Virus record (IMG/VR): IMGVR_UViG_3300014819_000001
Span: 1-64,000 of that record
Reading direction: 5' to 3' (one strand)
From: a virus
Taxonomy: Duplodnaviria > Caudoviricetes
DNA length: 64,000 nt
In this document: positions 1 to 64,000 of the stretch, piece by piece
Numbering within the stretch: position 1 is the first letter of the stretch
How the letters are laid out: the number at the start of each line of letters is the position of its first letter
Program-made: the position numbers and the translations under genes
The notes under the pieces: model-generated
The model's database searches: none
Seen by the model: the letters and a program-made list of their open reading frames with translations, nothing else
Told to the model about the DNA's origin: nothing

Positions 1-1480
1 GGCCACCAGCCCATTTTTTCCATTCACTAAGTATTATCCTCCATACACCAGGATAACTTCCGCTAGCGGCATCTTCAATCATTAGTTCAAGATATTTACG
101 ACCATCAGCATGATAAAATAAAGGCCCGCAGAAGAAATTACATTCCCAATCTTTTTTACCATATTGTCCAAACACATCGGCTTTGACATTCGCACTGGCT
201 AGATCAGTGGTTGCTGATACTCCTTCATCCTCCGCCCAAACTTTTAATTTTACATCAGGGTAAAGACTGTTGAAGGCTTGTTTTACAACTCGAGCCATAT
301 ATCTTGAGGCCTTGGGAGACCAAACATCCATAAGTTTGCTTTCCCATTCTGGACCTGACTCTTGATTAGTGGCCTGTGGGTTCGGACCATCGGCAAAGTT
401 TTCAGTTAATTTAGGTTCTTGGGTTCGTAATTTATAGGCAAGTTTACGGAAAATTTGGTTTTCAATTGCACGTACTCTGTCTATACTGACACCAAACTCA
501 GCAGCTATTTCATCAAGAGTTAGATCATCAAAATATCTAAGTTTTATTAGAAGTTTTTCTCTATCGGAAAAATTGTCTATATGCTGTAGTAGTTTTTTTA
601 TATCAATTTGATCAGTATTCAATTCATAAGATCCTGAATCACGATTCGTGTATCTTCTAGCATTATCAACTGGATCAGGTTCTAGAGTTGGCATTCTTTT
701 TCCTCTATAAGTAGGACCATCATACCTATATTTGGAAATCTGTTGATTAGGATGAGCTTCAGTTAGTTTGGTCAAGTCTAACATTTGACGCAGACCAGGC
801 TTGATAGTGGTGGCTCTCAACTTTTTAGTATCTATTTCTTGATCCTGATATCCTTGGATCTTACTGATATTATTAACCACCCACTGCCATGCTTCTTCAT
901 CTGATTTAGCATGAAGTTTTATACTAGGCAAGTTAGGATCTTCTATGTGATAAACATAAAGTATAGGCTTGAACGCACTGTGTTGTGGTTTATTCACATC
1001 TTTATATTGTTTAGGAGCAGGACCTTTGGCTATGACAAAATTAAAATCAAGAGCATCAAGATAATCTATATAACGCTTCTGCATCTCATCGTAGGGAACC
1101 ACATGCCATCCAAACTTGGCTGCTACACGCTTACTTATTGTATCATACATACGAGCACGACTGGGTTCTTTGGCTGTGAATATAATAGTTTCTACATTAT
1201 CTTCCATGTCTCTAACATAGTCTGTTATAGCATTGATCACTGTGGCAAATATTACACTGACATTGCCTCTACCAGTTAGATTAAAATCATCATTTAGCGA
1301 GAAGAAAACCTCAGCAACACCATCACCTACTTCAGTAAATTTTATGCGTAAAACATCGCTTGGATGTCCAGGACGAGCAGGTAGCACAGCTTTGGCTTGT
1401 TGTTCTTCACCATAGCCATCCCACTCTAATTCTAATGGTTCAGTATTGAATAACTCTGTGATAAACTCTCGCGATCTCAT
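1..1480 (-). CDS. Large multidomain (polyvalent-type) virion-internal protein containing a sigma-70 region-4-like HTH; runs off the window edge
   Basis: Not in the ORF track. Hand translation from the ATG at 1480 (MRSREFITELF...) stays open to position 2. Contains ...FSDREKLLIKLRYFDDLTLDEIAAEFGVSIDRVRAIENQIFRKL (about 430-600) and the linkers LTKLTE and PKLTENFADG. Confidence 0.8.
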   Translation of the reverse strand, partial: MRSREFITELFNTEPLELEWDGYGEEQQAKAVLPARPGHPSDVLRIKFTEVGDGVAEVFFSLNDDFNLTGRGNVSVIFATVINAITDYVRDMEDNVETIIFTAKEPSRARMYDTISKRVAAKFGWHVVPYDEMQKRYIDYLDALDFNFVIAKGPAPKQYKDVNKPQHSAFKPILYVYHIEDPNLPSIKLHAKSDEEAWQWVVNNISKIQGYQDQEIDTKKLRATTIKPGLRQMLDLTKLTEAHPNQQISKYRYDGPTYRGKRMPTLEPDPVDNARRYTNRDSGSYELNTDQIDIKKLLQHIDNFSDREKLLIKLRYFDDLTLDEIAAEFGVSIDRVRAIENQIFRKLAYKLRTQEPKLTENFADGPNPQATNQESGPEWESKLMDVWSPKASRYMARVVKQAFNSLYPDVKLKVWAEDEGVSATTDLASANVKADVFGQYGKKDWECNFFCGPLFYHADGRKYLELMIEDAASGSYPGVWRIILSEWKKWAGG

Positions 1481-2343
1481 TGCTTGGGACTCCACTTGGC
1501 TTTCAATTTATTTACTAAATCCACCACTGTATTCATTCTATTGGCCTGCATATAGTTAATGATCTTAACTACATCACCACGATCTTGGCTGTTGGGCTTT
1601 CTTGAATTACTCATATCCACACTTAATATTTCTGCATTGAGTGAAGGATCTCTATAGGCCACATTATAACGTAGCTTATCCGCTTCTGGGCTGAGTTGGC
1701 TTTGGTTTTTGGCCTTGATAAGTTCAATCCAAGGCAGTAAGGATCTATCCTCACGTTTTACAGGATAGGTTATTCCAGTTCTTTCTTGTCCAACTAGAAT
1801 ACTAACATCGCCCTGTAGCCTATCATTACCTTGACGCCAGGCCTTGTCATCAGTAAAAAACCTAGTAGGGATGCCCTGTGTCTTACCCATTAATAATAAC
1901 TTTCTGGCCCTAGCCTTGATCTCGGGAAATATTTTTTCTTTAGCATCTACCCATACATCCATACTGACTATGGCAGCAGGTATGGTATTGTCTTTACTGA
2001 ATATACGATCTTCTGCTTCGCTGACCCTACCATGTAGATCATCGGGGCTTCTTCGCTTATAGTAATCGACTGGCCCGCCTGGATACCTTTTGTTATAGTA
2101 GTCACCATCTAATTCAAATAACACAGCGTCACCACTTACACCAGTATGGTATCCACCAAATCTTGTTCTTGTGGTGCTGAGGAAATAGGGATAGCCTTTT
2201 GGGGCATAGTGTGATTCTGCATCGTCACCCACAGTGCTGGCCAGTTCAAACTCACCACTCGTTAATATTTTTAAGGCAATATGAACTCTCGTATAGTGAA
2301 ATATACGACTACTTACGGCTTCATAAATTTCAATATATCTCAC
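1477..2343 (-). CDS. Putative ADP-ribosyltransferase-fold virion protein
   Basis: FHYT...ILTSG, FLSTTR and EAEDR occur in ART-like order; N-terminus MRYIEIYE. Confidence 0.45.
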   Translation of the reverse strand: MRYIEIYEAVSSRIFHYTRVHIALKILTSGEFELASTVGDDAESHYAPKGYPYFLSTTRTRFGGYHTGVSGDAVLFELDGDYYNKRYPGGPVDYYKRRSPDDLHGRVSEAEDRIFSKDNTIPAAIVSMDVWVDAKEKIFPEIKARARKLLLMGKTQGIPTRFFTDDKAWRQGNDRLQGDVSILVGQERTGITYPVKREDRSLLPWIELIKAKNQSQLSPEADKLRYNVAYRDPSLNAEILSVDMSNSRKPNSQDRGDVVKIINYMQANRMNTVVDLVNKLKAKWSPKQ

Positions 2344-2352
2344 TATTCTATG

Positions 2353-2943
2353 CTATTCCGCTGGTTCTTTAAGATTTTTTATATGCGTATAGACTTTATC
2401 TAATTGTTCTTGATCGAGATCGTCTAAATGCTCTTTGCCTGTTAGTCGTTTGGTCATGCGTAGGAAACTGGGTTCGTCATCCCATGGTATACCTTTACGA
2501 TCTGCCAAGTCATGTATCATATTCTTTGTAGTTGATTCGGCTAGTAGAGCAGCATGTTGAAATAGTTCTGGATTCATCTTACCCCATAGTCTCATTATAA
2601 CTGCTGCTTTGGCATTGGCTTCGTTTTCATGTTCGCTACCATCTTCACCACTGTCTGATCTGAGTACGCCCATGGTGTCTTGTTTATAATGTACTAGTTC
2701 GTGTGCTAAGGTGCGTAGTACATCCATTATGTGTCGATTGCCTACATTGAGCTCAATACGCCCGCCCATATATCCACCAAAACTACGACGTGAAGCAGCC
2801 AGTTTTGGATCTGTGTGTAGTTTGATATTAGGTAAAGAATCTAATCCGATACGACGACTGGCAAACTTTAGAAAGTTTTGTATTATTTCTTTTGTAGCAC
2901 TATCTATATTAGACTTTTTTTCTTTAAGCTCGGTAAACTTCAT
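2353..2943 (-). CDS. Zincin-like metallopeptidase domain protein
   Basis: TLAHELVH (HExxH) followed by ENEANA; N-terminus MKFTELKE. Confidence 0.7.
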   Translation of the reverse strand: MKFTELKEKKSNIDSATKEIIQNFLKFASRRIGLDSLPNIKLHTDPKLAASRRSFGGYMGGRIELNVGNRHIMDVLRTLAHELVHYKQDTMGVLRSDSGEDGSEHENEANAKAAVIMRLWGKMNPELFQHAALLAESTTKNMIHDLADRKGIPWDDEPSFLRMTKRLTGKEHLDDLDQEQLDKVYTHIKNLKEPAE

Positions 2944-3143
2944 AGGAACCTTTTATGTTTGTTTTGTTCAATATACTCTTGATGTCGACGAGCTCTACAA
3001 TTATCACAATCACATACAGTACATTCACAATCGCGACATTTTTCTTTGCTGCAATGATGTGCGTGTCCACATGTATGGCAGGGAGTAAACAAGCGTTTCA
3101 TTTCCCCTCCATCTAGTAAATCCATAAAAGTAAAATTTGTCAT
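2940..3143 (-). CDS. Small Cys-rich metal-binding protein
   Basis: CHTCGHAHHC...CRDCECTVCDCDNC; stop overlaps the next gene's start. Confidence 0.55.
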   Translation of the reverse strand: MTNFTFMDLLDGGEMKRLFTPCHTCGHAHHCSKEKCRDCECTVCDCDNCRARRHQEYIEQNKHKRFL

Positions 3144-3145
3144 TT

Positions 3146-4162
3146 TTAAGATAACTCTTTAATAGTAAAGGCGAACCATACGTCCAGTTCAGTGCCATTA
3201 TCCACACGCTTCATACATAGTGTCAGCATATTTGGTGTGGCTCCTCCGTATAGACTTGCTGGTCCTTCATCGCCACTGGAGTTTTTACCAATGATGATAC
3301 CACTGTGTCGCATATGGGTTCCTGTTGGTACTGTGAATGTGTTGCCTTGATTGCTGGAGTATTGATCCTGATAGATTCTATACTGTATCTTTGTACCAAG
3401 ATTGGTCCACGCAGGTATGGCTGCTCCTGATATCGTCAGCGGGCCTTCATACCATTCATATATGATAGTGCTTTGGTTGGCGTTGTTATTGCCGATTTCG
3501 TATTCTATGATTTTAATAATATCTGCTGTGGTAGTGCCTGTGTCTTTAACACGAACGCTGACCACTGGTCTCATGGTATCATCCATTACCCATCCACGAT
3601 GCACTGCGGCGGCGTGATTATTAAAGGAAAAGTTTAATCCGGCGTCTTCATTAACTATTACACTAACTACATCTGTTATACTAGTATTGACTGTACCTGT
3701 TATTGCTATAGGATTTCCTAAATCATTTTTAATTTCAACTTCTGGTATTGTACCAATATTCACTGTACCGCTTACTGGCTGTGTTGTTGGCCAAAATGTA
3801 CCAGTAACTGCTTGACTAGCAGGAAAGTTGGACACTGATACTGAACCATCTACAGTAAGACTACTACCATTGTCTGTTACCGCTAAAGGTTGATTTACTG
3901 TAACTGTACCACCTACAGGCATATACGGTACATTTAATACACCACTGGTTCCTATTTCTGTAATATGAGTGTGAATCGGGTCTTCGGGTGTTGAATTGAC
4001 TGTGACTGTTCCTGGAACATTGACATTTCCTGTTATTACAACATCTCCATCAAAAGTACTGTTTACTCTAATTTCAGGTTTGCCATCATTTCTATATTGC
4101 ATGGATTGAGTAAGATCATTTAATCTATAATCTTTACTATCGTGTTCATAATCACTGGACAT
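3146..4162 (-). CDS. Putative structural/fibre-like protein
   Basis: Val/Thr/Gly/Asn-rich beta-repeat segments (VSNFPASQAVTGTF, VSGTVNIG). Confidence 0.5.
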   Translation of the reverse strand: MSSDYEHDSKDYRLNDLTQSMQYRNDGKPEIRVNSTFDGDVVITGNVNVPGTVTVNSTPEDPIHTHITEIGTSGVLNVPYMPVGGTVTVNQPLAVTDNGSSLTVDGSVSVSNFPASQAVTGTFWPTTQPVSGTVNIGTIPEVEIKNDLGNPIAITGTVNTSITDVVSVIVNEDAGLNFSFNNHAAAVHRGWVMDDTMRPVVSVRVKDTGTTTADIIKIIEYEIGNNNANQSTIIYEWYEGPLTISGAAIPAWTNLGTKIQYRIYQDQYSSNQGNTFTVPTGTHMRHSGIIIGKNSSGDEGPASLYGGATPNMLTLCMKRVDNGTELDVWFAFTIKELS

Positions 4163-4163
4163 T

Positions 4164-4373
4164 TTAATCTCCTATCCATGGTCTACCATCTTGTAGTCCA
4201 CCTATATTAGGATTATCTACAATATTGTTATCATCATATTTGGTAGGTAATAGATTGATATCATACGTGGTTCTAGGATAGCCCTGTGCGATTCTACGTT
4301 GAGCAGCCAAGTTTAACTTAGCGATTTGACGCTGTTCTTTAGTGGGTAGTGTGCTGATTCCGTTTTGAGCCAT
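4164..4373 (-). CDS. Small hypothetical phage protein
   Basis: 69 aa, GGAG RBS, downstream of a late-type promoter. Confidence 0.7.
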   Translation of the reverse strand: MAQNGISTLPTKEQRQIAKLNLAAQRRIAQGYPRTTYDINLLPTKYDDNNIVDNPNIGGLQDGRPWIGD

Positions 4374-4386
4374 AGTTACTCCGTTT

Positions 4387-4410
4387 TGAATATTTATCGA
4401 TAAATATTCA
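4387..4410. promoter_or_regulatory. 24-bp perfect palindrome forming back-to-back T4-type late promoters (ATAAATA on both strands)
   Basis: TGAATATTTATCGATAAATATTCA lies between the divergent starts at 4373(-) and 4415(+). Confidence 0.6.
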
Positions 4411-4414
4411 TACT

Positions 4415-5611
4415 ATGATAGATAAAATTCACTTCAAACGCTTAATCGGCGATCTCAAAGATTCGGGCAAATATCGTGTGTTCAACAATATAGTCCGTGA
4501 AAAAGGTAGTTTTCCGAACGCAATTTGGTATGGTCCATACGCAATCAAGAACATCGTTAACTGGTGCTCTAACGATTACCTCGGAATGGGTCAGCACAAA
4601 GTTGTCATAGACGCAATGCACACTGCACTAGATCAAACTGGTTCAGGGTCAGGTGGTACTAGAAACATCGGCGGGACCAGTACTTATCACGTTGCTTTGG
4701 AAACAGAACTAGCATTCCTACATCGTAAGGATCGTGCTTTATTATTCAGCAGTGCTTATGTGGCTAATGAATGGAGCCTTATAGCATTGAGTAAAATTGT
4801 ACCTAATATACACTTTGTCAGCGACAGTAAAAACCACAATAGTCTAATAGTAGGTATAAGTCATAGTAAGGCTCCAAAGAGTGTGTTTACTCATAATGAT
4901 ATGGAAAATCTTGAAAGCATATTAAAATCAGTTAGAGATGCTGGAGAGACTCCTTGCGTAGTGTTTGAGAGCGTTTATAGTATGGATGGCGATGTTAGCA
5001 CTATGGTAGAAATTTGTGACCTTGCTGACAAATATGAAGCCATTACCTATATTGATGAAGTACATGCAGTTGGCCTATACGGTGAACGCGGTGCAGGTAA
5101 ATTAGAAGAACTTAAACTACAACATCGTGTGGACATTGTAAATGGTACATTGGGCAAGGCCTATGGTGTACAGGGTGGATATATAGCAGCAGATCAAGAA
5201 GTGGTAGATGCTATACGCAGTATAAGTCATGGCTTTATTTTTACAACATCAATGAGTCCTGTTAGTTGTGCTGGTGCATTATCAGCAGTTAAGTATCTTA
5301 AAGAACATAATGAAATAAGAGAAAAGCATCAGGAGCGTGCCAATAGACTAAAAACATTATTAAAACAAAATAATCTTCCACTTATGAATACTAGCACACA
5401 TATTGTGCCTTTACTCGTAGGTAATGCTGTTCGTGCTAAGGCCATGAGCGATGCCCTATTGGAAGATCATAACATATATGTTCAGCCCATAAATTATCCT
5501 ACAGTGGCAGTAGGCACAGAGAGACTACGTTTTGCTCCAACTCCATATCATGATGATGGTATGATGGAGAAGTTAATTATTGGATTGAAGGATGTGTTTA
5601 TTCGGATCTAA
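4415..5611 (+). CDS. hemA: 5-aminolevulinate synthase (PLP-dependent)
   Basis: [44 protein letters not shown] (PLP lysine), QPINYPTV. Confidence 0.92.
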
Positions 5612-6047
5612 GACTTGCACGTAGCATCCAGCGATGTTTGCTATGTGCATCAACCCTTTCAGCAATAAAATTACTAAAGCCATACTCGTTATGGCTTTCG
5701 CTTGTTTGAAACACCATTTTAAGTAATTTAATTAATTTTTCATTATCTTCTAATAACATTGCTACCATTTGTTCTTTAGGTAGTATGCTAGTTTCATCTT
5801 CAATAGTGGTCAACATATTAAATCTTGCTAGACTGGCGGGTACATAAGTTCCCATAGCACGTATTTTTTCAGCAAAGTCATCTATACTAGCATATACTTC
5901 TTCGTATATTTTACCAAACAAATCATGGTATTCTAAAAAGTCTGGGCCCTCTACATTCCAATGAAAGTTATGAGCCTTTAGATAAAAACTAAAGGTGCTG
6001 GCAAATGCTACTTTGGCGGCCTTGTGCAGTTGTTCCATCATTGACAC
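5598..6047 (-). CDS. dps: Dps/ferritin-like protein
   Basis: [11 protein letters not shown]...HDLF...DDFAEKIR ferroxidase signature. Confidence 0.92.
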
Positions 6048-6475
6048 CAGCTGGTCTTGGCTTCTCCGTAATATTCACGGGCGAACCCATTCTTGATAAG
6101 TTCAGCTCGTAGGCTAACTCCGTTTAGAATCATATCACCTAATACTCGGCCACCGTATTTGTCCCAGCCATATAGTATGACCTGATGCTTTTGTGTACTG
6201 GCCACGGCCTTTTTAGTGAACTCTGTGGCTGCTAGTCCACGTTGTTTTTCTGATTCACATTTGGCGAGATAATTCTTCTCTGGCGTATCCACACCGTAAA
6301 TACGAACTGCTAGTTCTGGCTTTAATGGTGATGGAAGGAATGGAGCAGCAATAACTACTGTGTCACCATCGCTTACTCTGACGATTTGTGCATCATATGT
6401 AACGCCCTGTGGTTGTTTTTGTGCATAGGCCACGCTAATGAATAATAGTGTTAATAATGTTATAATAGTTTTCAT
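6038..6475 (-). CDS. Thermonuclease (SNase-like) with signal peptide
   Basis: VSDGDT, RIYGVDTPE, DKYGGRVLG; hydrophobic N-terminus. Confidence 0.9.
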   Translation of the reverse strand: MKTIITLLTLLFISVAYAQKQPQGVTYDAQIVRVSDGDTVVIAAPFLPSPLKPELAVRIYGVDTPEKNYLAKCESEKQRGLAATEFTKKAVASTQKHQVILYGWDKYGGRVLGDMILNGVSLRAELIKNGFAREYYGEAKTSWCQ

Positions 6476-6488
6476 AGTATAATATTTA

Positions 6489-6920
6489 TTAAAAATTGTT
6501 ATTGAACCATCCCACTTTCTTACCTTCTGCTATGCGACGATCATGCTCTTCTGGTGTACTGGGCCAACGCCAAGCCCATATGGCCACACATAACATGAAT
6601 ATAGCAGTATATATTATGCCACGAGCAGGTACCCCACCAGTGTACATCAGTATTAGGCTAACACTCATACTAGCCAGCATGAAGAATTTAAGTTTCAATG
6701 GGAACACACGTTTGGTATTCCAATCGTTTAAGAATTTACCGAATATACGATGATTCATTATCCAGTTATACAAGCGTGGACTACTCTTGGCAAAGCAATA
6801 GGCAGCAAATACAATAAACGGACTATAGGGTAATCCTGGAAGGATAACACCCAAGTAAGCTACTCCTAGGCTCATAAAGCCCAATCCCATCCAAAGATAC
6901 CTTTTCATAATCTTCCCCAA
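6489..6920 (-). CDS. ybaN: YbaN/DUF454 inner-membrane protein
   Basis: LGVILPGLPYSPF...CFAKSSPRLYNW..NH..FG. Confidence 0.85.
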   Translation of the reverse strand: MGKIMKRYLWMGLGFMSLGVAYLGVILPGLPYSPFIVFAAYCFAKSSPRLYNWIMNHRIFGKFLNDWNTKRVFPLKLKFFMLASMSVSLILMYTGGVPARGIIYTAIFMLCVAIWAWRWPSTPEEHDRRIAEGKKVGWFNNNF

Positions 6921-7774
6921 CTATTTTTACTTTTACGAGCCTGTAGATCAAATCCATTAGCACATAAATATTTTTGACACATTATTGGATCTGTAGGCCA
7001 ATTAATATCATTAGCAAAAACATTACCAATCTCTCCTCCTTGACTACACCATCCTCTATATACATTACCAAATTTATCTATAACAATTTGGTCTATGCCT
7101 GCCCAGCACATATGACCATGATATTCATTTAACTTATGTATCTTTATATGCTCAATTTGTTGTTCTATTTGATTATCTTCTACGTGTTTATCTTTATAGT
7201 AAAAATTTAATTGTTGTTCTGAATATTCATAATATTGATTATTACCTTTGGTAAAGTTTTTGTAAAGTAATTGTATTTCACAATTATAACCTTTATCTTC
7301 CAAAAGGTTTTTAACCTTAATAATATCGTCCCAATATTTTGGTGTTATAGGCAATTTAATATAAGTTTTAACATTTTTTTCTTTTAAAGTTTCAAGTACA
7401 AAAAACAAGTGTTCTTTTTGTAAAATTTGTTGATGATAACTTATAGTAACAAGATCAAAAAATTCTCCGTATTTGTTCCACCATGAAATCTCTCTTGAAC
7501 CATTTGTATCTATAGATATTTTTTTATTTTTATCTCTAGTAATATTATTAAGTGCCCAATCTAAACCTTTATAGGTTGTAGGCTCACCTCCCAATAGACT
7601 CATTTCAAATGAGTCAAATTTTGTATAGATAGTATCAAAGGCTCTTACAAATATTTGAGGATCAGGTAGAGTGATACTGCCCGACTTTAATATGTCTGGA
7701 CAGTACTCACAATTAAAATTACAATGATTTGTAAAATTCCATTGTATTCTTATTGGTTGATGTAATTCAGCCAA
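6905..7774 (-). CDS. Radical SAM protein with C-terminal SPASM/twitch-like Cys cluster
   Basis: CNFNCEYC, GGEPT, TNGS, CWAG...G.VY.GWC. Confidence 0.9.
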   Translation of the reverse strand: MAELHQPIRIQWNFTNHCNFNCEYCPDILKSGSITLPDPQIFVRAFDTIYTKFDSFEMSLLGGEPTTYKGLDWALNNITRDKNKKISIDTNGSREISWWNKYGEFFDLVTISYHQQILQKEHLFFVLETLKEKNVKTYIKLPITPKYWDDIIKVKNLLEDKGYNCEIQLLYKNFTKGNNQYYEYSEQQLNFYYKDKHVEDNQIEQQIEHIKIHKLNEYHGHMCWAGIDQIVIDKFGNVYRGWCSQGGEIGNVFANDINWPTDPIMCQKYLCANGFDLQARKSKNSWGRL

Positions 7775-8262
7775 TTTGGATGCCTAACATTGAATGGTAT
7801 ATTCCTTCTTTTATTTACCAACTCAAAGTAAGCAGGTTTGTATGGCTTAATCTTTGGCTTCATCCTAGTATCACTACCCTTAGCTGCATTACAGGGCGTA
7901 CAGGCTGTGACTGTATTATCAAATACAGTACGTCCACCTTGACTCACTGGCTGTACATGATCCAATGTACAATCCTTTTTCTGTAGGCTTTTACCACAAT
8001 ATTGACAAACATAATTGTCCCGTAAGAATACATTGCCCTTGCTGAAACGAACAGTTTGTTTGGGTTTCATGTATTCTCTCAACATGATAATACTGGGTAC
8101 AAAAGTTTTCCAATTCACACTGCGTACGATCCAGTTGTCATGCCACTCAATCACACTGGCCTTATCTAGTACCATATAGCGTATTGACTCCTGCCAGTTA
8201 ATAGTACTGAGTGGGAGATAGTTTAAGGGTAATCCATCTGCGTTTAATACTAGTGTGTCCAT
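7750..8262 (-). CDS. HNH endonuclease (McrA-like)
   Basis: RDNYVCQYCG...TLDHVQP...N.VTAC..CN..KG. Confidence 0.9.
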   Translation of the reverse strand: MDTLVLNADGLPLNYLPLSTINWQESIRYMVLDKASVIEWHDNWIVRSVNWKTFVPSIIMLREYMKPKQTVRFSKGNVFLRDNYVCQYCGKSLQKKDCTLDHVQPVSQGGRTVFDNTVTACTPCNAAKGSDTRMKPKIKPYKPAYFELVNKRRNIPFNVRHPNWLNYINQ

Positions 8263-8316
8263 TTTGCATACTCAAAAATTTTTTGACTGTTCTACTATAC
8301 TACCAAAACTAAATTA

Positions 8317-8865
8317 TTAGAAGATTGATTGGACAAAATCGTTGCTGCTCTTTTCTACACTTTGAAGCCATTGATCCTTTAGGTCATGATTGAATACTAG
8401 ATTATAATCAGCACTGGCTATTAGCCAACTTGCATTACGATCTCTTGGTGGTGTGCCATCATACTCATCTTGTAGTTGATCAGGATTCCATCCACATAAT
8501 CCTAAAAATAATCTAAAATGTTTAGGGGCATCGCCATCGCCTAACCTTGGCAATAGGTCATCACTACTGCTTAGACAGAACTCGTTATTGACCTGCATGG
8601 TATTACTGCCTTGCCATTCACTACTATGCAGCATGGTTAATGCCTTTATATTTACTGGGCCACCTACATATATAAATCCTGGTATGTTGAGTCTTTCACC
8701 AATTTGTTCAGTAAAGTCTGAAATAGTAACACTGCTGCGTTTATTAAGTATCAGTCCCATACTACCATTTATATGATCCTCTGTGATAAAAATAACACTT
8801 TTGTACCAAAAACCCGTTTTCATTTTTGGTGGGGCAATAAGTAATTTTCCTGTAAAATTCATCAT
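8317..8865 (-). CDS. YqgE/AlgH family protein
   Basis: GKLLIA.P, SVIFI, GLILN, GGPV, LGLCGW...QL..E. Confidence 0.85.
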   Translation of the reverse strand: MMNFTGKLLIAPPKMKTGFWYKSVIFITEDHINGSMGLILNKRSSVTISDFTEQIGERLNIPGFIYVGGPVNIKALTMLHSSEWQGSNTMQVNNEFCLSSSDDLLPRLGDGDAPKHFRLFLGLCGWNPDQLQDEYDGTPPRDRNASWLIASADYNLVFNHDLKDQWLQSVEKSSNDFVQSIF

Positions 8866-9602
8866 GTGTATTTTGGAGTTGCTGCCTTTGCATAAGCTAT
8901 ACGACGACCAGTATGTTCTCCACTGCTTCTTTCATAGTATTTGTCAAAAATCATAGCTGCTTCTTCTGGTGTCCTTGCTGTACTTAGCATCTGTCCTGCT
9001 CTACGTTCTGTATTTTGTAATTCCCAATGAATAAATGCTAATTGCTCATCTAATGTACTTTGTCTGATATCTTTCTTAAAGATACGTCTAAAGTTTGCTT
9101 GTCTAGGTAGATGCCATTGAGCTATTCCGTAGGCTTTACCACTATCACCTACAGCTCTATGATTAAGATGTACTCCACTTTCAGCCTTGAGATTACCTAC
9201 TATACCTGCCGCTTGAGCAGGAGTATAGCCTTTGTTAATAAAATATCTAGTGGCATATTTGGCAACGGCTGTGGTCTTACCTGCACTAGGAACATGTTTG
9301 ACATTCATAACGCCGTTATTAGGTTTAACATCAGCCTGTGTGCTCTGTGGTAAGTTTATGCCCTTATCCTTCAACATACTGTTGATAATGTTGATCATTT
9401 CTGTATCAGGACTACCATTGATAGTTAACTTATGATCTTTCTCAAATTGAGCAATTACTTTTTTAATTTCTGTATTAGCAATACCGTCAATACCAAATTG
9501 ATTAAGTTTGTATCCGAGTGCAGATAGTGCTTTTTGTAAGTCTGCCCATTCTGGTCCACGACTACCTCTGGGTACGCTAATATCAAATTCTTTAAGACGC
9601 AT
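8862..9602 (-). CDS. Peptidoglycan-binding domain plus phage tail-type lysozyme
   Basis: LQKALSALGY...DGI (PG-binding); AAGIVGNLKAESG...GIAQW...QLAFI..EL...YER. Confidence 0.85.
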   Translation of the reverse strand: MRLKEFDISVPRGSRGPEWADLQKALSALGYKLNQFGIDGIANTEIKKVIAQFEKDHKLTINGSPDTEMINIINSMLKDKGINLPQSTQADVKPNNGVMNVKHVPSAGKTTAVAKYATRYFINKGYTPAQAAGIVGNLKAESGVHLNHRAVGDSGKAYGIAQWHLPRQANFRRIFKKDIRQSTLDEQLAFIHWELQNTERRAGQMLSTARTPEEAAMIFDKYYERSSGEHTGRRIAYAKAATPKYT

Positions 9603-9841
9603 TAGCCATTACCTTTCCATACTGGTAATGGGCCTCCGTAATTGCCACCTTTGACTTTTTTGCCTTTGATCTTTTGACGCTTTTTGTTTATGGTAAATTT
9701 CTTTTCAGTGTCTCTAGAACGAAAGCCTTGACTCTTACAGCTACTCAATTGGCTGGCACCCAACTCACTATCTGGTTTTGTACTCTTGCATAGTTCTCTA
9801 CTGGCCTTGCCTGATTCTAAGATAATTTCATGAATCTTCAT
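9602..9841 (-). CDS. Small basic protein with capsid-targeting-like N-terminus
   Basis: MKIHEIILE start; Lys-rich. Confidence 0.6.
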   Translation of the reverse strand: MKIHEIILESGKASRELCKSTKPDSELGASQLSSCKSQGFRSRDTEKKFTINKKRQKIKGKKVKGGNYGGPLPVWKGNG

Positions 9842-9845
9842 GCAA

Positions 9846-10667
9846 TTATTTATCGTAGTCTAACCATTCATATACATTAAGCCAACTACGTTTTCCTATG
9901 GTTTCTTTAAGATGTCTTATATCAGCCTGTGCGTTATCTCTATAAAATGGGCGTAATTCAGCATCTACATCGTTATATTCTATTCTAGCACCCTCTTGTT
10001 CTGCTATATATTCCGCTATGTCCATATAACTATGATTCAATCCTGTGCCCACATTCCATATACCGCTGCCCTTTACTGTATTGATAAAGTCCCAATGTAG
10101 TTTAACTACATCACCTACCCATACCCAATCTCTTTTGATCTTGTCGGCACCCCGCCATACTGTGATCTTGCCCTCTTTCTTAGCCTGTTGACGCCATTTG
10201 TGTAGAGCATTAGGGTCGCTTTTTAAGTGTTGCCATTTACCGTATACAGTGAAATACCTAAAACCCTGTACAAAACTACTATGCCTATATTTAAAAGCAT
10301 AACGATCAAATAAGTATTTGCTCCAAGCATATGGCCCTTGTGGCACACAGGCAGCACCTTCTTCAAAGTTATTGGTATTACCATATACCTTATGTGTGCT
10401 GGCATATTGTAGATTTACTCCGTTATGTTGACATTCTTCGTAGAGCCAACAACTGAAGTCATAGTTTTGTTTGAGTACTGTTTCAGTATCTAGTGTGTGC
10501 GTATCTGTTATGGCACCTAAGTGTATGACCCAATCATATTCTTTGACAATAGGTTTATTTTTTGGGTCCCAATCATATCCATCTACTATGACACCCTCCT
10601 GCTTGTGTAGAAAGGCACACATATTACGGCCTATAAAGCCTAAATGTCCGGTGACCAAAATACGCAT
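9846..10667 (-). CDS. NAD-dependent epimerase, ADP-L-glycero-D-manno-heptose 6-epimerase-like
   Basis: Start moved to MRILVTGHLGFIG (AAGGAGG RBS); HLGAITDT, YAWSK, RYFTVYG, RDWVWV. Confidence 0.8.
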   Translation of the reverse strand: MRILVTGHLGFIGRNMCAFLHKQEGVIVDGYDWDPKNKPIVKEYDWVIHLGAITDTHTLDTETVLKQNYDFSCWLYEECQHNGVNLQYASTHKVYGNTNNFEEGAACVPQGPYAWSKYLFDRYAFKYRHSSFVQGFRYFTVYGKWQHLKSDPNALHKWRQQAKKEGKITVWRGADKIKRDWVWVGDVVKLHWDFINTVKGSGIWNVGTGLNHSYMDIAEYIAEQEGARIEYNDVDAELRPFYRDNAQADIRHLKETIGKRSWLNVYEWLDYDK

Positions 10668-10720
10668 TCTACACCTCCTTGGTGTTGACATATACTTTAA
10701 TATATAGTAGTATTTACAGC

Positions 10721-11203
10721 ATGGACAAATATAAAGACTTTCCTGAACCGCCAAGGCGTATGACCGACGCTGAAGGTGAGGAGTATTTCGGTCGCATTGT
10801 TAAAGCCATTGGACATTTTAATCCTACAGTCGTTGTTGGAGTGGCCCGTACTGGATTAATCTATGCCACTTGGGTTAGCCAAGTGTTGGCTATACGTGAT
10901 ATAGGTATATATTATCCAGATAAGGATAAATTGTATATGCCAAATATGAATCCAGAACGTGTGGCCTTTGTGGATGACAACACGGTAACTGGTGGTAGCT
11001 ATCTTAAGTGTAAACAGATGATGGCACGAGATTATCCACAAACTCTATTTGTTTGGGCAGTATTATATACAGATTGGAATACTCCCGAACATGTGAGAAA
11101 CGAATTAATACAAGGTACTAGGCTTCCTTATTTTGCCGAGGAACCTTTTTGGGGCAGTAAAAAAATAAGCAAAGACTATGGAGTAAGATTTAGAGATGAG
11201 TAA
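10721..11203 (+). CDS. Type I phosphoribosyltransferase-like protein
   Basis: GVARTG and the PRPP-binding loop VAFVDDNTVTGGS. Confidence 0.75.
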   Translation: MDKYKDFPEPPRRMTDAEGEEYFGRIVKAIGHFNPTVVVGVARTGLIYATWVSQVLAIRDIGIYYPDKDKLYMPNMNPERVAFVDDNTVTGGSYLKCKQMMARDYPQTLFVWAVLYTDWNTPEHVRNELIQGTRLPYFAEEPFWGSKKISKDYGVRFRDE

Positions 11204-11630
11204 AGGCAGCAATTTAACAGCATTTGATTTGGATGGCGTATTCATTCCAGACTGTGACCAAATTCCAGACTTAGGTGATCACGAAGCCTATTTGAATTTG
11301 ACCATGTACATGCAACCCGTGTTCAAACCAGTAGGTGAATGGATCCTATTAACTGGTAGACCAGCAGAATATGAAAGTATAACCAAAAGTTGGCTACTTA
11401 AATATTTTACAAATCAACCCAAATTAATTCTTCATCAACGAGATTCTGAAAAAGAAGATAATCAACAGTATAAGCTACGTATGATTGAAGAACATGATAT
11501 TGATGTGTATATTGAAAGCGATAAGAACATAGTAGAGTTTCTTAAATCCAGTTTGGATGTGGATAAAAAAATCATTGTACACTACAGTGAATTCTGTGAA
11601 ATGTATTTGAACTACAACGCTGGAGCTTGA
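11196..11630 (+). CDS. HAD-superfamily phosphatase-like protein
   Basis: AFDLDGV, LLTGRP, K...YIESD. Confidence 0.75.
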   Translation: MSKGSNLTAFDLDGVFIPDCDQIPDLGDHEAYLNLTMYMQPVFKPVGEWILLTGRPAEYESITKSWLLKYFTNQPKLILHQRDSEKEDNQQYKLRMIEEHDIDVYIESDKNIVEFLKSSLDVDKKIIVHYSEFCEMYLNYNAGA

Positions 11631-11655
11631 CATCATGTGCTAGTCCTAGTATAAT
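11627..11655 (+). promoter_or_regulatory. Consensus sigma-70 promoter
   Basis: TTGACA-17 bp-TATAAT. Confidence 0.85.
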
Positions 11656-11681
11656 GCTTATATTGAAACTATAGGTGACTT

Positions 11682-11942
11682 ATGCCAAAACTAGCAGCTC
11701 TTTTACTGATATCTACATTGGCAGGTTGTGCCAATGTAGAACTCAAACCTCCATTATGTCCAGGTACAAGATCCTATGATGTACAACTATGTAGAGGTGA
11801 AAAGCCATATATGATCCCTAATCCTCCTTATGCGGCTTTTCAACGTAAGGCCAAATGCGAGCAGTGTATTGACATTGATCAAAATTGTGTTTGGGGTATT
11901 CCACAACATTGTAAACCTAAATGGCCATTTGAACAACGATGA
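11682..11942 (+). CDS. Small Cys-rich lipoprotein
   Basis: Lipobox LAGC. Confidence 0.65.
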   Translation: MPKLAALLLISTLAGCANVELKPPLCPGTRSYDVQLCRGEKPYMIPNPPYAAFQRKAKCEQCIDIDQNCVWGIPQHCKPKWPFEQR

Positions 11943-12295
11943 AAATCACCGTACGCAATTCAAAATATCCTAAGCGAGATCGCTATTTCTTTGCCATACC
12001 AGAATTCGTAGAATATGAAGGTGAGGAAACTACTCTCAAGCACGTTGACAGCAACGCATATCTGTGCCTTACTACGGGCCTAAAAGACTTTCCCATTCGT
12101 GTTATTGATAGGAGTATGATCGTGGGTAATCGTATTGACTTTAGTCATCTACTTAAACTTCCTGTACCAGAGACCAAAGTGGTCAAAGGTAGTAAGGGTA
12201 ATGAATATGTATTAACCAAGACAAGTGGTAAGTGGGCCTGTACTTGTCCTGGTTTTGAATTTAGGTCCACTTGCAAACACGTTAAGGAAGCGTAA
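11939..12295 (+). CDS. SWIM zinc-finger protein
   Basis: C-terminal CTCPGFEFRSTCKH. Confidence 0.75.
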   Translation: MKITVRNSKYPKRDRYFFAIPEFVEYEGEETTLKHVDSNAYLCLTTGLKDFPIRVIDRSMIVGNRIDFSHLLKLPVPETKVVKGSKGNEYVLTKTSGKWACTCPGFEFRSTCKHVKEA

Positions 12296-12296
12296 A

Positions 12297-12890
12297 ATGT
12301 TTGGTGATGATGAACGTTTAGGATTCGAAGTCCACGAGAAAAGATATGATTATTGGAATCTAACTGAAAAAGGTTTAGAATGGATGTTAGGACATGGTAG
12401 AGATTTTCTTCAGGATCTTGTTCCTGATGAGTATAATAGAACAGGTGCTAGCTTTACAAATATAAGCAATACATTATTTCCTTGGTATGAAGTTGTTTAT
12501 TGTTTGGCTAAAAAGCATAATAGCGCCAAATCACGAGCTTACCAAGATCGTAGGAGTGAAGATCTAACCTTAAGATTTTTAACAGAAATGTACCTCGATC
12601 AAAAGGGCCGTTGTAGTATCACTGGCATGATTATGAGTCCTAATATAGGTGATTATGATAAAAATCCTTATGTAATTAGTATTGATCGAATAGATAGTAA
12701 CGAAGGTTACGAAAGAGGTAATGTACGACTGTGCTGTCATTGGGCCAATAATTCAAAAAACGTTTGGAGTCAATCTATGTTAGACGAATTTATTCAATCA
12801 GCTAGCGTAATTCTAGCAGAAAAAAAACTGATGTCTAAAATAGTGGAATCAAATTTACAGAAATTTTCTAATTATCATGAATGTGATTGA
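12297..12890 (+). CDS. HNH-like endonuclease
   Basis: QKGRCSITG...SIDRIDSNEGY..GNVRLCC...N..K. Confidence 0.75.
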   Translation: MFGDDERLGFEVHEKRYDYWNLTEKGLEWMLGHGRDFLQDLVPDEYNRTGASFTNISNTLFPWYEVVYCLAKKHNSAKSRAYQDRRSEDLTLRFLTEMYLDQKGRCSITGMIMSPNIGDYDKNPYVISIDRIDSNEGYERGNVRLCCHWANNSKNVWSQSMLDEFIQSASVILAEKKLMSKIVESNLQKFSNYHECD

Positions 12891-15096
12891 AGTTGAACAT
12901 AAGGACCTACTAGGACGTAAGGTAGAAGTGGGTGACTTTGTGGCCTTCTCCCAAAGTAATACTATCTATGTTGGCCGTGTGATAAAATTAAATTCTAAAA
13001 TGTTGAGATTACAACACATAAGACAATGCAGGTGGTTGGCCGATGAGGTGAACAAGTACTCAAAAGATTGTGTGCTACTACCCAGTCGTGACATGGACTT
13101 TTACTTATTAAGGGTGGCTTCAAAATGAAAATGAGCAGTGTGGAAGTAGGCCTATTTAGACTACCAGGTGTTGTGTTCGAACGTGATTCACTTACTCAAG
13201 ATAAAGTGGAAGAAATCAATGCCTGGTGTGCGGAGAATAACTGTGGTCGGCAGATGACTGATGTACTATGGAGTTTCAAAAAGCCTACTCAACGTGACTT
13301 GTTCATCTTAAGGTGGAGTGAATGAATACACTGCCCTTATTGCCTTATTATAAAAATGCCTGTGACTACTATTATACCAACATATGGCAAGGTGGTAAGG
13401 TAGAAGTTCAACCTTGGTTGAGAGCAGAATTCGACGCTGGTGTCGCAGTGGGCCGTTGCCATCTCATATTCACTAGCAGTAAAAAGAGAAACTGGTTTGC
13501 TCTACGCTTTGGAGAATCATATGAACTCTGATGAAAATAAAAAGATTATATCTGGCCTATTGAGCATACTCAACGCCAAGGCAAGATATTTTTGGGAAGC
13601 CCAGGGTAAGTTAGAACTGGTATTGAAGGCAGAGTTGGATACAGGTAGTGGCCCAAAGATATTAGCACCAGATGCTTATATAGTACATCCTATACAAGAG
13701 TGGTGTTTGGAGAATAACTGTGGTAGACGTATGAGTTATGACACTTTTAGGTTTCGTAATCAAAAACAAAAAACCTTGTTCCTACTACGTTGGGAAGGCG
13801 TAAGTGACGACCACCAATTTTAGAGGTTGGTATGTGGTAAGTACCTATCAACCAGATGGGAATACTGCCTGGACACCTTTGTTTAGGTGGTGCGAAGAAA
13901 CATTTGAACCGAGGACTTGGAGTTATGAGGGGGAGGGTGTGTTTGCTTTTCAAAATGAACGAGATGCCAATTGGTTTGCATTGAGGTGGATATGAATATT
14001 GGACATTCAGGAAAACATAAAGTATCTAAATTATTATTCAATCAATTATTTGTTAAAGTAGAGGAACCTATAATGAAAAAAGGTAAGATGGATCGTAGAA
14101 TGAAAGGTCATTATTATTTTGATTTTTACGTTGAATTTAGTGTATTAGATAGATTAAAGTTTGACGAAGTTCGTAGATGGTGCTACGCTACATTTGGTCC
14201 CAGCAGTGAATTAGCTATTTGGTTTTATTATCCTAGTGAAGAACGTGCTAACTGGTGTTGGATAGTTGATGACTATCGTTGTAAGTTATTGTTTAAGTCT
14301 AGCAAAGAATATAACTGGTTTCAACTCAAATACACATGATATCTAGATAAAATGCTACTAGAACTGGCACGATAGTAAATACGTGATGATAAAAGTCACA
14401 GTGCCAAACGAACACACTGGACAACTGATTGATATGGTTCGTGAATTAAAAAGTCAAGGCTTGGTACAGGGCAAGGATTTTGATTTTAGGTTTATGCCTG
14501 CCATCTATGATTTTATGAATAGTCACAGTGAACCAAGACACGCGGTGTTCAGTTTTTATGAGGAGAAGTGGGCAACATGGTTCACACTGAAATGGCTGTA
14601 AATGATTTAGGTTATTTGGAGATACATCCTGGATGGACATATACTCTTAAAACCTACTGTAAACGCTGTGATGACCTATATGATATGTTTGACTGGTGTG
14701 ATCAAAAGATTGGCAAGTGCGGTGAGGATTGGGACTTTCAAGTTAATAGGTTTTTATTTCGAAGAGGGCGTGACTGTACATATTTTACATTGAGGTGGTG
14801 ATATGGCTGGATTTAAGAGTAAACGAGCAATGGGTGTTGCTACATTTGGTATGCCCAAGGTAGCAAAGGATCCTCCGGTGAATGTGCTGAACAAGTTAGA
14901 CAATGGCTTTTATCTAGTGGCCTTTAATAAGGAAGCCATAGATGATTTTAGGAGTACTTATAAGGATAAAGAAGGTACAGCCTGGCAAGAATATTTAGAC
15001 AATGAATATATTATCTATCGTCGTAGATTAGAAGTTAGAGAAGACTTAGTCACATTATTAAAACTAAAATATACCCAGCACCTGGATCATAGTTGA
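12877..15096 (+). other. Tandem array of about 9 short paralogous ORFs ending in F-x-L-(R/K)-(W/Y/F)
   Basis: ORFs at 13125, 13322, 13521, 13804, 13992, 14383, 14592 and 14803 (weaker: 12877); mostly overlapping stop/start codons. Confidence 0.8.
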
Positions 15097-15106
15097 TATA
15101 TACTAG

Positions 15107-15391
15107 ATGTTAAACAAAGTCAAAGCCTTTTGGCACCATAGTTATACTACTGATCGTAGGGCCTTCTATTTAGAGATGATGGCCAGTATCTGCGTAGTCA
15201 GTACTACATTTGCCATTGCTTGGATGGCCTATCATCCTCCAATGGAATACATATACCCTGTTAGTTTTGTAGGCGCTGTATTCAGTATATTAGCCTACTG
15301 GCGTAGACAGTTAGCTTGGCCTTTTTTATTAACCTGTTATTTTGCCTGTATTCATGTATTTGGATTTGGGCGTGCTGTGGGGTATTGGTAA
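15107..15391 (+). CDS. Small multi-pass membrane protein
   Basis: Three hydrophobic segments. Confidence 0.65.
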   Translation: MLNKVKAFWHHSYTTDRRAFYLEMMASICVVSTTFAIAWMAYHPPMEYIYPVSFVGAVFSILAYWRRQLAWPFLLTCYFACIHVFGFGRAVGYW

Positions 15392-16209
15392 TGCCAAATG
15401 TAGTACAACTACCTGAAGTATTAACTAGAAATGATTTTGTATCTATGATACCAAAATCGGCTCTTACCTTGGAAATAGGCCCATATAATAATCCTACGTT
15501 GAAGAAAAGTCAGTTTCCTAATGTACGCTATATGGACCTGTTTACCATAGACCAAATCCGTGCAGATAAAGATCGTTATACTAATGTAGGTGAAATGCCA
15601 GATCATATTGATATTATAGTTGACCCAGAACAACGCCCTACCTTTAAGACAGACCTTAAATTTGACTACATCTATAGTGCTCATAATATAGAACATCACC
15701 CTGATATCATATATCACTTAAACGAGATGGCTGGATTAGCACAAGGTATGCATACCAAATACTTTTTAACAGTTCCAGACAAGCGTTATTGTTTTGATTA
15801 TTATCAACACACCAGTGAGTATACTGATATGATTGAAGCATACCTCGAACAGCGTAAAAGTCATAGCTTAGGTAGTTATTTACGACACACAGTATTTGCC
15901 ACACACAACAATATATATGAACATTGGCATGGTATTCATGGGGAAGATCCTAGAACTATAGATATTAACATTAATCATGCTACTAACATTAGACATAAGT
16001 TAGATAGTGCAAGGGACGAACGTCAACGTAAGTTTGCTGATATTCATGCTTGGTATTTTACTGACAAAAGTTTTATGTACACAATTAATATGTTAAATCA
16101 ATTAGGTCTACAACCGTGGCGTGTGGAAACTGTGACTCCACCACAACATATGACTCCAGAGTTTCATGCAGTAATGAGCCTAACTAGATATGTCAACACA
16201 AGAAATTAA
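15391..16209 (+). CDS. SAM-dependent methyltransferase-like protein
   Basis: LEIGP, FDYIYSAHNIEH, LTVPDKRYCFD. Confidence 0.7.
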   Translation: MPNVVQLPEVLTRNDFVSMIPKSALTLEIGPYNNPTLKKSQFPNVRYMDLFTIDQIRADKDRYTNVGEMPDHIDIIVDPEQRPTFKTDLKFDYIYSAHNIEHHPDIIYHLNEMAGLAQGMHTKYFLTVPDKRYCFDYYQHTSEYTDMIEAYLEQRKSHSLGSYLRHTVFATHNNIYEHWHGIHGEDPRTIDININHATNIRHKLDSARDERQRKFADIHAWYFTDKSFMYTINMLNQLGLQPWRVETVTPPQHMTPEFHAVMSLTRYVNTRN

Positions 16210-16489
16210 ATTAGCAGAAGGCATTACTGCCATGTACAAGTTCATAGATAGCGAATGCTACGACTGGATTGTTTTAGCCCGTGTACCTATTGAAACACAA
16301 GATCCAAATTACTTTGCAGAAGAATATTTAAAGAGCTTTTTAGAAAGTACATATGGATCATGGTGTTTAAAGAATGTTAAAGATATAGAATATAAATTTA
16401 AACCAGGTGAAAAAACTCTATTTGATTTTGAATTGTTTGGCTATATCAAACCAGTTAAACTCACTGAGATGCGTATAAGATTTACATGA
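16190..16489 (+). CDS. Hypothetical protein (divergent F-x-L-K-W family member)
   Basis: Overlapping ORF with GSWC and a C-terminal EMRIRF. Confidence 0.5.
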   Translation: MSTQEIKLAEGITAMYKFIDSECYDWIVLARVPIETQDPNYFAEEYLKSFLESTYGSWCLKNVKDIEYKFKPGEKTLFDFELFGYIKPVKLTEMRIRFT

Positions 16490-16725
16490 AGCAGCATTAT
16501 AGATACTTTTTTGTACTGCTAAAAGTATATTCAGATTATAAAAAATCAAACCCTTTAAGCATACAAATGGATACTAACTTTGCTGAATATGCTTTAGATA
16601 CCTATGGCATAGAAATATTGTTCGAGCCAAATGGACTGATACGTCCAGCATATAATATCAAAGATCCTAAAAAACACATTTTGTTCATGTTAAAATACAG
16701 CGATTTAATAGGTGAATTACAATGA
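16486..16725 (+). CDS. F-x-L-K-Y family small protein
   Basis: Ends KHILFMLKYS. Confidence 0.65.
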   Translation: MKQHYRYFFVLLKVYSDYKKSNPLSIQMDTNFAEYALDTYGIEILFEPNGLIRPAYNIKDPKKHILFMLKYSDLIGELQ

Positions 16726-17099
16726 TTAAACAGGTAAATGCAGGTAAAGGAATCAATGTTATTAATAATTATAATTCCTATCCACATATAAGTCCAGGTA
16801 GTAATGGTGCTGGTATGGTGCGATGGAACAGTAATTCAAATTGTTTTGAAGTGAATGATGGGGCAGTTTGGCGACATATAACAATGAGTGATCCTACTAT
16901 AGAACTCAGCTCAGACGCTATTTCTGCTATAGAATGGGCACAGGCTCAAATGTTTAAAGAAAGAATGAGAGAACAACGTATTAAGAATAATCCTGCTCTA
17001 CAAAAGGCCTATGAAGCTATTCAACGAGCAGAGGCTAACTACGATATATTAGATAAGATTATAGGAGAGAAAAACAGTGTCCAACACCACCCTGTATGA
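16722..17099 (+). CDS. Hypothetical phage protein
   Basis: GMVRWNSNSNCFEVNDG segment plus a helical C-terminus. Confidence 0.65.
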   Translation: MIKQVNAGKGINVINNYNSYPHISPGSNGAGMVRWNSNSNCFEVNDGAVWRHITMSDPTIELSSDAISAIEWAQAQMFKERMREQRIKNNPALQKAYEAIQRAEANYDILDKIIGEKNSVQHHPV

Positions 17100-17116
17100 A
17101 TATGATAGAGAGCCAC
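17048..17116 (+). repeat. Direct repeat of about 69 bp, copy 1 (copy 2 at 18653-18721)
   Basis: ATTAGATAAGATTATAGGAGAGAAAAAC.GTGTCCAACACCACCCTGTATGAATATGATA.AGAGCCAC; two mismatches between copies. Confidence 0.95.
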
Positions 17117-17242
17117 AGTTATAAACAGCCCATCTACCATCAGATGATAGACCATAATATCTTTGGTTATAGATATGCCAAATCCGCTTTCCTCAAAGAA
17201 AAAGACTATACCTACTATTGTCTAAAATGGGCAGATAAATAA
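17078..17242 (+). pseudogene. Internally deleted, frameshifted paralog of the 18682-19041 gene
   Basis: Same first 13 codons (one substitution), then a shift to ...IDHNIFGYRY...DYTYYCLKWADK, homologous to ...IDHYSMGYAY...NYTFWCLKWGK. Confidence 0.75.
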
Positions 17243-17258
17243 ATTTTTAGGAATTAAT

Positions 17259-17927
17259 GTGAGTAACTTAGGAAGAATCTGGATTTTTGGGGATGAATAT
17301 GGTGCCAAAGAATCTGACCTTGAAACTTATCACGACGTTCTGTTAAAACTGCTTGGTGTCCCTATTTTTAATTTTGCCAAAGAATTCACTTCTCAAGAAT
17401 ATTGTTTTCATACAGTAGTCGAAAATATTAGAAGTTTCTCTGACAACGATCTATTAATAATTTTTTTAACTGATATCAGGAGAGAATGGTTTTTTTCTGC
17501 ATTCCCAGATAAGTCGGATTTACAAACTATTCTACGAGCTTTTGGATCTAAGAAAAAGGATTTTTATGAAAATTTTTTTCAGCGTTATCAGCCTATTCAT
17601 ATAAAACAAGACCGTCAAAAACTTTTTATTAATTACATTAAATTACTGACGAAAGATTATTATCATTGTCCTTTAATTATTAAATCTTTCCCTAATAGTA
17701 GTGAAATGGAATTTCTTTCATCTATAGGAGACATGGAGGCAATTAGTCGTGGTGAATTTAAAAATCAAAATTATTTTTTAAACACTCAAAAAAGGCCCAA
17801 TAATTTATCTCAATCCAATCATCAACTATTTGGCAATAAAATCGTATCATATTTAGAAGGAAAATCCTTTAGTTTAACTAAAGGATTTGTTAAAAACCTA
17901 TATCAAAGTAAGGACGAATTAAAATGA
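17259..17927 (+). CDS. SGNH/GDSL-like protein, paralog 1 (degenerate motifs)
   Basis: WIFGDEY...NNLSQSNH; paralog of the next gene; very AT-rich. Confidence 0.55.
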   Translation: MSNLGRIWIFGDEYGAKESDLETYHDVLLKLLGVPIFNFAKEFTSQEYCFHTVVENIRSFSDNDLLIIFLTDIRREWFFSAFPDKSDLQTILRAFGSKKKDFYENFFQRYQPIHIKQDRQKLFINYIKLLTKDYYHCPLIIKSFPNSSEMEFLSSIGDMEAISRGEFKNQNYFLNTQKRPNNLSQSNHQLFGNKIVSYLEGKSFSLTKGFVKNLYQSKDELK

Positions 17928-18574
17928 TTGAAAAAGTATGGGTTTTTGGAGATAGTTTTGCTGTGTTCGATAAGTTCTACGTAAAGTTAGTTACCTATCA
18001 TAGTATAATTACTGAATCCTTGCAGATTCCAGTTGAATCTTTAGGGGCTGACGGAAGCTCTTTTGAGTATTGTGTTCACACATTTTTAGAAACAGTAGAA
18101 CATATAGAGCCAAATCATCTTCTCATTTTTTTTATAACAGATAGAAAACGAACCTGGTTTGTAAAAGATAACCCTTGGCAAGCCTACCCTCATGCTTTAA
18201 GAATATTGGATGCAAAATTTTTTGACGAATGGTGGGTTGAAAAACCTTTACATGTAGAACATATAACGGAAAAAATTTTTTTTAATTATGTAGATCAATT
18301 AACTAAAAATTTCGAAAAAGCTCCAATTTTTATCCAAAATTTTCTACATAGTCCTTACAATTTTCCCAAATCTCTAAATGTTGCCAATGGTACTATCTAT
18401 GAAATTAGTAAGGATGAATACACAAAAAGATTAGATCAACATACGGATATTAGAGCAAACCATTTGTCAGAGATTAACCACAAGGTTCTAGCAACTAAAT
18501 TTATAGATTATATACAAGGACGAGAAAAAACAGTTGATTTAACAAGTGGTTTCGCTTCAAAATTCCTAAACTAA
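17924..18574 (+). CDS. SGNH/GDSL-like protein, paralog 2
   Basis: WVFGDSF, G..GSS, NHLSEINH..LA. Confidence 0.65.
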   Translation: MIEKVWVFGDSFAVFDKFYVKLVTYHSIITESLQIPVESLGADGSSFEYCVHTFLETVEHIEPNHLLIFFITDRKRTWFVKDNPWQAYPHALRILDAKFFDEWWVEKPLHVEHITEKIFFNYVDQLTKNFEKAPIFIQNFLHSPYNFPKSLNVANGTIYEISKDEYTKRLDQHTDIRANHLSEINHKVLATKFIDYIQGREKTVDLTSGFASKFLN

Positions 18575-18600
18575 GACGGATTCGCAAAATAAAAAATTCC

Positions 18601-18629
18601 TTGACATATCCTAGTTTATTCAGTATAAT
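18601..18629 (+). promoter_or_regulatory. Consensus sigma-70 promoter
   Basis: TTGACA-17-TATAAT. Confidence 0.85.
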
Positions 18630-18652
18630 ACATACATGAATAACCCACTGTG

Positions 18653-18721
18653 ATTAGATAAGATTATAGGAGAGAAAAACCGTGTCCAACACCACCCTGT
18701 ATGAATATGATAAAGAGCCAC
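18653..18721 (+). repeat. Direct repeat of about 69 bp, copy 2
   Basis: Matches 17048-17116. Confidence 0.95.
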
Positions 18722-19041
18722 CTTGGCTAGTACATTTGGATAAAAAAACAGGATTACCCATCAAAGTGTATAATGTATGTGTACATAAGTTTAAGATGGG
18801 GGATGTTGAAGATCCTGAAATCTATGCTGCTGGACCATTGTTAGATTGGCAAAATAGTGAAGCAGGTAAGTGGGTAATGGAACACGCTGAAGAACCTCCT
18901 ACATATCAACAGTTCATTGACCATTACTCAATGGGCTATGCTTATAACGTCTACGCCAAACTGGCAGATAAGAACTATACATTTTGGTGCTTGAAATGGG
19001 GCAAAGCGACCACACCCCAAGATATCTTAAAGAATACCTAA
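18682..19041 (+). CDS. Hypothetical protein (L-K-W tail family)
   Basis: GDVEDPEIYAA.P...W..SEAGKWVM; ends TFWCLKWG. Confidence 0.75.
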   Translation: MSNTTLYEYDKEPPWLVHLDKKTGLPIKVYNVCVHKFKMGDVEDPEIYAAGPLLDWQNSEAGKWVMEHAEEPPTYQQFIDHYSMGYAYNVYAKLADKNYTFWCLKWGKATTPQDILKNT

Positions 19042-19242
19042 GCAATTTTATTTGGTATCACGTGGATGAGATGCATACCAGTGATATAGCTGCTTGGTTG
19101 GTTAATCACGGTCGTCAATATAGAGATTGGACTGTGATTGAAGGCCATATGTATGAGAATGCCTGCTTTGTTTATATAAGAGATCGCAGAGTGGGTATGT
19201 TGTTTGAAATCACATTCAGCGAATATATCTTAAACAAATATC

Positions 19243-19271
19243 TTGACAACCCATCAGACTTCTAGTATAAT
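19243..19271 (+). promoter_or_regulatory. Consensus sigma-70 promoter
   Basis: TTGACA-17-TATAAT. Confidence 0.85.
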
Positions 19272-19569
19272 TATATATACTGAAATCAAACTTGGAGTTA
19301 ATCGTGGCCTATTATGTTAGAGATGGTGAGATTGTACCCGTAGCAGTGCCCCTTGGTCGTAGAGTAAAGATTGGCAGCAACTATAGAGAACCATTACCGA
19401 ATTATATTGCCAATGATCAGTTGTGGATACAGGATGTATATACATTCAGCCGGATTCCGTTCTATGCTATCAAGTTTAGGTTTGAAAGGTATTTGACTGT
19501 GGCTGCTCTTTGGTTTGCCTGTTTTGTTGTATTAACATTTATTGGTAGATATTATTTAGGAGCACCTGT

Positions 19570-19785
19570 ATGAACGAACGAATCCGAGAACTAGTTAGAG
19601 AATCCCATTTAGATGTGTATGGTTTAGGCAAAGAAAGGTATAAGTGGGAATACACTGTGGGAAAGTTTGCCGAGTTGCTTGTGAGGAAATGTGCTGATGT
19701 ATTGGATAATCAAATTGCGCCACCCAACCACCCCATGAACAGTTTGGGTCATAAATTGAAAAAACATTTCGGAGTTGAAGAATGA
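19570..19785 (+). CDS. Small hypothetical protein, paralog of 20136-20372
   Basis: MNERIREL...FAELLVRKC...KKHFG versus MNPRIKEL...LVIEEC...KKHFG. Confidence 0.7.
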   Translation: MNERIRELVRESHLDVYGLGKERYKWEYTVGKFAELLVRKCADVLDNQIAPPNHPMNSLGHKLKKHFGVEE

Positions 19786-20135
19786 AACTTAAATATTTCG
19801 TAGCCTTTTTTGTAGTATTTGTCATACCCATTTTAATTGGATTTGGTTTGTATTCAATTAGAAACGAACATCACGCTGTGACCAATGTTTGTAATGAATT
19901 TTTTTATCCCAAACTATGTGGGAATGATGAATAATGGGTTTTATCAGAGCCACCTGCGGACACGAAGTTGAAAATATAGATGATCTTAAAACCGTTGCCT
20001 TGGCGGGATATAGCCGTCTCAATCAACGCTGTGTGTCCTATTCCAGTGTCTGTGAATCCTGTTATAAAAAGGCTGAACTTGAAGGCATTATACTCTATGA
20101 TCAAGGTGAAGAAAATAAATGGCTGGAGAGGACCG

Positions 20136-20372
20136 ATGAATCCAAGAATTAAAGAACTTATACTAGAGTCAGGTGTGGTAAACTACGAATCTGACGGCAA
20201 AATACGGGATGCTGAACGATTAGTTAGACTAGTCATAGAAGAATGCCTACTGGCCTTGGAACCAGATTGGTATGGTACAGAAATCGAATATGAGTTTGAA
20301 CAACGATTCTTTAGTCGTTGTAATGGTATTATAAAGAAACATTTTGGATTGAATAATGAAGGAACAAACTAA
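20136..20372 (+). CDS. Small hypothetical protein, paralog of 19570-19785
   Basis: Start reassigned to MNPRIKEL. Confidence 0.65.
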   Translation: MNPRIKELILESGVVNYESDGKIRDAERLVRLVIEECLLALEPDWYGTEIEYEFEQRFFSRCNGIIKKHFGLNNEGTN

Positions 20373-20733
20373 ACAATACGCACTGGCCCTGACCAGATTA
20401 ATCTATGTGGTTGGTACCATTATGACTATTGGATATCTCATATATGATAGACAACCTAAACCAGAACCTAAAATAGAAGTGGTATCACCTCCAGCAGTAG
20501 CACCGAAAGACTTTGAAGAATTGAAATTGGAACAACAGCGTCAAGAACAAGAACTCAAGCGCCTAGCCAAACAGATAGAAGAACAGGCTGCTATGGATAA
20601 GAAAATCGAACGCAAGCAGGATAATAACCTACAGGTAATGAAACGCATTTGTGAATACATTTGGGTTATCACCATAGATAAAAAGATCGCACCTCGCCAA
20701 TGCTATCCAGAATACAACTGGAGTAAGGAATGA
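20356..20733 (+). CDS. Membrane-anchored coiled-coil protein
   Basis: N-terminal TM helix followed by a Q/E/K-rich helix. Confidence 0.65.
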   Translation: MKEQTKQYALALTRLIYVVGTIMTIGYLIYDRQPKPEPKIEVVSPPAVAPKDFEELKLEQQRQEQELKRLAKQIEEQAAMDKKIERKQDNNLQVMKRICEYIWVITIDKKIAPRQCYPEYNWSKE

Positions 20734-20793
20734 TCAACTCAAAGACTAAAAATATGAAAGTTTTGGCTGTGCATAAAGAACAACATTATAAGA

Positions 20794-20822
20794 TTGACAA
20801 CAACAAAGACTCCTAGTATAAT
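20794..20822 (+). promoter_or_regulatory. Consensus sigma-70 promoter
   Basis: TTGACA-17-TATAAT. Confidence 0.85.
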
Positions 20823-21448
20823 ACTAGTATAGTAACTAACTAGGAGTTGATGATGCGTATTGTAAGTGACTACGGTTTGGTCCGTATTGTACACGACGGT
20901 GATCCCTTTAACAATGCCTACGATATTCGTGTAGAGAGCAGAGACAGCATAGATAGCGATTGGACTCTGTTTCACGGATTCAATACCTTGAGCGATGACT
21001 ATGCTTACATTAATAGCCGTGAAGCAGCCGCTCGTGCCATTAAACAAGTGGCGGCTCGTGTAGCCAACAAAATTCAAGGAGTAGTCAAATGAGTGGATAC
21101 AACTTGGTTAGACGAATCCATAGCCTAGAAGAACAGTGCCGTGAATTGGGCCTTATGATGTGCCATAGTCGAAGTGATTATATGAACCAATTTGGTGATA
21201 TAGTTGCTGTCAAGCCTCGGGATCAAGATAGTCTGCCTGTATATAGCAGAGATGCTGAACTGTTTGTTGGCACCTTGGATGCTTTGGAAAATTGGATCAA
21301 AGGCATTGAGTGGGCACGTAGGTATGACTCAATGTTATTCGGTAATGCTCACAATGATCGTAGAGTGAAGAAAGAACAGAGCCATCGCAATCATCAACTG
21401 ATCAAGACTATCAAAGGCAGTGAAGTAGAAACAAAATAAATAGTTATT

Positions 21449-22096
21449 ATGAAAAAACTACTAACAATCGTGCCCAGTAGAGGCAGAAATCTACAACATA
21501 TAGAATTTATAAAAAACTTTCAAGAAAAAAGTCGTGTTAGTGAATTATTGATTGGGTTGGATGACGATGATCAAGCCAATTATGAACGACAACCTAATGT
21601 AATGTATGAAGTCAATCCTAGGATGAGAGTGATAGGTACAACAAATAAATTGGCCAATATGTATGTAGATCAGTATGAATACTTTGGCTTTATGGGTGAT
21701 GATCATAGACCCAGAACAGATGCTTGGGACGAACTACTAATTGAAAGTATTAAAGACAAGCGATTTGGTATAGCCTATGGTGAGGACAAGGTAAAAGGCG
21801 TTATGATGCCGACTGCTGTGATCCTAAAAAGCGAAATTGTAAAGATATTGGGTTATATTGGTCCTCCTACTCAAATACACTTGTGCATTGATACCTTTTG
21901 GAAAAACTTAGGTAATGCTCTTGGTACATTAACTTGGAACCCTCATATTGTTATCGAACATATGCATCCATTAAGACGTAAAGCACCAATGGATCAAACC
22001 TATGAAGATGCATATGCTCTACAAAAACAGGATTTGAAAAGTTTTAAAAAATATATGAAACATACCTTTCCTCAAGAGCTGGCCAAATTTAAATGA
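21449..22096 (+). CDS. GT-A fold glycosyltransferase, paralog 1
   Basis: IVPSRGR, GLDDDD, FMGDDH, IEHMH. Confidence 0.75.
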   Translation: MKKLLTIVPSRGRNLQHIEFIKNFQEKSRVSELLIGLDDDDQANYERQPNVMYEVNPRMRVIGTTNKLANMYVDQYEYFGFMGDDHRPRTDAWDELLIESIKDKRFGIAYGEDKVKGVMMPTAVILKSEIVKILGYIGPPTQIHLCIDTFWKNLGNALGTLTWNPHIVIEHMHPLRRKAPMDQTYEDAYALQKQDLKSFKKYMKHTFPQELAKFK

Positions 22097-22140
22097 TTAG
22101 ATATACATCTCGCAAGAATTGGACATTAAAAAAACTATTT
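22082..22140 (+). repeat. Direct repeat of about 58 bp, copy 1 (copy 2 at 22787-22844)
   Basis: GCCAAATTTAAATGATTAGATATACATCTCG.AAGAATTGGACATTAAAAAA(A)CTATTT. Confidence 0.95.
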
Positions 22141-22148
22141 TATAAATA
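22141..22148 (+). promoter_or_regulatory. T4-type late promoter TATAAATA
   Basis: Exact motif 5 bp before the ATG at 22154; also at 28039 and 40678, and at 44999-45006 on the minus strand. Confidence 0.7.
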
Positions 22149-22153
22149 ATATT

Positions 22154-22801
22154 ATGAAAAAACTATTAACTATTATCCCTAGCAGATGGCGTAATGAAAA
22201 TCATAAGGCCTATGCACAGAACTTTTTTGAAAAGAGTCGTGTGTCTGAATTACTCATAGGGTTGGATGATGACGATGCTCATAACTATGAAAGACTTCCT
22301 AACGTATTATATGAAGTCAACCCTAGACTACGATTAGTAGGTACTACGAATCTACTGGCCAATAAGTATTGCAATGAATACGAGTATTTAGGATTTATGG
22401 GGGATGATCATAGACCTAGGACAGACGGTTGGGATGAATTGTTGATTGATTCTATCAAACATTTACCCTTTGGTATTGCCTACGGTAATGATCTAATCAA
22501 AGGTAAGAGATTACCAACTGCCGTAATATTTAATAGTGAAATAGTTAGAAGAGTTGGTTACATGGGTCCGCCAACTCTAGTGCATTTATGGATGGATAAT
22601 TTTTGGTTAGAATTGGGCAGGGCCTTAGGTAGTATTGTTTATAACCCAAATGTCATTATTGAACATTTGCATTATGTTAGGCGCAAGGCACCTTGGGACC
22701 AAACATATGTTGAAGCTAACGGTTTTAAAGAAAAGGATAGAAAACAATGGGAACTCTATATGAGAAATCAATTTCATTTAGATGTCGCCAAATTTAAATG
22801 A
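22154..22801 (+). CDS. GT-A fold glycosyltransferase, paralog 2
   Basis: Same length and motifs as 21449-22096. Confidence 0.75.
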   Translation: MKKLLTIIPSRWRNENHKAYAQNFFEKSRVSELLIGLDDDDAHNYERLPNVLYEVNPRLRLVGTTNLLANKYCNEYEYLGFMGDDHRPRTDGWDELLIDSIKHLPFGIAYGNDLIKGKRLPTAVIFNSEIVRRVGYMGPPTLVHLWMDNFWLELGRALGSIVYNPNVIIEHLHYVRRKAPWDQTYVEANGFKEKDRKQWELYMRNQFHLDVAKFK

Positions 22802-22959
22802 TTAGATATACATCTCGTAAGAATTGGACATTAAAAAACTATTTACTTAAGGTGTGGAGTGTGCTACACTATAGGAGTAGTCACGCAGCCAAACCCATAC
22901 AAGCAAAATGGCGGGCGCAGGCTCGTCGATTTGAACAGAAACATAGGAAAATATTATGA
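22798..22959 (+). CDS. 53-aa basic peptide (below the ORF-track cutoff)
   Basis: MIRYTSRKNWTLKNYLLKVW...HRKIL; overlaps both neighbours by ATGA. Confidence 0.6.
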   Translation: MIRYTSRKNWTLKNYLLKVWSVLHYRSSHAAKPIQAKWRAQARRFEQKHRKIL

Positions 22960-23573
22960 AGATTATGGTAGATCCCTTAAATGGTTGGAAGTATGACTTC
23001 CCCAAAGAATACGATCCAGATCGTGATGGCACAGATTTTTTTGCTTGGTTGTTGAAGGAAGGCTATCCACAGGAGATGATTGATCGTAGTATAAAGTTAT
23101 ATGGCGGTGAGTTCCGTTATCGTAGTTGGATTGTGGAAAAGGACTTTTAATGCGATTTCAACCTATCAGCGCACTATACCCCAGCCAATTACATCGTTGG
23201 GATCAATGGGTCGTAGAAGATACTGCTGTGAATAGTATTGGTTCTAGACCTGTCAATGCCAGCTATCGTGATGTGAATAATCCCATACACGTAGAACCTG
23301 CGGCCAAGTTATATCTTAGCCCAGAGGCTTTGGCCATACTTACACAGTCAATGAAATGAATAGCCATTTAAGAATATTGGTACAAAATGCCAGCAGGCGT
23401 ATTGATTTAACCTATCCTGGAGATGCTTATCCCACAGAGTTAGCCAGTACCATAGTCAGTGACCTATACAATGAACTAGGCAAACTCAAATGGGCAGGTG
23501 AGGATGAAGGATGGGACCGGGCCATTAAGGCGGTTAGAGAAGAACTAACCCGTAGATATGGAGTAAAGATCAA

Positions 23574-23918
23574 ATGATAGCAGGTAAAGTATGGGGCAAG
23601 ACAGAAATGTTAGAAGCCAATGGTGTATTAGAGTTTCATCGTATTGAAATAAAGAAAGGTGGAGTATGTAGTAAACACAAACACAAACACAAATGGAATG
23701 GTTTCTATGTGGAAAGAGGCTGTTTATCCGTTCGTGTATGGAAAAACAATTATGACCTAGTAGATGAAACTATATTAGGAGAAGGGCAATATACCAAAGT
23801 GGCTCCTGGAGAGTATCATCAGTTTGAGGCTCTATCAGATACAACGGCATTTGAAATATATTGGGCACAATTTGATCATGATGACATTGAAAGAGAAACA
23901 GTGGGGTTTGCCAAATGA
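23574..23918 (+). CDS. Cupin-domain protein
   Basis: KVWG, S.HKH..K.NGF.V..G, PGEYHQF. Confidence 0.8.
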   Translation: MIAGKVWGKTEMLEANGVLEFHRIEIKKGGVCSKHKHKHKWNGFYVERGCLSVRVWKNNYDLVDETILGEGQYTKVAPGEYHQFEALSDTTAFEIYWAQFDHDDIERETVGFAK

Positions 23919-24338
23919 TTGAAGCTATGTTGTTAGCCTTCCTAATTGGTCTAGCTGTGGGCTTGGTGGCTGGGTTCTTCCGAGGCATGAACTTTTGGGT
24001 CAAACAGATGGTCGAGGATCCTGATGGTATGACCAGAGTATTAAACAATATTAAGAAGGATGAAGCCAAACCCACAGGCCAAGAAGAACCTATGAAGATT
24101 GAAAAGCACGGTGATATATACTATGCTTTCGCAGACAATGGAGATTTTTTAGCACAGGCAGTTACACCTACTGAACTAATAGATCGTATTGAGAAAAGAT
24201 TTCCTGACCGTGTGTTCAAAGGTGCTCTTACCAAGGAACAGGCCAAAGATATGGGTATTATACAATAACTAATCTTACCAATATGGTTGATGTATATAAC
24301 CTAATACAGTATACTTGGTGTACTTACTAGGAGATTTT

Positions 24339-24602
24339 ATGAAACTTTTTAACCCTGAAACCAAAACCTATTCAGTATTCAAATTCCTTTACGCAGGTAA
24401 TAGCCTTACACAAACCGAAGCAGAGCAACGCTTCAACGTAAAGAACCTTCGTGCTGAAGTCAGCCGTATCCGTCAAAATGGTTATGCTGTATATGCAAAT
24501 ACTCGTAAGGGCAGTGATGTTACTGAGTATGCAATTGGCAAGCCCAGCCGTGAAATCGTAGCATTAGGCTACAAGGCAAAATCAATGGGTATCACCCTCT
24601 AA
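24339..24602 (+). CDS. Small HTH DNA-binding protein
   Basis: LTQTEAEQRFNVKNLRAEVSRIRQNGY; AGGAG RBS. Confidence 0.65.
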   Translation: MKLFNPETKTYSVFKFLYAGNSLTQTEAEQRFNVKNLRAEVSRIRQNGYAVYANTRKGSDVTEYAIGKPSREIVALGYKAKSMGITL

Positions 24603-24627
24603 TATAGATAACTAAGTTAGAGACCAT

Positions 24628-24651
24628 AGGGGCTCCGGCCCCTTTCATTTT
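24628..24651 (+). terminator. Rho-independent terminator
   Basis: AGGGGC-TCCG-GCCCCT followed by a T-rich tail. Confidence 0.7.
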
Positions 24652-25377
24652 ATGTTAAAACTATTCTATCATATCTACACAACCGATGATCAATATGGCA
24701 GTTTATTCTTTGTAGACGAACAGATCAAACGACTACAATATAGTGAACTAATTGATGAAGCCAGTTGTTTTGCAGTGATCACAGGCCCTGCAGCCAATGC
24801 TGTTTGGTACTTGGTGGATCGTAGTAGACGATTCAGAATATTAGATTATGACGAATCCCCAGTAGATCCCTTGTACGAAGGACGTACACTGAAACAAATC
24901 TATGATCTTACCACAGAGGATGATCAAATAATCTATATTCATACCAAAGGTATTAGCTATCTTTTAGGAGATAGAACATTAAACGGCCAACTCAGTGTTA
25001 GAAATTTCAAATCCATAAATGGTTGGCGTGACACTATGGAACACTATTGTATAGATCAATGGCAACAGAGATTAGCCGCTAAGTACTGGCACACACAAGG
25101 CTGTTTTCTACGTACAGATCCATGGCCTCACTATATGGGTAATATGTGGTGGGCTCAAGGTAGTTATATTCGATCATTACCAGATCCTTTGACCTTTCCA
25201 GTGAAATCATATCCAGGTATGCAATTTGCAGAAACAGCTCCAGAACGTATGAGATACGAACAATGGATATTACTAAATCCTGGAGCTCATATGGATCTAA
25301 AACCAATCCCCAAAAACAAAAATCAAGATGGATACACTAGTGAATTTACTCCGTATGAAGATGAATTAGGACTATGA
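24652..25377 (+). CDS. HTKG/GNxWW family protein 1 (glycosyltransferase-like)
   Basis: YHIYT, EGRTLK, YIHTKGIS, WR, GNMWWA. Confidence 0.65.
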   Translation: MLKLFYHIYTTDDQYGSLFFVDEQIKRLQYSELIDEASCFAVITGPAANAVWYLVDRSRRFRILDYDESPVDPLYEGRTLKQIYDLTTEDDQIIYIHTKGISYLLGDRTLNGQLSVRNFKSINGWRDTMEHYCIDQWQQRLAAKYWHTQGCFLRTDPWPHYMGNMWWAQGSYIRSLPDPLTFPVKSYPGMQFAETAPERMRYEQWILLNPGAHMDLKPIPKNKNQDGYTSEFTPYEDELGL

Positions 25378-26207
25378 TTAAAGTATACTATCATATCTAT
25401 ACAAGCCAAAATCATAGAGTTGGTATGCTAATGGTGGATAACCAAATACGCAGACTCAAACGCAGTGGATTGTTCGATCGTGCAGATGAACTCAACTGTG
25501 TGATAGTAGGACCTTATGCTGAGGATATAGCAGAACTGGTTAAGATGCATGGAAAGTTTCGTATATTAGAAACCAGTTTAGATGATAAGGAATCAGAGTT
25601 TGAAGGACGTACATTAAAGCATCTATGGCGTGATGCCAAACCAGATGATAAGATAATGTATATGCACACCAAAGGTATCAGTTATGTTACAGCAGAAAAC
25701 AAGGTAAACAATTATGTTAGTCCACGCAACCTTAGAGCAGTGAATGGCTGGCGTCAAGGCATGGAATATTTTTGTATAGATGATTGGCGATGGCAAATTA
25801 GTGGACTAGGCAAGGCCTATCAAACTGTGGGCATCATACTATTATTTTGGCCCTTTTATATGTATGGCGGTAACTTTTGGTGGGCTACTGGTAGTCATGT
25901 TAGAAAACAGGCCGAACCTATAAGTTGGCCAGGACATGACTATGAGGCTAGACAACAAGAAGATAGCATAGATACCAATCCCATGACCATAAGTCGTATG
26001 CGTCATGAACAGTGGATATTCAGCCGTCAGGACGGTAGTTATTATAGTTGTCTATTCAATATACTAGATATTCCTAAAGATGATGAATTTCACTTATGTC
26101 GTAGTTTTTGGCTTTATGAAGATGATATTACTCCTTATGTTATCAAGCAGAAATATTATCTTAAAAAACAAATACGCCATAACGAAGACCCTCCTCCTGT
26201 AGATTAA
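25374..26207 (+). CDS. HTKG/GNxWW family protein 2
   Basis: Same motif set. Confidence 0.65.
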   Translation: MIKVYYHIYTSQNHRVGMLMVDNQIRRLKRSGLFDRADELNCVIVGPYAEDIAELVKMHGKFRILETSLDDKESEFEGRTLKHLWRDAKPDDKIMYMHTKGISYVTAENKVNNYVSPRNLRAVNGWRQGMEYFCIDDWRWQISGLGKAYQTVGIILLFWPFYMYGGNFWWATGSHVRKQAEPISWPGHDYEARQQEDSIDTNPMTISRMRHEQWIFSRQDGSYYSCLFNILDIPKDDEFHLCRSFWLYEDDITPYVIKQKYYLKKQIRHNEDPPPVD

Positions 26208-26219
26208 GATACATACAAT

Positions 26220-26978
26220 ATGGCAAATAAACTATACTATCATATCTATACCAGTGCTGATGTTGTAATGAATCAGTTCTTAATAGATGATCAATTAAAA
26301 AGATTACAATGGAAAAATATTGCAGGTAATGTAGAATGCTACTGTACTATCAGTGGTTATAATGTTTTCCCTGCTCTAGACCTTGTCAATAAGCACAGAG
26401 ATTGGCTCAAAGTATTAGAATGGGAAGAAAACGATCCAGGTGGAGAATTTGAAGGACGCACATTAAAGCACTTATGGAAGGATGCTGAACCTGGTGATCG
26501 CATTTTCTATATGCACACTAAAGGTATTAGTTTTCTCAGTGGATTTAGAAATTGGGGGGACGACAGTTATAGGTTCGGACCCCGTAATGTTAAAGCCATA
26601 CACAGTTGGCGCTTGGTCATGGAAACTACTCTACTAGATGTATGGACCCAGCGTGTCAAAGAATTAGATCGTTTTGATACCATAGGCTGTTATTATTTGG
26701 ATGATCCATTTCCTCACTATATGGGCAACTTTTGGTGGGCTACTGGAGATCATATACGCAAGCTCAAACATCCATTTGACTTTTTAGTATTACCCTATCC
26801 TAATATGCACATACAAGAATGCACACCAGAACGTATTAGATACGAACAATACTTGTTCAGCGCACAGGGGTATCATATGAATGCTAGAGCTTGGCCATGG
26901 CATATTACTCCTGATCTACGAGAGCCAGGTTATAGCCCAGGCGTTAATCCTTATGAAGATGATTTTGCGGCACTATGA
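26220..26978 (+). CDS. HTKG/GNxWW family protein 3
   Basis: Same motif set. Confidence 0.65.
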   Translation: MANKLYYHIYTSADVVMNQFLIDDQLKRLQWKNIAGNVECYCTISGYNVFPALDLVNKHRDWLKVLEWEENDPGGEFEGRTLKHLWKDAEPGDRIFYMHTKGISFLSGFRNWGDDSYRFGPRNVKAIHSWRLVMETTLLDVWTQRVKELDRFDTIGCYYLDDPFPHYMGNFWWATGDHIRKLKHPFDFLVLPYPNMHIQECTPERIRYEQYLFSAQGYHMNARAWPWHITPDLREPGYSPGVNPYEDDFAAL

Positions 26979-27784
26979 TTAAACTATACTATCACATCTA
27001 TACCAGTAGTCATAAAATATTAGGACTGAGTTTTGTAGATCAACAAATGAGAAGAATCTATGTCAGTGGTATACACAGATACGCAGAACTTAATTGTCTT
27101 ATACATGGACCTTATCATAAAGAAGTAGAAGAGATAGTGCATAGATATGATAAGAATTGGCGTATATTAGAGTCTAGGCCAGATGATCCTGGTGCTCAGC
27201 GTGAATGTAGAACATTAAAATATATTCATGCAGAAACTAGGCCAGAAGATTTAATATTATTCCTACATACCAAGGGTATCGCTATACACAGTGGTGAAAA
27301 TCGTATACATGGACTTACCTTACCACGTAACCTACGTGCCGTAAATAGTTGGCGTTATGCTTTGGAATACCTCTGCATTGATGAATGGCGTAGTCGTGTT
27401 AATAGATTAAGAACACAGCCAATAGATACAGAAAGTGCCTTTATGAACTTGGAACCATATTGGAACTATTGTGGTAATATTTGGTGGAGTAAGGGCAGTC
27501 ATATTCGACAATTACCTGATCCTACTACTATGGAAGGTATAGATTTCAAAAATGCTGCTCGTAGTTGGCTATTTTGGCACAAGGGAAATCATACAAGTAT
27601 ATTTCACGTGTTGGATAAACCACGTGAAGATGGTAGAGGGGGATATGGTACATTCCGTCTACATGAAGATGATCTAATGAAATATCTAATACATCATAGA
27701 GATAGTCCTGAACATGCTAGTATTACACAACTTACTCCAGAAGCCATGCAACAATTAGAAAAGTTCTTCATTGTAAGACAATAA
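26975..27784 (+). CDS. HTKG/GNxWW family protein 4
   Basis: Same motif set. Confidence 0.65.
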   Translation: MIKLYYHIYTSSHKILGLSFVDQQMRRIYVSGIHRYAELNCLIHGPYHKEVEEIVHRYDKNWRILESRPDDPGAQRECRTLKYIHAETRPEDLILFLHTKGIAIHSGENRIHGLTLPRNLRAVNSWRYALEYLCIDEWRSRVNRLRTQPIDTESAFMNLEPYWNYCGNIWWSKGSHIRQLPDPTTMEGIDFKNAARSWLFWHKGNHTSIFHVLDKPREDGRGGYGTFRLHEDDLMKYLIHHRDSPEHASITQLTPEAMQQLEKFFIVRQ

Positions 27785-28050
27785 CTGCTAAATACCATGT
27801 GGACAAGAAAAAGAGATACGAACGTTTGGCTGCTTGGCACATATTCCAAGTCATAGAACTATGCTATCAGCAGGGTGTCACTACCACATGGCGTGACATA
27901 TATCAATTCTTACGTGTACCAGAAGCTGTCTATGAAGATGAAGAGGATTTGGATGAACGTATAATCATACAAAATGATTATGAGTTAGAACAAATGAGAT
28001 TAACTCTAGAGAGTAAATTTAACACCCATCATTAAGTTTATAAATATAAG

Positions 28051-28605
28051 ATGAGAGTAAGAGAATTTATCCTTAAAGAAAATACACAGGGTGGAGATGC
28101 TGAACTGGCTCAGAGCCAACAAATTATACAACAAACTAAACAGGCTTTCAAACAACAATTTGGTGTAGATATTAAGACTAATAGCGAACATAGAGATCGT
28201 GCTAAACAACAGGACTTATTTCAACGTGGACAACGAGGTGAACGAGGAATATTCATGCCTATAGATCCAAGTAGATATCCTGATGCCAAATACTTTCATT
28301 TGTTCAGCATGGACATAAGTCCACAGAACCTAACTCAACCACAGAGAAATTGGTTACAACAACAGGGATGGCAATTAGTACATGGTGCTAGAGATCCTGT
28401 ACATTGGCAATTTGTTGCCAAGGCACCTAAGGGTACTCCAACCACAGGACCAGCAACTACTCCTACAGGTCAGGATCCTGGTCAAGCATCATCACAGGAA
28501 CCAGAAAAGGAAGATAATCCATGGCAGGGATTAGGCAGTGGCACAGGTATGGATCTTAAAGGCCTAGCAGGTGATCTTAGAAAGTTAGTTGGATTTGGTA
28601 AATGA
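28051..28605 (+). CDS. M15-like peptidoglycan peptidase with capsid-targeting-like N-terminus
   Basis: R...Q..LF, H....D, DPVHWQ; starts MRVREFILKE; TATAAATA upstream. Confidence 0.6.
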   Translation: MRVREFILKENTQGGDAELAQSQQIIQQTKQAFKQQFGVDIKTNSEHRDRAKQQDLFQRGQRGERGIFMPIDPSRYPDAKYFHLFSMDISPQNLTQPQRNWLQQQGWQLVHGARDPVHWQFVAKAPKGTPTTGPATTPTGQDPGQASSQEPEKEDNPWQGLGSGTGMDLKGLAGDLRKLVGFGK

Positions 28606-29423
28606 TCATAGATCTACACTGTATGGTAAAGAATGAAGCTATACTATTAGAACACGTACTGCCTATTTGGAAAACCTACCCCATAAGAAATTATATATTT
28701 TACAACGATTCAAGCACAGATAATACAGAAGGTATAATATACGCAGTTTTAGGATCTAGAGCTAGAGTAATAACCAGTGATAGAAAAGAATTCAATGAAG
28801 CTGCTAACAGACAGGACATGCTGAATCAAAGCATGGATGCAGACTATGTATTGAGCATAGACAGCGATGAATTACTCACTGCTAATTTTTGGGATCATAG
28901 AGATCTAGTGTTTAATCAAAAAAACGATGTAGAATATAGAGTATACTGTTATAACCTAGCTGGCTCTTGGACTCATAGACGGACTGATCCAGCTTATAAA
29001 TCCAATTATCTTTGTATGACTGCTAGACCAAAAGATGTTGCATTAAATCTAGATCGAGCTCAATATCATACACAACGTAGATTGCCTTCTAGGGCCAGTA
29101 GGATAAAAAATATAGATGTCATAGGTAACATACACCTACAGAGCTTGAACCTCGGCTTCTATGCACTGAAACAATTATGGTATAAGCATTGGGAATATCA
29201 TAACTATCATAAATCAGTAGATAAAATCAATGCTCAATACGATAGGGTAGTACATAGACTTAAATGGCCTTGCAAGCCTTTGGCCATAGAACTAATTAAA
29301 GATTTGCATATTGATCCCACAGTATTTGATCGATTAGCAGAAGCCAAAGGATATAAACAATATATATTGAACAACCTTGTTCCTAAACTAGTTACCTTTG
29401 GCCATAAATACTTAGATGCCTAA
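28602..29423 (+). CDS. Family-2-like glycosyltransferase
   Basis: MVKNEA, NDSSTDNT, IDSDE. Confidence 0.8.
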   Translation: MIIDLHCMVKNEAILLEHVLPIWKTYPIRNYIFYNDSSTDNTEGIIYAVLGSRARVITSDRKEFNEAANRQDMLNQSMDADYVLSIDSDELLTANFWDHRDLVFNQKNDVEYRVYCYNLAGSWTHRRTDPAYKSNYLCMTARPKDVALNLDRAQYHTQRRLPSRASRIKNIDVIGNIHLQSLNLGFYALKQLWYKHWEYHNYHKSVDKINAQYDRVVHRLKWPCKPLAIELIKDLHIDPTVFDRLAEAKGYKQYILNNLVPKLVTFGHKYLDA

Positions 29424-30303
29424 ATACTGGTACACTTATCAATTAAGCTGTTATGCTCTATTGATAATATTATTATACACTACAGGTACTTTAGGTTATA
29501 TTATTGTCAGTGCCATAGCTGCTTATGGCATACTTACACACTAAGGTCTAGCTGTGAGTATATACACTAGACTTTTACACACGCAATGGTCTAGCTGTGA
29601 ATATTAACCTTAGGAGTCTGGCATGGAAATTTTTTGGTTACCTTTTATATTTTTATCCTTGATAGGTTTCTTGGCTGTCATTGTCACAGTTCTATGTGCT
29701 TATTTGGATGCTGATGAACCAGCTCGCACGGCCATTCACCATGATAAGCCATATGGTTATTGGAGGAACTTGCTATGAGCCCAGATGTTATATTTGGATT
29801 GATCGTATTGGTAGGCGTTGTCTATTTGGTTGTTAACACAATGAAGTTGAGTGGAACCAAAATGGATGATGAGATCTTAGGGCGTAAATTGCAAGATCTC
29901 CGTAAATTGAAAGATCTAAATGATCCTAAGAATGAACCCCCGTTTCACGATCAAACCAAACCAAATTAATCAGCGGAATAATTTACCCTTCAATGAACAC
30001 TAGAGCAACCGGTGAAAACTCTAGTGGTCAGGATCCTTATATGCACCGTTAACCCCGCTCAATAATTATTTACGACATTCCCACACAGACATAAACTATA
30101 CTAAAATTGATTAGAACAAAGGATAGATTTATGAATAATGATTTATTAGATATTGTAAAGCATAGCATGATAATAGGATTCTGTTTGGCCCTAATCGTTG
30201 TAGGAATGGTATTATGAACGACGACAAGCATAGTTTAGAATTTAACTTGGTTTTGGTAGGATTATTTCTCCTAGTCTGCTACTTAATACTGACAGCACCT
30301 TAG
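29416..30303 (+). other. Cluster of five membrane micropeptide ORFs
   Basis: ORFs 29416-29544, 29623-29778, 29775-29969, 30131-30217 and 30214-30303, each with a long hydrophobic stretch. Confidence 0.55.
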
Positions 30304-30480
30304 ACCTTAACCGAATAAATACTCCGCGATAGGCTTGTACCCTATCCAGGAGGCGCCTCAGCCCTGGAAATTCACGCAACGGCATAGCATTGTTTGATAT
30401 ACTGGGGCAACTCCAACTCAATTTAACCTTTATAATCTATAATGTATGTAAGATTATAACAGTATAAATTATGTTATTTG

Positions 30481-30577
30481 TAATGTTATAGGTTATATAA
30501 ATTATAATGTTATAGGTCATATAATTTATAATGTTATAGGTTATATTTTATGTAATCAATAATGTTATAGGTTATAT
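30481..30577 (+). repeat. Four 18-bp AT-rich direct repeats (iteron-like)
   Basis: TAATGTTATAGGT(T/C)ATAT at 30481, 30505, 30529 and 30560. Confidence 0.9.
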
Positions 30578-30724
30578 AGATTATAACGGACAGGGTGTTG
30601 CGATATCGCAACGGTCGAGTGCGGCCCGGGTGTTGTTGGAATACAACACGAACAGCAGAATTCAAACCCCAATCCAATACCCACACCGTTTGACAGGTCT
30701 CTTGAATGGCGCTACAATAAGAGC

Positions 30725-31054
30725 ATGGAAAAGACGAAACGCACTGCTCGCAAAGACTCAAACTTCATCATCTATGAAGCCGTTAGCGCCTCGGGTGAAA
30801 ACTATATTGGGCTGACCCGCAAGACGCAGAGCACCGTGCTCAAAAGCCTCAAAGAGCGTTGGAGAAAGCATCTTAGTCGTGCTCGCAACGAAGACAGAGC
30901 GTGGCGTCTCTACGAATATATGAGAGCAGAAGGGCTCGAAGTCACGTGGGAGCATAGGGTTCTTGCTATAGTACGGGGCAGAGCTGAAGCATACGCCCTG
31001 GAGAGAACCGTTGTAAAAGAACAACGGCCCACGTTGAATGACCAGTACTGCTAA
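30725..31054 (+). CDS. GIY-YIG-like nuclease domain protein
   Basis: IIYE...YIGLT...RW.KH...E...LN. Confidence 0.7.
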   Translation: MEKTKRTARKDSNFIIYEAVSASGENYIGLTRKTQSTVLKSLKERWRKHLSRARNEDRAWRLYEYMRAEGLEVTWEHRVLAIVRGRAEAYALERTVVKEQRPTLNDQYC

Positions 31055-31124
31055 AGACCCTACAGATTGACAGGTCTTTAGACCGATGCTACACTATAGA
31101 AACTGAAACACAACGGAGCACGAA

Positions 31125-33403
31125 ATGGCAAGATTGAAAGACGTAATGGTAGAACTACAGAACGAGATCTACCGTGCAGAACTCACGCTGGAGCAGATAG
31201 CAGTCAAGTACCATGTTCCTATGGACTGGGTGGACACGGCCTTTGCTGAGGTGCTGGAGCAGGAGCGTCAGGACTACGACATGGGTGACATTTTCCTCAA
31301 TGAGTTCGTAGAAGAGGACGAATAAGATGGCAAAGGCCTTGTATAAAGATGTTGAATACTTTGTGATCAGCACCCTGGGTGACATGATCGAACTGGCTCC
31401 TACGGCACACGGAGCAGGGTCTTTTATAGTTCATAAGGATTTTATAGATGGAGATCCCGCAATGGCCACACCCCTAACAGACCAGCAGTTCAAAGAATGG
31501 ACTGAGCGGACTTGGCGCCAGTGCCAGGAGCGGGCTTGGCAGGGATAACCCTACAGGTTGACAGGTCTTTGGACTGGTAGTATACTTATGAAACTGGAGC
31601 ACAAAGGAGCCGACAATGTGGAATAAAGAGGGTCATAAAGTTAGAGTCAACTATATGGGGCAAGAACTCGCGGGTATAGTGGTCGAGAGTCGTGTCAAAT
31701 ACGGCGGCAGGGGAGGGCATACCGTAGAACTCGACGAGCCCGTTCTACTCCGTTTCCGTACAGAGCCCGCCAGTAGAGTGCTGGTGGAAGAGCAAGATGT
31801 TGTTGAAGTCATTTGAGGAGCAGACAATGTATTCATGCTTGAGTGTAGCAGGTGGATGGCAGACTATGGTCAAGTCCACTGGCGAATTGATTGGACCCGC
31901 ATTCCATCAGATTGGTGACTTGTGGGTATGGCAACGAGCAAACCTTTATAAGGATTCAGTATGAGATTTTATGACTATACGGCCACCTTGCGGTTCAACA
32001 ACGAATTGACTGTTGAGCAGCCAATCCGTGCCAAAACCCAGGCAGATGCTTACGACATGGCAGTTACCATGTGTGAACTGACGGGTGCTGAATTGGTGTG
32101 CCTTAACAGAGAGGAAGACCAGTATAAGGAGGATCTCCAACTGGAGGCCCTCTATGAAGAACGTTATGATTTGGGGGACTAAGATGCGATATCCGGATTA
32201 TATGACACAGGAAGACATTGAGGCCTTTGAGATGGATATGGCCCGCTTTGACCTGGACCCCAGCGTGCCCTTTGACGACATCAATCGTAGGCTGCGTGAG
32301 TTGGCTTTGGAGCAGTTGGCAGAGCAGGCCCAACTGTTGCAATTTTACAACGACTAGCAAAAACCCTACAGGTTGACAGGTCTTTGGACCGGTGCTATAC
32401 TACGAACATGATGAAACAACAAGGAGCGATAGATGGCTAATATGACCTACTGTATGTGCGAGAATACTGCTAATGATCTCCAGGACGTAGTGAATCGTCT
32501 TGTGGAAGAGGGCACGGATTGGATTGAAGATATGAACGAATTTGAATTGCGCGGCTTGCGTGACATTGTACAGTTGGCCCATGCTATTGTAGAGTTGGCA
32601 GAGAATGGCGTGATTGACCTTCGTCGTTTGGGAGTAGAATGATGGAGGGCACTTGTCCAGTATGTATGGGATCGGGGCGAATGTCTGCGGATGGTAATTA
32701 TCATACTCGCCATCTCGTGGCGGGCTATGATCCAGTGACAGACACTTTTCCCTGTACCAACTGTGGTGGCCAATATATGCACGGTCGTCCTACCGGACGA
32801 GTACGCCTAAACTCCAACGGAGAACCCTGTGTTCATCGTTATCGTAGTCGCTCAGTGGGCCGTTGTTTGACAGAATACACCTGTGACCTATGTGGTGACA
32901 GTTATCAAATTGACAGTGGAGATTAATATGAGTGAAGTGCGACGCAGAGTAGATGTCCTAGTTCGTATGTGGATTGATGCGGACGCAGATGTTACTGAAG
33001 TGATACAAGAGATGGACTATCACTTTGAGCATAGTGCTATTGCGGAAACTGAAATTGTAGATGTAAAGGAGTTCTAAATGACCTACGCAGAATTGTTGAA
33101 AGAATTAGAGAATTTAGACCCTTCACGCTTGTTGGACACGGTGACCCTCTATGACAATACCAGAGACGAGTTCTACGCTGTGAAGGATTTCCAAATCGCT
33201 GTCGGTGATCTTACTGATGTCATCGACGATGGTCACGCCTACTTGGAGTTCTAAATGAGCCAAGCATTGAAAGCTATCGTAGACGGCTATAGCGATTTGT
33301 TGATCCAGGCCTTGGAGATTAAGGTTTCAGATCAACTATTGCACGAAATTTTGCTATCCATTGACAAAACCCATTTAGAAATCGAATCTGGTCTACTCAA
33401 ATA
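31125..33403 (+). other. Run of small, mostly acidic early ORFs (31125, 31327, 31616, 31961, 32184, 32433, 32639, 32928 and others)
   Basis: Co-oriented and tightly packed behind the repeated promoters; 32639 has CxxC pairs. Confidence 0.7.
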
Positions 33404-33415
33404 AGGAATATAGAA

Positions 33416-33925
33416 ATGCCTAACTGGTGCTCAAACAATCTTACCCTTCGCCATAAAGACACTGAGAAACTCAACGCGGCCATAGCGGCCTTTGAGCGTG
33501 GCGGCTTCTTTGAACACTTCGTACCCTTGCCCAACGGCAAATGGGACTATGGTTTCTGTTGCGAACAATGGGGTACAAAATGGGACGCTGGCGGAGAGAA
33601 CAGTGTAGTCTCTGCCCTTGGAGATAACGCCTACGGTTTCAACTTTGACACTGCGTGGAGCCCACCCATTGAAGTATATCGTGTGATGTGCGCTCAGGGC
33701 TTTGAACTGGAGGCTACTTATTACGAACCTGGCATGGCCTTTGTGGGTCGGGTAGTGGGCAATGAAGATGAGTTTGATGACGACTTCTATGAATATGGCG
33801 GTGAAACCTCAGACACGGTAAGGGATCTTATTGGCCCTGAACTGGACGACGAGTACGGTATCAGCGAACAGATGGCAGAATGGGAAGAGGAACATAGAGC
33901 AGAGGAAGAAGACGTTGACAAGTAA
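33416..33925 (+). CDS. DUF1281/YubB-like ferredoxin-fold protein
   Basis: MPNWCSN, WGTKWD, FDTAWSPP, YYEPG..F.G. Confidence 0.75.
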   Translation: MPNWCSNNLTLRHKDTEKLNAAIAAFERGGFFEHFVPLPNGKWDYGFCCEQWGTKWDAGGENSVVSALGDNAYGFNFDTAWSPPIEVYRVMCAQGFELEATYYEPGMAFVGRVVGNEDEFDDDFYEYGGETSDTVRDLIGPELDDEYGISEQMAEWEEEHRAEEEDVDK

Positions 33926-34179
33926 GGTAAACGAAGCCTTACAATGGAGCGGGGCCTTGTTCATAGGGGCGGGCCACGTTCTGAACACGTTGGGTAGCCA
34001 ATATCATCATGATGTTTATAACATTATAGCCTTTGCCGTAGGCACCTTGTTTTTCCTTGCTTGGTCCATGCGTGTTGCGAATCGGCCACAGATGGCAACT
34101 AACGTGCTGGCATTGGCCACAATGGCAGTAGGGTTATTTAAGGGCCTGATTTGACAGAGCCGCAGAACGGTGCTAGACT

Positions 34180-35867
34180 GTGAACATGATGAATAAGGAA
34201 CAAAGAATGATCTACGCTTTTGAAATTGAAACTCTATCCAAGTTGGACACGGCGGCTGTGGAGTCAGCCCTTCGTCGAAACTATCCCCAAGACCGTCTAA
34301 CCTCGAGCAAATTCGTAGGCATTACGGATGATGGGCAGTTTGCCTATCGTTGTAAATATCGGGAAGATGGCGAGGAGTCACAGGTAGCAGTGTATGTTTT
34401 TCGCAACAACCTTGGTGACATTGTAGCAGACTACTAAAGACCCTTGAGTTGACTAGGCTATTGAATGGTGCTATACTTATGAAACTGAAGCACAAAGGAG
34501 CAACTATGAACGTAGAACAGGGCTTTCTCATCGCAGAAACTGTAGAGGTACTCCCCCGCCTGAACAAAAGGGATCACATCTTTGCCGCACAGATGGTCAA
34601 ATTCTATGACGAGTTTGGCAAACTGAGTGCTCGTCAGGAGGCTGTACTGCGGGAGATCCTACTCCGTGCCCCTACTCAATGGATTGACAACGACGACTGC
34701 TACCGTCCCGAAGCAGAAAGCGCCTACAGGTGAAGCCTATGAACTCATATACACTCTCATGGCAGTTCCGCAATGAACACGAGTGGAGTAAGACCTTTGA
34801 CACAGATGACCAACGTTGGGATTTTACTTATCGCTGTGGATTGCAGACTCACCCAGACATTGTGCGAATTATTAGGACAGATCCCGACGGATCCCAACAA
34901 ATTCTAAAGGATGTGAAGGACTAATGGAATACCTTAAACAAGCAGAACTGTATGCAGAGGCCAGAGGTGACGAGTTCTACTTCAAAAACCTCTATACCCA
35001 ATTCAGAGAATTCAACGACGTTATAGATAGTGTATGGAAGACACTGAGCTATCTATACTCAAATGAAGTGGCGGATATGCTCACTTGCTGGAGTCACAGT
35101 GAAGATTATTAGACCTAAAACGCTATATTATGTAGCATTGAACAAGCCCCATACCTTCCCGGACGGTGGATGGAGCAACTACATCTCCACGCCCAGTCTG
35201 GGTCGTGCTCGCTACCTGGCTCGGAGACTGAAACGAGCAGTGAGACAGATTGATGTGCGGGTACGGGGCCAGCGTGGATCCTACGTTCTCCCTGGAAGTT
35301 GGCTCTAGCAAGAAAACAACAATAACCCTATAGGTTGACAGGTCTTTTGAACGAACATATAATACGACTATGATGACAACAAGGAGTGCAAGATGGGCTA
35401 CAAGGTATTGGGCAAGACAGAAGATCTTCTTAAGGGCTATGAGCCGCGCCAGGGTTTGGAGGGACCTTTCAACTTCAACGGGCGAGTACTCTACTACGAC
35501 CCACGGGCGGGAAAATACTACGACCCACGTACAGACTTCTACCTCTCCTATAACGAATGGTTTGAAATAGCGGGGCTGAAATGAAAGACTTGATTGTATT
35601 GATTGGCATTATGACGGCCGCGCTGGCTACGGCCATACTGTTACAACAGGGAGTTATCTAATGGTTAAGATAGAAGGACTCACAAAGAACCAAAAGATTA
35701 TAGCAGAATTCATGTGGAATCGGTGTGATACCCAGCGTGACGTAGAAGCCGTGCTAGAACTTTATGGACGGGACGCTCGTACTGTCTACGAACTGCTGAC
35801 TGCTACGGCCTTGGATCAATATATGGAAGTGGACGAGGCCCGTGTTATTTTACAACGGTTCCAATAA
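34180..35867 (+). other. Run of small early ORFs (34180, 34506, 34730, 34924, 35393, 35581, 35661 and others)
   Basis: Co-oriented short ORFs with RBSs behind the repeated promoters. Confidence 0.65.
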
Positions 35868-36363
35868 CCCTAGAGGTTGACAGGTCTCTTGAGCGATGCT
35901 ACACTATAGGGACTGAAACAAAGGAGCACGAATGTATAGCAGACTTTTCAATGAACTAGCAGTAGGACGCTTGTTCCGTTATAACGGCAACGACTACGTG
36001 AAACAATCCTCTCGTACTGCTCGTCGGCTGGCCAATGGCAGAGTCATCTACTTTGGTCAGAACGAGACAATCCACCCCATTGCCTACTAGGCAACGTCCT
36101 TGGACGCCGGGACAACATTCTCAATAAGATAGAAGGTATGGTGACTCAAGTGTATAGATATAAACTTTGGATCCGACTCGACGACTTCAACACCATTGAC
36201 GCTTATGTCCATGCTGACACAGACTGGGCGGCGATCCAACTGGGAGAAGCACAATACGGTAAAGGCAATGTACTGAACTGGCGTAGAGACTAGAAAGACC
36301 CAAGGACTTGACAGGTCTAGGGAATGAACCTATACTTATTGAACTGAAACAAAGGAGCATGAA

Positions 36364-36744
36364 ATGGGAACGAGATCATTAACCTATGTCTATGAGGGCC
36401 GACACCCCGTAGTATGTCTCTATCGTCAATACGATGGCTACCCCTCTGGGCACGGAGCAGAACTTGCTGAATTCTTAATGGGCTATGACATCGTCAACGG
36501 CTTTGGAGAAAAGCGAGCAAAATTGGCCAACGGTATGGGCTGTTTGGCTGCTCAAATGGTAGCTCACTTCAAAACTGAAACGGGCAATTTCTATCTTCAT
36601 GCCCCCATACTAAAGAGAGACGATGGACAAGACTTTGAGTATCATGTCTACGACGAGGAGGTTATTATAATGGACTATAAGGGTGACCCCATGTTCAAAG
36701 GCACCCACGCTGAGTTCGCTGACTACTGCAAGGAACGGGCATAA
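36364..36744 (+). CDS. Hypothetical phage early protein
   Basis: MGTRS...YRQYDGYP..HG; has its own promoter and RBS. Confidence 0.75.
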   Translation: MGTRSLTYVYEGRHPVVCLYRQYDGYPSGHGAELAEFLMGYDIVNGFGEKRAKLANGMGCLAAQMVAHFKTETGNFYLHAPILKRDDGQDFEYHVYDEEVIIMDYKGDPMFKGTHAEFADYCKERA

Positions 36745-36938
36745 TGGACGTGGTGAAATATAAGGGCACATTCTACTATCTCAAGGACGGCTGGATGCCC
36801 ACAGAACTGGACGCAACGAACTATCTGGATGCGGAGATTGAAGCAGATAGTAAATACGGTGCGAAAACTCTAGTTGAACTGCTTGACAACGAAGACGAAT
36901 CACTGTAATATTAAGCCTTAACGCTGAGGAGCGACGTT

Positions 36939-37802
36939 ATGCCTAAGATGATTGATGTTATGAACTTGACCCCTAATACTATTGAAATGACTGCTAAGAA
37001 CCCAACGAAACCCCGCGAGACTGACGAAGAAATCATCGAACGACTGCGCGAACGCTTCAACATCTTAGACGATATGACTCGTGCTGTGAAGAAGGGTGAC
37101 GTACGGGCTATGATTGTCTCTGGTCCCCCGGGTGTGGGAAAAAGCTATGGAGTTGAAAAGGTACTGAGCAGACATGACGTGTTCGCAGACGTGGCACAGG
37201 ACCAAAAACTGAAGAAGTACGAAGTGGTCAAAGGCGCAATGAGTGCCATTGGACTGTATAAGAAACTCTACGAGTTCTCTGCGAAGAAGAACATACTAGT
37301 TTTCGACGACTGCGACAGCGTACTGTTAGACGACTTGAGCCTTAACATACTGAAAGCGGCACTGGACAGCTCTGCGAAACGTACTATACACTGGAACACG
37401 GATAGTCGTAGTCTGCACAGCGAAGGAGTACCCAATAAGTTCGAATTCAAAGGTGGCGCTATCTTCATCACCAACATTAAGTTTGAGAACGTAAAGAGCA
37501 AGAAACTGCGTGACCACTTAGAAGCACTGGAGAGTCGTTGTCACTACTTGGATCTTACTATAGATACCGATCGTGAGAAACTGCTACGAATCCGTCAAGT
37601 TACAAAGGATCATAACCTCTTTGAGACTAATGGCTTCGAGTTCGCAGACTATGAGAAGGAAGAAGTCATTGACTTTATTGACACCAACAAGCATATGATG
37701 CGTGAACTGAGCTTACGAATGGTCATTAAGGTAGCGGCACTGAAGGCCTCTATGCCCAACTGGAAGAAAGTAGCACAATTGACTTGCATGAAAAGAGTAT
37801 AA
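36939..37802 (+). CDS. AAA+ ATPase
   Basis: Walker A GPPGVGKS, Walker B LVFDDCD, sensor IFITN, ALESR. Confidence 0.9.
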   Translation: MPKMIDVMNLTPNTIEMTAKNPTKPRETDEEIIERLRERFNILDDMTRAVKKGDVRAMIVSGPPGVGKSYGVEKVLSRHDVFADVAQDQKLKKYEVVKGAMSAIGLYKKLYEFSAKKNILVFDDCDSVLLDDLSLNILKAALDSSAKRTIHWNTDSRSLHSEGVPNKFEFKGGAIFITNIKFENVKSKKLRDHLEALESRCHYLDLTIDTDREKLLRIRQVTKDHNLFETNGFEFADYEKEEVIDFIDTNKHMMRELSLRMVIKVAALKASMPNWKKVAQLTCMKRV

Positions 37803-37813
37803 CACAAGCCCGT

Positions 37814-37873
37814 AAAAACCTGATTCGCTCCCAGGTTTTTGATCCCCCGCTTCGCTCCCGGGGGATTTTTTTT
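37814..37873 (+). terminator. Tandem double-hairpin terminator with matching TTCGCTCC loops
   Basis: AAAAACCTG/CAGGTTTTT and ATCCCCCG/CGGGGGAT stems followed by a T run. Confidence 0.85.
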
Positions 37874-38036
37874 GACTATGAACATAGAACATTATAGGAA
37901 CTTAGAGCAAGAGAGATGGATTGGACTACACAGAGTAACCATTTGAGCATAGTGGCCCGAAACCTCCCTTAACACTTTTCTACTACCCTAGCCGCATGGA
38001 GCAAGGACAGTCTTATGAAGTATAACGCTGATTTTG

Positions 38037-38066
38037 TCACACTTTTTCACACTTTTTCACACTTTT
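38037..38066 (+). repeat. Three tandem copies of TCACACTTTT
   Basis: Exact 10-bp period. Confidence 0.85.
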
Positions 38067-39021
38067 CTACACCGTTTAGGAGCCTAAGGACCCTGTGCCT
38101 GAGGGCTGGGCTAGGCGAGTGCGGCCGTTGTACTCTAGCAACACCTTGTAGTAGACTTACAACACAGGGTAAAGACCCTACAAGTTGACAGGTTTTTGGA
38201 ATGGACATATAATATCTACATACTGTAAACAAAGGAGCAACGAAATGGGAATGTGGACTACGCCAAACCAGGACTCGCTGAACATTGTACTAAAGAAGTT
38301 CAGTGAGGCCGCACACCAAAGATATCATCACAGTCATGCCTTCGAAGCAGGCTACTTGCAGAGTGTTCTCATATACTATATGCAGCATCTTCCCGCAAGA
38401 AAGCAGAAGCAGTTGATTGCAGACATGGTGGAGGCCACTCGCCGGCAGGAGCAGGCTCTCATGGAGCGTAGGGCCGCTGAGCAGAGTGGATTCTTCGTAG
38501 AACAGGTAAAAAGACCCTGCGATTGACAGGGGTATTGATTGGTAGTATAATATGGTTATGCTGTTAAACAAAGGAGCTGACAATGGACAAGGAACTGTTT
38601 AAGAGAGATCCCAGAGACTTTGCCTTAAGTCTTGTAGAAGATGGCTTGGTAGATCCCATGCTCATGCTCAGTGAGGCACTGAACTGGCTGAGCACGGATG
38701 AGGTGCGTGACATGTTAGATGCCAACGAACTGAGCCCACGCTTTGCCTACGATGAGGAGGATCTAGATGATGAGTAAGGCCATGGCTTGGACAGCGACTA
38801 CGATCAGTAATGGTCTAGCTGTGCGTGTGTGTACACATACACACGAACACATATACATGCCCACCAGTGCGGCTGTTGTGAATGGGCAACGATTAACGGC
38901 TAAACAATTAGCCAAATTCAATAAGGCAAGGCTTGACAAGTTCTGTGTTCGATAGTACAATATGACTATGCTAAAAGATTAGCATTAATACTAACAGAGT
39001 TAAATACGAAAGGCAAATAAG

Positions 39022-39405
39022 ATGGCAACCAGTAAATTATTCACAGTAGCAGGTATCAGCAAGAGAGAAGGCGAGTACAAGGTACGTTTCGCCAATGATG
39101 TCATGCGTGTCAAAGTACTAATGAAGGGTGGACACGAGGATGTTCGTCTAGTAGAGTTGGATCAGCCCAGTACCAAGCTTGAGGCTGTGAAAGTATTACG
39201 TACAATGGCCGAGTTCAGTGATGTCATTGCACAGGCTACCTTTGCAGACTTCATTGACTCAAATACTCCTAAGGCTAAGACGGAGAAGGCACCTAAGGCT
39301 GTGAAGCCTGAGAGCTCACCCAAGGCTACTAAGGCACCAGCAGAGAAGAAGAGTGCGAAGAGCACGTACGATGAGGTAAAAGACATGGAGGATGCTCCGT
39401 ACTAA
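39022..39405 (+). CDS. Hypothetical protein with Lys/Ala/Pro-rich tail
   Basis: FTVAGIS...KVRFAND..R.K.L.K.GH.D; histone-like tail. Confidence 0.75.
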   Translation: MATSKLFTVAGISKREGEYKVRFANDVMRVKVLMKGGHEDVRLVELDQPSTKLEAVKVLRTMAEFSDVIAQATFADFIDSNTPKAKTEKAPKAVKPESSPKATKAPAEKKSAKSTYDEVKDMEDAPY

Positions 39406-39595
39406 TGAGTTGGGAATTGTATGAAGTCATGGCCACAGACGATCGTGGCCATCAAAGTCTGTATTATGCTACAAAGAGTCTTAAAGAAGCAAGACAAATG
39501 GCACTACAGGCCTTGAAGGAAGGACATGTTTACGCCGAAGTCAATAGGGAAACCGAGGATGGAGACAGTGAGCAGGTCTATGCTTGCGGTACAAG

Positions 39596-39669
<74 letters not shown>

Positions 39670-39674
<5 letters not shown>

Positions 39675-39808
39675 TATTCTAGCACATTCAACACTGCGGC
39701 GTTCTGTCCATCCCTGATTCGAATCGGGATATCGCCAAGCATTTCAAGCCCCGGTCGCTCCGGTCTGGTGCCTAAAAAAGAGATGGAAGAGTGTGCTAGA
39801 ATATGGTG
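39670..39808. ncRNA. Candidate structured RNA bounded by a perfect 17-bp inverted repeat
   Basis: CACCATATTCTAGCACA (39670-39686) and TGTGCTAGAATATGGTG (39792-39808), with internal hairpins. Confidence 0.5.
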
Positions 39809-39821
39809 TCGGTAACATTCT

Positions 39822-39850
39822 ATTATAATACCAATAACAGGCCCTGTCAA
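39822..39850 (-). promoter_or_regulatory. Minus-strand consensus sigma-70 promoter aimed at the inverted-repeat element and tRNA
   Basis: TTGACA (39850-39845)-17-TATAAT (39827-39822). Confidence 0.8.
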
Positions 39851-39994
39851 GCAGAACCATACAGGGATCCTGGGTATAGGTTGTAGATCGACAACATTAT
39901 AGGTAGTATAACGGTGGCCTAGAATACCCACACAGGTTGACAGGGTATTAGAACCCCTGTATAATGCTTGTATAGTAAACAACAAGGAGCTGAG

Positions 39995-40282
39995 ATGTTG
40001 GCAACGACTAAAATTGTGCGTCTGTTTGCACGTTTCATTAACATGAAGAGTTTTGGCTATGCTGGCTCTTTTACAGACAAGTGCAAGCAGGACCACAGCT
40101 TGCGACATGTGGCGTTTAGGCTTTATAGCCGAGCAGAAGCAGACAAGTTGGCTAAAGAACTTGAGACTATGCTTTTTTTAGCAGGCTACACCAACAAGGT
40201 GAAACGTACCTCTTGTGACTGCGACGTGCAATTGCGAGTTGGCGGTGGAGAGTATGTGCGAGTAAAGGCACTATTAGGCTAA
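39995..40282 (+). CDS. Hypothetical early protein
   Basis: Follows the promoter at 39937 and an AAGGAGC RBS. Confidence 0.7.
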   Translation: MLATTKIVRLFARFINMKSFGYAGSFTDKCKQDHSLRHVAFRLYSRAEADKLAKELETMLFLAGYTNKVKRTSCDCDVQLRVGGGEYVRVKALLG

Positions 40283-40292
40283 GGATTATAAC

Positions 40293-40619
40293 ATGCTAAA
40301 GAATATGACTATGACACACTTTGCAGAGGGCTGTGTAGAGCACAGCTTCACTGTTATAGATTCTGCGACTTGCGATGGCTCAAGTCTGTGGATGAACAGT
40401 AAAGGTATGAAGTTCAATGTAGATGCTATAACGATCAGGCATCTTGCCCTAGCAGACAGGATTGTAACAGAAGTCCTAGTGGCACACGATGGTCCCTGGG
40501 AAGTCTACACTGACAGGGGCTTTGAACAAGATGTCAGCAGGATCGTAGGCTTCCCAGTGAAGTTCACAGAACAAGGCATGCAGGAACTGGGCATAGCCAG
40601 CCTGGAACCCGCTAAATAG
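40293..40619 (+). CDS. Hypothetical early protein
   Basis: YTD.GFE...FTEQGMQ. Confidence 0.7.
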   Translation: MLKNMTMTHFAEGCVEHSFTVIDSATCDGSSLWMNSKGMKFNVDAITIRHLALADRIVTEVLVAHDGPWEVYTDRGFEQDVSRIVGFPVKFTEQGMQELGIASLEPAK

Positions 40620-40625
40620 ACACAG

Positions 40626-40652
40626 GCCCGTATGGTGGAATAGGTAGACACA
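40626..40652 (+). pseudogene. 5' remnant of a disrupted tRNA-Leu
   Basis: GCCCGTATGGTGGAATAGGTAGACACA = acceptor 5' strand plus Leu-type D arm. Confidence 0.85.
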
Positions 40653-40704
40653 AATCATGTTGGTTCTCCGTGTTTATTATAAATAAATGTAGAAGGGGAT
40701 CAAT

Positions 40705-41142
40705 ATGAATTATTTAGATAAACCAAAAGAAGAAAGAAAACAACATTTAAGATTAAACACTCCTTGTAAAGAGCGTGGTGGATACTCAACAATGTTCCGT
40801 GGATTGCTAGCAGACTTTTTAGGCACTGATATTTTTATAGAAAAGAAAATAGTACTATGTCATGCTTGTCACAATGCAAAATGTTCTAATCCCGAGCACC
40901 TTTATTGGGGGTCCTACAAAGAGAATATAGATGATCAAATCGCTAATGGAACTTGGAAAAGTGCATGGGATCGCTCAGTAGATAAGTATGGTTACGAAGA
41001 GGCTTGTCGTAGGAATTCAAGAGGCAACAAGGCATCAGGAGGAAAGGCTAATAAAGGTAAACCTAAATCAGAAGAACATAAAAGGAAGATTGCAGAAGCG
41101 ATAAAGAGTAAGTATAATAGAAGTCATGCTCCGATGGCGTAA
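40705..41142 (+). CDS. HNH homing endonuclease with NUMOD3 motif
   Basis: LCHACHNAKCSNPEHLYWG...EN..D; KGKPKSEEHKRKIAEAIK; TATAAATA at 40678. Confidence 0.85.
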   Translation: MNYLDKPKEERKQHLRLNTPCKERGGYSTMFRGLLADFLGTDIFIEKKIVLCHACHNAKCSNPEHLYWGSYKENIDDQIANGTWKSAWDRSVDKYGYEEACRRNSRGNKASGGKANKGKPKSEEHKRKIAEAIKSKYNRSHAPMA

Positions 41143-41212
41143 TAGGTAGCCGCAGTGGACTTAAAATCCACTTCTTTCGGGAGTCCCGGTTCGAGTCCGG
41201 GTCGGAGCACCA
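41128..41212 (+). tRNA. tRNA-Leu(TAA)
   Basis: GCTCCGA/TCGGAGC stem, GTGGA-CTTAAAA-TCCAC anticodon arm, long variable arm, GGTTCGAGTCC, ACCA. Confidence 0.92.
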
Positions 41213-41216
41213 AAAG

Positions 41217-41234
41217 GTCCGGCTACGGGCACCA
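41217..41234 (+). pseudogene. 3' remnant of the disrupted tRNA-Leu
   Basis: GTCCGGC-TACGGGC-ACCA; TACGGGC pairs exactly with GCCCGTA at 40626. Confidence 0.85.
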
Positions 41235-41235
41235 A

Positions 41236-41312
41236 CTGACTGTAGCTCAGTAGGATAGAGCAACGGATTTCTAATCCGTCGGTCGGGGGTTCGAATCCCT
41301 CCAGTCAGGCCA
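41236..41312 (+). tRNA. tRNA-Arg(TCT)
   Basis: CTGACTG/CAGTCAG stem, ACGGA-TTTCTAA-TCCGT anticodon arm, GGTTCGAATCC, GCCA. Confidence 0.92.
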
Positions 41313-41692
41313 AAATACCCACACAGGTTGACAGGTCTTTAGAACGAACGTACAATACGAACATACAGACACAGAAAGGAACACAGATGTTTGACACTAT
41401 CCTGATCTACATTCTACAGAACTTGGGCCAACCCACACTGGCCAGCAGCCTCTTGGACCCAGACTACGATGGCACCTTAGGCTTCTACACTTCCCTGGAT
41501 GAGGCACTAGAGGCACAACGAGCCGCAGAACAACAACACCTCAGCCTCTACGGCACACTAGATCTCACTGACTTCTATATTCTTTCAGTGCCCATCCACA
41601 CTGTGAACTTAGCCAATACCCACACGGGTTGACAGGCTTTTAGAACCTGCGTATACTACGAACACTTAGACATTAACACAAAGGACTAGCAA

Positions 41693-42025
41693 ATGGAACA
41701 ACAGGTACAACAGGCTGTAGAACAAGCACTCCAAGCCGCTAACAGCCAAGCACGTAAGAGCTTAGAACTACGTGGTGATAGGGACGCTTGTGGCTTTGCT
41801 TGGGTAGACGTCTACGGCGTTAGGGCTAACAGTAAACTGGGTCGGGCACTGTTAGCAGCAGGCTTTACTCGCAATGGCTACGAGCGTAGCCTACAGTACT
41901 GGAACCCCAGCAGACTAGGCGTACAGAGTGTAGGCATACTGGAGGACGGCGCTGAAGCCTTTGCACAGGTCCTGAAGGCTCAACTTGGACTTGAGCGTGT
42001 ATACGCAGGCAGTAGACTAGACTAG
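41693..42025 (+). CDS. Hypothetical phage early protein
   Basis: DACGFAWV...SRLD; last gene of the early module. Confidence 0.75.
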   Translation: MEQQVQQAVEQALQAANSQARKSLELRGDRDACGFAWVDVYGVRANSKLGRALLAAGFTRNGYERSLQYWNPSRLGVQSVGILEDGAEAFAQVLKAQLGLERVYAGSRLD

Positions 42026-42036
42026 GCCCCCTTTAG

Positions 42037-42070
42037 GTCCTGATGTGAGTACACCGTCAGGACTTTTTTT
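42037..42070 (+). terminator. Rho-independent terminator closing the early module
   Basis: GTCCTGA...TCAGGAC followed by seven T. Confidence 0.85.
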
Positions 42071-42454
42071 ATCTCTGAAGGATGTCTTGGGTGGTGGCTT
42101 ATAAAAATAAATTATATATTTTATAGCGCTGCTGCTACAGAACCCATGGTGGCAGAAAAACCCCCTGAAAACTCTAAGTACTTCATATTAAAAAATTTTT
42201 TTACAGCTTTTTTTTAGTGTAGACCCGGTTCGGATTCTGCTAAATAATTCTTGAAAGGATCTGTATTATGATAGACTATAGTGAGATTGATTTAGCTGTA
42301 TGGGTTGAGGTCATAGGATTTATCATATTTCTAGGATTTCTAGCCAGTTCTAGTCTGGGCAGTCGGCAAGAGGTCAAAGATTACGATTTAGATCGTTGGA
42401 ATAAGTAAATTCTGTGTAATCAAAACTCCATAATTCTAGTGTAAATATAGTATT

Positions 42455-43108
42455 ATGGCCAAGCCCCGAGCAGCAGTTTTGCTGAACCATCCCCAGTGTA
42501 GCCTACACAGTGCACACGGTCTAGTAAGGGTATTGTCATCTTTATATGGACTCACCAACGTAGACTGTATCAGTCCAGACCAGTTAACCTTACAGAGATT
42601 ACGTAAGTATCAGTTATTCTGTGTGCCCGGTGGCCTAGGGGATGCGGACAGTTGGCATAGATTATTAGAGCCCTCCAAGCCCTTAGTCCAGCAGTACTGT
42701 TTAGAGGGTGGGCATTATCTTGGCATCTGTATGGGAGCCTACTGGGCCGGTCCCTTATATTTTGATCTAGTCAAGGATATCAATCCAGTGCAGTATATTC
42801 GGCGTCCCGGAGCCAGTGTACGTCGTAGTTACAGCACAGTAGTTAATGTTACTTGGATGGGTCATAATGAAACCATGTTTTTTTATGATGGGTGTAGCCT
42901 ATTAGGAGCCAAGCCTTCTAGTAGCATAGCCAGTTATACTAATGGTGACTGTGCGGCCCTAATTGAGGGTAGGGTTGGTCTAATTGGGCCTCATCCAGAG
43001 AGTGACAGTTTTTGGTATATGGATCGCTATATGCAGCAGCATTGGCATCAGTATACTCATCATGCTTTGTTAGCAGATTTCATAAGATTATTGGTTAATA
43101 AGTTGTAA
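42455..43108 (+). CDS. Class I glutamine amidotransferase-like (BPL_N-type) protein
   Basis: VPGG, YLGICMGAY, GPHPE. Confidence 0.8.
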   Translation: MAKPRAAVLLNHPQCSLHSAHGLVRVLSSLYGLTNVDCISPDQLTLQRLRKYQLFCVPGGLGDADSWHRLLEPSKPLVQQYCLEGGHYLGICMGAYWAGPLYFDLVKDINPVQYIRRPGASVRRSYSTVVNVTWMGHNETMFFYDGCSLLGAKPSSSIASYTNGDCAALIEGRVGLIGPHPESDSFWYMDRYMQQHWHQYTHHALLADFIRLLVNKL

Positions 43109-43169
43109 TCTGTTTGTAATGGTTTTAAAATTTGGGCTACCGTTTCTACCGCTTCGCGGAGCCTTCGGC

Positions 43170-44051
43170 CTATACGTACTGTTTAGGCACCAAGTTCTTC
43201 AATAAGTCATCTTCCCTAGTTCCATATGCTGGTTTATAGTCATACTGCCAACTAGCCAAGGGAGGCATACTCATCAATATACTTTCAGTACGTCCCATGC
43301 TCTGTAGGCCAAACAGTGTACCTCTGTCGTAGATTAGATTAAACTCTACGTATCTACCTCTACGATGTAGTTGCCAATCACGTTCTCGTTGTGTATAGGG
43401 CATATCCCTTCTCAGTGTTACTATGGGAGCATAGCCTTTAATAAAAGCTCGTCCAGTAGCTTTAACTATGTCAAATGCCTGTTCCATTGAAGGCCGGGAG
43501 AGATCGTCGAAGAATATGCCGCCAATGCCTCTTGATTCGTTTCTATGTTTAAGATCAAAGTAGTTATCGCACCATTGTTTATACTTGGGGTATAGGTTTG
43601 TGTCAATGGGGTCTAGTGCTTGTTTACAAATACCATGCCAGTGTACAGCGTCTTGTTCAAAGTAGTAATATGGGGTAAGATCCATACCACCGCCGAACCA
43701 ACCCTGTCCTGACTCTGTGATAAACATACGCACGTTAAGATGCGCTGTGGGCACGTAGGGATTCTTTGGGTGCATGACTAGGCTAACGCCTGCTGCCTCC
43801 CAACTCTGTCCAGCAAGTTCTGGTCTATGTTCACTGGCACTAGGTGGTAATTTTTTTCCAAATACATGGCTATAGTTACAGCCACCACGTTCAAATATGT
43901 TACCATCTTCTACCAGTCTACTAGTACCACCTCCACCTTCTGGTCTGTGCCAAGTATCTGTAATAAATTGTTTTCCATCTAATGATTCTAAGTCAGAGAT
44001 TATATCTGTCTGTAGTTGAATAAAAAATTCTAGAGCTTGATCTTTTAACAT
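43170..44051 (-). CDS. hemF: Oxygen-dependent coproporphyrinogen III oxidase
   Basis: [59 protein letters not shown]. Confidence 0.96.
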
Positions 44052-44098
44052 AGCATTTTATATTATTAAAATACTATTTAATAGATATCAATCGTCGT

Positions 44099-44164
44099 GC
44101 CACATTTCTCGAAATTGTCCTTGGCTATGTATAACGGTCCAAGCCACTTCAGCTAGAAAATCAA
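44099..44164 (-). repeat. Stranded duplicate of the 3' end of gene 45075-45500 (other copy at 45080-45145)
   Basis: Encodes DFLAEVAWTVIHSQGQFREMW versus DFLAEVAWTVIHSQGEFREMW; differences mostly synonymous. Confidence 0.9.
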
Positions 44165-44953
44165 TTGTGGAAAATAATCAGTTAGATCAAATTCTATAGG
44201 TAATTTTTTATAATGGAAATCTAATGAGGTGGGGTCCGACATAAATCTTTCATATAGTTTATTTAAGTAATTTTGATCCAAATTCTCACAGGTAAAATTA
44301 GTTAGGTTTACGTATTCATAAAAATTACTTAAATTTTGCAGGCCACGTTGCCAATGCAAGTTAACTCCTGAATTTCTTTCAAGGTCGAGCATTTCTTGAT
44401 GAATTTCATTTCTTAAATTTAATCTATTTTTAGCTCGATCTGGATGCAAATATCTTATATGAGCCATGGGCAATGAAAAATTTACTATAGGTTGGTCGCA
44501 TCGATGAAATCCAAGGTCCCAATTAGGCAAGTCTTTAAACACACTAGGTTTGCTCATATTTGGATTCCAAAATCCTCTAAGTCTTCTTCCCTGTTCGGTT
44601 TGTCTATAAAACACTTCAAACCCTGTTACGTAATAAACTTCTTTATGAGTAAATTCAAGTTGAGGTAATGCAGAGAGATTGATTAATTCATCTATATCAA
44701 CTATAATGCCAAAATCATAAGAAAATAGCAGACTAGCTGCTATATGTCTCATGCTATGTAGTCTATTAAATTCACTGAATGGTTTGTTTCTAGGTATGTA
44801 TATTCTATCGTAGCCCGCTGTAGGTATAGGCATAGTGCTTCCGTGATCAATAATTTTTATATCTTCGGCATTTACATATTGTTGGTAATGCTTGAGAAAA
44901 ATAGGTAATAAGTAATCTTCGTTGTATTGCTGTGTTAATATAAAATATCGCAT
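44153..44953 (-). CDS. Family-2-like glycosyltransferase
   Basis: YNEDYLLP.FL.HY, IIDHGST, VDIDE. Confidence 0.75.
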   Translation of the reverse strand: MRYFILTQQYNEDYLLPIFLKHYQQYVNAEDIKIIDHGSTMPIPTAGYDRIYIPRNKPFSEFNRLHSMRHIAASLLFSYDFGIIVDIDELINLSALPQLEFTHKEVYYVTGFEVFYRQTEQGRRLRGFWNPNMSKPSVFKDLPNWDLGFHRCDQPIVNFSLPMAHIRYLHPDRAKNRLNLRNEIHQEMLDLERNSGVNLHWQRGLQNLSNFYEYVNLTNFTCENLDQNYLNKLYERFMSDPTSLDFHYKKLPIEFDLTDYFPQLIF

Positions 44954-45074
44954 TAGATTTAATTTTTAGTTTATAAGATAGGTATTTTTCGTGTGTGGTA
45001 TTTATATAATAGTAGCAGTTAATGGAGTAAAAAATCGCTAACGGCGGTTTGCTGCGCTTCGCAGCATGTTCTCC

Positions 45075-45500
45075 CTACAGCCACATTTCCCTAAATTCGC
45101 CTTGGCTATGTATCACAGTCCAAGCCACTTCAGCAAGAAAGTCAAAGTGACGAATCATCATTTCAATTGTAGTGTCTGGGCCTGTATGTTGTAATAGTCT
45201 ATTGTAGCAGCCTTGTCCTAAGTCTGTGTAGTAGCTGGCACTAATACCTCTGCGTGTGCCTAGTTTGGGAAATACTGCACGAGTAAACCAGCAAGTATCA
45301 CCCAAGCTGCGTAGAGCCTGTGGTGAGCGTGCTGTAAGGTATTGTTCAGCGTAGCTGGGTTGCGGTTGCCAAGGATTTTTATCTACTTTATTAATAAGAA
45401 TAGAAACCATAGTCCTTTGCAAGGTTTTTGGGACCATCCATCCCTGATGTTCTAGAGTTTCAGAGAACAGTTGGTCAAAAGCTTGTTCAAGTCCTTTCAA
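45075..45500 (-). CDS. Hypothetical protein
   Basis: LGD.C.F...FP....RG....YY..LG...Y pattern. Confidence 0.65.
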   Translation of the reverse strand: MKGLEQAFDQLFSETLEHQGWMVPKTLQRTMVSILINKVDKNPWQPQPSYAEQYLTARSPQALRSLGDTCWFTRAVFPKLGTRRGISASYYTDLGQGCYNRLLQHTGPDTTIEMMIRHFDFLAEVAWTVIHSQGEFREMWL

Positions 45501-45561
45501 ACTAGATCCTGTATAATGTATTTAAGTGATAAGTAATCTAAACAGTGTATAAGGGGAAAAA

Positions 45562-45789
45562 ATGAAGAACTTAATTCAAAGTCAATATAATGTAGAATCT
45601 AGTTTAGATAATAGACATAGTCCCCTAAGTATGGGCAGTGACAATGTGGCCAAGAACCCACAGGATTATGATCTTATGCGTATGTTGCAGCGTCAAATCA
45701 ATACTCTACAACAGGAGATTCGTCGCCTGCACAATAGACATAAAGAATTACACAACGAGGTCGCTAGATTACGTAGCCAAATCAAATAA
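45562..45789 (+). CDS. Small coiled-coil protein
   Basis: Heptad pattern LQRQINTLQQEIRRL. Confidence 0.65.
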   Translation: MKNLIQSQYNVESSLDNRHSPLSMGSDNVAKNPQDYDLMRMLQRQINTLQQEIRRLHNRHKELHNEVARLRSQIK

Positions 45790-45797
45790 ATACTTGT

Positions 45798-47030
45798 ATG
45801 GAAACCAAACTAGCCACCATTATCTGTAGTGATGTTATTGGCTATAGCACACTGATGCAGCAAGATGAAGCAGGGACGTTGGCCAAGTTAGATGCCTGTC
45901 GTGCTGTTATTGATCCCTTAATCGACCGTAGTAGGGGTCGATTGTTCAACACAGGAGGAGACAGTGTACTTATTGAGTTCGCCAGTGTAGTGGATGCTGT
46001 ACGCTTTGGCATAGAAATGCAAGCACTAATACGCAGTCTCAATAATGGCATGCGTTGGCGTGTGGGTATGCACATGGGCGAAGTATGGATCTATGGTACT
46101 AACCTCATGGGCGATGCTGTGAATCTTGCTGCTCGTTGTGAAAGTCTAGCCGACCATGGTGGTGTTACCATGACCGATGCTGTCTATCGTCTAGTAGCTC
46201 CTAAGATAAAAAATCATAAATTTATCAGTAGGGGAGTACAAGAGTTTAAGAATGTAGCGCCCATGGAAATATGGAGTGTGGATATTGAAGGTGCAGAGCC
46301 CAATCCACATCTTAATAAAACAGTAAAAAAAACTCAAAATCAAACTATTTCTAAGAGCCATAGTGAACTAGTAGCCGCTGTGGTCAATGATCAAGCAGCC
46401 CGTAATCGTACACTAAATGATGCTATATCAATGAAACATGATGCCAAGTATGGCCCAGCTACACGTATCATGATGTGGCGTGTGAGCAAGCAGGATAGTC
46501 AAGCATTAGATGAATTAATCAATATGGTACAAAAAAACCTAGTGCCAACAGAGTTAAAACCCTATGTACATGCTGTATTCAGAGAGTTTTGTCAAAAGAT
46601 CAATAGCGATCTAGCCCTACGTATAGTAGACCTAGTTGAAGGTGAAAGTCGTAGTTTGGCCATGCAGTTTTTACGTCAAGCAGCCAAGGTCAATGAACAG
46701 GCCAGTTATAGATTAGCCATGATGGTGTTTAGTGATCCTAACAGCAGTGATAATGAAATAGAAAGTGTAATAGGTGATCTCAAGGAAGGTGCAATGAAGC
46801 GTAAGATACCAGCTATGCTAAGTCTTGGAAAATATTATACACAGATAGGTGATAAGAAAAATGCCTTCCGTTGGTTATATGCTGCTCGTGCTGAGCATAA
46901 TGCTGAGGCACAGAAATTATTAGAAGAGCTCAATAAGACCATCACTCGAAGTGATTTTAATAATTTCAAAACTGATGCGGATGCTCTAGTGGATGAAATT
47001 AAATTTATTGATGATAACAGAATGAAATAA
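45798..47030 (+). CDS. Class III nucleotide (adenylate/guanylate-type) cyclase with helical SEL1/TPR-like C-terminus
   Basis: SDVIGYS, GD, RVGMHMGEV, GDAVNLAARCE, FKN; AMLSLGKYY...AFRWL..A. Confidence 0.88.
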   Translation: METKLATIICSDVIGYSTLMQQDEAGTLAKLDACRAVIDPLIDRSRGRLFNTGGDSVLIEFASVVDAVRFGIEMQALIRSLNNGMRWRVGMHMGEVWIYGTNLMGDAVNLAARCESLADHGGVTMTDAVYRLVAPKIKNHKFISRGVQEFKNVAPMEIWSVDIEGAEPNPHLNKTVKKTQNQTISKSHSELVAAVVNDQAARNRTLNDAISMKHDAKYGPATRIMMWRVSKQDSQALDELINMVQKNLVPTELKPYVHAVFREFCQKINSDLALRIVDLVEGESRSLAMQFLRQAAKVNEQASYRLAMMVFSDPNSSDNEIESVIGDLKEGAMKRKIPAMLSLGKYYTQIGDKKNAFRWLYAARAEHNAEAQKLLEELNKTITRSDFNNFKTDADALVDEIKFIDDNRMK

Positions 47031-47245
47031 TGATGATGTTAGCTGCCCTATATACAGTATTTTTACTCTACGGATCAATATTATTTGTTACAGGATCTAG
47101 TACATTAAGCAAGGAAGTAAGACAAAGTTTAAACCCTAAAGAGATTGAATTATTTGAGGCGGAAATGGTTCAGAGACGAATGGTGGGTCTATTACTGTTG
47201 TATGTTCCCGTTTTCAGTTTTATTTGGTGGCTCATTATTAATTAG
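47030..47245 (+). CDS. Small two-TM membrane protein
   Basis: Two hydrophobic helices; start overlaps the cyclase stop codon. Confidence 0.6.
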   Translation: MMMLAALYTVFLLYGSILFVTGSSTLSKEVRQSLNPKEIELFEAEMVQRRMVGLLLLYVPVFSFIWWLIIN

Positions 47246-47515
47246 GTCATCAAACTGTTCGGTTTCTTTTTCTATACGTTCGCCTCTCAATTCCATCACA
47301 GTTTCAACTTTTTGATTTAGTCGGATTAGGTCATTGTCCAACATTCGAATTCGATCAATCAATTCAAGTAGGGTTTCGTTGGCCTGTCCGATAACTGGTT
47401 TAATTTCTTTAGTTACCCAATTCCAAATATACCAAATCAATGCTCCCAAGCAGCCTGAGAACACTATGGGAAATCCATATTTGTTAATAAATGTGATTAG
47501 ATCGGTTGAATTCAT
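47192..47515 (-). CDS. TM plus coiled-coil small protein (GFPI motif)
   Basis: INKYGFPIV...; paralog-like to the adjacent gene. Confidence 0.7.
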   Translation of the reverse strand: MNSTDLITFINKYGFPIVFSGCLGALIWYIWNWVTKEIKPVIGQANETLLELIDRIRMLDNDLIRLNQKVETVMELRGERIEKETEQFDDLINNEPPNKTENGNIQQ

Positions 47516-47799
47516 TAGTCTTTTCTCTTATCCTTAATTTCGGATCTACTCAAACGTTCATAGTCTGGTTTTAGCCCTAGAGCAGTACTAACCTTAACAT
47601 CAATTTGTATAAGTTGATTAGTCATAGTAAAGACTCTACTATCTAATCCTCTGATGATCTTGGCCATTCCATTAACACTATTGGTCACGCCGGCTAGAAT
47701 AAATTTTATAGTAAGATATACAAAATAAAAGGCAATAATAGCAGCCGCAATAGGGCTGCCAATTTCCAGTAATTGTGTTATGATACCGATCTCGTCCAT
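47515..47799 (-). CDS. TM plus coiled-coil small protein (GSPI motif)
   Basis: LEIGSPIAAA...LD.RV. Confidence 0.7.
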   Translation of the reverse strand: MDEIGIITQLLEIGSPIAAAIIAFYFVYLTIKFILAGVTNSVNGMAKIIRGLDSRVFTMTNQLIQIDVKVSTALGLKPDYERLSRSEIKDKRKD

Positions 47800-47839
47800 A
47801 CTGTATTTAAGGAGTATGAACGAGACATAAACTACTAGT

Positions 47840-49252
47840 TTATAGGTCTTCGGTATTCAAGTTATTAAGTAGTTGCCTAAGTTTAGTAGTCTGTACATCA
47901 ACTCGACTAGTCTTCAAGCTTGAACCTTCTGTGGGATCTTCTCTTACTGTAGCACTACGTTGACGTATAGTATCTAATACTGTACTGCCCGGTTTATATT
48001 CAGTACCCATGTCCTCTTCTTTAAGATCTCTAATACGTAGAGTATCCATATCAAATTCAAGATCAATTTTAGTACCTACTCCGCTACTGCTACGAGTTTT
48101 CATCAATTGAATTTGATATCTACCTTTTTCCCTCATACCACGACTAGTAAAGATACCAAATACATTGTCAGCAGTTTGAATCTTGCTGAGTCCTCCACTG
48201 ATATGACTATGATCAAACTCAATTTCTTCAACTGCTCCTCTGTTCAATTGAGCAGCAGTTACTAGTACTACATTCTTTTCTACAGCCAAGTTTCTAAGTT
48301 CTTCACTGACAAATTTATCTTTGATAAACAAATTTTCTGCACTGATCTTACGACTCATAGGCATCAATAGATCTAAGTAGTCTACTAGCAAGATATCAAT
48401 CTTACGTCCAGCCTTTACTTCAAACTCCTTCATATAGCTACGTATATCGTTAGCAGTTTTACCGCTGGGCATATACTTAATTTGATAACTACCACTCTTC
48501 TTACCTATTATTCTTACACGCATTTCAACTTCGTCAATTTGTTTAAAAATTTCCTTAGTTGGTATATCTGTCACCATACTATCAATACGCATACTAACAA
48601 GTTCTTCACTAAGTTCCAATGTTACATAAAGTACATTAAGACCTGCTATAGACCAATTAAGTCCGAGATTGGCTAGGAATAAACTTTTACCGGCTCCACT
48701 ACCACCAGCGAAGATATTAAGTTCACCTCTATTAAATCCACCAAATAGTCTTTGATCAAGAGCAGTCCATCCTGTGCTAACTTGACCATTTTTATCTTTA
48801 ATACTCATTAGCCTACTTCTAGGATCTAAAAAGTAGTCAGTGCCCATGTCCTTCTGTAGACCAATTTGAACTGCTCGTTTAATTAGATCTTCTACTGGGC
48901 CATATTCACCTTTCTCCAACAAGTCTGCACTTTGGATAATGGCTCTTTCAAGTCCCTTATGTCTAATAAAGGTTTCAAAGTCTTGTAGTAGCCAATCATA
49001 GTGTTCTATTCTAATAGTACCAGGATTTACCAAGTTACTTTTAGTTGCAGCGTTAACAATTTCAAATGTTGGAAGAATATTATGTTCTACCACATAGTCA
49101 TTGATAAATTTTGCTGTAGGTTGTAATCGTCGATCAAAAAGTTCGTGATCGAATATGCTTTGACATCTAACAAATGTTTCGCTGTCATTAAGCATAAGTT
49201 CTAAATAAATTTTTTGGATGTCGTATCCATAATCAGCATTTTGTCTAGTCAT
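47840..49252 (-). CDS. Replicative DnaB/T4 gp41-like helicase
   Basis: GGSGAGKS, TLELSE, VDYLDL, TAAQLNR, MKTR. Confidence 0.93.
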   Translation of the reverse strand: MTRQNADYGYDIQKIYLELMLNDSETFVRCQSIFDHELFDRRLQPTAKFINDYVVEHNILPTFEIVNAATKSNLVNPGTIRIEHYDWLLQDFETFIRHKGLERAIIQSADLLEKGEYGPVEDLIKRAVQIGLQKDMGTDYFLDPRSRLMSIKDKNGQVSTGWTALDQRLFGGFNRGELNIFAGGSGAGKSLFLANLGLNWSIAGLNVLYVTLELSEELVSMRIDSMVTDIPTKEIFKQIDEVEMRVRIIGKKSGSYQIKYMPSGKTANDIRSYMKEFEVKAGRKIDILLVDYLDLLMPMSRKISAENLFIKDKFVSEELRNLAVEKNVVLVTAAQLNRGAVEEIEFDHSHISGGLSKIQTADNVFGIFTSRGMREKGRYQIQLMKTRSSSGVGTKIDLEFDMDTLRIRDLKEEDMGTEYKPGSTVLDTIRQRSATVREDPTEGSSLKTSRVDVQTTKLRQLLNNLNTEDL

Positions 49253-49260
49253 ATAAGTCC

Positions 49261-50721
49261 TTATGTAAAAACTCTAATATTATGAGTTTGTTGAAAATAT
49301 TCTGCATCTTTAATATCATGCACTAGAGGTTGTCCTTTAATATTCAAGCTGGTGTTAAGCAACATAGGGCATCCTGTTTTTAAAAACCAATATTCTAAAA
49401 GTTGTCTAATTCTTGAACCATCTTTAGGTACTGATTGTACACGACTTGTTCCATCCTTGTGTACTATAGCAGGAAATTGCTCTGGATGTCTACATCTACT
49501 GGTGTATTGCATATATCTATGATGTCGAGGGGAACCCAATATTTCAAAATGTTCTGTAACGTATTCCTCAAGTATCATAGGAGCGAACGGTCTAAATTCT
49601 TGTCTACGTTTTATTTGATTAACACGGTCCTTAATATCAGGACCTCTTGGATCAGCAAGTAAGCTACGATTTCCGAAAGCTCTCGGACCAAATTCTTCTC
49701 TACCTTGAGCTACCCCACATATTTTATGTTCAATTAGATAATCGACTATTTGATTAACATCTGTTGTAGGTTCTATATTATGTCCTAGAAATGCATCTTT
49801 CCATCCTATGTTTTTTCTTGTATGTGCTAAAATTGCGCCCAAACTACTACCTGCATCACCAGGATTAGGCATAATCCAAATATCATTAAAATATTCAAAT
49901 GCTATAGAGTTAGCACTACAATTAAGAGCACAACCTCCCATTAATACTAGATTTTTACTAGGTACCAAAGACCTAGCCTTATTCAATGTAAAATCAAATA
50001 CTTTTTCATAAACACATTGAGTAGAGGCAGCAATATCAAATAAATCTTGTTTTGATTTCAGATCAGTCTTCCAATCTTTACAGCCACGATGTAGATTTTT
50101 TTTAAATTTTATATTTGAATAGGATGCATGAGTAAAGAAATCATCAAAAATATCAAAATAAAATCTATTAGGGTCACCAAAAGCAGCCATACCCATTAAT
50201 ATATATTCTTCTTCGTTAGGTTTAAGACCAATACGATCTGTCATAGCACTGTACCAAAGACCTATACTATTAGGATATTTTAAACTAAATTTTTTAATTA
50301 GTTTAGATCCTTCTGCCTGCCAAATACTCAAAGTTTCAAATTCACCTATAGCATCTATTACAAGTACACAGGCTCGATCAAACCCACTAGTAAAATATCC
50401 AGCAGCAGCATGGCTTAGGTGATGATTAACATTAATAATTTTTGATTTAGTATGATCTTTAAAATATTTTTTTAAAGAATTATTAATGATACCTTGTCCA
50501 GCTAAAAATTGTCTTAAACTTTTATTCCAAGGATTTTCGTGTTGAATGATTAGATTGGGAGGTCCATATTCTAATGCTGCTTTTATCAAATTAGAATCTA
50601 TATCACTATCGTTCTTAATTTTACTATAACGTTCACTATGAGCAGCAAATAATATCTGATTATCAGATACTATTGACAGACTACTGTCGTGGTTATTAGC
50701 ATTGACACCCCAATAAATCAT
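49261..50721 (-). CDS. Carbamoyltransferase (NodU/CmcH family)
   Basis: HDSS, HHLSHAA, DAIGE, GGCALNC, EFGPRAFGNRSLLADPR, RPFAP, LNTSLN. Confidence 0.93.
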   Translation of the reverse strand: MIYWGVNANNHDSSLSIVSDNQILFAAHSERYSKIKNDSDIDSNLIKAALEYGPPNLIIQHENPWNKSLRQFLAGQGIINNSLKKYFKDHTKSKIINVNHHLSHAAAGYFTSGFDRACVLVIDAIGEFETLSIWQAEGSKLIKKFSLKYPNSIGLWYSAMTDRIGLKPNEEEYILMGMAAFGDPNRFYFDIFDDFFTHASYSNIKFKKNLHRGCKDWKTDLKSKQDLFDIAASTQCVYEKVFDFTLNKARSLVPSKNLVLMGGCALNCSANSIAFEYFNDIWIMPNPGDAGSSLGAILAHTRKNIGWKDAFLGHNIEPTTDVNQIVDYLIEHKICGVAQGREEFGPRAFGNRSLLADPRGPDIKDRVNQIKRRQEFRPFAPMILEEYVTEHFEILGSPRHHRYMQYTSRCRHPEQFPAIVHKDGTSRVQSVPKDGSRIRQLLEYWFLKTGCPMLLNTSLNIKGQPLVHDIKDAEYFQQTHNIRVFT

Positions 50722-50843
50722 TTGTATATAAACGGATCTTGTTTTCTTAATTCCTCAAGTCTCTTTTTTATTCTTTGTTTTTCTTTTAGATAATAATATG
50801 GATAAGTGACATAATATATCAAAATTCTAAAGATTTTAACCAT
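50718..50843 (-). CDS. 41-aa peptide coupled to the carbamoyltransferase
   Basis: Hand translation MVKIFRILIYYVTYPYYYLKEKQRIKKRLEELRKQDPFIYK; ATGA overlap. Confidence 0.6.
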   Translation of the reverse strand: MVKIFRILIYYVTYPYYYLKEKQRIKKRLEELRKQDPFIYK

Positions 50844-51790
50844 TCTCTGCTCCTAAGTTTAATTTTTAATTCACTTTCTAATATTGCATTTTTAATAATC
50901 AAAAGAGTTTTTAGTTTGCCATAATATTTAACTGCATCGTTAATATCTTTTATATCATTATCCCAATCTGGCATACTTACCTTATAATTATTGTCTAATG
51001 CACTTTCTATAATTTTTAAACCTGCTTGATCTCTATCAGGAACAACAACAACTTTTTTACCTAATTGATTAATTAACATACTTTGTTGTTTATTGATTTC
51101 GTTACTCATTACAGCAACTCCATCTATACTAATAGCATCAAACTGCCCTTCACAAACAATAATAAATTGTCTATGATAATTTTGACGATCTAAATTGAAC
51201 ACATAACCTGGTTGTTGCTCTGCTAGATATTTTGCCTTACCTTCATCAATTCTTCTACAGGTATATCCTACAATTTGATTTCTAAAGTAATAGGGAATAA
51301 TTAATCTATTGTCAAAACCTTCTTCTGAACTCCAATAAAAATCATAGTCCTCTAAGGTCAAAGCTCTACTGTATATATATTCTATCACTGATATTAATTG
51401 GTCGCTTGGGTCATCAAGTAAATCAATGATTCGTTTGCTACCTCTGGGTAATGTCTTAGGTACAAACTTTGGAACATGTAATTCTTGTTCAACTATTTCT
51501 GTATCTTTAAGACGCATTGCTTCAATATATATTTTACTGATTATATCTGTTGGTACTGATAATAATTGTAGCAACTGTCTCATTTTTACACTAATACTAC
51601 GCCCTGGTTGCCAACTTGCCTTAAATCCACAGTTAAAACAGTGGTAACTTAAACTTTCCCCATCTATAATGAAGCCGCCTCTATTACGACGATCACTACA
51701 ACAAATAGCATTAAAGCTGATCCATCCACTTGGAGTGGTCTTTCGACTGTAAGGTAAATGACTTAATATAGTATCAGCAATAAGGTTCAT
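50819..51790 (-). CDS. DNA primase (Zn finger plus TOPRIM)
   Basis: CC...YHCFNCG, CEGQFDA, PDRD.AG, KDINDA. Confidence 0.9.
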   Translation of the reverse strand: MNLIADTILSHLPYSRKTTPSGWISFNAICCSDRRNRGGFIIDGESLSYHCFNCGFKASWQPGRSISVKMRQLLQLLSVPTDIISKIYIEAMRLKDTEIVEQELHVPKFVPKTLPRGSKRIIDLLDDPSDQLISVIEYIYSRALTLEDYDFYWSSEEGFDNRLIIPYYFRNQIVGYTCRRIDEGKAKYLAEQQPGYVFNLDRQNYHRQFIIVCEGQFDAISIDGVAVMSNEINKQQSMLINQLGKKVVVVPDRDQAGLKIIESALDNNYKVSMPDWDNDIKDINDAVKYYGKLKTLLIIKNAILESELKIKLRSREWLKSLEF

Positions 51791-51798
51791 TCCTTATT

Positions 51799-52629
51799 TT
51801 ACACTAGAAGACTAACTGAATCAAGTGATCCGGCTGTTTTAATATATCTAACTCTTAAATAATTTAAATCATCAATAGGCAATGGATCTGTTGTCCAAAT
51901 CCCATTATATCCATCCCAAGTAAAGTTTAAAAGTATTGCAGGGTTTCTAAATGATTCATTACCAATAACTTCAGTTTTTGTACCTTCAACCTTTACAGTT
52001 CCGTAGAAATTAGTCATTTTAATTTTTAATTTAACTTCTGTTATTTTTTTGGCTCTATAATCATTTAAGCTAATGCCTTCGCTATTGTAGTAAGTTTTTC
52101 GGTCTTCCCATCTTCCAGCAGTGTAGTTAGTCTCTTGAGTAAACCTATCATATACTTTAGTGCTAGTGGTAATATAATTAAGTCCATTTAATAATTGCAT
52201 AGTTCCAACAGCACCGTATTGACTATCAGTATAAGTTAGCACTTCAGGACCCATCATTTGATCTTTTAGTACAGCAAATTTCAAAAATTGTGGATCCAAG
52301 TCGTCTAAGTCAGATGTAGGTATAGTAATTCGTGCAAGGCCTACTTGTGTACTGTCTTCCATATTTTCTGCGGTATAAGTACCAATGAGGTTTCGACTTT
52401 GATCCATTAAAACTAGTTTTAATAGATCATTACCAATCTCAATACGTTTCTGATCATGATTTTTTACTTCTATTTCTATGACATTATCAATGCCTTTATA
52501 TATTTTTACGTTACGCTGGTACACTATTCGCCACTCCGTATTAGCTGAATTATTATCCAAATTGGTAAGTACAGTTATACGATTTGGATATAAATAAACT
52601 TGAATTTTATGCATTTGGACTCCTAACAT
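51799..52629 (-). CDS. Hypothetical beta-rich protein, possibly structural
   Basis: IYKGIDNVIEIEVKN; long intact ORF. Confidence 0.55.
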   Translation of the reverse strand: MLGVQMHKIQVYLYPNRITVLTNLDNNSANTEWRIVYQRNVKIYKGIDNVIEIEVKNHDQKRIEIGNDLLKLVLMDQSRNLIGTYTAENMEDSTQVGLARITIPTSDLDDLDPQFLKFAVLKDQMMGPEVLTYTDSQYGAVGTMQLLNGLNYITTSTKVYDRFTQETNYTAGRWEDRKTYYNSEGISLNDYRAKKITEVKLKIKMTNFYGTVKVEGTKTEVIGNESFRNPAILLNFTWDGYNGIWTTDPLPIDDLNYLRVRYIKTAGSLDSVSLLV

Positions 52630-52636
52630 TATTTAT

Positions 52637-53011
52637 ATGGCTAAAAAGCTAAGAGATACAACAAAAGAGCAATTACCCTTTATCAGCGTGTTAAACTATG
52701 GTGAGCAGGAATATGTTGGGATCATAATTAATCAAGATCAATTTGTTACAACTTTCTACGATATTGATGCTATACGAACACCAGAAGAAAAAAATCAATT
52801 CATTCTGATGGGCGAAACTTGGTGGTGGGAAAGTAATCGTCAAATACCCATCAATATATTTTTGAAAGCTGAGATAGATATATTCAAATATTGTATTAAA
52901 ACTTTCAATAGTAAAGGTGTTCGTATAGTATTAGGTCCCACAGTAAACTTACTTAATATGAGTTTAAAAAGAGCTAAACGTCGTAGTGTTGAATTAGTTA
53001 GAAAGATCTAA
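52637..53011 (+). CDS. Hypothetical protein
   Basis: EYVGIIIN...GETWWWESNR.IPINIFL. Confidence 0.7.
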   Translation: MAKKLRDTTKEQLPFISVLNYGEQEYVGIIINQDQFVTTFYDIDAIRTPEEKNQFILMGETWWWESNRQIPINIFLKAEIDIFKYCIKTFNSKGVRIVLGPTVNLLNMSLKRAKRRSVELVRKI

Positions 53012-53586
53012 CTATAATCATAACTCAAGCTTTCACAAATTAAATTCATCTGTACTACTACAGCCATAGCATAGGCTACAGCATGTGGCTTCTTAAAATA
53101 ATACTCGTCATTCTCTGGTTTCGTCCAAACTTCCATCATGATCTCGGGCCATGATTTTCCAATCAAGTGCCTCTTGGATGGTCGGATCATAGCGAGGACG
53201 GCAGCTAATTGTTCCACGGAAGTAGGTTGGGTCTTCTTCAGAATAGTCCCATGCCCTTTCAAATGAAATAGTAGATCCGTAAACTCGTCTTGTAGTAATA
53301 GTTCCCATAGTGGTTCTGTCTCCATTAATTGTGTTAAATGAGCTTCATTTTGTACATCTTTGTAGATGTTAACATTGAGAAAATCTATTTTAAAATAGCC
53401 ACGTTGTTCGGCTTGTTTGTATTCTATGCCTGCTATTTTTGTCAAAGGGTCATAAGGTATACTTTGAACATATATACCTGTATTATGTACAGCTACCCCA
53501 TCAGGTCCTTCACGTCTTGCCTTGATATGAGGTATCAAATTTAGTGCTTGATCTCTATTGGCAAAATCGATGTCGATGTCAGGCAT
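53008..53586 (-). CDS. Miniature DnaE (Pol III alpha, C-family)-like polymerase core
   Basis: MPDIDIDF, HNTG, GYFKIDFL, LAMIRP, YYFKKPHAVAYA within 192 aa. Confidence 0.8.
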   Translation of the reverse strand: MPDIDIDFANRDQALNLIPHIKARREGPDGVAVHNTGIYVQSIPYDPLTKIAGIEYKQAEQRGYFKIDFLNVNIYKDVQNEAHLTQLMETEPLWELLLQDEFTDLLFHLKGHGTILKKTQPTSVEQLAAVLAMIRPSKRHLIGKSWPEIMMEVWTKPENDEYYFKKPHAVAYAMAVVVQMNLICESLSYDYS

Positions 53587-53758
53587 CAGTGCTTGACCTC
53601 ACTGTTAAACATTAGTAATGGTAGATTATCTGCCAAAAATTCAGTATATTCCTTAGCATCCTCTACAGTTTCAAAACCAGTGAACTGTACGTAAACTGCC
53701 TTATCTTCTTCGACTAGCCTAACTTCTATGTCTAATGGTATTTCTTTTACTTCAGTAC

Positions 53759-54439
53759 TCATAAGTTATGTTCCTTTACAACATGTTTGACTAGATCAAG
53801 ATCATCTGAGTTTGAACGAAACTTTTTAACCCAAAATTCTGGATCTATAGTATTACTGAGTTCTGCTAACTGTTCATCGCTAAATTGTGTTAATAATTTT
53901 CTACCACCAGTACTATTTAACAATAGCCAAGGACTCACTTTTCCATCTTTAATATCAAAGGTAGCTCTAGTCGGGCTAGCGTATAGAAAATAATGATTCC
54001 ATATGCTACTATGATCATCTGCCCAATCCATCATAGTAGCTATGCTTCTTTGCAGTGCAGTTTCTACACTTTCGTTTTTTATTAGTTCAAGAACATAGGA
54101 TTCATATAATTTTTCATTACACCAGTGATCAAGTTTTACTCCACTGACCACTACATAATCAATAAAATATTCTGGATACAAAGGATTTACATTGTGTAGA
54201 AAGCTACCAAATTTAACAAAAGCGTTATAATATTGGCTTCTAGCAAAATCATCATAACTTTTTTGTCCTTCAAATTTCTGTGATAATTTGTAAAATCTAC
54301 AATAGCTTAGAAAGCCCATTTGTACATGTTTTTCATTTTTAGCAAAATGGCGTCTTTTTTGTTCACACATATGCACCATCAAAGTTTTTTCCTTAGTAAA
54401 TTTACTTTGACAATGATTACAAATAAATGCTTGATTCAT
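53759..54439 (-). CDS. Zinc-finger-containing hypothetical protein
   Basis: FICNHCQSKF...LMVHMCE. Confidence 0.7.
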   Translation of the reverse strand: MNQAFICNHCQSKFTKEKTLMVHMCEQKRRHFAKNEKHVQMGFLSYCRFYKLSQKFEGQKSYDDFARSQYYNAFVKFGSFLHNVNPLYPEYFIDYVVVSGVKLDHWCNEKLYESYVLELIKNESVETALQRSIATMMDWADDHSSIWNHYFLYASPTRATFDIKDGKVSPWLLLNSTGGRKLLTQFSDEQLAELSNTIDPEFWVKKFRSNSDDLDLVKHVVKEHNL

Positions 54440-54903
54440 TAAAAATATTTTTGAATTTGTGAATCGTCCCAACCTAAGTCTTTAGCTAAATTTTTAAGTT
54501 CTTTCACACCATTGATTTCAGCTAGGATTTCTAGGTCACACAGTTTTCTATCTGGATATATATCCTGTAAAAATTTTAATTTTTTAGTTTCGCCCTTTTT
54601 CTTTTTAAAACCAATCCATTCATGAAAATATTCTTGTTTATTTTCATATCCACAACAACACAATAACTGCCAAAGTAATTTAGGATGTTTATTAAACAAT
54701 GACCAGTGTTTATTATAAAATTCGTTTGTTGATAATACATAGTGTTCTTGAACTTCTCTTTTACTAGTTTTTACACTACTAACATATCTGTTCAATAAAA
54801 AGAAACTTACGCTCTTTTTTTGTTCATCAGTGAATAAATCCCAAAGGTCTTTACCGCCTTGATCTACTGCACTGAGTATGTCTTTTAATTCAAGTTTTGC
54901 CAT
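54439..54903 (-). CDS. Clamp-loader small subunit (T4 gp62-like)
   Basis: FLLNRYVS...N...H..L.W pattern, size, and replication-module context. Confidence 0.5.
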   Translation of the reverse strand: MAKLELKDILSAVDQGGKDLWDLFTDEQKKSVSFFLLNRYVSSVKTSKREVQEHYVLSTNEFYNKHWSLFNKHPKLLWQLLCCCGYENKQEYFHEWIGFKKKKGETKKLKFLQDIYPDRKLCDLEILAEINGVKELKNLAKDLGWDDSQIQKYF

Positions 54904-55116
54904 CTTCTTTACCTAATCTATAGATCATTATAACACGTTCAACAGCCTTTTGTAAAGCAGGGTTGGAATCTTTTTTATACCATATTTCATTCCATTCTAA
55001 TTGATTTCTCCTATCTATAGCATATTGATCCATACTGACAAGAGCTCTTTCGGTGCTATTAGGTTTCCTTACATATACTGTATGACCACCGTCTGGACTT
55101 TCAAAAATCTCCCCCA

Positions 55117-55623
55117 TCAAAGAATCCTACCAATATCAATCAGCTCACTTTGCCTACTTACTTCTTTAACAAAAAATGCACATTCTGGCTTTTCTTCGTA
55201 ATTCAATGGAGTTACTAGTAAATGGTTATTACGCATTTTAGGAAAATACCATTTGACATCATTATAAAAATTTACAATCTCAATTGGCTTATATTCAATT
55301 TTGAAACTGCTCAAAGGGTTAAAAATTACAGCATCAAATCCTCGATCATTTAGGCTAGTTAGAGGTAATATTTCAGCGTCCACACTGCTAGTGCCATCTC
55401 CTACAACAATGCTCCAATCTATAGGCATACTGATTTCTTGATCACCTATTTTTAACACTATAGCTGGGCTGTTAAAACTTTCTAAAAATATCAATGGTAC
55501 AAAGAAGAAGTCTGGATTTTTTGGATCACTATTGTCTAATACAGCGAATCTTGTGTTTTCATCTACTTCGTCTGGTAAATTGTTTAATGAGAATAATTTG
55601 TTTTCTAATGTTAGTATTTGCAT
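55117..55623 (-). CDS. Hypothetical protein
   Basis: Intact ORF in the helicase operon. Confidence 0.65.
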   Translation of the reverse strand: MQILTLENKLFSLNNLPDEVDENTRFAVLDNSDPKNPDFFFVPLIFLESFNSPAIVLKIGDQEISMPIDWSIVVGDGTSSVDAEILPLTSLNDRGFDAVIFNPLSSFKIEYKPIEIVNFYNDVKWYFPKMRNNHLLVTPLNYEEKPECAFFVKEVSRQSELIDIGRIL

Positions 55624-55625
55624 GA

Positions 55626-57098
55626 TTATTGCCAGTCCATTTTTTGAATACTGAATGGATATTGGGCTTCCTTATAATATTTTTTACGTTCTGTAAGATG
55701 TCGTTTGCTGAACTTACAGGTGCTGGTTACATCCCAGATTTCAACATGGTCTTTGTCCTCCGCTCGACGGATACCCCTGCCAATGCTTTGTATAACACGT
55801 ACAAAGGACTTGCCAGACTCAATAAGAACCAAATTAAAAATGCGAGGAATATTGATGCCAACTGCCGCCACACCGTAGGTTGCGACGATGACTTTATTTT
55901 GACTCGTTGCCACTTCGTCATATTCTTCTTTCCTATCTTTTGTCTTTACATTGCCTGATATGAATACGCTGCCTTCTAATTCATTTACTATAAATTTGCC
56001 TGTGTCAATTCTATTTACTAATACTAATGTATTGCCTTTCTCTGCTACATTCTTAATAAATTTGCTAATATAAATCATCCTAGTTTCATCTGTAACAAGA
56101 TACTTTAGTTCATCTGCATAATTTTTAAATTCAGGTAAGTCAACAAGTTGTACAATGTTCACATGACAATTACTAAGGACTCCTCGCTCTTGTAATTCAC
56201 TAGCTTTAATGCCACCAACTAGTGGACCGATACTGGCGAAAATTTGTTCATGTTCATAAGGTTCTTTAGGCACAGTTCCAGTTAGGCCCCAACGTATACA
56301 AGCATTATTTAGGTTACGTGTTAACAAATTTTTCAATACCTCTGCTTTGGCCATGTGTACTTCGTCAACAATTACAGCAGTAACCCCATCTAAAAATTCA
56401 GCCAATGTAAGTTGATCTGTTTCTCCATTTTTACTTTTTTTATCCAATATGTTTAAACTTTGCCAAGTGCATATTGTATGCGTACAATTTAATTCTTTAC
56501 GATCACCATAATACACACCAACATCCAATCCTACATTACGAAAATCTTCTTCAGTTTGTTCAACTAGACTTTTGTTTGGTACTATGGTGATAGTCCTTCC
56601 ATATGGCTCACATAGTTGGCTTAAAGTAGCAGTGGTAATAGTTTTACCAGCACCAGTAGCAATCTCTTGTAGGCTTTGATGATATTGAAGGAAATTGTTT
56701 ATAGCATCTACTTGATAGTCACGTAGCAATATAGGTTGACCTTCTTGTTGATGACCTTTAGGCCATACCTTACCCTGATCAGCCCAATATGTTTCAGTTA
56801 CCGGAGTAAAACTGATTTGTTTACTGGATCTGTGATCTTCAATATCAGTTACTTCGATATCCATAGAATCCAATACCCCAAGTATTTTTTCTATGTGTGT
56901 TAAGTACCCTGATCCTCCAATACCAAATAGGCTAGTTGTACCATCCCAACGTCCTAACTTGTAAGCAGGTTGGAAACGTGCATAGGGCAATACATATTTG
57001 AAGGTGTTGGCTAACTTACGACGTGCTTCTAATGGCAACCCCTCAAATTTAATGTTTACTTCATCTTTTATTATTAATTTACAGGATTTCATGTACAT
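55626..57098 (-). CDS. uvsW: SF2 helicase, UvsW-like
   Basis: LRDYQ, ATGAGKT, VDEVH, GLTGT, QSIGRGIR. Confidence 0.85.
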   Translation of the reverse strand: MYMKSCKLIIKDEVNIKFEGLPLEARRKLANTFKYVLPYARFQPAYKLGRWDGTTSLFGIGGSGYLTHIEKILGVLDSMDIEVTDIEDHRSSKQISFTPVTETYWADQGKVWPKGHQQEGQPILLRDYQVDAINNFLQYHQSLQEIATGAGKTITTATLSQLCEPYGRTITIVPNKSLVEQTEEDFRNVGLDVGVYYGDRKELNCTHTICTWQSLNILDKKSKNGETDQLTLAEFLDGVTAVIVDEVHMAKAEVLKNLLTRNLNNACIRWGLTGTVPKEPYEHEQIFASIGPLVGGIKASELQERGVLSNCHVNIVQLVDLPEFKNYADELKYLVTDETRMIYISKFIKNVAEKGNTLVLVNRIDTGKFIVNELEGSVFISGNVKTKDRKEEYDEVATSQNKVIVATYGVAAVGINIPRIFNLVLIESGKSFVRVIQSIGRGIRRAEDKDHVEIWDVTSTCKFSKRHLTERKKYYKEAQYPFSIQKMDWQ

Positions 57099-58263
57099 TT
57101 GATATTAATGGCTTTACAGGTAAATGATAAATTATCAGGTCACAGTCATTACAATAAACATCACATTTATTGTTTCTAAGGCTATTGGTAAAACTGATTA
57201 CAGCATCTGGATACCAACTACTGTGTAGCATGAATTTTGGTAGTTTTCCATTACCAATACCTACTATGTCAGTATCGTTATCTAATTTTTTATTCAGTGA
57301 ATATTGTGATATAATCTTGTTAAATGCTAGTCCTTCTTGTTTGTTATCAAATCTAAAATAAATTCCAGTATTATATTCTTGAATATTTGACTCTAAAAAT
57401 TTTATCAATTTTTCAATTGAATGTATACTATTGATAGGTGAAAAATCGTCAAAAATTATCAAAATTCGATTTCTACTAAGATTAGACAGTGCGGTTAAAA
57501 GAGTATTAAAATTGACTATGTTACTATTGATAAAAACTTTATTTTGTACTCTGTTGGCTATCTTATATTCTAAACTATTTTTTGTATTTTCGTCAAACTC
57601 ACCATTGAAATTGTACTGGTACCGTATTTTTTGATCTAAAACAATTAACTGGTTAGTAGTATCTATTTTATGATTATTTGGTTCTAATTTACTCTTATAA
57701 AGGTGGTCAAATTCAAATTTTTCTTGGACTTGTTTTAAATCAAGTTTAGAAATTTTTTCATATAATTCCAAAAAATCATCGGAAAACTTAAATTTTAGTG
57801 GGGACAACTGATCATATAAAGTTACTATATTTTTTTCTGACAATGAGTATATGTAGCCTTTATTATTTAAATCATGCTTTTCATATTTCAATTGAGAGTT
57901 AATAATAGACAATATTTTTTTGATTTCTTTATCAAAACTAAATTCAACTAGAATTTGTGCTTCCTCATTTTTTGAGTATTTTAGTGAGATTTGACGAATT
58001 TTTTCATTAACTCTAAATTCTTTTTTCCACATTGGCATTGCCAATAATTCTAGCACAGAGTCTTTAAAATTTCCTAAGTGTTCTTGATTTTCTTTTAAGA
58101 TTTTTAATACTAGATTAGATTGGGATTCCGTAATATACAAATCCTTAGTCATCATAGATGATATATTTTTCAGTATTTTTCTATCTTTAAGAGGTATGGA
58201 TGAATTGATATTATCGAAACCTATTTGTTTTAAAGAATAAATTAAATCATCAACTGTATTCAT
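57079..58263 (-). CDS. Hypothetical protein
   Basis: 394-aa AT-rich ORF overlapping the helicase start. Confidence 0.7.
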   Translation of the reverse strand: MNTVDDLIYSLKQIGFDNINSSIPLKDRKILKNISSMMTKDLYITESQSNLVLKILKENQEHLGNFKDSVLELLAMPMWKKEFRVNEKIRQISLKYSKNEEAQILVEFSFDKEIKKILSIINSQLKYEKHDLNNKGYIYSLSEKNIVTLYDQLSPLKFKFSDDFLELYEKISKLDLKQVQEKFEFDHLYKSKLEPNNHKIDTTNQLIVLDQKIRYQYNFNGEFDENTKNSLEYKIANRVQNKVFINSNIVNFNTLLTALSNLSRNRILIIFDDFSPINSIHSIEKLIKFLESNIQEYNTGIYFRFDNKQEGLAFNKIISQYSLNKKLDNDTDIVGIGNGKLPKFMLHSSWYPDAVISFTNSLRNNKCDVYCNDCDLIIYHLPVKPLISNVHEIL

Positions 58264-58289
58264 ATGTATATTGTATAAAATTAGATAAG

Positions 58290-59138
58290 CTATGTCAAGT
58301 CTACTTTACTCAATAACCTTCTAAGAGGTGTTCCTTCATTAATTTCTTCAATGGTCCATTCAGTATGTAGTATGGCATTAAACCAACTGCTTCTATCTAA
58401 AATTCTTGGGGAGTCTATATTAGACAGCATATCACTTTGTTCATAGGCTAGGCTAGATTCATCACAGATTAAGGGACAGCCATTGATAATACTTTGTATA
58501 CCTACACCACTATTAAAATTTATGATTGCCTTATAGTTGAAACTTAAATCAAACTTGTCATAAGTGCCTAATAATTTCTTAGGTGTATCAAGAATGACAT
58601 TATGGCCAAAATCTTGACCAAGATAGTTACGTGGGTGAGGCCTAGCGATGATTTTTTGATCTGTATATTTTCTAATCTCAAGAATTTTTTGTCTCATCCA
58701 ATCCTTACATGATCCAGAATATGTCCATTGTAAACTTTGATCATGCTGTCCGGCTATCAATATAGGTTTGTTATTATTAGGAGTGACATCGTTTAATTTA
58801 ATACCTAATTTTTTGTCTCTATCTGGTATAAAGTTTTCATTATGAGCATAAATTCCATCTCGAGTAATATTGTTTACACTGACCTTCCAAGTTTGTCCTC
58901 TGATCAAACTTCCGACTTCAAGAATAAAAACAGGCTTACCTAAATTTCTATAGTGATTGTAGATTTCTTGATTTTTCTGCATTCTACCACGCCACAGTAC
59001 ACTCCAAATTAAGGCACAGTCACAATCTAAAGAATTTGCTACAGGCTCAATACCTAATTTTTTACAGGCTTCTAAAAATCCCTGCCACACTGGTTCACTC
59101 TGTTGTGCTGTTTGATTTTCAAAGTAGGAAATTTTCAT
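58290..59138 (-). CDS. GT-B protein resembling capsule KpsC/KpsS-type Kdo transferases
   Basis: LIAGQH.QS, RPHPR, NSGVGI.SII.G.P. Confidence 0.6.
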   Translation of the reverse strand: MKISYFENQTAQQSEPVWQGFLEACKKLGIEPVANSLDCDCALIWSVLWRGRMQKNQEIYNHYRNLGKPVFILEVGSLIRGQTWKVSVNNITRDGIYAHNENFIPDRDKKLGIKLNDVTPNNNKPILIAGQHDQSLQWTYSGSCKDWMRQKILEIRKYTDQKIIARPHPRNYLGQDFGHNVILDTPKKLLGTYDKFDLSFNYKAIINFNSGVGIQSIINGCPLICDESSLAYEQSDMLSNIDSPRILDRSSWFNAILHTEWTIEEINEGTPLRRLLSKVDLT

Positions 59139-59155
59139 ATGTTAAATATTTAATC

Positions 59156-59959
59156 ATGAATACGCCGAATTTCATAGGAGAATTCCCCCAAAATTCCATA
59201 GTTTTTTATATGGCCGCTGACGAGGTCTATTTTAATCTTCATGCCAAAACTCTTATAGCCAGTATCAAAGAAAATTTTAATCATCCTATACATATTCATA
59301 TATATAACCCAAGTGATGCTACAAAAATCTATTGCGAAAGTAATAATGTAAGTTATAGTTTTGAATTCTTTGATGAAAAATTAGTTGAACGAGCCCACCA
59401 AATATATAAAAGGCCTTATTATGATTTTGAACTAATAAGACGTAAGGCAAAAATGCAAAGTGGCAAAAGAGATGACAAAGAACTTTGGAAATATCTGGTA
59501 AAAACTTATTACGCCTGTACAAGATTTGTTAGACTGTGGCAACTTTTACAAAAACCGACCTATGTCATACTTTTAGACGTTGACAGTTTGGTAAGGATGC
59601 CTTTTGTTCTTCCTACTAATGAATATGACATTCATGTATATATAAAAAAACATAAAAAGCATGTTCCATGGCCTCAACATTTAGCTAGTACTATTTTTTA
59701 TACTGGAACTGACGCTAGTTTTAAGCTAATTCGTGATCATGCCAATTTAATTATTGAAGAATATCAAAAAGATTTATTCTATTGGTTTTTAGATCAGGAA
59801 ACTTTAGATGTTGCCCTAGCCAAATATAAAAGAGCACCATTAGATCAAGCATTTGTTGACTTCGATATGGGCGAAACTAGTTTTATATGGTGTGCCAAGG
59901 GAAACTTAAAAGATAATCAAACTTGGCTCAGTGAAATTAAAAAATATCAAAGTTTATAA
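59156..59959 (+). CDS. Nucleotide-diphospho-sugar transferase-like protein
   Basis: YYACTRF, LDVDS, WFLDQ. Confidence 0.65.
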   Translation: MNTPNFIGEFPQNSIVFYMAADEVYFNLHAKTLIASIKENFNHPIHIHIYNPSDATKIYCESNNVSYSFEFFDEKLVERAHQIYKRPYYDFELIRRKAKMQSGKRDDKELWKYLVKTYYACTRFVRLWQLLQKPTYVILLDVDSLVRMPFVLPTNEYDIHVYIKKHKKHVPWPQHLASTIFYTGTDASFKLIRDHANLIIEEYQKDLFYWFLDQETLDVALAKYKRAPLDQAFVDFDMGETSFIWCAKGNLKDNQTWLSEIKKYQSL

Positions 59960-60858
59960 TAGCTTTTAAACTTGTTCCAATATACTCCTTGGAGAATTTC
60001 GTCACCAGTATGATGTATATGTGCAATTTTATGAAGCCATTCATTTCTGTCAGGCATTGGCGGGTCAGAAAGTTGCTCAAGATTAGTAAATCCCACATCC
60101 TTGGCCCAACTATTAGTAGGCTCATCAAGATAAACTGGGATACCTTCTATTACACTGACACAATTTGGTGTACTATTGAATCCTACACAACACCAAGCAT
60201 CAGCCAAATCATCTTTTATGTCACCTCCAGTACGAACATTCACAGTATGACCGAATCTTTTTCTTATTCTTTCAACATTTGCCTTATTATGGCCACTATC
60301 ACCTGGATGAAGCCTCACTGTGATTGGTCTATCAGTTATTTCTCTCACTCTTCCCACCATATTGCACACCCATTTGATGCCATTATGTCCTAACATGTTC
60401 CAACCTTCAGTTCTTTGACCTAAAATTACAATATGATTACCATTTTGACGCCATGGTTTAATTTCTAAGTCATGCATAGCTAAAAGTTTATCTAATTTTG
60501 TTGGGTCTTTTGGTAAACTTAAAAAATATTCACCATCTGTTGGGTAAACTCCATTAACACTGTATCTATAACAATGATTATCTTTTTTTCCGTAGTTAAA
60601 AATATTACTATCTATGTAAATTATAGGAATATCTCTAGATTTTAAGTTTCTAATAATTTTACTTCTAAAATTTTCACCTAAAGTATAGCCTAAAATAAAT
60701 CCTGCGTCAATATCTAAAATTTTTTGTTCATGTTTTTTAAAATTAACGATTTCGTCCCCAGCAGCTACCACTCCCAAGCCAAAATCTATCAATCTTGACG
60801 TTTTTAAGGAAGCAGTACGCCAATCACTTATACTGGTATAAAAAATTCCTACTTTCAC
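59947..60858 (-). CDS. GT-B protein resembling capsule KpsC/KpsS-type Kdo transferases
   Basis: ILGQR, VRLHPGD, NSTP...SVIEGIP. Confidence 0.6.
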   Translation of the reverse strand: MKVGIFYTSISDWRTASLKTSRLIDFGLGVVAAGDEIVNFKKHEQKILDIDAGFILGYTLGENFRSKIIRNLKSRDIPIIYIDSNIFNYGKKDNHCYRYSVNGVYPTDGEYFLSLPKDPTKLDKLLAMHDLEIKPWRQNGNHIVILGQRTEGWNMLGHNGIKWVCNMVGRVREITDRPITVRLHPGDSGHNKANVERIRKRFGHTVNVRTGGDIKDDLADAWCCVGFNSTPNCVSVIEGIPVYLDEPTNSWAKDVGFTNLEQLSDPPMPDRNEWLHKIAHIHHTGDEILQGVYWNKFKSYYKL

Positions 60859-61682
60859 AATTTTTTTACAAGATCATCTATTTCTTTCAAGCTTTTCAGT
60901 AGGTTAGACATATCTTCCATCTTAATCATGTTAGGTCCATCACTGGGAGCGTTGTCTGGATCATCATGGCATTCGATGAAAACGCCGGCTAAACAGCCTG
61001 TTGCTACTGCTGCTCGGGCGAGATATGGGACCATCCCGCGATCCCCGCCAGAAGAGGAACCCAATCCTCCAGGCTGTTGGACTGAATGAGTACAATCGAA
61101 CACGACAGGGTAACCAGTACCGGCCATAATAGGCAAACTACGCATATCGACCACCAAATTGTTATATCCATGAGTATATCCTCTTTCACATAACATAATG
61201 TTATGATTTCCAGTACTGGCTATCTTCTCTGCTACATTTTTCATATCATGAGGGGCTAAGAATTGGCCTTTCTTCACGTTAATAACCAATCCAGTCCCAC
61301 CTGCTGCTATCAATAAGTCAGTTTGGCGACAAAGAAAGGCAGGAATCTGAATAACATCAATTTCATATGCTAGTGCCAGTTTGGCATGTTCCTTTTCATG
61401 TATATCTGTTAGTACAGGCACACTTAATTTAGTTTTTATTTCATTAAGTATGCTCAATCCTTTATGTAGACCTACTCCACGACGTCCATTGATGCTTGAT
61501 CTATTGGCCTTATCAAAACTACTCTTAAAAATTAAGTCCATACCTAAGTCTCTACAAATATCTAGTAATTCTGCGGCTATTTGATAGGCATGCTCTCTAC
61601 TTTCTATTTGGCAAGGTCCTGCAATCACCTTTATGGGACTTGAATTGTCTATAGTAAAGTTATTAAACGTAATTTGTTTCAT
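60855..61682 (-). CDS. kdsA: KDO8P synthase
   Basis: IAGPCQIES, SFDKANRSS, QIPAFLCRQTDL, KKGQFL, ERG, DCTHSVQ.PG, SDGPN. Confidence 0.96.
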   Translation of the reverse strand: MKQITFNNFTIDNSSPIKVIAGPCQIESREHAYQIAAELLDICRDLGMDLIFKSSFDKANRSSINGRRGVGLHKGLSILNEIKTKLSVPVLTDIHEKEHAKLALAYEIDVIQIPAFLCRQTDLLIAAGGTGLVINVKKGQFLAPHDMKNVAEKIASTGNHNIMLCERGYTHGYNNLVVDMRSLPIMAGTGYPVVFDCTHSVQQPGGLGSSSGGDRGMVPYLARAAVATGCLAGVFIECHDDPDNAPSDGPNMIKMEDMSNLLKSLKEIDDLVKKL

Positions 61683-62436
61683 TTTTTCTCTTTTCTAATT
61701 CTTCTATAGGAATTTGCTCACGGATTAACCTATTTTTTTCATTTATGATAAAATTAACCATATTTTCGTAATTTCCAGAGTATAAAGCCCTTAATATTTT
61801 AGGAAATTTGCTACCATAATGCACAGTTCCCAATTCATAAGTATGTAGTCCTCCACCATGGTCAATATTATTAATTTTTATACTAGGATAATGTTCTTGT
61901 AGGTACTCTATGGCATTACCATCATAAAATCGTCTAAATTCGAATATTTTACCACTTTCCCAAACCTCTTCATAGTCAAAAATCAATCTTTTCACCTGCT
62001 GATGATTCATATTTACTATAATATGTCCAGCATCCAACTTATTTTTCTGACTCTGGCCTATGGCCCATATATAATTTGAATTTTTAAGCTCTCTGAAGGT
62101 ATCATTAAGAATATTCATATTAATACCGGTAATTTCTACATCTGTATCTAATAAGATAACGAAATCATAGTTGGTAAGACTTTTAAGTGCCCATATCTGG
62201 CTTTGCATCTTACGCCAAAAATTTAAAGGCTTAGTTCGTTGATATTTCTTAGTGAAAGTATTATTTTTGTTATAAATTTTGTTCCAATCTACAATTTCTA
62301 TATTAGACAAGGATATATCTGCTGCATCGTGAACTATAAATTTATTACCTGGTAAAGTTTGCCAAGAAGGTAAGCAATATTTTGCTATGTAGTGATAATA
62401 TACAGAGTCTGCTAGACCTGTCCATGCTATATTCAA
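61663..62436 (-). CDS. Glycosyltransferase-like protein (DxD)
   Basis: FWRKM..Q, LLDTDV, DAGH. Confidence 0.6.
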   Translation of the reverse strand: MNIAWTGLADSVYYHYIAKYCLPSWQTLPGNKFIVHDAADISLSNIEIVDWNKIYNKNNTFTKKYQRTKPLNFWRKMQSQIWALKSLTNYDFVILLDTDVEITGINMNILNDTFRELKNSNYIWAIGQSQKNKLDAGHIIVNMNHQQVKRLIFDYEEVWESGKIFEFRRFYDGNAIEYLQEHYPSIKINNIDHGGGLHTYELGTVHYGSKFPKILRALYSGNYENMVNFIINEKNRLIREQIPIEELEKRKNETNYV

Positions 62437-62469
62437 AATATACCCCTTAATAGAGTATTTATTGATGCA

Positions 62470-63147
62470 TTATTTTTGTAGACAATAGGTAGTTAAACTA
62501 TATTCATTATGCCAGTCACTGGCCATTTCTGTATTTTTAAATTCATTAAAGCATGGTGCACCTAAAGTATAATGCAAAAGTTTTGCGTCAGGATTTGGGC
62601 CTAATTCATCTGGTAACCAGTTCCAATCTTTAGGTAATTCACCTATCATATCATCTTTTAACCATTGAAATCTGTGTAGATGACTTCCAGGGGCCTGCAT
62701 TACATATTCAGGTGTTAATATTCTATTTGCTACTGTAAAACAGTTCCAAATAATCACACTACTCCAATTTTTTCTAGGATAATCTTCATTCTTGCTGCCT
62801 AAGTATTTTATAGGCATCTTAGTTTTGTAGTTGTGCTTAACTACTTGAACATCGTAGCCTATTTCTCTTTGATTCCATAATTCTACTATATCTCCCTTGA
62901 TGATCATGTCTCCATCTATATAGATAGCATAACCATCATAACCTGTAAGATAAGGAACTAAGAATCTACTGTAGATAAAGGCATTACTACCGTCTTTATG
63001 CGTTTCTTCGTATTCTTTAAATAAATTTAGAGCTAGAGGAATGATACTAACAGGCTTAGAACTTTGTCTAATTATGCTGTTGGCACATGTATGAAAGACA
63101 ACGGCTTCTCTAGGATCATAGCCTATAAATATAGGAATTGTGTTCAT
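62470..63147 (-). CDS. GT8-like glycosyltransferase
   Basis: FIGYDPRE, FIYSRFLVP, IDGDM, RKNWSS, WNWL, HYTLG.P. Confidence 0.8.
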   Translation of the reverse strand: MNTIPIFIGYDPREAVVFHTCANSIIRQSSKPVSIIPLALNLFKEYEETHKDGSNAFIYSRFLVPYLTGYDGYAIYIDGDMIIKGDIVELWNQREIGYDVQVVKHNYKTKMPIKYLGSKNEDYPRKNWSSVIIWNCFTVANRILTPEYVMQAPGSHLHRFQWLKDDMIGELPKDWNWLPDELGPNPDAKLLHYTLGAPCFNEFKNTEMASDWHNEYSLTTYCLQK

Positions 63148-63908
63148 TTACGTTCAATATCTTCTTCGACACAATTGTGTCCGTATTGAATTTCAACAAT
63201 TTTAATAGGAACATCACCTTCATTGACCAGTTGATGCCATTCTTCATAATTAATGAACAAACTATCAAATTCTTTATACGGGCCCATCCGTACTAATTCA
63301 CCGTTTGAATTGAGCGTATTCACATATCCCTCACCTTCCATAAAAAACCAAAATTCTTTACGATCAAAATGTCTTTGTAAACTTAATTTACTATGTGGAT
63401 TACAGACTAATTCTTTTACTTTAGTTTCTGGACCATTTTCATAAATAACCCTATAGTATCCCCAAGTTTTATCTGTACGCGGTGCTGCCCAATTTTCCAG
63501 TAGCCAACTACTAGAATTTATTTTATCTTGTCCACCCACACAAAAAGCAAATTTTACATTAGGATCTTGAATACGCATTTCAGGAATGTTTTCTTTTGTA
63601 CGATCCCCACCATTAGCAAAGATTATTTCATATCCAGGAAACATTTGTTGTGTTTGTCTTATAGCATCACAACTACTATCGTCATCATCATTATGTTGGA
63701 ATGCATAATCTACCATACGTAGATTTCTAATTATATCCATACGTTCATTTGCTGGCATAAAAGGGCGACCTTTTTTCCTTGTTAACCAAGCATCGCTGTT
63801 TATTCCAACGATAAGTTTATCACCTAATGTTTTTGCGTGTTCAAAATAACGTATATGACCAGAATGGATGGGGTCGAACCCACCAGTTACTAATACTATT
63901 TTTGACAT
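63144..63908 (-). CDS. Cytidylyltransferase (TagD/RfaE-like) fused to a cupin domain
   Basis: TGGFDPIHSGH, NSD.WL.RKKG, NGGDR; WG.Y...LSLQRH..R.E.W...HQL.N. Confidence 0.88.
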   Translation of the reverse strand: MSKIVLVTGGFDPIHSGHIRYFEHAKTLGDKLIVGINSDAWLTRKKGRPFMPANERMDIIRNLRMVDYAFQHNDDDDSSCDAIRQTQQMFPGYEIIFANGGDRTKENIPEMRIQDPNVKFAFCVGGQDKINSSSWLLENWAAPRTDKTWGYYRVIYENGPETKVKELVCNPHSKLSLQRHFDRKEFWFFMEGEGYVNTLNSNGELVRMGPYKEFDSLFINYEEWHQLVNEGDVPIKIVEIQYGHNCVEEDIERK

Positions 63909-64000
63909 AAATTCCTTAAGATTATAAAACTATAGCTTCAACTAATTGTATTCCTGTATGATTAGATGATTCTAGAGCTATAGCAAATACATTAAAGCTA

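What the first reader, a model, noticed from the sequence alone, without database searches (positions are those of the whole stretch)
40626..41234. A tRNA inside a tRNA: homing-endonuclease cassette that replaces tRNA-Leu with its own diverged copy
Seen: a tRNA-Leu 5' piece (GCCCGTA plus D arm, 40626-40652) and a matching 3' piece (GTCCGGC-TACGGGC-ACCA, 41217-41234) have perfectly complementary acceptor strands. They flank a late promoter, an HNH-NUMOD3 gene and a complete but different tRNA-Leu(TAA). The old anticodon arm, variable arm and most of the T arm are missing, so splicing cannot restore the old tRNA. The HNH stop codon lies within the new tRNA (15-nt overlap), and a TTGCAG-17-TATAAT promoter (41090-41118) for the tRNA is embedded in the HNH coding sequence. 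Known: free-standing homing endonucleases such as T4 SegB spread within tRNA clusters. Inference: a self-contained cut-and-replace drive element in which the nuclease and a cleavage-resistant tRNA are physically interlocked. It could also swap in tRNA alleles resistant to host anticodon nucleases.
Basis: partly seen in the sequence, partly recalled or inferred. Interest (0 to 1): 0.82.

Follow-up and report, generated by a model that had tools for sequence, protein, structure and literature searches.

The report
Homing nuclease cassette replacing phage tRNA-Leu
A small mobile gene cassette, made of a DNA-cutting enzyme gene fused to its own spare leucine tRNA gene, has landed inside and destroyed a freshwater phage's leucine tRNA gene, and dozens of relatives in other phages have the same build.

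Summary
Three close relatives (L009-L011) carry an uninterrupted 87-nt tRNA-Leu(TAA) at this locus. The window keeps its first 28 nt (40626-40653) and last 17 nt (41218-41234). The middle 42 nt are replaced by 564 bp (40654-41217): a conserved leader, a 145-aa His-Me-finger nuclease ORF and a complete, different tRNA-Leu(TAA) that overlaps the ORF by 15 nt. Lake metagenomes hold both the filled and the empty allele, with a contig joining exactly 40653 to 41218. The architecture is a family trait. Of 89 distinct homolog loci, 74 have a tRNA-Leu at the ORF end and 35 have a tRNA-Leu 5' fragment upstream. In 16 of the 34 loci with both a fragment and a cargo tRNA, a 3' remnant completes the fragment's acceptor stem (control 33 of 1096). 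Near-identical cassettes sit in different tRNA-Leu genes and genomic contexts (L154/L157; window/L119). Best reading: a free-standing homing-endonuclease cassette specialised on phage tRNA-Leu genes that carries a replacement tRNA. Cleavage specificity and cargo immunity are inferred, not shown. The 'late promoter', the internal tRNA promoter and the anticodon-nuclease idea are not supported. No description was found in six literature searches.

The parts
40293..40619 (+). Upstream phage ORF (108 aa, no family). It is the synteny anchor shared with relatives that lack the cassette.
   Evidence: L009 89%, L010 94%, L011 85% aa identity
40626..40653 (+). 5' remnant of the resident tRNA-Leu(TAA): acceptor 5' strand GCCCGTA, the complete D arm and two further nt.
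   Evidence: 27 of 28 nt identical to the intact tRNA of L009-L011. The exact 26-mer is also the 5' half of intact tRNA-Leu(TAA) genes in L001 and L002.
40654..41217 (+). Inserted cassette, 564 bp, replacing 42 nt of the resident tRNA.
   Evidence: Alignments A1/A2. A contig in run X12 joins 40653 to 41218 with 42 other letters between. Loose ends in run X11 at the same two places read on as the intact tRNA.
40645..40676 (+). Inverted repeat at the left end. TAGACAC of the retained D arm (40645-40651) faces GTGTTTA of the cassette (40670-40676). Function unknown.
   Evidence: Across 21 loci 83.6% of cells pair, against 22-54% for slid controls. Covariation 0.193 against 0.141 in shuffles (1 of 500). 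RNAalifold predicted no consensus pair. The window's own fold is not exceptional (z -0.59) and does not use this pairing.
40678..40685 (+). TATAAATA box of the conserved cassette leader (GTGTTTA..ATAAATAA). It resembles a T4-type late promoter, but function is unverified.
   Evidence: Conserved in the leader alignments. Not enriched in the window (7 found, 10.0 expected).
40705..41142 (+). Nuclease ORF, 145 aa. His-Me-finger core of the I-PpoI / HNH_3 type, with a basic C-terminal tail that has a NUMOD3-like motif.
   Evidence: invariant H53 C55 N57 C60 N62 P63 H65 N74; I-PpoI E 1.6e-4
41090..41118 (+). TTGCAG-17-TATAAT inside the ORF, 9 nt before the cargo tRNA. A possible but weak sigma-70-type promoter.
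   Evidence: Sequence. Not called by the scan. TATAAT at 4-13 nt in 12 of 74 cargo loci, nine with the same TTGC(A/G)G spacing.
41128..41212 (+). Cargo tRNA-Leu(TAA), complete, 85 nt. It overlaps the last 15 nt of the ORF. It is the only tRNA-Leu in the 109-kb record.
   Evidence: 67 of 90 aligned columns identical to the resident allele, with the same anticodon loop.
41218..41234 (+). 3' remnant of a GCCCGTA-type tRNA-Leu: T-stem 3' strand, acceptor 3' strand TACGGGC, ACCA.
   Evidence: 17 of 17 nt identical to L009-L011. The same 17 nt follow the same cargo tRNA in L119.
41236..41312 (+). Neighbouring tRNA-Arg(TCT). It is not part of the cassette and is present in the relatives too.

Best explanation
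This is a free-standing homing-endonuclease cassette that specialises on phage tRNA-Leu genes.

Shown:
- A 564-bp unit has replaced the middle 42 nt of the resident tRNA-Leu(TAA) of this freshwater phage. The unit is a conserved leader, a 145-aa His-Me-finger nuclease and an overlapping complete tRNA-Leu(TAA).
- The resident gene's first 28 nt and last 17 nt remain on either side.
- Close relatives and co-occurring populations keep the intact gene.
- The same architecture recurs in most homolog loci, always breaking the target just after the D arm.
- Near-identical cassettes sit in different tRNA-Leu genes.

Inferred:
- In a mixed infection the nuclease cuts a cassette-free tRNA-Leu gene, probably in or near the anticodon arm.
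- The break is resected and repaired from the cassette-bearing genome.
- The conserved D arm on the left and the T arm/acceptor on the right serve as the only homology needed.
- The anticodon arm of the target is lost, so the target cannot be restored. The cargo tRNA supplies the lost function.
- The cargo D arm differs from the remnant's. This plausibly protects it from cutting and from recombination that would delete the nuclease gene.
- The ORF/tRNA overlap ties the two together. By analogy with T4 segB/tRNA-Arg, tRNA 5' processing would remove the ORF's stop codon, which may keep nuclease expression low.
For: 1. Empty site. L009-L011 have the intact 87-nt tRNA at the same locus. No nuclease homolog was found in their records of 183, 122 and 8 kb.

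2. Population polymorphism.
- An X12 contig joins 40653 to 41218 with 42 letters between (depth 146).
- In X11, loose ends at both junctions read on as the intact tRNA. The filled allele is also present there (a contig over 40591-41081, 0 differences, depth 8).
- X7 holds the filled allele at depth about 294.

3. Family architecture.
- Viral set: 30 distinct loci including the window. 23 have a + strand tRNA-Leu starting 36 nt before to 10 nt after the ORF end, and 16 have a 5' fragment.
- Independent metagenome set: 59 distinct loci. 51 have a tRNA-Leu and 19 have a 5' fragment.
- Matching 3' remnant (full 7-bp acceptor complement followed by RCCA): 16 of 34 loci, 8 of them all Watson-Crick. 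Mismatched-locus control: 33 of 1096, 3 all Watson-Crick.
- 0 of 34 fragments keep an anticodon loop.

4. Mobility.
- The L154 and L157 cassettes are nearly identical (91% mean column identity over the whole aligned stretch, unrelated flanks included). They sit in two tRNA-Leu genes with different acceptor stems and D loops and unrelated flanks, each with self-complementary halves.
- The window and L119 share 186 nt with 4 differences (ORF end, cargo tRNA and remnant) in unrelated contexts.

5. Nuclease. The catalytic and zinc residues are invariant in 27 sequences. The only solved relative is the homing endonuclease I-PpoI. 211 clusters at 50% identity match at E<=1e-30. Only 6 hits appeared in 185,579 species genomes, all on contigs of metagenome-assembled genomes (MAGs).

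6. Like replaces like.
- The cargo anticodon (TAA or TAG) changes once on the nuclease tree of 72 labelled rows, against 12-17 changes in 200 shuffles.
- Remnants ending in 'GC' after the D stem have TAG cargo in 6 of 6 loci. 'GC' at that place occurs in 14 of 42 distinct TAG tRNAs and 0 of 80 TAA tRNAs.

7. The cargo D arm differs from the remnant D arm in 33 of 34 loci.

8. Precedent. SegB cuts inside tRNA genes, and tRNA-Arg processing cuts its mRNA next to the stop codon (PMC2330249, passages read; PMC13096335, passages).
Against: - No biochemical evidence exists for cleavage, target site or cargo immunity.
- The nuclease domain scores below Pfam's curated cut-offs (25.2 against 27 bits). 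The fold match to I-PpoI covers only about 40 residues (Foldseek E 0.1).
- 15 of 89 distinct homolog loci have no downstream + strand tRNA-Leu.
- 54 of 89 have no recognisable 5' fragment under my criterion. That criterion was built from the fragments themselves, so the D-arm uniformity of the remnants is partly circular.
- 18 of 34 loci lack a matching 3' remnant.
- The closest nuclease (L139, 82% aa) carries a different cargo tRNA. Nuclease and cargo are therefore not strictly co-inherited.
- One cargo tRNA (L094) has the same D arm as its remnant. This argues against the D arm alone giving immunity.
- The insert's G+C (0.39) equals that of the whole window (0.382). It is lower only than the near flanks (0.42-0.51).
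- All read evidence is from contigs, which cannot show expression. X12 is an RNA library that may contain DNA.
Confidence: 0.8

Rival explanations
1. The nuclease is a homing enzyme, but its target is not the tRNA-Leu gene. tRNA clusters simply tolerate insertions, the tRNA-Leu rides along by co-conversion, and the nested structure in the window is a one-off illegitimate recombination.
For: Free-standing nuclease genes are common in phage tRNA clusters (PMC2330249, passages). 15 of 89 homolog loci have no adjacent + strand tRNA-Leu. In cultured phages the few homologs show no annotated tRNA-Leu, for example Citrobacter phage Ursula, where the gene sits after tRNA-Ile2.
Against: - The left junction falls at the same tRNA position, just after the D arm, in all 34 loci with a fragment and cargo. 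None keeps an anticodon loop.
- Matched acceptor halves occur in 16 of 34 loci, against 3% in controls.
- The downstream tRNA is Leu in 74 of 89 loci. No other tRNA stood first after the ORF in any metagenome-set locus: the only other calls (Met, Gly) lay about 50 nt downstream, behind the Leu.
- Nuclease clades track the Leu isoacceptor.
Confidence: 0.08
2. The cassette is kept mainly because it benefits the phage. It may exchange tRNA-Leu alleles to escape host tRNA-cleaving defences, or exclude competing phages. Homing is then secondary.
For: - SegB-driven changes at a tRNA locus help T6 escape Septu, which cuts the variable loop of tRNA-Tyr, another long-arm tRNA (PMC13096335, abstract and passages).
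- The old and new tRNA-Leu here differ in the variable arm and the stems.
- The L095/L119 pair and the stacked scars in L104 indicate serial replacement of alleles.
Against: - The anticodon loops of the old and new tRNA are identical.
- No defence that targets tRNA-Leu was examined or is implied by any search.
- Presence/absence polymorphism, with the empty allele more abundant in two of the four runs laid, fits a selfish element as well.
- This rival does not exclude the main reading.
Confidence: 0.1
3. It is an intron-like or split-gene arrangement. The outer tRNA pieces would be rejoined at the RNA level, by a group I intron as in cyanobacterial tRNA-Leu(UAA) or by an archaeal-type intron.
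For: The outer pieces have perfectly complementary acceptor strands.
Against: - The outer pieces lack the anticodon arm, the variable arm and half of the T arm.
- No group I intron or other ribozyme family appears at E<=10 in 39000-42500.
- The break is after the D arm, not in the anticodon loop.
Confidence: 0.01
4. It is an assembly chimera of two phages that share tRNA-Leu sequence.
For: The window comes from a metagenome assembly, and tRNA genes are repeats that can mis-join contigs.
Against: - The filled junctions are covered by separate contigs in runs of different studies with 0-1 differences (X7 over 40512-41081 and 41052-41262; X11 over 40591-41081).
- The same architecture is seen in dozens of contigs from other samples.
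Confidence: 0.01

Closest known systems
T4 SegB (GIY-YIG free-standing homing endonuclease in the T4 tRNA gene cluster)
   Same: - It is a free-standing nuclease gene inside a phage tRNA region.
- It cuts within tRNA genes, recognising the conserved T-arm motif.
- It drives preferential inheritance of itself plus neighbouring tRNA genes.
- Its mRNA is cut next to the stop codon by maturation of the downstream tRNA.
(PMC2330249, abstract and discussion passages; PMC13096335, passages.)
   Different: - The nuclease fold is different: GIY-YIG there, a His-Me finger here.
- SegB sits between tRNA genes and relies on flanking phage homology.
- Here the cassette sits inside one tRNA gene, destroys it, carries a same-isoacceptor replacement, and is flanked by the two halves of the target.
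- It is specific to tRNA-Leu rather than to many tRNAs.
I-PpoI (His-Cys box homing endonuclease of a Physarum rDNA group I intron)
   Same: It is the only solved relative of the nuclease core. The alignment covers the active-site and zinc-loop stretch (profile E 1.6e-4 over residues 46-79; Foldseek probability 0.90 over 41 columns, 39% identity). The aligned His, Cys and Asn positions are invariant in the family.
   Different: I-PpoI is intron-encoded, eukaryotic and 162 aa, with a different DNA-binding sheet. Here the protein is free-standing, phage-borne and 145 aa, with a different N-terminal part and a basic helical tail. The overall TM-score is only 0.2.
[quoted passage not shown]
   Same: They are nuclease genes located in a phage tRNA cluster. 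Control of their expression by tRNA transcript processing has been proposed (mentioned in PMC2330249, passage).
   Different: I did not see the primary paper (Akulenko et al. 2004; only its citation). No nested tRNA or replacement tRNA is mentioned in the passages I read. tblastn of the window protein against 50,697 phage records gave 4 hits, none in a T5-like phage.
Free-standing homing endonuclease genes in fungal mitochondria that come with partial duplicates of the neighbouring gene (atp6, cox1, atp9) and leave pseudogene pieces
   Same: The logic is the same: cut a conserved gene, insert next to or into it, bring a replacement copy of the lost part, and leave the displaced piece as a remnant (PMC7487136, passages). 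The Allomyces atp6 case is recalled from memory and was not read.
   Different: Those are protein genes in organelles with LAGLIDADG or GIY-YIG enzymes, and only a gene end is replaced. Here a whole tRNA gene is carried and both ends of the target remain.
Group I intron of tRNA-Leu(UAA) in cyanobacteria and plastids
   Same: It is a mobile-element insertion in a tRNA-Leu(UAA) gene.
   Different: That intron sits in the anticodon loop and splices out, restoring the tRNA. Here there is no ribozyme, 42 nt of the tRNA are gone, and function is restored by a second gene.

Membership tests
Free-standing homing endonuclease gene (intronless homing) | Encodes a nuclease with intact catalytic residues and is not inside an intron or intein. 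| tested here: met
   The ORF is intact. The His-Me-finger motif is present with H53, C55, N57, C60, N62, P63, H65 and N74, all invariant in 27 homologs. No intron family was found.
Free-standing homing endonuclease gene (intronless homing) | Presence/absence polymorphism at the same locus among close relatives, with sharp boundaries. | tested here: met
   L009-L011 have the empty site. The empty and filled alleles co-occur in lake runs, with a join at 40653/41218.
Free-standing homing endonuclease gene (intronless homing) | The same element is found in different genomic contexts (mobility). | tested here: met
   L154 against L157. Window against L119.
Free-standing homing endonuclease gene (intronless homing) | The enzyme cuts the element-free allele at or near the insertion site, and the element-bearing allele is resistant. 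| not testable with these tools
   Indirect only. The junction position is constant, and the cargo D arm differs from the remnant D arm in 33 of 34 loci.
Free-standing homing endonuclease gene (intronless homing) | Nuclease-dependent, one-way gene conversion in mixed infection. | not testable with these tools
   No cultured phage or host is available. Only 4 partial tblastn hits in 50,697 phage records.
HNH / His-Cys box (His-Me finger) nucleases | Match to a curated family model above its cut-off. | tested here: inconclusive
   For the window protein, zf-His_Me_endon scores 25.2 bits (cut-off 27) and HNH_3 16 bits (cut-off 24.8). All 27 members match zf-His_Me_endon at E<=1, best 4.2e-6. PHROG HNH families reach 2.6e-10.
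HNH / His-Cys box (His-Me finger) nucleases | Beta-beta-alpha metal-finger fold around the catalytic His and Asn. | tested here: inconclusive
   The AlphaFold model (pLDDT 85) has strands 49-53 and 66-70 followed by helix 71-80. The best fold matches are I-PpoI chains, but at E 0.1.
NUMOD3-containing homing endonucleases | NUMOD3 DNA-binding motif. | tested here: inconclusive
   Not reported for the window protein at E<=1. 6 of 27 homologs match, best E 0.011. The likeness of the G-K-P-K-S-E-E-H-K tail to NUMOD3 is otherwise from recall.
tRNA-Leu(UAA) group I intron | Ribozyme core, insertion in the anticodon loop, exons that make a whole tRNA. | tested here: not met
   No intron family at E<=10. 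The break is after the D arm, and 42 nt of the tRNA are absent.
SegB-like GIY-YIG nucleases | GIY-YIG domain. | tested here: not met
   No GIY-YIG family among the Pfam or PHROG matches.

The most novel reading that the evidence does not exclude
The flanking tRNA halves are working parts rather than mere scars. The cassette carries both halves of its own homing site (D arm on the left, T arm/acceptor on the right). It could therefore home into any tRNA-Leu gene of the right isoacceptor in any phage, with no other homology. This would drive serial succession of tRNA-Leu alleles across unrelated phages: yesterday's cargo becomes today's target. It would also account for tRNA fragments in phage tRNA arrays. 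A bolder extension is that cargo alleles are selected for escaping host tRNA-cleaving defences.
Probability: 0.35. Interest if true: 0.85.

Novelty: new variant of a known kind. Interest (0 to 1): 0.72.

Why it matters
- Homing endonucleases normally avoid harming the host in one of two ways. They hide in a self-splicing intron or intein, or they sit between genes and depend on flanking homology. This cassette shows a third solution for an RNA gene: destroy the target and bring a spare copy.
- tRNA-Leu genes are conserved across phages. The target itself could therefore supply the homology for spread between unrelated genomes.
- If confirmed, this is a widespread driver of tRNA-gene turnover in large phages (211 protein clusters at E<=1e-30; 74 of 89 examined loci with cargo).
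- It would explain orphan tRNA fragments and 'pseudo-tRNAs' in phage annotations.
- It would provide natural nucleases that recognise a specific tRNA gene, together with natural resistant alleles.
- It also gives a field system: filled and empty alleles co-occur in lake metagenomes sampled from 2011 to 2025.

Tried and rejected
- Near and distant DNA searches of the phage collection found only generic tRNA matches. No relative of the window was found.
- tblastn of the nuclease against cultured phages gave 4 partial hits, none with an annotated tRNA-Leu beside it.
- G+C as evidence of foreign origin was dropped. The insert (0.39) is like the whole window (0.382).
- 'T4-type late promoter' was dropped as a functional claim. 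The window's own repeated promoter-like element is TTGACA-17-TACAAT.
- The internal tRNA promoter was not called by the scan.
- A left-end hairpin was not predicted by RNAalifold or by folding the window alone. Only a pair count on a structure I drew from the sequences supports it, so it is reported as unexplained.
- Rfam on L119 and L095 found only tRNAs. The conserved stretch downstream of their cassettes stays unidentified.
- The Foldseek search of the PDB gave no match at E<=0.001. No further fold search was run.
- Cellular genomes gave 6 weak or partial hits, all on MAG contigs.
- RNA-library contigs over 40878-41169 (depth 6) are not counted as evidence of transcription, because DNA can be present in such libraries.
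- Parts of the stretch without cover in some runs are not interpreted.
- Literature: six answered searches found no description of a nuclease plus replacement tRNA nested in a tRNA gene. Subscription journals and supplements were not searchable, so the absence is provisional. PMC1524935 (passages) mentions tRNA pseudogenes in T4-like phages only as counts.
Full report
**What is there.**
- The window belongs to a 109-kb IMG/VR virus record. Its near-identical DNA is held by freshwater and lake metagenomes from ten studies.
- At 40626 a tRNA-Leu begins (acceptor GCCCGTA, full D arm) and breaks off after 40653.
- At 41218-41234 stands the matching end: T-stem 3' strand, TACGGGC, ACCA.
- Between them lie a short leader, a 145-aa ORF (40705-41142) and a complete tRNA-Leu(TAA) at 41128-41212 (ARAGORN; Rfam 56.8 bits). 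The tRNA overlaps the ORF end by 15 nt.
- A tRNA-Arg(TCT) follows at 41236. It, the inner tRNA-Leu and a tRNA-Met are the only tRNAs in the 109-kb record.

**The empty site exists.**
- The upstream ORF (40293-40619) found 76 related viral loci.
- The three closest (L009 89%, L010 94%, L011 85% aa) have an uninterrupted 87-nt tRNA-Leu(TAA) 9 nt after the ORF stop, followed by tRNA-Arg(TCT).
- Alignment shows the window keeps nt 1-28 (one change, A13->G) and the last 17 nt. It lacks the 42 nt between: anticodon arm, variable arm and 5' part of the T arm.
- The relatives' records (183, 122 and 8 kb) contain no homolog of the nuclease.

**Both alleles occur in natural populations.**
- In run X12 a contig of depth 146 joins 40653 to 41218 with 42 other letters between.
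- In X11, loose ends at 40653 and 41218 read on as the intact tRNA. A contig with 0 differences (depth 8) carries the filled left junction.
- In X7 the filled allele is at depth about 294.
- X13 holds a diverged filled allele (34 differences in 803 nt).
- All of these are contigs, so they show presence, not expression.

**The protein.**
- Pfam gives zf-His_Me_endon (E 2e-5, 25.2 bits, under the 27-bit cut-off) and HNH_3 (E 0.01). PHROGs gives HNH endonuclease families down to 2.6e-10.
- In an alignment of 27 homologs, H53, C55, N57, C60, N62, P63, H65 and N74 are invariant.
- A profile of that alignment finds only I-PpoI among solved structures (E 1.6e-4 over the active-site stretch).
- An AlphaFold model (pLDDT 85) again matches I-PpoI best, but weakly (Foldseek E 0.1, 41 columns).
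- NUMOD3 is at best faint: 6 of 27 members, best E 0.011, and not the window protein.
- The family is sizeable. 211 clusters at 50% identity score E<=1e-30 and 830 score E<=1e-10.
- It is essentially viral. There were 6 hits among one genome each of 185,579 species, all on MAG contigs, and 4 partial hits in 50,697 cultured-phage records.

**The architecture is a family trait: viral contigs.**
- 49 viral loci encode relatives. I analysed the 35 with near-full-length matches (L085-L118 and L128).
- I dropped 6 loci with identical regions (L087, L103, L109, L111-L113) and added the window, giving 30 distinct loci.
- 23 of 30 have a + strand tRNA-Leu (TAA, TAG or CAA) starting 36 nt before to 10 nt after the ORF end.
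- 16 of 30 have, 21-63 nt before the ATG, a tRNA-Leu 5' fragment: a 7-nt acceptor plus a D arm within 3 errors of a consensus.
- The 14 partial hits (L119-L127 and L129-L133) were left out, except L119, which I studied separately.

**The architecture is a family trait: metagenome contigs.**
- This is an independent test set of 80 loci. 21 were dropped because the nuclease protein was identical to another locus, leaving 59 distinct.
- 51 of 59 have the tRNA-Leu, and 19 of 59 have the 5' fragment.

**Both sets together.**
- 45 of 74 cargo tRNAs overlap the ORF, 17 of them by exactly 15 nt.
- In the 34 loci with both a fragment and a cargo tRNA, a 7-mer followed by RCCA within 150 nt after the cargo tRNA pairs fully with the fragment's acceptor in 16 loci. 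In 8 of these the pairing is all Watson-Crick.
- Pairing each fragment with the downstream region of another locus gives 33 of 1096 (3 all Watson-Crick).
- None of the 34 fragments is followed by an anticodon-loop motif. The break is always just after the D arm.
- The right boundary varies. It runs from keeping the variable arm and T arm (L154, L157, L173) to keeping only the acceptor strand (L085).

**Mobility.**
- L154 and L157 carry nearly the same cassette. Mean column identity is 91% over the whole aligned stretch, which includes the unrelated flanks. The leader, ORF, cargo tRNA and the inner part of the 3' remnant differ at few positions outside one divergent stretch in the ORF.
- Their flanks are unrelated. 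The disrupted tRNAs differ in acceptor stem (GCCTCCT against GCCCGCT, each matched by its own 3' end), in the D loop and at positions 26-28.
- The variable-arm and T-arm part of the 3' remnant is nearly the same in both. This suggests the inner part travels with the cassette and only the outer ends are local.
- L119 is a different phage by its genes. It holds the last ~30 codons of the ORF, the same cargo tRNA and the same 17-nt remnant: 186 nt with 4 differences from the window. Run X11 also contains this variant.
- L119 and L095 are homologous downstream of the cassette. At that shared locus L119 has a TACGGGC remnant and GCTCCGA-type cargo. L095 has GCTCCGA/TCGGAGC remnants and GCGACTG-type cargo.
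- The same acceptor stem therefore appears as cargo in one phage and as wreck in another. The two versions differ at 4 D-arm positions. L104 shows two stacked 3' scars. Together these suggest serial replacement.

**Specialisation.**
- On a tree of 86 nuclease proteins, the cargo anticodon (55 TAA, 17 TAG) needs one change, against 12-17 in 200 label shuffles.
- With the 'none' and CAA rows included, the tree needs 14 changes, against a shuffled mean of 28.8. Relatives share labels, so this shows clustering, not co-evolution.
- Remnants with 'GC' after the D stem have TAG cargo in 6 of 6 loci. 'GC' at that place occurs in 14 of 42 distinct TAG tRNAs and 0 of 80 TAA tRNAs in these loci. The target and the cargo therefore seem to be the same isoacceptor.
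- The cargo D arm differs from the remnant D arm in 33 of 34 loci, typically by 3-7 of about 19 positions.
- One caveat applies. The remnants were found with a D-arm consensus, so their uniformity is partly built in. The unforced alignment of all leaders also shows degraded GGTAGACAC-like cores in loci that failed the criterion.

**How it most likely works.**
- The pieces fit intronless homing. The nuclease cuts a cassette-free tRNA-Leu gene, and the break is repaired from the cassette-bearing genome.
- Only the tRNA sequence itself is shared between unrelated phages. Exchange therefore resolves in the D arm on the left and in the T arm/acceptor on the right. This leaves the local acceptor halves outside the cassette.
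- The cargo tRNA replaces the lost function.
- All of these steps are inference. What is shown is the filled/empty pair, the constant left junction, the matched halves and the same cassette in different targets.
- The ORF/tRNA overlap has a precedent in T4 segB, whose mRNA is cut next to its stop codon during tRNA-Arg maturation (PMC2330249, discussion passage). The same could damp expression here.

**Points that do not hold.**
- TATAAATA (40678-40685) is part of a leader conserved across the family (GTGTTTA..ATAAATAA). In this window the octamer is not enriched (7 found, 10.0 expected). The phage's own repeated promoter-like element is TTGACA-17-TACAAT.
- TTGCAG-17-TATAAT was not called by the scan and is conserved only in a sub-clade, where it also encodes K-Y-N.
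- The old and new anticodon loops are identical, so nothing points to anticodon-nuclease escape.
- The insert's G+C is not anomalous against the whole window.

**Unexplained.**
- The retained TAGACAC of the D arm can pair with the cassette's GTGTTTA.
- Across 21 loci 83.6% of cells pair, against 22-54% when slid. Some changes are double-sided (A-U to G-C in 2 loci at one pair, 5-6 at two others). Covariation is 0.193 against 0.141 (1 of 500 shuffles).
- RNAalifold predicted nothing, and I drew the structure from these same sequences. Its role is open: insulator, processing site or DNA-level signal.

**Comparison and novelty.**
- The closest system is SegB of T4 (GIY-YIG), which cuts in tRNA genes and drags tRNA genes along (PMC2330249; PMC13096335).
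- The nearest logic is that of fungal mitochondrial free-standing nuclease genes, which come with partial duplicates of neighbouring genes and leave pseudogene pieces (PMC7487136, passages).
- The differences here are four: the nuclease type, the insertion inside an RNA gene, the carriage of a whole replacement tRNA, and the target halves kept as flanks.
- Six answered literature searches found no description of this arrangement. Subscription papers and supplements were out of reach.
- I rate it a new variant of a known kind.

Noticed in passing
window 30676-30726, 31053-31121, 32359-32435, 35321-35367, 39923-39963, 41314-41360: A repeated ~50-nt element containing TTGACA-17-TACAAT recurs upstream of genes. 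It is probably this phage's own early or middle promoter family.
   Followed up: partly
L104:3509-3575: Two stacked tRNA-Leu 3' scars, with different acceptor strands, follow the cargo tRNA. The first is fused to a short D-arm piece. It looks like the record of successive invasions.
   Followed up: partly
L119:1875-2045 and L095:1700-1870: About 170 nt downstream of the cassette are conserved between two phages, and L119 encodes a Ro/TROVE-like ORF nearby. No Rfam family reached its gathering score there. It may be an undescribed structured RNA.
   Followed up: partly
L091:3412-3497: Here the tRNA-Leu next to the nuclease ORF lies on the opposite strand, and no 5' fragment is seen. It may be an inverted or different arrangement.
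   Followed up: no
L092:1500-1573; L118:2902-2978; L097:4282-4668: ARAGORN calls three unusual genes in large phage contigs: a CTA-anticodon (amber-reading) tRNA, a tRNA with a four-base anticodon (ttgt), and a permuted tmRNA.
   Followed up: no
L010:395-405 and run X13 at window 41230: A 9-nt insertion (ACCAACTAA) lies between tRNA-Leu and tRNA-Arg. It occurs both in an empty-site relative and in a diverged filled allele. It duplicates the tRNA 3' end and spacer.
   Followed up: no
window 49261-50721 (-): A Nol-like carbamoyltransferase (PHROG 1601, E 3e-95) sits among the replication genes (DnaB-like helicase, primase). It looks like an auxiliary metabolic gene of this freshwater phage.
   Followed up: no

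Follow-up and report, generated by a model that had tools for sequence, protein, structure and literature searches.

A split, minimal form of DNA polymerase III alpha has been described from sequence in the group 2.2 jumbo phages (Iyer, Anantharaman, Krishnan, Burroughs & Aravind 2021, Viruses 13:63; PMC7824862). In the available portions of that paper, the minimal split enzyme is proposed as a model of the ancestral enzyme, Atu_ph07 is named as a group 2.2 phage, and the DnaE of the group 3.2 jumbo phages is presented as host-like, full-length with a PHP domain, and serving as the replicase (PMC7824862). A literature search found no biochemical or genetic test of the split enzyme and returned only Iyer et al. 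(2021) and genome notes listing a 'DnaE' gene; one genome paper, in its available part, lists a 'DNA polymerase III DnaE' and nothing more.

The DNA analysed here, referred to as the window, consists of bases 1-64000 of a 109,473-bp viral contig from IMG/VR, with a CheckV completeness of 31%. The source phage is uncultured and from freshwater, the metagenome runs being labelled freshwater or lake. One ORF of the window very probably encodes the C-terminal unit (C unit) of a split, minimal C-family Pol III alpha, an enzyme whose palm has the Pol-beta fold and which is typical of the T4-like jumbo phages of group 2.2 (RaK2, PA5oct and Atu_ph07, among others). The family of Iyer et al. was equated with phrog_11778 and phrog_11127 on the basis of the available text of the paper and the placement of Atu_ph07 in group 2.2. 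As far as that text goes, the C unit described there and the one in the window agree in their length of about 190 aa, DxD start, invariant residues, helicase-to-primase neighbourhood and jumbo carriers, and nothing of substance differs; here, the phage is an uncultured freshwater one and the N-terminal partner (N unit) lies outside the fragment. The two-gene arrangement is already known, and the window adds one more member.

The C-unit ORF is intact, with an ATG start, and its features and neighbours are collected in Table 1. An earlier note on this DNA had listed the ORF, its start and stop, its overlapping neighbours and a series of motifs, all of which agreed with the translation and coordinates. 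Between a UvsW-like helicase and a gp61-type primase, the module holds five small ORFs, then the C unit, then the small convergent ORF and finally a virion-protein-like ORF. This order is common to the window, RaK2 and Atu_ph07, with the uvsW of RaK2 at the matching relative place and, in both phages, a small opposite-strand gene where the window has the convergent 124-aa ORF. As the earlier note had also remarked, PHP, OB and clamp-binding fragments are absent next to the gene: no such Pfam domain was found in the nine neighbours within about 4 kb of the C-unit ORF. When the region 50000-58000 was compared with phages by megablast, no match was obtained.

Table 1. Positions of the C unit, its catalytic motifs and its neighbours in the window.
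Feature	Position	Strand	Evidence
C-terminal (Mg2+- and template-binding) unit of a probable split minimal DNA polymerase III alpha, 192 aa	53008..53586	-	phrog_11778, tblastn, AF2, VIA
D3-I4-D5 codons, putative DxD metal-binding pair at the extreme start of the protein	53572..53580	-	Translation; invariant residues
K66-I67-D68 codons, KxD motif with the putative third catalytic aspartate	53383..53391	-	Invariance; profile alignment to E. coli alpha
58-aa ORF upstream; its stop and the C-unit start have one base in common	53586..53762	-	Context; no Pfam/PHROG match
Convergent 124-aa ORF, phrog_11637 (function unknown), 4-nt overlap with the C-unit stop	52637..53011	+	ORF list, PHROG
gp61-like DNA primase (Toprim), downstream in the replication module	50819..51790	-	Toprim_2 E 1.1e-5; phrog_47 E 1.7e-45
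UvsW-like superfamily-2 helicase, upstream in the replication module	55626..57098	-	ResIII E 6.2e-22; phrog_16 E 4.3e-71

Metatranscriptome contigs (two runs of one study, at least 95% identity) span positions 52517-53198 and 53281-54875 (X11), with additional patches (X13). The gap at 53199-53280 in this coverage carries no meaning, and no claim of transcription is made from these contigs because DNA carry-over is possible and they give neither strand nor level.

The N-terminus of the C unit reads M-P-D3-I-D5-I-D7-F in translation, and further motifs follow in DnaE order: H34-N-T-G37, G63-Y-F-K66-I-D68-F-L and, for the fingers, A132-M-I-R135-P136 and then Y162-Y-F-K-K-P-H168-A-V-A-Y172. Across 81 aligned full-length representatives, drawn from clusters at most 50% identical to one another, D3, D5, K66, D68 and P136 were invariant, and D7, H34, G37, R135, K138, K165 and H168 were each conserved in at least 90% of the sequences. 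The DxDxD start was located inside the first 18 residues in 83 of 87 full-length representatives. Among the best 80 of 537 confirmed IMG/VR loci, which are 62-83% identical to the C unit, all 80 ORFs start with M-P-D-x-D and are 188-194 aa long.

The family to which the C unit belongs is large. The protein matched phrog_11778 ('DNA polymerase', 197 positions) with an E-value of 6.2e-69, residues 3-186 aligning to profile positions 8-194. A HMMER search over 1.84 billion representatives returned 406 clusters at E<=1e-3, of which 261 were at E<=1e-10 and 67 at E<=1e-30. Of the best 150 of these 406 clusters, 87 were 180-220 aa in length and 61 were shorter, many of the latter resembling contig-end pieces; the two others were of 233 and 375 aa. 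The median dN/dS was 0.16 (range 0.035-0.35; Nei-Gojobori) over the 240 of 3240 pairs with 0.05<dS<1.5, the remaining pairs being saturated or too close. In a selection test for a nested ORF, synonymous variation inside the nested frame was not lower.

Given the family size, the fixed length, the dN/dS value and the invariant residues, the C unit is not an ORF that arose by chance, nor is it a gene piece in decay. An inactive remnant, whether a decaying DnaE piece or a structural or regulatory protein without chemistry, might be suspected from the Pfam search, in which no family matched the C-unit ORF at E<=0.01. Such a remnant is scarcely credible, however, for a gene under this level of constraint, with its length fixed in all of the best 80 relatives and the metal-binding and fingers residues unchanged across such divergent clusters.

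The likeness of the C unit to C-family polymerases was followed by sequence and by structure. A single-sequence phmmer search against the PDB gave weak matches (E 0.3-0.6), yet in both M. tuberculosis DnaE1 and T. aquaticus alpha the matched segments were collinear with the C unit. On DnaE1, C-unit residues 1-14, 51-138 and 161-175 were placed on 413-426, 564-664 and 774-788, respectively, and the D3/D5 region was aligned to MPDIDIDF at 413-420. Compared with DnaE1, the C unit is without about 100 residues between DxD and KxD and about 87 between R-P and KSHA. The thumb of DnaE reportedly sits between DxD and KxD. When the profile of the 81 homologues was searched against the PDB, only Pol III alpha was matched (9/9 distinct sequences; best E 3.1e-6, E. 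coli), with KxD set on 'GLVKFDFLGL' of E. coli alpha within 538-641 and the last motif on 'YGFNKSHSAAYAL'. The DnaE profile phrog_405 (1190 positions) matched the C unit more weakly than phrog_11778 did (E 4.6e-8, profile positions 578-678), and a match to PF17657 (fingers) was found only below threshold, inside the C unit itself, in 5/5 records (the 109-kb record and relatives).

An AlphaFold2 model of the C unit, made with the 81-sequence alignment, had a pLDDT of 96.4 and a pTM of 0.89. C-family polymerases took all of ranks 1-16 when this model was searched with Foldseek (best E 5.9e-4). With VIA-align they took all of ranks 1-14, at Z 6.1-9.5 and with 176-190 residues aligned, and the first unrelated row followed at Z 3.3. 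The best VIA match was PolC 3F2B (Z 9.5, rmsd 3.2, 186 aligned), the others including Taq 3E0D (Z 9.4), DnaE1 5LEW (Z 9.4) and E. coli 2HNH (Z 9.2). The 192 residues of the C unit cover E. coli alpha 400..781, so that the spacing of the motifs is compressed about two-fold.

Two palm strands, one with DxD and the other with KxD and the third Asp, make up the C unit together with a roughly halved fingers remnant that has R-P and K-x-H-A. Judged from sequence, the C unit carries its three putative catalytic acidic residues in the C-family palm arrangement, an assignment of the catalytic Asp residues that rests on alignment to solved polymerases. The order of palm DxD/KxD, R-P and Y-x-F-x-K-S-H-A is common to the C unit and the bacterial DnaE/PolC enzymes (2HNH, 2HPI/3E0D, 5LEW, 3F2B). 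Each of the latter is one polypeptide of over 900 aa that has a PHP domain, a thumb, complete fingers, a clamp-binding part and an OB part, whereas the C unit has 192 aa where E. coli needs about 380, has no PHP, and has its palm cut between ...FL and PDxD. The earlier note had proposed a streamlined C-family protein that keeps three catalytic aspartates, is compressed relative to DnaE and is not a broken gene, and had suggested structure prediction against the Pol III palm as a check. On all of these points its reading agrees with the conservation, profile and model results given above.

The same note had regarded the 192-aa protein as a self-contained miniature enzyme, and on this point the analysis leads elsewhere. 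The C-unit ORF starts one residue before DxD and is without the half of the palm that bears the G-R-G-S triphosphate-binding motif. The core of the Pol-beta superfamily has G-S, DxD and the third acid in one domain, a combination present only in the N and C units together or in fused forms. A search of RaK2 and Atu_ph07 with phrog_405 revealed a second ORF in each phage, matching profile positions 357-437, immediately before the position of DxD. These ORFs are N units, of 172 aa (RaK2) and 177 aa (Atu_ph07), and end in ...G-[LV]-G-R-G-S-...-E-F-L-[KE]. The layout of the N unit is a variable head of about 80 aa, helices, a strand ending in W-G-V-G-R-G-S-S and a stop at ...EFLR, exactly where DnaE runs on into PDxDxDF. 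An N unit of 155-168 aa was also present in 3/5 large IMG/VR relatives, including the sole one rated 100% complete (364,554 bp), and was not found in the other two (79% and 34% complete). A split gene holding the remaining DnaE parts, which the earlier note had named as evidence against its own reading, therefore exists in relatives, where the GRGS-bearing half of the palm is a separate gene of 155-177 aa.

The N unit matched PF07733 above the cut-off (46.5 bits, E 4.7e-12, profile positions 12-94 of 260), phrog_11127 with E 9.4e-43 and phrog_405 with E 6.7e-11; its profile matched no PDB chain at E<=0.01. Both units are thus homologous in the palm to the DnaE of group 3.2 jumbo phages and of other phages gathered in phrog_405. 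Unlike that type, the split enzyme is minimal, divided over two genes and accompanied by a family B polymerase in the relatives checked. The gene after that of the N unit always encodes the same small conserved protein, phrog_14844.

The two genes occur in the same phages. Among the matches listed, 33 of 40 C-unit records were also within the 60 N-unit records, the remaining seven being coliphages. The counts of C and N units by host genus were 34/34 for Escherichia, 11/11 for Pseudomonas, 8/8 for Erwinia, 8/8 for Salmonella, 4/4 for Xanthomonas and 11/10 for Klebsiella. In total, the N unit was found in 136 phage records, among them Streptomyces, Enterococcus and Clostridium phages with a full-length DnaE. 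The distance between the two genes is about 34 kb in RaK2, 44 kb in PA5oct, 182 kb in Atu_ph07, 224 kb in Phosso and 180 kb in the complete IMG/VR relative.

In the 109,473-bp record itself, the N unit was found neither with two protein queries nor with a six-frame scan for G-x-G-[RK]-G-S, and PF07733 had no match in the whole record. The absence of the N unit from the fragment is attributed to the large distance between the N and C genes in relatives and to the 31% completeness of the record; as the gene is not in the record, the partner in the source phage is inferred from relatives.

That the 192-aa protein alone is a complete single-chain miniature polymerase or nucleotidyltransferase is, on this set of observations, highly improbable. 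In its favour, the gene is intact and strongly conserved with all three aspartates, and the 109-kb record shows no gene for a partner. Nevertheless, the protein begins at the DxD strand without a G-S triphosphate-binding motif, a partner gene co-occurs in the same phages, and the record is incomplete, with the two genes lying far apart in the closest complete relative. Two further observations against it, natural fusions of the two units into one enzyme and a model that buries the first C-unit strand against the N unit, are described below.

In three clusters of 375-376 aa (P0098, P0271 and P0272; 3/16 matches of their search), an N unit and a C unit are fused in one frame, with about 10 linker residues between them, and the PF07733 match in P0098 spans the junction (residues 97-207). 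Hybrid alignments A3 and A4 for the fused form set N units against the C half and were discarded. In the alignment that was used (A5), GRGS was correct in 24/24 N units and DxD in 11/11 C units, with the last ~30 residues of the N unit misplaced. The P0098 model made with this imperfect alignment had a pLDDT of 86.4, low in residues 1-80 and in 181-190, the linker. It matched DnaE1 at Z 21.2 (343/375 residues aligned) and Taq alpha at Z 20.0. Against the DnaE/PolC fold as a whole, the C unit reaches Z 9.2-9.5 and the fused natural form Z 15-21.

A complex of the window C unit with the N unit of the relative G003 was also predicted. G003 is a different phage from that of the window, and the C units of the two share 66% identity. 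The ipSAE values were 0.91, 0.91 and 0.92, the best of three controls giving 0.00; the mark used for ipSAE is reached by 58/80 solved complexes and by 2/110 mismatched pairs. The runs agreed in at least 98% of contacts, with a partner pLDDT of at least 92, and C-unit residues 2-9 were paired with N-unit residues 133-134, in the strand leading to GRGS. Since solved structures exist for the fold of which the units are the two halves, the score may reflect likeness only, and the prediction may be taken to speak for the likeness and plausibility of an N and C pair, not for binding.

In the mechanism proposed for the split Pol III alpha, the N and C proteins would assemble by completing the palm sheet, as in the predicted complex, and would thereby form a single Pol-beta-fold active site. 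The N unit would bring triphosphate binding, and the C unit the metals and the contacts to the template or the incoming nucleotide, so that the C unit alone would be expected to be inactive.

Whether a separate replicative polymerase exists in the genome, a point raised by the earlier note, was followed in relatives of the phage. A family B polymerase was present in 4/4 relatives checked, with open frames of 890-1003 aa except in Atu_ph07, where the matches are split over two frames of 418 and 578 aa. The 109-kb fragment, at a completeness of about 31%, had no match to PF00136 (family B). An epsilon-like proofreading partner was considered as a family feature and rejected: PF00929 was found only in RaK2 and Atu_ph07 (2/5 records), the complete close relative being among those without a match.

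Beside a family B replicase, the N and C units together could serve as a low-processivity accessory DNA polymerase in gap filling, primer extension or repair, a role to which we give even weight for and against. Without a thumb, clamp contact and OB part, the enzyme should be distributive, and the location of the C-unit gene, with the helicase on one side and the primase on the other, suggests that it makes short patches of DNA where there are primers, gaps or lesions. As there is no thumb, clamp-binding part, OB part or conserved proofreading partner, templated and useful DNA synthesis is not assured.

The same reductions bear on a different proposal, that the N and C units form an active Pol-beta-fold nucleotidyltransferase and not a templated polymerase, producing untemplated tails, modifying primers or ends, or making a nucleotide product for host takeover or counter-defence. 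The shortening between DxD and KxD relative to DnaE1 leaves no thumb-sized insert, the fingers are halved, PF02811 (PHP) has no match in any of the five records (0/5; the 109-kb record and relatives), and replication is already covered by a full family B polymerase. In the structural ranking of P0098, moreover, the first matches after the C-family rows were terminal uridylyl-/nucleotidyltransferases, at Z 3.5. This value stands against Z 12.1-21.2 for ranks 1-16, all of them C-family polymerases, and the gap favours the polymerases. R-P and K-x-H-A are also kept in at least 90% of the representatives and align to the fingers of DnaE, and the gene lies within a conserved helicase-primase module. 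An untemplated enzyme is therefore considered improbable.

In a further reading, considered unlikely, the N and C pair and its rare 375-aa fusion would be the smallest working C-family polymerase, thumb-less and clamp-less, acting in hand-off or gap filling at gp61-type primers beside the family B replicase, with phrog_14844 as a possible third subunit. If true, bacterial-type and archaeo-eukaryotic-type polymerases would operate in one replisome. As a split Pol III alpha, the family would define the minimal catalytic core of the fold used by bacterial replicative polymerases, and it places a C-family enzyme and a family B replicase together in one virus. The two halves, or the natural fusion, offer a way to learn the capabilities of a C-family palm that has no thumb, no PHP and no contact with a clamp.

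Regarding the spread of the gene, tblastn located the C unit in 96 of 50,697 phage records, all at less than 60% identity. The carriers include Atu_ph07, which is the nearest match from a cultured phage (54% identity), Phosso, the PA5oct group, RaK2/K64-1, 121Q-like coliphages and SCTP-2; among the matches listed, all carriers are jumbo genomes except for one 85.7-kb record. The gene already has annotations in public records: RefSeq labels RaK2 ORF124 and Atu_ph07 gp074 as 'DNA polymerase', several GenBank records use 'DNA polymerase III alpha' or 'DnaE-like', and the label in Sinorhizobium phage Phosso is 'DnaE-like DNA polymerase III alpha'.

Three metagenomic proteins of 375-376 aa, P0098, P0271 and P0272, were identified as natural single-chain versions of the minimal polymerase, in which the N unit, a linker and the C unit are joined in one polypeptide; all three are encoded on metagenomic contigs of 2.4-5.9 kb. 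These forms were rare, representing 3 of the 16 matches in one homologue search and 1 among the best 150 C-unit representatives, and may be either ancestral or secondary fusions. Another representative of unusual length, P0142 (233 aa), begins as a normal C unit over its first ~110 residues and continues with a remainder unrelated to it; the gene call probably contains a frameshift or is chimeric.

VIA alignments of the fused P0098 model to DnaE, for which the range ends alone were given, start at DnaE residues 9-13, within the N-terminal PHP region, so the N unit's variable head could represent a remnant PHP domain that lacks the metal ligands. In this model, residues 1-80, the counterpart of the head, were predicted with low confidence (pLDDT 50-75).

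Directly downstream of the N-unit gene, with a gap of 1-64 nt, a gene for a small protein of the family phrog_14844 was detected in all five genomes examined (see the table). These proteins have the motif N-A-R-G-D in common and are annotated in PHROG as of unknown function; one possibility is that they partner the mini-polymerase. Next in line, the three IMG/VR relatives carry genes for a GroES/gp31-like protein and a MazG-like pyrophosphohydrolase.

Within the C-unit gene itself, a second open frame is nested (see the table), and the evidence for its being a real gene is mixed. A frame with an ATG start and 50 or more codons was found at the equivalent position in 72 of 81 C-unit homologues. 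In 71 of the 81 genes, the stop-free run in frame +2 exceeded that of 95% of the synonymous-codon shuffles, compared with just 2/81 for frame +1; the kinship among the C-unit genes means that the counts are not independent observations. Against a second gene, synonymous differences were not reduced inside the nested frame (0.552, versus 0.483 outside), only 727 of the 3240 C-unit gene pairs showed a lower value inside, and the peptide that the nested frame would encode was poorly conserved.

Coordinates of the nested frame, of the genes around the replication module (both in window positions) and of the small-protein genes at the N-unit loci (L numbers) of RaK2, Atu_ph07 and three IMG/VR relatives
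Feature	Location	Strand	Basis
Nested ORF	53108..53308	(-)	frame +2 inside C-unit gene, ATG start, 66 codons
NodU/CmcH-type carbamoyltransferase	49261-50721	(-)	Pfam, E 2.6e-46
DAHP_synth_1 (KdsA-like) enzyme	60855-61682		E 1.7e-68
GT8 glycosyltransferase	62470-63147		weak match
Cytidylyltransferase + mannose-6-phosphate-isomerase/cupin fusion	63144-63908		
phrog_14844 small protein	L091 1244-1468	(-)	PHROG match
phrog_14844 small protein	L092 1799-2026	(+)	PHROG match
phrog_14844 small protein	L093 1231-1470	(-)	PHROG match
phrog_14844 small protein	L003 1811-2170	(+)	PHROG match
phrog_14844 small protein	L004 1081-1491	(-)	PHROG match

Sugar- and envelope-type auxiliary genes lie on both sides of the replication module, at the carbamoyltransferase gene and across 58290-63908. 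The primase gene is followed by this carbamoyltransferase in the window, whereas in RaK2 it is followed by the gp41 helicase. In Atu_ph07, matches to a family B polymerase were located at 212336-213688 (-) (locus L095) in two separate open frames, one of 418 aa and the other of 578 aa; a split or an interruption of this gene, too, is possible.

DNA nearly identical to positions 52000-55000 was present in sequencing runs of several studies and years, labelled as freshwater or lake metagenomes. Thirteen runs contained half or more of the words sampled from this region, and 7 of these may be the source. In two metatranscriptome runs from one study, contigs spanned most of the region, a coverage that was not taken as transcription. 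These contigs carried 15-17 differences, mostly missing from the two DNA runs compared, a pattern that points to a related strain.
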